A DNA stretch of 14,634 nucleotides from a candidate division WOR-3 bacterium (lineage in GTDB: Bacteria; Hydrothermota; Hydrothermia; JBDRYB01): assembly GCA_049969615.1 (NCBI GenBank), contig JBMFOM010000047.1, forward strand, positions 1-14,634, read 5' to 3'. The notes below the pieces were generated by a model that did not search any database, was not told the DNA's origin, and saw nothing but the letters and a program-made list of their open reading frames with translations. A program made the position numbers and the translations under genes. This document shows positions 1 through 14,634 of this stretch, piece after piece. Numbering within the stretch: the first letter of the stretch is position 1; every line of letters starts with the position of its first letter.

Positions 1-153
1 ATTCCAAGAAACCAAACCTTGATTTTATGCGGATCTCAGAACATGGGGGTAGCTAGAAATGGGGTTTTGGTGTCAAAGTTGAGTTTAAGCATTGATCCTG
101 CACAGGAAGTAAGTTATGGAGAATTGCTCCGGCTTCGTGCAGTGCGGTTGAGT

Positions 154-825
154 CTATGTTCGTGTCCCCGCGTTCCGCCAGACCGCGAGCGCGCCCCCGG
201 TCGCTATTAGCGCTATGCCTGGCAAATAGGCTTCCCAAATAAACCTGGTGGGAACGAAGCCCCTGATGGCATCGGCCCCACCGGGCAGGAGCCTGAACCC
301 GTCAAAGGTAAAAGATACTAGACACGCTAGGGCCCCAACCGCGGCCAGGATGATCTCAGGGGGTCTAATCATTGTTTGTTGGCCCTGTCCCGCCAGGAGC
401 AAGAGCGTCCCTGAGACTACCGAGAGAACGAGCGCGATCAATGCCGGAGCTACCCACGGGCCGAACCAGGGAACCGGTATCAGAAAGAGCACATCCCAGT
501 CAAGCCAGGACTGGGGCCACCCCAAGAGCACCTTTAGCCAGAGATAATAGAAGATGTCCCACAGGCCAAAGGCAAACAGGAACGAGAGAGAGCGCCTCAT
601 GTGTGTCTCCCCCGAAAGAAAACCCACAGCCCCAAGCATGACGATAGTCGCGATCTCTCGTCCAACCTCAATGGCCGCGACAAACGGGTCAGCGAGCTTC
701 ATGGGGAAAGAGAAGCCCTCAGGGTAATAGAGCCTTCTCAGATAGACCACAACAGCGGCTTCAAGGTATGCCATTGAAACCGCAAAGGCCCCCAGGCCTA
801 CGAGTCCAGATACTCTCTTTGCCAT
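154..825 (-). CDS. Polytopic membrane protein of unknown function
   Basis: 223 aa with about 6 hydrophobic segments and conserved-looking motifs (AYLEAAVVVYLR, EVGREIATIVML, WDIFYYLWL, WDVLFLIPVPW). Start overlaps the 3' end of the radical SAM gene by 28 nt. Confidence 0.85.
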   Translation of the reverse strand: MAKRVSGLVGLGAFAVSMAYLEAAVVVYLRRLYYPEGFSFPMKLADPFVAAIEVGREIATIVMLGAVGFLSGETHMRRSLSFLFAFGLWDIFYYLWLKVLLGWPQSWLDWDVLFLIPVPWFGPWVAPALIALVLSVVSGTLLLLAGQGQQTMIRPPEIILAAVGALACLVSFTFDGFRLLPGGADAIRGFVPTRFIWEAYLPGIALIATGGALAVWRNAGTRT

Positions 826-2276
826 AGGGGTTCAGTGAGCTCAAGGAACCTCTTGCCGTATTCCTCCATGAACGCGGCGTGCTCGGGTTTTGCCATGAGA
901 TCCTGCGCCCCGCTGTCAGAGGGCCTTGCGCTGTGAATTTCAACGAGCCTTTTCATAACCCGGAAGTGGTCCCTGATAAGGCAGGGCGCGAGCCAGTTCC
1001 CGTGGTCGCGAGGCTCGGTTTTCCCATAACCATAAGCGTTGTGCCAGCGCCTGATGGCCTTGAATATGGGGGAATCATAAGCGTCGTTTATCGTTCCGCC
1101 CTTCGCGTATATTTCCCTCAGGTTCGCACCCGCGTAGGGCACGAACACGCATGGGTAAACATCTCCGTTCCAATCTATGTATAGGTATCCCGTGTGTCTG
1201 CCCCCTGAGATGCAACCGGCTGAGACAGTGCCCTGGTTCCAGAAATCAAGAAGGAAGTATCCCCTTTTTCGGATTATTTCCCAGCCCCGCTTCCACATCC
1301 AGAGCCTTTCCTCAGGTGAAGGCATGAGCCGTGGGTCTATTTCCCTACCTATGGGCATATACTGGAACACCCATCCATAGGTCGCGCCCTGGCGCCGGAA
1401 GAACTCATTCAGAAACTCGTCTGAGAGGAGGAGCCGATAATTCCGGCTTGTCGCTGTAAGGGATATGCCAAATGGGACCCCCCTCTCTCTGAGCTCGGCC
1501 ATTGCAGATAGTATCCTTTGGTATGTTCCTTTGCCCCTCCTGCTGTCCGTCTCTTCCTCAAAACCCTCAAGCGATATAGCCGGCGTTAGGTTCCCCATTT
1601 CCGCGAGCCGTTTAGCCGCGTCAGCGTCTATCAGGGTCCCGTTGGTATATACCATAAAGAAGCAGTTGGGGTTTTCCTCAACTACATTGAATAACCTTGT
1701 ATTCCCGTCCCTCCACAGGAATGGCTCTCCCCCTGAGATGACGAAAAACCTGACTCCCCAAAGCTCCTTTGCCTCCCTGATTATTCTGCGGAACTCTTCC
1801 GCGCTAAGCTTTTCGGGGTTCGCGCCAGAGGCCGCGTAGCAATCCGGGCACCTCAGGTTGCACGCCTTAGCTGGGCTTATGACCAGGAAGCCCGGCGGCC
1901 CTTTCTCGCCCTTTTTCCTGAAGGCCTCGCTTATCTCGCCTCGTTCGGCCCAGTTCTTCACCATCTCACCCAAAAAGGTATTGACCAACCTTTCAGCAAA
2001 ATGTGGCGAGAGCCTTCCCTGATCCATTGCTCTGTCTAGAGATTTCAGCAGTGCCCACGCGGCCCACGCCACATCCCTCTTGACCCCGCGTGGTCTCGTG
2101 CCAGCTACTATGGCATCGTAATTTCCCCTGTTTATCTGGGTTTTGATGTATATGAGGAGGGCCTTTCTCACAGCCCTGCTTTTGAACGCAGGAGCCGATA
2201 GCCTGGCTATTATATCCCGGCCGCTGACCCCTCTGAGGACCATCCCCATGTTGGGAACAAGCGTTTTAACTTCCAT
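798..2276 (-). CDS. Radical SAM enzyme with C-terminal SPASM/twitch-type auxiliary Fe-S domain
   Basis: CNLRCPDC (CxxxCxxC), SGGEP, YTNGTL and ISLEG core motifs; C-terminal GCISGGR...GDVYPCVF...APC. AAGGAGG SD 6 nt before the ATG. Confidence 0.93.
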   Translation of the reverse strand: MEVKTLVPNMGMVLRGVSGRDIIARLSAPAFKSRAVRKALLIYIKTQINRGNYDAIVAGTRPRGVKRDVAWAAWALLKSLDRAMDQGRLSPHFAERLVNTFLGEMVKNWAERGEISEAFRKKGEKGPPGFLVISPAKACNLRCPDCYAASGANPEKLSAEEFRRIIREAKELWGVRFFVISGGEPFLWRDGNTRLFNVVEENPNCFFMVYTNGTLIDADAAKRLAEMGNLTPAISLEGFEEETDSRRGKGTYQRILSAMAELRERGVPFGISLTATSRNYRLLLSDEFLNEFFRRQGATYGWVFQYMPIGREIDPRLMPSPEERLWMWKRGWEIIRKRGYFLLDFWNQGTVSAGCISGGRHTGYLYIDWNGDVYPCVFVPYAGANLREIYAKGGTINDAYDSPIFKAIRRWHNAYGYGKTEPRDHGNWLAPCLIRDHFRVMKRLVEIHSARPSDSGAQDLMAKPEHAAFMEEYGKRFLELTEPLWQREYLDS

Positions 2277-2601
2277 TTTGCGCCTCCTTTTTTACCATTC
2301 TCCTGAGCCTCGCCATTTCGCTGGTCAGCCTGCCCAGCTCGCTGGCCATTTCCTGGAGCCTGGCGCTATCCTTGGACGCTAGATCAGCCATCCGCCTGGC
2401 CAGGCGCTCGGTCTCGTTGGCTATTGCCCTCAGTCGGACCAGATGAGTCATGTCAATCCCGGAGGCCTTGTCCACAACTTTGATCCCTATGCCCCTGCCG
2501 ATCATGCCCATGACCTGGCCCAGGGTAACGAAGGCCCTTGAGACCGTGTCATAGAGCTTTCTGTTGGAATACCTGTGAATCAGCCTCACCTTTTTACGCA
2601 T
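2266..2601 (-). CDS. PhaR-like protein (PHB/PHA accumulation regulator N-terminal DNA-binding domain) with C-terminal coiled coil
   Basis: MRKKVRLIHRYSNRKLYDTVSRAFVTL...IKVVDKASGIDMT matches the PhaR N-terminal pattern IK(K/R)YxNR(R/K)LYDT...(Y/F)(I/V)TL...VVD..(S/T)G.D.T. Start reassigned from 2790 to ATG 2601 (111 aa), where the homology begins. Stop overlaps the radical SAM start. Confidence 0.85.
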   Translation of the reverse strand: MRKKVRLIHRYSNRKLYDTVSRAFVTLGQVMGMIGRGIGIKVVDKASGIDMTHLVRLRAIANETERLARRMADLASKDSARLQEMASELGRLTSEMARLRRMVKKEAQNGS

Positions 2602-2609
2602 TGCGTAAA
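2593..2609. promoter_or_regulatory. Perfect palindrome TTTACGCA-T-TGCGTAAA over the start codon of the PhaR-like gene; candidate operator
   Basis: 8-bp arms at 2593-2600 and 2602-2609, centred on the first base of the ATG and touching the -10 box. The operator role is inferred. Confidence 0.6.
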
Positions 2610-2639
2610 TTATAAAGCTAGCGCGCTGGGCCGGTTCAA
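2609..2639 (-). promoter_or_regulatory. Sigma70-type promoter, probably giving a leaderless transcript
   Basis: Minus strand reads TTGAAC (2639-2634), 19 nt, TATAAT (2614-2609), 7 nt, ATG. No SD sequence; the spacer is longer than optimal. Confidence 0.65.
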
Positions 2640-2694
2640 GGCCGCGCGTTCGCCCACAAAAGGTCTTATCCAAATGGAAGGCCATAAGATTAGG

Positions 2695-2723
2695 GAGACC
2701 GCTGATAAAGTAGTAATAACCTA
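2695..2723 (+). repeat. Dispersed repeat family, copy 1 (left-end fragment)
   Basis: GAGACCGCTGATAAAGTAGTAATAACCTA is 28/29 identical to 14019-14047. Confidence 0.9.
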
Positions 2724-2926
2724 TGATCCTAGAATGCACGTGGCCATCATCATGAATCAGGAGGCTCAATTTTTGCTCCGAAATCACCAAGGCCTTGCTC
2801 CGACTCGGATAGGGTCAAGAGGGCACAGCCGGGTAGAGAATCACAAGCTCTGGGCAAACGGGGGCCGTGTGTCAGCTCTGTGTCAGAGAACACGGTATCA
2901 TTTAGGGTGGACAAAAGGAGGATAGC

Positions 2927-4363
2927 ATGTTGTTGATGACTTTTCTGCTTTCGGCGCCCGATGCGGGCTGTGAGAGGATAATTTCTCCGGGCCAGTATGT
3001 TCAGCTCGGTACCCCTTACCCTGTCAAAGCGAGGTTCAAGAACTACGGTGATGTGACCGTGTCCTTTCCCGTTTATTTCAGAATTGACACTGTCGGCGGG
3101 AATCTTTATTCTTCCTCATCAAGCGTGAGCGACCTCGTGCCCGGAGACACCCACACCATTGCCTTCTCGCCGAATTGGACGCCCCCCGTTTTCGGCACAT
3201 ACATCGCTTATGCCTGGTCTGATTTGGCCGGAGACAGCTACCATGGTGATGATACCTGTCTGATATACATCAAGTGTTATCACGATGCTCAGCCTCTGGA
3301 TGTTTTCTGGCCATACTATGAGAACTCGGTAGGCATCCCAATTCAGCCGGTCGTCAGGGTCAAGAACAGAGGCTCCTACACCGAGGGAATACCTCTGAAG
3401 CTTAACATATACGCGCCTGGCGGCAGTCTCGTCTACTCGGGGAACACCACAACCCCTTCTGTGACGCCGGATTCCCAAAGCACGGTTCAGTTGCCAACTC
3501 AGTGGACCCCCTCGGATACCGGGACCTACACGGCCGAGCTGATAACGACGCTCAACCAGGATTTTTATCCGGAGAACGACACATTCAGAGAGGATTTCAA
3601 GGTCACCTACGAGATCATATATGACCAGGGAATAGTGGATCAGTTCATGATCCCTTCCGCGGATTACTACAATAATAAGATGGCGGTCCGGTTCACTCCA
3701 ACCATAACCCCTCCTCTATACATAACCGATGGCAGGATCTTCCTGAACACATACGATTCCCTTGATTATGTGATGATCTGCCGGAGCTCCGGTAGTCTTC
3801 CGGATACCACAAATCCCCTTTTCATCACCTATAACCTCCACGGGGACAATTTCATAGGCAGCTGGGCCAGCTTCTCCGTAAGCCCGTCCTTATACCTCGG
3901 ATCAGCGCAGGATGTATGGATCGTTGCCCACTGGCGCCCAACTAGCCCCATGGCTCCCGCAGTGGGCTGTGATTTTGATGTTCCGGTGGACGGAAGGAGC
4001 TGGTATTTCCTTAGCTATACCGGTTGGGTGAACTACGGGTATGGCGACTGGATGATGAGGCTCACCCAGAGCAAGACCGTTGGGCTGGAAGAGAGCGCGA
4101 GCGATAAAATGTTATCCTTCGCCATAAACCCAAACCCGTGTCGCGGTCGCTCTGTGCTTTCCCTTTCCCTGCCTTTGGAGTCATGGGTTGACATAGACCT
4201 GTTCGGGGTTGACGGAAGGCACCTTGAAAACCTATTCTCCGGGAAGCTGGAACCTGGCTCTCACAGGATAACCCTTTTGCCAAACTCCAGTCCGGGAGTC
4301 TATTTCCTCAGAATAGGCATTGGGGATAGGTTTGTCACGAGGAAGCTAGTGATAACCCGTTAG
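2927..4363 (+). CDS. Secreted protein with two CARDB/Ig-like domains and a T9SS type A C-terminal sorting domain
   Basis: AGGAGG SD. Two internal repeats (V...KNxG...P...WTP...GTY...D.Y..(D/N)DT). C-terminus INPNPC...IDLFGVDGR...PGVYFLRI...TRKLVITR is typical of the Por/T9SS CTD. Confidence 0.88.
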   Translation: MLLMTFLLSAPDAGCERIISPGQYVQLGTPYPVKARFKNYGDVTVSFPVYFRIDTVGGNLYSSSSSVSDLVPGDTHTIAFSPNWTPPVFGTYIAYAWSDLAGDSYHGDDTCLIYIKCYHDAQPLDVFWPYYENSVGIPIQPVVRVKNRGSYTEGIPLKLNIYAPGGSLVYSGNTTTPSVTPDSQSTVQLPTQWTPSDTGTYTAELITTLNQDFYPENDTFREDFKVTYEIIYDQGIVDQFMIPSADYYNNKMAVRFTPTITPPLYITDGRIFLNTYDSLDYVMICRSSGSLPDTTNPLFITYNLHGDNFIGSWASFSVSPSLYLGSAQDVWIVAHWRPTSPMAPAVGCDFDVPVDGRSWYFLSYTGWVNYGYGDWMMRLTQSKTVGLEESASDKMLSFAINPNPCRGRSVLSLSLPLESWVDIDLFGVDGRHLENLFSGKLEPGSHRITLLPNSSPGVYFLRIGIGDRFVTRKLVITR

Positions 4364-5316
4364 GATTCAACCGGGACCTTTTTCAATAGCTCATCAACGA
4401 GGCCGTCAACGGTGATCCCGTCTGCTTCCGCATGGAAGTTGAGGATGACCCTGTGCCTCATTACATCATGCGCTATCTCTTTGATATGGAGGCTGGTTGG
4501 GACAGGGTCTCCCCTGAGCCAAGCAAGGGCTTTTGCGCCGAGAATCAACCACTGGCTTGCCCTCGGCCCTGCGCCCCAGAGCACATACTTCTTTACGATT
4601 TCCAGGGGTGATTCGCCAGGCCTGGTCGCCCTGGCGAGCCTCACCGCATATGCATAAACATGTGGTGGAACTGTCTTAGAGAAAACCTCTTCCCTCGCGG
4701 CTGTTATCTCCTCGCGGGAGATGACCGGCTGAGGCTCTGGTAGCGCGCCGGAGGTTGTCCTCTCAACTATCTCAAGCTCTTCCTTCTCATCCGGGTAGTT
4801 TAGGTTCAGCTGGAACGCGAACCTGTCCAACTGCGCCTCCGGTAAGGGATATGTCCCCTCCTGTTCTATTGGGTTCTGGGTCGCCAGGACGAAAAACGGC
4901 GGTTCAAGGCGATATGTCTTTCCGCCCGCAGTGACCGACAGCTCCTGCATTGCCTCCAGCAGGGCGGATTGGGTCTTTGGCGGGGTTCGGTTTATCTCAT
5001 CGGCCAGTATCACATTCGCGAAAACAGGACCCTTGTGAAACCTGAATATCTTTCGTCCCGTTTCCAGATCATCCTCCAGGATGTCCGTGCCTATAATGTC
5101 CGTTGGCATTAGGTCAGGGGTGAACTGTATCCTTGAGAAACTGAGACCCAGAGCCTTTGCCAGGGTCTTTACCATGAGGGTCTTGGCGAGGCCAGGGACC
5201 CCGACCAACAGCACATGTCCGCCAGCAAACATTGCCGCGGCAAGCTTTTCCAGGATGGACTCCTGGCCGACTATAACCCGCGAGACCTCAATCTTGAGTT
5301 TTTCGCCAGTGTTCAA
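4360..5316 (-). CDS. moxR: MoxR-family AAA+ ATPase
   Basis: Walker A GVPGLAKT, RIQFTPDLMPTDI, Walker B ILADEINR, ATQNPIEQEGTYPLPEAQLDRF, GAGPRA. TTG start; stop codon overlaps that of the convergent gene. Confidence 0.95.
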   Translation of the reverse strand: MNTGEKLKIEVSRVIVGQESILEKLAAAMFAGGHVLLVGVPGLAKTLMVKTLAKALGLSFSRIQFTPDLMPTDIIGTDILEDDLETGRKIFRFHKGPVFANVILADEINRTPPKTQSALLEAMQELSVTAGGKTYRLEPPFFVLATQNPIEQEGTYPLPEAQLDRFAFQLNLNYPDEKEELEIVERTTSGALPEPQPVISREEITAAREEVFSKTVPPHVYAYAVRLARATRPGESPLEIVKKYVLWGAGPRASQWLILGAKALAWLRGDPVPTSLHIKEIAHDVMRHRVILNFHAEADGITVDGLVDELLKKVPVES

Positions 5317-5379
5317 GTGAGAGATTCTAAGGCCGGAGGACGCGGCGGATCATCATGGTGATTCCCGCGAGTATCATGT

Positions 5380-5409
5380 TTGATTTCGCGTTCCCGAAAG
5401 GTTTATAAT
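5380..5409 (+). promoter_or_regulatory. Sigma70-type promoter of the oxidative-stress operon
   Basis: TTGATT (5380-5385), 18 nt, TATAAT (5404-5409); AGGAGG SD at 5425-5430 and ATG at 5439. Confidence 0.65.
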
Positions 5410-5438
5410 ATAACCAATCCGAATAGGAGGTTTTTGGA

Positions 5439-5858
5439 ATGCCGAAGGACAAACTCTTGGAACTTCTGAACCAGGCAGTAGCCAGAGAGCTCCAGGTTTC
5501 CATTCAATACATGTGGCAACATGTCAGGGCTTCTGGCTTCCAGTCCCCGCCTGTGGCTGATGCGCTCAAAAAAATCGCCATCACCGAGATGAAACACGCG
5601 GAGGCAATAGCGGAGCGCATGGACTATCTAGGCGGAGAAGCAACCACTAAGCCCGCTCCCATAACGGTTGGCACGACCCTAAAGGAGATGCTGGAGCTGG
5701 ACATCAAGGCAGAGGAAGAGGCAATAACCCTCTACAAGAAGATAATAGATGTCGCGGCAGAGGCAAAAGACACCACGACCCGTCGCCTCATGGAGGGCAT
5801 CCTTGAGGACGAGGAGGGCCACGACGACCTCTTCCGCAAACTGATTGAGGGTCTCTAG
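5439..5858 (+). CDS. Ferritin-like di-iron protein (bacterioferritin-like)
   Basis: Four-helix di-iron ligand pattern E(LQVSIQY)...EMKH...E(AITLY)...EEGH; 139 aa; strong SD. Confidence 0.9.
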   Translation: MPKDKLLELLNQAVARELQVSIQYMWQHVRASGFQSPPVADALKKIAITEMKHAEAIAERMDYLGGEATTKPAPITVGTTLKEMLELDIKAEEEAITLYKKIIDVAAEAKDTTTRRLMEGILEDEEGHDDLFRKLIEGL

Positions 5859-5874
5859 AGTGAGGTGCTTTTCC

Positions 5875-6378
5875 ATGAAGAAGATGACCAGGACCAACCT
5901 TGAGACTGCGTTTAGTGGCGAATCCCAGGCCCACATGAAATACCTGATATTCGCGGAGGCCGCGGAACGGGAGAACTTACCGAATATAGCCAGACTCTTC
6001 AGGGCAATAGCCTATGCCGAACAGGTCCACGCGACCAACCACTTCAGGAACCTGGGCGGAATAGGCGAAACAAGTGAGAACCTGGCAAAGGCCGCTGAGG
6101 GTGAGAACTTTGAAGTCCAGGAGATGTATCCTGCGTATGACGCGGTAGCTAAACTCCAGGGCGAGCAGGGCGCGATTAGGAGCATCCACTATGCCATTGA
6201 GGCCGAGAAGATACACGAGGCCATGTACGAGAAGGCCAGACAGGCAGTCCTCGCCGGCAAAGACCCCCAGATAGGCGATCTGTTCATCTGTCCCGTGTGC
6301 GGCTATACCCACGAAGGAACCCCGCTAGAGCGCTGTCCAGTTTGTAACGCGCCCAGCTCAAGCTTCAAAAAATTCTAG
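5875..6378 (+). CDS. rbr: Rubrerythrin
   Basis: AFSGESQAHMKY, AEQVHA, GENFE...MYP, AEKIH plus a C-terminal rubredoxin-like CPVCG...CPVC. Start set to ATG 5875 (MKKMT) after a GAGGT SD. Confidence 0.95.
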   Translation: MKKMTRTNLETAFSGESQAHMKYLIFAEAAERENLPNIARLFRAIAYAEQVHATNHFRNLGGIGETSENLAKAAEGENFEVQEMYPAYDAVAKLQGEQGAIRSIHYAIEAEKIHEAMYEKARQAVLAGKDPQIGDLFICPVCGYTHEGTPLERCPVCNAPSSSFKKF

Positions 6379-6391
6379 GAGAAAACAACAC

Positions 6392-6751
6392 ATGCGCTTA
6401 TCAGAAACCGTAAACCCGCCCGAATACGAGGGCAAAGAGAAGCATGTCCCCCAGATACACGTTCCGGACAGGGTCAAGGCCGGGGAGTGGTTTGAGGTGA
6501 CTGTCATAGTTGGGGAGGAGATCCCTCACCCCAACACCCCTGAGCATCACATATCCTGGATAAGGGTATTCTACAAGGAGGACAGCCCCAGGCCTGTATA
6601 TTCGGTTGCTTATTGTGATTTCACGCCTGTTTATGGGGATTCCCGTTTCTCATTCAGGATGAAGGCCGATAAGTCCGGCCACATCCTCGCTCTGGAGCAC
6701 TGCAACATCCACGGACTCTGGGATAACTCCAAGCGCCTTGAGGTTGAGTGA
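6392..6751 (+). CDS. sor: Superoxide reductase, 1Fe class (neelaredoxin)
   Basis: EKHVP, HPNTPEHHISWI and CNIHGLW iron-site motifs; no N-terminal desulforedoxin domain. Confidence 0.95.
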   Translation: MRLSETVNPPEYEGKEKHVPQIHVPDRVKAGEWFEVTVIVGEEIPHPNTPEHHISWIRVFYKEDSPRPVYSVAYCDFTPVYGDSRFSFRMKADKSGHILALEHCNIHGLWDNSKRLEVE

Positions 6752-6752
6752 G

Positions 6753-7103
6753 ATGCCGGATAAGAAGGTTGCCTTGTTTCTCTTTGCTGAGAAGGGGGAC
6801 ACCAACCGGGTCATGCATGGCCTGCTCTATGCCTGGGATCTCAAGGACAAGGGCTTTGACACGGTTCTCGTCCTTGAGGGACTGGCCGTGAAACTGCCCA
6901 TTGACTTTTCAAAACCCGACCACCCGATGCACGAGTGGTGGGAGAAGGTGAGGGGCATGGCGGTTGCCTGCACGGGTTGCGCCAGCGCAATGGGCGTGAT
7001 CCAGGAGATCAGGGCCCTCGGGATTCCCCTCATGGGCAACGAGATGACCCACATAAGCCCATCGGGCTATCTTTCTGATGGCTACCAGGTGATCATGATG
7101 TAG
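6753..7103 (+). CDS. DsrE/DsrF-like family protein
   Basis: About 116 aa; HGLLYAWDL...LVLEGLAVK, ACTGCA and C-terminal GYQVIMM fit the DsrE-like fold. Start set to ATG 6753, just after the sor stop. Confidence 0.8.
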   Translation: MPDKKVALFLFAEKGDTNRVMHGLLYAWDLKDKGFDTVLVLEGLAVKLPIDFSKPDHPMHEWWEKVRGMAVACTGCASAMGVIQEIRALGIPLMGNEMTHISPSGYLSDGYQVIMM

Positions 7104-7124
7104 TCCTGGAAAACCTTGTATAAC

Positions 7125-7151
7125 AAGGCCGCCGGAAACGGCGGCTTTTTT
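7125..7151 (+). terminator. Intrinsic (Rho-independent) terminator
   Basis: GCCGCCG-GAAA-CGGCGGC stem with a GNRA loop followed by TTTTTT, about 20 nt after the DsrE stop, between convergent genes. Confidence 0.92.
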
Positions 7152-7166
7152 GATCCTACCCGTGTC

Positions 7167-7920
7167 CTATTGCCTAGGTATCTCTTCGTTGGCCTCTATC
7201 TTGCCGATGAACTCATCCAGGAGGCCGTTGAAGTATTCGTTGGCGTTGGTTATCTGCTCCTCGGTCATTTTTTCCTTCGCGTAGGTCAGGGCTTTTGCCT
7301 CTTTTAGGTCAGCGAGCGCGCCATTCCTGTCTCTAGTGAAATAGCGCATTGACCCGGTGATAAAATAGAGCTCCTTTGCTATACCTTGGTTCTCTGGCCT
7401 CTTCAGCATCTCCTCTGCTATTGAGAGGGCCTTTAGCCTTGCGGCCTTTGCCTCATCCGCCCTTCCAGCCACATCAAGGTGATACCCCTTCACCCTGTAG
7501 AACTCGCCCCAGAAATAGTCATCCCTACCCAGGACCTGATATACCTTCTCCGCTATGTCCATTCTCTCGGTCATGGGTATGTCATAATATCTCTTGTATT
7601 TGTCTGAGATCTTCACATCCACGAGCGCGGCTCTGAGGTCGTTCTTTTTTTCGTCCGGTATGTTCTCAAAATCCCAGAAATATGTCGTGAGCTTGCACTT
7701 CCTGCATGACCAGAGGACAAAAGCATCTGTCTTTGGCCAGAAGATAAGCTGATACTTGGAGGGCCACTGGTATATGTAGGTGCCGTAGCTCCTGATGGAA
7801 TACAGGTTGTTGTCCCGCAGGGGGGCAGGTTATCTCCTCGGGAAACCAGGTGGTCGCGAAAGCGAACCCCGCGCTCGCGGCGATCATCATCAGCAATAAA
7901 AATACCTGTCTCATGTCCAT
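7167..7920 (-). pseudogene. Frameshifted gene for a secreted zinc-ribbon/helical-repeat protein (DUF2225-like); pseudogene or sequence error
   Basis: Frame 1 gives a signal peptide plus TTWFPEEITCP. After the C6 tract near 7820 the protein-like sequence (NNLYSIRSYGTYIYQWPSKYQLIFWP...SCRKCK...) continues in the frame of ORF 7167..7622 without stops. Confidence 0.75.
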
Positions 7921-7986
7921 GGACAAATTATGACAGATTATATTGGTTGATGTCATCCATCCTGTCCCCCTTAATACCAGTGATAG

Positions 7987-8082
7987 GAGACTTCTGATAA
8001 AATAGCAGTAGCTTACTGGTCTGAGCGAGGGTCACTTTGTCCAGGGGAACAACGTTCTAAGAGGGACCCCTGAAAAATCCCG
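7987..8082 (+). repeat. Dispersed repeat family, copy 2
   Basis: Ungapped alignment to 14019-14114, 76/96 identical by manual count. Confidence 0.88.
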
Positions 8083-8172
8083 GTTTGCCCTTTGTCCCCA
8101 TCTGGGAGCCTCATCATAGCTAGAAGGGAACCCTCAGGAAATGCCCTCGTGGCAGGATTTTTCAGGGGTTTC
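8063..8172. mobile_element. 110-bp segment bounded by inverted repeats; candidate MITE
   Basis: ACCCCTGAAAAATCC (8066-8080) and GGATTTTTCAGGGGT (8155-8169) are perfect 15-bp inverted repeats. No credible CDS and no clear target-site duplication. Confidence 0.5.
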
Positions 8173-8229
8173 AATAGTCTATTCTCTACGCTAACCGATT
8201 CCCGGGGAGAATGGTATGTAGTTATGTCC

Positions 8230-9123
8230 TCATTCCCCGTGCGTCATCCTGTGGCGCCTGACCAGGTCCTCCCAGCTGTGCTTTATGAAGCTCTTAACAT
8301 ACTCCAGCCTTTCTGGCTCTGCGAAAAGCGGCCTGAACCTTCCCTGTAGTTTGAAGTATTCCTCGGGCGGGGCCTCCTCCTCGGGCCAATAGTTTATGGT
8401 ATATCTCTCGCCGTCCTCAACCTCGTATAGCGGAAAAATCCTCGTTTGCACCGCAAGGCGCATGGCCTTGATGGAGAGCTCTGACGGCATCTTCCAGCCC
8501 GGAGGGCACGCGGAAAAGATGTGAATGAACCTCGTCCCCTTGATGTCCCTCGCCTTCGCGAACTTCCGGAACATGTCCTCCGGGAAAGCAGGGGTCGCTG
8601 TTGCCGCATAGGGAATCCTATGCGCGGCCATGATGGCCATCATGTTCTTCTTTGGCCTGTCCTTTGGCCTCTCCTCTGGGGTTGTGGTTGTCCACGCTCC
8701 AAAAGGCGTTGAGGATGAACGCTGGATGCCTGTATTCATGTATGCCTCGTTGTCATACATGGTGTAGATTATGTCGTCGTTTCGCTCGGCGACCCCTGAG
8801 AGGGCCTGTATACCTATGTCCGCGGTCCCGCCGTCCCCGCCCCATGCCATTACCCTGGTTTCCTTGCCCTTTAGCTCTTTCGCAGCCCGGATGGAAGAAG
8901 CAACTATAGCGGCTGTTTCAAACGCGGTGTGAAACACCGGTACCTTGAGCAGGTGGGTTGGCCACGCACCATCAATTATTGACCAGCAACAAGCCGGTAG
9001 CACGATGACCGTGTCGGGGCCAAGGGCCTTGAGTGCTATCCGCATAGATAGAGAGGCCCCGCATCCCTGGCAGGCCAAGTTCCCAGGATGCAAGTGTTCA
9101 TCGGTGGGTATCTGCCACTTCAT
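8230..9123 (-). CDS. vorB: 2-oxoacid:ferredoxin oxidoreductase beta (TPP-binding) subunit, 2-ketoisovalerate (VOR)-like
   Basis: ACQGCG, PACCWSII, FHTAFET, GDGGTADIG...YDNEAYMNTGIQRS and CPPGW motifs. The PACC and HTAFET variants recall Thermococcales VorB rather than PorB; substrate is inferred. Confidence 0.88.
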   Translation of the reverse strand: MKWQIPTDEHLHPGNLACQGCGASLSMRIALKALGPDTVIVLPACCWSIIDGAWPTHLLKVPVFHTAFETAAIVASSIRAAKELKGKETRVMAWGGDGGTADIGIQALSGVAERNDDIIYTMYDNEAYMNTGIQRSSSTPFGAWTTTTPEERPKDRPKKNMMAIMAAHRIPYAATATPAFPEDMFRKFAKARDIKGTRFIHIFSACPPGWKMPSELSIKAMRLAVQTRIFPLYEVEDGERYTINYWPEEEAPPEEYFKLQGRFRPLFAEPERLEYVKSFIKHSWEDLVRRHRMTHGE

Positions 9124-10352
9124 CGGGAAACCTCCTTTGGCTGGGGTTGGAGGGGCCTTATCTCGTATTTTGTGTGGCCAGTACCTATGGGAAAACCCTT
9201 TAGTCCCGCGTAGAGGATGTCCTCTGGTTTCTCCCTCACCTTCATGTCCTCGTAGACCGAGACTATATCCTCAACCCGGACATCCCTTCCGCCTATGCCT
9301 ATTATGTAGCCATATATATCTGGACTTTTCGTTTCATGATATAGCGCGGAGCGAATCTCCTCAGAGAAGACTCCGGAATGGCCTGGACTCATATTCCTGT
9401 CCAGAACTGCAACCTTGTTCCGGCCAGACAGTGCCTCGCGAACCTCTTTGAACGGGAATGGCCTGAACGCGACCATCTTCAGGAGACCAACCTTCTCGCC
9501 TTTGTCTCTGAGCGTTTTCACCGCGAGCCGGGCATTGGAGGTCATGGATCCCATTGAGACTATGACATAATCCGCGTCATCCATCATGAACTCTTCGGTC
9601 ACGGTGTAGGGTTTCGGCCCTATGGTCTCGCCAAATTCCTGTCCGGCCTCCCTGAGGAGCTCCAAGGACCTCTCCATGTTTTTGTATATCTTGTAGCGTA
9701 TCTCGTAGTAGTGTTCCCTCGCGATGAGGCCTCCCCAGGCCCTAGGGTCAGCCGGATCCAGGTCATATATTGGCTTGTATGGGGGCAGGTAAGCGTCAAC
9801 CCTGTCCTGGTCGTGGACAAGAAGAGGCTCAAAGGTGTGTGATAGGATGAAGGCGTCTATTGCCACCATACCGGGCAAATAGACCTGTTCGCAAACCTTG
9901 TAGAGCCATATGATGAAGTCCTGGGATTCCTGGACGCTCTCAGCGAAGAGCATGAGCCAACCCACATCCCTCTGGGAGAGGAAATCCGTGTGCTCAGACC
10001 ATATTGACCAACCCGGCGCCATTGCCCTGGTAACATTTGAGAGAACAACGGGCGTTCTCGCGCCAGCGGCCCAGTGGAGCATCTCGTGCATGAGGGCGAG
10101 ACCCTGCGCGCTGGTTGCGGTGTAGGCCCGCGCGCCAGCGGCGGACGCTCCTATACACGCGGCCATCGCGGAGTGCTCGGATTCAACATTGACAAACCTG
10201 GCCTTGAGCCTGCCAGAGGCCACCAGCTCGGAGAGGAGCTCAACTATGGTGGTCTGAGGTGTTATGGGGTATGCAGATATGACCTCTGCTCGCGACAACA
10301 TCGCACCGTAGCTCGCGGCGTGGTTTCCCGTCAAAAGCTTGCGTTCGGGCAT
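9120..10352 (-). CDS. vorA: 2-oxoacid:ferredoxin oxidoreductase alpha subunit, VOR-like
   Basis: AYPITPQT, VESEHSAMAACIGAS, TATSAQGLALMHEMLHWAAGAR, FRPFP, GIGGRD. Start reassigned to ATG 10352 (MPERKLLTGN), just after the upstream stop; ATGA overlap with beta. Confidence 0.9.
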   Translation of the reverse strand: MPERKLLTGNHAASYGAMLSRAEVISAYPITPQTTIVELLSELVASGRLKARFVNVESEHSAMAACIGASAAGARAYTATSAQGLALMHEMLHWAAGARTPVVLSNVTRAMAPGWSIWSEHTDFLSQRDVGWLMLFAESVQESQDFIIWLYKVCEQVYLPGMVAIDAFILSHTFEPLLVHDQDRVDAYLPPYKPIYDLDPADPRAWGGLIAREHYYEIRYKIYKNMERSLELLREAGQEFGETIGPKPYTVTEEFMMDDADYVIVSMGSMTSNARLAVKTLRDKGEKVGLLKMVAFRPFPFKEVREALSGRNKVAVLDRNMSPGHSGVFSEEIRSALYHETKSPDIYGYIIGIGGRDVRVEDIVSVYEDMKVREKPEDILYAGLKGFPIGTGHTKYEIRPLQPQPKEVSR

Positions 10353-10353
10353 T

Positions 10354-12018
10354 TCAAAACTCCTTTTCCCGGATAAATGAAATAACATTTCCCGGGCACT
10401 CGTTGGGGCAGATGCCGCATCCCTTGCAGTATTCGTAGTCAAAGATTGGTCCCGGCCCCCACTTTATAGCGTAATCCGGACAGAAAACAAAGCATGTTCC
10501 GCACTGGTTGCAATATCCGCAGGAAAAGCACCTGTCAATCTCGGCTACGGCCTCGGCTTCCCTTATGGTTGAGGATTCCTCGGAGAATCCCTTCCTTATT
10601 CGCTCCGCGGCCGGCAGGGTTGGGCTTTCGTTTCTGGGGTTCTTCGGGAAGTAAGCGGGATTCGTGTTCTCCGGCTGAACAATAGAGTCCGGGCATTCCT
10701 TTGCCCAATCTGGCATCGGGAATTCCACACCCAGAGTGCTGTTTATTGCAAAAGCGGCCCTCCTTCCCCAAGCTATTGCCTCAACCACTGTGGCTGGCCC
10801 TGTAGCGAGGTCTCCGCCCACGAACACGGCCGGATCAGGTGTTGAACCGCACTTCTCAACCGAGAGCCAGCCATCCTCGCCCTTCATGGAATCCGGAAAC
10901 AGGGACAGGTCTGCTATCTCGCCGACCGCCTTGAAGATCGCGTCAAAATCCTCTGAGTATGTCTCTCCGGTTGGCTCTGGCCTAGCCCTCCCGGACGCGT
11001 CGGGTCTTCCGAGCCTCATCCTCTCCACGATAACCTCAAGGCCGTTACCCTTCTTCCTGACAGCTTTTGGCAAGCTGAGGATACGGAACTCCACGCCTTC
11101 CTCTTTGGCCTTCTCGTATTCTTCCCTGATCGCGGGCATCTCCGCCTCTGTTCTCCTGTAGAGTATTGTGACCTCAGCGCCCAGCCTTCTCAGGACCCTG
11201 GCAACATCCATGGCGGTGTTGCCGCCACCAACGACCGCGCACCTCTTTCCTGGAATCGGTCTCTCGCCCTTAAGGACCCTCACCAGAAATGGCAGTCCCT
11301 CGCTTACCAGTTCCTCGCCCTCGGTTCCCATCTCACGCTCAAGCCACGCGCCTGTTCCTACATAGATAGCGTCAAAGCCCTTCTTGAGATCGTCAAGAGA
11401 GAAGTCCTTTCCCAGCTCCTCACCAGTCCTAAACTCAATTCCGAGCTCCATTAGCTTCTTTATCTCCTGATCAACTATGAGGTTGGGAAGGCGGTATTCC
11501 GGTATGCCGTATCTGAGGAGTCCGCCAGCCTCTTTTTCCCTCTCAAAGACAATGACCCTATGTCCAGACCTTCGGAGGTAGTAAGCCGCGGAAAGCCCTG
11601 ATGGCCCTGACCCAACTACTGCCACACTTTTGCCGGTTTCCCTGGCTGGTTTCGGGTGAGAAAGGTCAGCGACGGCATCCCCAAGGTAACGCTCTACTGA
11701 TCTCACAGAGACAGCGCTGTCATATGCCTTGCGATTACAAGCCTCCTCGCAGAAGTGAGGGCAAACCCTTCCGGTTATCCTGGGGAACGGGTTTCTCAGG
11801 GCGAATATGTCCCTCGCCTCCTCAAACCTGCCCTCGGATAGCGCGTGGAAATACCTAGGAATGAACACACCCGCTGGGCACTCGCGCGAGCACGGCGAGG
11901 CCTTGTTCTCCAAGAGCGGCTTCATGTTTCGCCATTCGCCGGTCTTCACTATACCCAGCGTTGGCACGATGGAAACGGGCATCTCCGGATAGTTGTCTAC
12001 ATGAGATAGCTCAGGCAT
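10354..12018 (-). CDS. Fusion of the oxidoreductase delta (2x[4Fe-4S]) subunit with a GltD/DsrL-like FAD/NAD(P)H oxidoreductase
   Basis: N-terminal KTGEWRNMKP (delta motif); PCSRECP, GRVCPHFCEEAC, GSGPSG, YGIPEYRLP, GGGNTAMD, YRR, GGD (GltD-like); C-terminal CNQCGTCFVFCPD...DYEYCKGCGICPNECP (delta ferredoxin). Confidence 0.9.
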   Translation of the reverse strand: MPELSHVDNYPEMPVSIVPTLGIVKTGEWRNMKPLLENKASPCSRECPAGVFIPRYFHALSEGRFEEARDIFALRNPFPRITGRVCPHFCEEACNRKAYDSAVSVRSVERYLGDAVADLSHPKPARETGKSVAVVGSGPSGLSAAYYLRRSGHRVIVFEREKEAGGLLRYGIPEYRLPNLIVDQEIKKLMELGIEFRTGEELGKDFSLDDLKKGFDAIYVGTGAWLEREMGTEGEELVSEGLPFLVRVLKGERPIPGKRCAVVGGGNTAMDVARVLRRLGAEVTILYRRTEAEMPAIREEYEKAKEEGVEFRILSLPKAVRKKGNGLEVIVERMRLGRPDASGRARPEPTGETYSEDFDAIFKAVGEIADLSLFPDSMKGEDGWLSVEKCGSTPDPAVFVGGDLATGPATVVEAIAWGRRAAFAINSTLGVEFPMPDWAKECPDSIVQPENTNPAYFPKNPRNESPTLPAAERIRKGFSEESSTIREAEAVAEIDRCFSCGYCNQCGTCFVFCPDYAIKWGPGPIFDYEYCKGCGICPNECPGNVISFIREKEF

Positions 12019-12580
12019 TCTTTCCTCCTGTTTTGACGTTTTCGTAAGCTTCGGTTGCCGCGGCTTTGTTTTCCTCGGTCTTGGTCGGAGCCTCTTCCTC
12101 TATTGCCGTGAGCAATGACTTCAGGTTAACGAGGCCCGTGACCCGAACGAACGCGCCGAGCACGGTTGTGTTGACGACCGGTTGGGTTCTTGAACCTATG
12201 CCGTGTTTGACCGCTATATCAGATGCGTTTACCGTGGCCACCCGGTAGTCCAGGGGGACAGCCAACGAATCCGGCGGGTCGGGCGTGTTGACCACAATCC
12301 ATCCGCCTTTCTTCAAGCCAGCGATAACATTTGTTGATAGCAGGAGGGTGGGATCAAGGATTATGAGGTGGTCTGGCTCAAGTATGTCCTGACGAACGAA
12401 AAACTCATCACCCGGCTCAGCGACCCTGGTGAACGCAACAACGGGTGCGCCGCGGCGCTCAACACCATACTGGGGATAAGCCTGAACATAATGGCCCTCA
12501 ATGAAAGCGGCCTCCGCCAGAACCTTTGACGCTACCACAGCTCCCTGGCCCCCCCTTCCGTGGATCCTTATTTCAATCAT
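12011..12580 (-). CDS. 2-oxoacid:ferredoxin oxidoreductase gamma subunit
   Basis: MIEIRIHGRGGQGAV, YGVERRGAPV and VNTTVLGA motifs; overlaps the next gene by 8 nt. Confidence 0.95.
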   Translation of the reverse strand: MIEIRIHGRGGQGAVVASKVLAEAAFIEGHYVQAYPQYGVERRGAPVVAFTRVAEPGDEFFVRQDILEPDHLIILDPTLLLSTNVIAGLKKGGWIVVNTPDPPDSLAVPLDYRVATVNASDIAVKHGIGSRTQPVVNTTVLGAFVRVTGLVNLKSLLTAIEEEAPTKTEENKAAATEAYENVKTGGKNA

Positions 12581-12768
12581 GGGGAGCCCCCTTGGTTTGT
12601 TGAGGGAGTTAAGGTTCCTAAAAGCTTCCCGAAAAGGCTATCAGCCATTCTTTTGTTGGAAGACTAGGATAAGGCCAAGGCTTGTCCCGGGGCAACTAAG
12701 AGCGCGAGCATACATGCCCCGATTTTCGTGAGCCTAATGATGTCAGATCTGCTCACAGGCCGCGGGGA

Positions 12769-12794
12769 AATCTGGGGTCCATGAGAGACATGAA
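12769..12794 (+). repeat. Short dispersed repeat, copy A
   Basis: AATCTGGGGTCCATGAGAGACATGAA is 22/26 identical to 13986-14011. Confidence 0.6.
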
Positions 12795-12883
12795 CGGTTA
12801 GAACTATTGTCTCGGATCTATCCGGTCTCGTCAAATACATGATCTCGCGCTCAAGATGGGTTCAATGATCGGGGAGAGTCTCA

Positions 12884-13825
12884 TTACCCCCTGTCGCGCA
12901 GGTAGGAAAGCCCCTCCTCAAGCCGCCTTGGCCTCCAGCCCAGGGACATGAGTTTCTCGGAAAAGAGGCCCCAGTCGCCGAGCACCGTTCTTATTGAACA
13001 TGGGTTGAGGGGAGAGTTTATCCCGAATGCCTTCAGGAACATCGGACCCGGCCCTGCCAGGAATTTCAGCAGCTCTGGCCCGACCAGAACCGGCCGCTCC
13101 CTCCCAAAAAGCCGGGCCAGAATGAAACCCAGTTCGCGCGCTGACACGAGGTCCGAGACGCAGAGATAGTCTCCCGGCCCAGCGTTCTCAAGTCCTATTA
13201 TGATCCCATCAGCAGTGTCATCAACATGAACAAAAGGTAGCCGGTTATCCGATCCCACGAAAACCCTCATCCCCCTGGCGACCAGCCTGAGCAATAGGTC
13301 TATCTGCGACCCTGGGCCATAGACCACTCCCGGCATGATGCAGACGGTTTCGGGAAACTCACTTTTGATCGCAAGGAGTGCCATATATTTTGAAAGTTCG
13401 TATGGTGAGAGGAACCTCCGTGGCCTGTAGTTTATGCTGGATTCGTCGCGAACCGGTTCGGATGGGTTCCCGGTCCCGTATGCGGCAATACTCCCGACAT
13501 AAACGGATTTTCTGACCCCCACCTCCCTCGCGGCCCTGAGTATCCGTTTTGTTCCATCTACATTTACAGAGAGTATGGCGTTTTTCGGATGCGAGCCATA
13601 ATCAACTATGGCCGCGTTGTGGATCAGCGCATCGCATAGGGAGAGCGAACCCGCGAGTGCCTTTGTGTCCATTATATCCCCGTATATAATCCCAGTGTGC
13701 CCCGGCAAAACCCTCTCTTTGCCAGGGGTCCTCACCAGCGCGATTACTTCGTGTCCCCTCTCAAGGAGCTTTCTAGTCAACACCCGGCCGATGAAACCGG
13801 TTGCGCCGGTGAGCAGAACCCGCAT
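12884..13825 (-). CDS. NAD-dependent epimerase/dehydratase family protein (extended SDR)
   Basis: TGATGFIG Rossmann motif, HNAA, catalytic S...YELSK, PGVVYGPG, FVHVDD. Confidence 0.93.
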   Translation of the reverse strand: MRVLLTGATGFIGRVLTRKLLERGHEVIALVRTPGKERVLPGHTGIIYGDIMDTKALAGSLSLCDALIHNAAIVDYGSHPKNAILSVNVDGTKRILRAAREVGVRKSVYVGSIAAYGTGNPSEPVRDESSINYRPRRFLSPYELSKYMALLAIKSEFPETVCIMPGVVYGPGSQIDLLLRLVARGMRVFVGSDNRLPFVHVDDTADGIIIGLENAGPGDYLCVSDLVSARELGFILARLFGRERPVLVGPELLKFLAGPGPMFLKAFGINSPLNPCSIRTVLGDWGLFSEKLMSLGWRPRRLEEGLSYLRDRG

Positions 13826-13985
13826 GGCCGGATATTCTAGATCGGCTCATCATCCCGGCGCCATATTCGTGGAATTCGTGTGGTTAGTCCTCCCATGTCG
13901 GCCTCGTTATAACCTGGATTGAACGGCAGGTTATTAACCTTGAATTATCAAGACAGCCACCTATAACGGAACCCGGGCGCGGTTC

Positions 13986-14011
13986 AATCTGGGGTCCCTA
14001 AGAAACATAAA
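13986..14011 (+). repeat. Short dispersed repeat, copy B
   Basis: AATCTGGGGTCCCTAAGAAACATAAA is 22/26 identical to 12769-12794 and lies 7 nt before the 419-bp element. Confidence 0.6.
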
Positions 14012-14018
14012 GACTTAT

Positions 14019-14437
14019 GAGACCGCTGATAAAGTAATAATAACCTACGGGTTTGAGCCAGGAACATTTTGTCCAAGAGAACAGGGTTCTAAGAGGGGTC
14101 CCTGAAAAATCCCGCTACGGGGCATTCCCTCACCCGACGCATCTCAGCCCTCTATGGATTGAAGATGGGACATTCAGTTCCCCGTAAACACCTGTGCCAC
14201 AAGGGCCTTGCAATCGGGCCGGGTCTCTGAGCGTGAGCATCCGGGCAAGGTTTATGATGCTCATATACCCCCCCTTTGGAAGCCCTTGAGAAGGGGGTCG
14301 TCTTGGGGGAGAAGCCCCTTTACCGGGGCATACAGGCCCCCTAAGAAGGCCAGGAGAGTCGGGTGAGACTTGCAGGGGCTTTAGACTATGCCCATGAACG
14401 AAAAAAGGGTTCTAAAAGGGACTTTATCAGGGATCCC
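14019..14437. mobile_element. 419-bp non-coding element with imperfect 17-bp terminal inverted repeats; candidate MITE (repeat family copy 3)
   Basis: Left end GAGACCGCTGATAAAGT (14019-14035) versus reverse complement of the right end GGGATCCCTGATAAAGT (14421-14437): 14/17 identical. Left part is shared with 2695-2723 and 7987-8082. No ORF in the supplied track and no clear target-site duplication. Confidence 0.6.
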
Positions 14438-14452
14438 AAGGAGGTTTTTGAT

Positions 14453-14634
14453 ATGATATACTCTATACTAACAAACATGTTGTTGGCGCAGGGCCTCTTC
14501 GCGAGGACATTCGGAGGGACGAACTTTGACCGTGCCTACTCCATAACCCAGACATCTGACGGAGGCTATGCGGTAGCAGGACCGACATGGAGTTTCGGCG
14601 CCGGCAGTAATGATTTCCTTGTGCTCAAGCTCAC
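14453..14634 (+). CDS. Secreted repeat (beta-propeller-like) protein, 5' part only; runs off the window
   Basis: AAGGAGG SD at 14438-14444. Translates MIYSILTNMLLAQGLFARTFGGTNFDRAYSITQTSDGGYAVAGPTWSFGAGSNDFLVLKL, a TFGG..D...QTSDGGY..AG.T.SFGAG..D repeat unit. Missing from the ORF track because it is truncated. Confidence 0.85.
   Translation, partial: MIYSILTNMLLAQGLFARTFGGTNFDRAYSITQTSDGGYAVAGPTWSFGAGSNDFLVLKL

Follow-up and report, generated by a model that had tools for sequence, protein, structure and literature searches.

Why would a regulator of the PhaR type stand in front of a radical SAM enzyme and a membrane protein in a bacterium of candidate division WOR-3? The three genes lie on the minus strand of the window, by which we mean the whole stretch of 14,634 nucleotides that was analysed, and encode a PhaR-like regulator of 111 residues (2601-2266), a radical SAM enzyme of 492 residues (2276-798) and a six-helix membrane protein of 223 residues (825-154). 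The sequence-only reading had described them as overlapping genes behind one promoter, and this held: the open reading frames were confirmed, the regulator and enzyme genes overlap by 11 nt and the enzyme and membrane protein genes by 28 nt, and a -10 box is present together with a -35-like hexamer. The trio recurs in identical order in two genomes of the genus (G001 and G002) and on one metagenome contig (L156), suggesting that it is more than chance packing. Its flanks vary, with purC/purS upstream in G002 as against a gene for a T9SS-tail protein in the window. On the evidence set out here we favour, with moderate confidence, the view that the three genes form a locally autoregulated operon for the radical modification of membrane lipid tails.

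The regulator consists of a PHB_acc_N DNA-binding domain (PF07879, residues 7-65; E = 7.6e-16, 58.4 bits against a cut-off of 25) followed by a charged helical tail, and is 69-71% identical to its counterparts in G001, G002 and L156. It is the only PHB_acc_N protein encoded in the genome. That a PhaR-like gene occurred without PHA genes had been noticed for the window, and the same was found for the genome, which is 98% complete and in which neither PF07167 nor TIGR01836 detected a PhaC. With PhaR/AniA, the PHB-responsive repressor, the protein shares the PHB_acc_N domain, and the candidate operator described below fits the Sinorhizobium meliloti PhaR motif. It differs in being only 111 residues long, in scoring 46.2 bits with the PhaR equivalog model TIGR01848 (cut-off 109.45), in belonging to a genome without a detected PhaC, and in its apparent target, a radical SAM operon rather than phasin or depolymerase genes.

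The regulator gene is preceded by a -10 box, TATAAT (2614-2609, minus strand), which is invariant in 4/4 aligned relatives whose flanks have diverged. A spacer of 19 nt separates it from a -35-like hexamer read from the sequence, TTGAAC (2639-2634, minus strand), the first base of which, 2639, is where the sequence-only reading had drawn the end of the locus; G001, G002 and L156 carry TTGATC at the -35 place. A sigma-70 consensus scan of positions 1-3000 returned no promoter, since it allows spacers of 16-18 nt only. From the last base of TATAAT it is 7 nt to the A of the regulator ATG, a start codon that is kept in the relatives, and the transcript is thus probably leaderless or nearly so.

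Between the TATAAT box and the regulator ATG lies a perfect 17-bp palindrome, TTTACGCA-A-TGCGTAAA (2593-2609), covering the transcription start region together with the ATG. It is an exact fit to W2N2YGCRNYGCRN2W2, the PhaR site as defined for S. meliloti in the available text of that study (bioRxiv 10.1101/2025.02.17.638283), so that a perfect YGCR-N-YGCR site is found on the regulator's own promoter. The palindrome is invariant in G001, G002 and L156 despite diverged flanks, and in the block TTATAATTTACGC[A/G]ATGCGTAAAA 23 of 24 columns are kept in 4/4 relatives, again with divergent flanks. We regard the palindrome as the probable operator of the PhaR-like protein. Exact matches to the same motif were also found at the promoter of a PhaR-like gene in a Zixibacteria locus (L076), upstream of the first gene in Latescibacteria clusters L065 and L069, and upstream of an MMPL-linked PhaR-like gene (L116).

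Of 142 other loci, 8 have a PhaR-like gene next to that of the enzyme and the remaining 134 do not, at least 700 nt of upstream sequence being available in 112 of the 142. The genes directly upstream of the enzyme clade occur in loci labelled Latescibacteria (L065, L066), Zixibacteria (L076) and Gemmatimonadota (L077), and the link is also present in L069, labelled as a bacterium MAG. The earlier proposal that a PhaR fold may have become tied to a radical SAM enzyme gains from both results, the candidate PhaR-type operator on the regulator's own promoter and the recurrence of the link in loci labelled as three other phyla.

The enzyme is a member of the radical SAM superfamily (PF04055, E = 6.5e-27, 95.2 bits against a cut-off of 29.5), with the cluster motif CxxxCxxC read as CNLRCPDC (residues 139-146), a GGEP motif (ISGGEP) and a twitch-like C-terminal part. 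The match to SPASM (PF13186, 20.1 bits) falls below the cut-off of 21.5, and the seven-Cys SPASM motif is missing: C355, C376 and C432 alone are invariant behind the core among 24 aligned members, which agrees with the three cysteines counted earlier in the auxiliary-cluster region. Many relatives from the class have exactly three cysteines behind the core. One further cysteine of the window enzyme is C205. The enzyme is twitch-like, with probably one auxiliary cluster. The N-terminal extension, first put at about 120 residues, measures about 125-135 up to the CxxxCxxC motif that starts at residue 139, and is helical in the model (about residues 30-121). The closest solved folds were SkfB (Z 23.9), anSME (Z 22.9) and SuiB (Z 22.6), with 279-312 residues aligned, but identity to these top matches is 17-20%, and they have seven auxiliary cysteines as opposed to three, another N-terminal domain and another gene context. 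No second member of its superfamily was found in the window genome. Some genomes of the class carry two window-type copies. A further candidate for the actual Mss of the genome, a SPASM-like protein of 448 residues encoded on contig C11, was rejected, being only 22% identical and lacking the W/Q/P/R block.

The sequence-only reading had proposed a link to Mss, the bacterial membrane-spanning lipid synthase, represented by WP_129545148.1 of Thermoanaerobacter ethanolicus (446 residues) and Tmari_0825/TM0824 of Thermotoga maritima (482 residues). In the available text on Mss (PMC13159169), its expression is reported to yield diacids coupled tail to tail, of the diabolic-acid type or others; homologues are recognised by E <= 1e-50 and at least 30% identity to WP_129545148.1, and are reported from the FCB group, Zixibacteria, Latescibacteria, Armatimonadetes and Chloroflexi. 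The motifs given are CNxxCxGC in block I, GGEP in block II and VEPC in block V (Sahonero-Canavesi et al., 2022; PMC13159169). The window clade resembles Mss in being a radical SAM family of similar size, found in anaerobes over a similar range of phyla, and in having a CNxxC.GC-type motif, GGEP (117/120 members), the W..Q..PI.R block (99/120), the DFW block (119/120) and a V.PC hairpin. Its Latescibacteria members, like the T. maritima protein, have 482 residues. The hairpin differs: VEPC occurs in none of 120 window-clade members, which read VYPC or VMPC, and the window enzyme itself has VYPC, without the VEPC glutamate. In CNLRCPDC the window enzyme also has a D where the published motif has G, the residue found in most of the clade. 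Moreover, the available part of the published account (PMC13159169) describes neither a PhaR-type regulator nor this six-helix protein beside mss.

The VEPC hairpin was found instead in a second clade, represented by L145, in which at least 95 of 120 members have [VI]EPC. The L145 sequence comes from Latescibacteria 4484_181, entered as having Mss and lacking Tes in Dataset S4, as far as that table is available, of the Gms paper (PMC11214058). The window enzyme is 39% identical to L145 (E = 3e-91), the profiles of the two clades align over 383 columns at 40% identity (hhalign, E = 4.8e-99), and in a quick tree the two clades join with 99% support, leaving Gms-like proteins outside. The window clade is thus sister to, or encloses, a VEPC clade that matches Mss as described in print, the tie to Mss being drawn through published motif descriptions and a table of MAGs. 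The presumed Mss-type clade itself mostly has GGEV (81/120) and not the published GGEP, so that the actual Mss may fall in yet another, third clade. The link to Mss is thus supported in part: a sister clade with VEPC is 39-40% identical, while the hairpin that marks Mss is missing from the window clade.

The enzyme is close to neither of the other lipid-coupling families. Gms, the GMGT synthase (Garcia et al., 2024; PMC11214058), likewise belongs to the SPASM/twitch group of radical SAM proteins and likewise begins with a helical extension, about 100-130 residues long, which the available text of that study models as a lipid pocket; according to the same text, gms genes in bacteria are clustered with those for mss or tes. 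Gms-like proteins are AhbD-like over their full length, whereas the window enzyme matches the AhbD-type model TIGR04545 in its core only (residues 137-313, 68.9 bits), is 26% identical to a Gms-like protein, again in the core only, and lies apart from it in the tree; we therefore rejected it as a Gms. With Tes (GDGT-MAS; PDB 7tol, 7tom) it shares the radical SAM fold, and the coupling of lipid tails through a C-C bond is the chemistry proposed here. It was rejected as a Tes for its lack of full-length likeness to 7tol: the profile match covers the core only (E = 0.0074), and GDGT-MAS ranks 30 among the fold matches (Z 17.6, 254 residues aligned). The comparison with Mss, Tes, anSME and other SPASM families that had been suggested thus separates the enzyme from Tes and Gms, places it beside a clade that fits the description of Mss, and leaves peptide and sulfatase maturases nearest by fold.

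What the enzyme acts upon is suggested by its neighbours elsewhere. The clade is very large and spread over many phyla, its members being 42-52% identical across phyla, and in phyla other than that of the window its neighbours include genes for serine palmitoyltransferase (NF047600, E = 1.3e-164), a GT4 glycosyltransferase and LPG_synthase_TM. A CrtO acyltransferase gene lies nearby in G027 and MlaD in L076, and in G011 a PEMT/ICMT-like gene is placed between the enzyme and membrane protein genes. Gms-like genes abut the clade in 7 of 142 loci, in TA06 and Stahlbacteria; their products match TIGR04545 over their full length (215-280 bits; E = 1e-63) and add an extension of 120 residues. One Latescibacteria genome has both clades in separate clusters, the window type with PhaR and serine palmitoyltransferase and the VEPC type with a B12 radical SAM gene. 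PF06050 was uninformative as a marker for Ger/PlsA, giving no match even in T. maritima, which has Ger. Taken together, the lipid genes beside the enzyme in other phyla and the VEPC sister clade at 39-40% identity make a lipid substrate likely. Of the lipid-modification system first envisaged, the lipid part is strengthened in this way; the chemistry is predicted, as C-C coupling or another C-H modification.

The third gene proved more local. Its product is modelled by AlphaFold2 as six long helices (pLDDT 91.7) and belongs to a large, unnamed family: it has no Pfam or NCBIfam family, none of 31 family members matched Pfam, four longer relatives had no informative extra domain, and its neighbours in the ESM Atlas are unnamed. 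Foldseek gave no match at E <= 0.001, and the best VIA-align score, Z 6.0, is within noise for helical bundles. Residues E22, Y28, R30, E53, R56, E57, T60, W89, D90, Y94 and D111 are invariant. Nine genomes of the class hold the enzyme, and in 7 of these the membrane protein gene adjoins it, in three arrangements. Outside the class, 1 of 142 loci shows this adjacency and 141 lack it; among 5 distant genomes with the enzyme, the membrane protein was found in 2 and not found in the other 3. A further 8 class genomes, in which no copy of the enzyme was detected, also have the membrane protein gene, placed next to gatA, gatB or rpsT as judged from first residues. A membrane protein of 202 residues in the Latescibacteria cluster was considered as a homologue and is unrelated. 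The idea of a membrane partner thus narrows, the protein being a probable partner of the enzyme only inside the host's class; the trio as a neighbourhood was found in two genomes of the genus and on L156.

On the reading that we favour, the PhaR-like protein would repress its own operon at the palindrome, and repression would be lifted once a hydrophobic ligand or surface draws the protein off the DNA, as nascent PHB does with PhaR. The enzyme and the membrane protein would then be made together by translational coupling, as the gene overlaps suggest. The three conserved cysteines of the enzyme would hold one auxiliary Fe-S cluster, and the lipid would be accommodated by the helical N-terminal domain. 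An unactivated carbon in an acyl or alkyl tail would lose a hydrogen to the enzyme, leading to a C-C bond, formed as a tail-to-tail coupling or a cross-link. In this lineage the membrane protein might perhaps anchor the soluble enzyme at the membrane or pass it the lipid.

A possible but somewhat doubtful alternative is that the enzyme acts on lipids without coupling tails, by a cross-link within one lipid, cyclisation, hydroxylation or desaturation, the substrate maybe being of the sphingolipid type where serine palmitoyltransferase lies beside it. The window clade is indeed distinct from the VEPC clade, the Latescibacteria genome that keeps the two in different clusters suggests two different jobs, and the two window-type copies held by some class genomes fit the same idea. 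The window genome, however, has a single member of the superfamily, and its best match to serine palmitoyltransferase reaches 378 bits, under the cut-off of 640, so the sphingolipid link is not general; similar chemistry is the simpler assumption for sister clades whose profiles are 40% identical over 383 columns. Quite different would be an enzyme that matures a RiPP or another protein, with a small precursor gene overlooked and the membrane protein serving export or immunity. SkfB, SuiB, CteB and anSME are the best solved-structure matches by sequence and fold, and the best NCBIfam rows include mycofactocin and StsB maturases, although all are far under their cut-offs. We nevertheless consider this reading very unlikely: apart from the enzyme's own family no neighbour family occurs in more than 13 of 80 genome loci, 42-52% identity across many phyla is unusual for RiPP enzymes, and the recurrent neighbours are lipid genes. 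The extension of the enzyme, moreover, is all-helical in the model, unlike the winged-helix domains that bind RiPP leaders.

Maturation of a tetrapyrrole or another cofactor, as by AhbD or NirJ, with the lipid neighbours a coincidence, appears more improbable still. The NirJ2, AhbD and NirJ models do match the enzyme (E = 5e-22 to 8e-19), but over the radical SAM core only (residues 137-313) and with 68-79 bits against cut-offs of at least 500, while the neighbours that are truly AhbD-like reach 215 bits in full-length alignment. Finally, the three genes could be merely packed together, the PhaR-like protein regulating something else and the palindrome being kept for other reasons, such as its coding half: 9 of its 17 bases make up codons 1-3 of the regulator gene, and across the genome of 2.06 Mb the degenerate PhaR motif shows no enrichment, with 9 fitting sites, the palindrome among them, against 9 for the control. 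We give this little credence. The non-coding half of the palindrome and the TATAAT box are just as invariant, while the remaining upstream DNA diverges; the stricter 15-mer core of the palindrome is unique in the genome at <=2 mismatches; and loci carrying the labels of three other phyla again have PhaR-like genes upstream of the enzyme clade.

An autoregulated operon for lipid-tail modification remains the reading that we prefer, and it may be carried further, if only tentatively and as a rather unlikely proposal. PHB_acc_N proteins of candidate phyla without PHA could be general sensors of membrane-lipid state, acting on PhaR-type operators before genes for lipid remodelling or export. Examples would be the window operon, the MMPL exporters of sister families and the Latescibacteria cluster in which a glycosyltransferase gene occurs together with one for serine palmitoyltransferase. 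The window clade would then make a lipid that has no assigned enzyme, possibly a bridged or membrane-spanning fatty-acid or sphingoid lipid like the orphan branched tetraethers of anoxic sediments, and the six-helix protein would be a new kind of partner within the membrane, presenting the tails.

Climate reconstruction makes wide use of branched tetraethers and related membrane-spanning lipids as proxies, and their anaerobic producers and enzymes are described as poorly known in the available texts (PMC13159169, PMC13274423, PMC11214058). The locus marks out a clade of very large size, clearly akin to Mss and distinct from it, that is linked to lipid genes in several phyla, and that surveys based on homology thresholds probably lump with Mss. 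A PHA-type regulator in organisms without a detected PHA synthase would broaden what this domain may sense. The system is compact, with one regulator and its defined 17-bp candidate operator, one enzyme and one membrane partner, and the operon points to a switch for membrane-lipid remodelling.

The three same-strand, overlapping genes described by the sequence-only reading were confirmed on the minus strand of the window, which is contig C47 of a 2.06 Mb, 98% complete genome (G000). The first (2601-2266, minus strand) codes for a PhaR-like regulator of 111 residues whose PHB_acc_N domain spans residues 7-65 (E 7.6e-16); the protein scored 46.2 bits against the PhaR equivalog model, below the cut-off of 109.45. 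The second (2276-798, minus strand) codes for a radical SAM enzyme of 492 residues (Radical_SAM, E 6.5e-27) and the third (825-154, minus strand), consecutive with the other two ORFs, for a membrane protein of 223 residues. The regulator and enzyme genes overlap by 11 nt and the enzyme and membrane protein genes by 28 nt, and only 153 nt of the contig are left beyond the third gene. In G002, a genome of the same genus, the trio is followed after 9 nt by a 177-residue protein without family and a 348-residue GeoRSP-like radical SAM/SPASM protein (L110:9941-11496).

Divergent from the operon is a gene whose 478-residue product carries a T9SS type A sorting tail (TIGR04183; 2927-4363, plus strand), adjoined by one for a MoxR-type AAA_3 ATPase (4360-5316, minus strand); in G002, purC and purS occupy this position. 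Oxidative-stress genes of a kind typical of anaerobes follow one another at 5439-7103 (plus strand) and code for a ferritin-like protein, a rubrerythrin with a rubredoxin-like tail, a desulfoferrodoxin and a 121-residue protein without family. The window also holds a 2-oxoacid:ferredoxin oxidoreductase cluster (8230-12580, minus strand) with gamma (POR), alpha (POR_N, PFOR_II) and beta (TPP) subunits. The gamma and alpha genes are separated by one for a 554-residue GltD-like flavoprotein that carries Fer4_20 and, at its C-terminus, a 4Fe-4S dicluster.

Upstream of the regulator gene we found a TATAAT -10 box (2614-2609, minus strand), separated by a 19-nt spacer from a -35-like TTGAAC (2639-2634, minus strand). 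A perfect 17-bp palindrome, TTTACGCA-A-TGCGTAAA (2609-2593), follows the TATAAT and includes the ATG of the regulator. Because the -10 box stands only 7 nt before this ATG, the operon transcript is probably leaderless. When the region was aligned with those of G001 and G002, both of the same genus, and of the metagenome contig L156, 23 of the 24 columns of the block TTATAATTTACGC[A/G]ATGCGTAAAA were conserved, and the DNA further upstream had diverged. The palindrome is an exact fit to W2N2YGCRNYGCRN2W2, which bioRxiv 10.1101/2025.02.17.638283 gives as the S. meliloti PhaR site, based on regulon analysis, EMSA and mutation. That this putative operator is conserved and matches an experimentally tested motif is established. 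The motif is not enriched in G000, since nine sites were found for it and nine for the reversed control; one of the nine sits on the regulator's own start. No second copy of the stricter 15-mer core of the palindrome was detected in the genome at up to two mismatches. The regulator would bind DNA and may be released from it by a hydrophobic signal.

The sequence-only reading had seen no phaC in the window, and the same holds for the 98%-complete genome, in which no PHA synthase was detected by the PhaC_N and class III synthase models. The window regulator is the sole PHB_acc_N gene of G000; such a gene is present in 13 of the 41 genomes of the class (G000 counted). Outside the genus, PHB_acc_N genes have transporters as neighbours: MMPL-family ones with a sterol-sensing domain in L115 and L116, MFS ones in L123 and L124. 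The class proteins, of 187-218 residues, from L115, L116, L118 and L119 (G039, G022, G010, G016) and from L123 and L124 (G023, G013) occur in two settings, one with the gene between an outer-membrane-like protein and a sterol-sensing MMPL transporter, the other beside an MFS transporter. An exact PhaR-type site lies 53-69 nt upstream of the PHB_acc_N gene of L116. Upstream of PhaR-like genes linked to the enzyme, we found an exact motif match in L076, related palindromes immediately behind TTGACA-N17-TATAAT in L077 and L171, and a related half-site in L066. The Latescibacteria loci L065 and L069 have exact matches 75-126 nt ahead of the first gene in a cluster ordered membrane protein (unrelated to that of the window), GT4, PhaR-like, enzyme and serine palmitoyltransferase.

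The SPASM score of the window enzyme, 20.1 bits, is under the cut-off of 21.5, and its nearest named homologues are from candidate division WOR-3. A word-index search gave 5,838 relatives among 8,000 scored candidates, the best 120 of which share 45-79% identity along almost the entire length. A genome scan gave 286 relatives; the best 80 of these come from Anaerolineae, Armatimonadota, Acidobacteriota, Aminicenantes, Latescibacteria, Zixibacteria, TA06, Stahlbacteria, Sumerlaeota, Thermodesulfobacteriota, Gemmatimonadota and actinomycete MAGs, with one from a cultured organism, Pelolinea submarina. In a Gemmatimonadota MAG (L077:966-3201) the match is split (1110-1373 and 1840-3168) over a region spanned by two overlapping ORFs; an assembly error, a frameshift or an insertion may be the cause. 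Invariant in 24 aligned members are C139, C143 and C146 of the radical SAM cluster and C355, C376 and C432, which bears out the earlier count of three cysteines in the auxiliary region. An AlphaFold2 model (pLDDT 86.9) places helices at 34-50, 63-85, 91-110 and 113-121 before the barrel. The closest solved structures are SkfB (Z 23.9, 279 aligned), anSME (Z 22.9) and SuiB (Z 22.6). The archaeal tetraether synthase Tes (GDGT-MAS) ranked only 30th by fold (Z 17.6) and matched in sequence over the core alone (E 0.0074); the window enzyme is therefore not a Tes.

PMC11214058 describes Gms as an AhbD homologue whose 100-aa N-terminal extension forms a lipid pocket, and reports clustering of gms with tes or mss in bacteria. 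In TA06/Stahlbacteria loci, the window-type enzyme gene is directly preceded by one that fits this description; its product has a 120-aa extension and matches the AhbD model from end to end (E 1e-63). These Gms-like proteins are AhbD-like throughout, whereas the window enzyme matches AhbD in the core only (68.9 bits). For Mss, PMC13159169 gives sizes of 446 aa (T. ethanolicus) and 482 aa (T. maritima, TM0824) and six conserved blocks: CNxxCxGC; GGEP; an N/S/R/G block; W-then-P/Q/R; a D-F block with VEPC; and a P/C/V/A block. Dataset S4 of PMC11214058 lists Latescibacteria 4484_181 as 'Gms yes, Mss yes, Tes no'. Three relevant genes were found in this genome: L140, which is Gms-like; L147, which is window-type and flanked by a PhaR-like gene and a serine palmitoyltransferase; and L145, which is followed by a B12-binding radical SAM gene and codes for a 475-aa protein that carries VEPC and has 39% identity to the enzyme of the window (E 3e-91). 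The motif [VI]EPC is present in at least 95 of 120 members of the L145 (VEPC) clade and in 0 of 120 of the window clade, and GGEP shows the opposite trend (18/120 and 117/120, respectively); W..Q..PI.R and DFW are common to both. The clade profiles aligned from residue 87 to the end, with 40% identity over 383 columns (E 4.8e-99). In a quick maximum-likelihood tree that included 30 window-type and 25 VEPC-type sequences, drawn in each case from 120 hits, the two clades together split from the Gms-like proteins with 99% support; the VEPC clade was monophyletic (98%), and the window-type sequences made up the remainder (69%). On sequence grounds, with Mss compared by its published motif description, the window enzyme is placed in an Mss-related superfamily, in a clade of its own. 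The enzyme would act on a lipid substrate and may form C-C bonds.

In Latescibacteria 4484_181 (G041) the VEPC-type gene overlaps the start of the B12-binding radical SAM gene (L145:1156-2583, L144:859-2319), whose product resembles BchE, HpnJ and HpnR; the pair could be a coupling enzyme with a methylase. G000 itself codes for a 479-aa HpnJ-like B12-binding radical SAM protein (C20; L127:789-2228; E 1.5e-65, under the cut-off) and a 448-aa SPASM-like radical SAM protein with the cluster motif at residue 33 (C11; L128:735-2081).

Neighbours were surveyed at 142 window-type loci from other genomes and metagenomes (the best 80 of the genome scan and 62 further), 112 of which have at least 700 nt upstream. 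PhaR-like neighbours were found at eight (L065, L066, L069, L076, L077, L156, L171, L180), Gms-like at seven, serine palmitoyltransferase-like at five, ApgM-like at 14 and ArsR at 12. The neighbourhoods are rich in lipid functions, as judged by Pfam and NCBIfam matches, which name serine palmitoyltransferase (NF047600, E 1.3e-164) alongside a GT4 glycosyltransferase in Latescibacteria, LPG_synthase_TM together with an alpha-oxoamine synthase at a Gemmatimonadota locus, and MlaD in Zixibacteria. A cluster recurrent in TA06/Stahlbacteria (L070, L078, L080 and others) consists, in this order, of ArsR, Gms-like and window-type genes and ends with a cofactor-independent phosphoglycerate mutase (NF003160, 549.8 bits).

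The membrane protein matched no Pfam or NCBIfam family and no fold among solved structures; its invariant polar residues fall inside the modelled helices. At E <= 0.001 its family comprises 1,996 representatives, almost all of them 200-260 aa long. The enzyme occurs in nine of the 41 class genomes (G000 counted), all nine of which have the membrane protein, and the two genes are adjacent in seven: in identical order and strand in G000, G001 and G002, on one strand with a single gene, for a PEMT/ICMT-like methyltransferase, in between in G011, and divergent in G013, G023 and G027, the last of which has a CrtO-family acyltransferase close by. The trio recurs in G001, G002 and L156. At the 142 loci from other genomes and metagenomes, the membrane protein lies beside the enzyme in one (L156, a 76% identical relative). 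Among distant genomes with the enzyme, two of five have the membrane protein, never adjacent. It is also present in eight class genomes where the enzyme was not found, beside genes that resemble gatA, gatB or rpsT, as judged from first residues alone. Possibly, the membrane protein contacts the enzyme.

The simplest account is that the operon would be autorepressed by a PhaR-type protein in an organism with no PHA synthase found, and that this protein would control an Mss-related, lipid-tail radical SAM enzyme together with a lineage-specific membrane partner.
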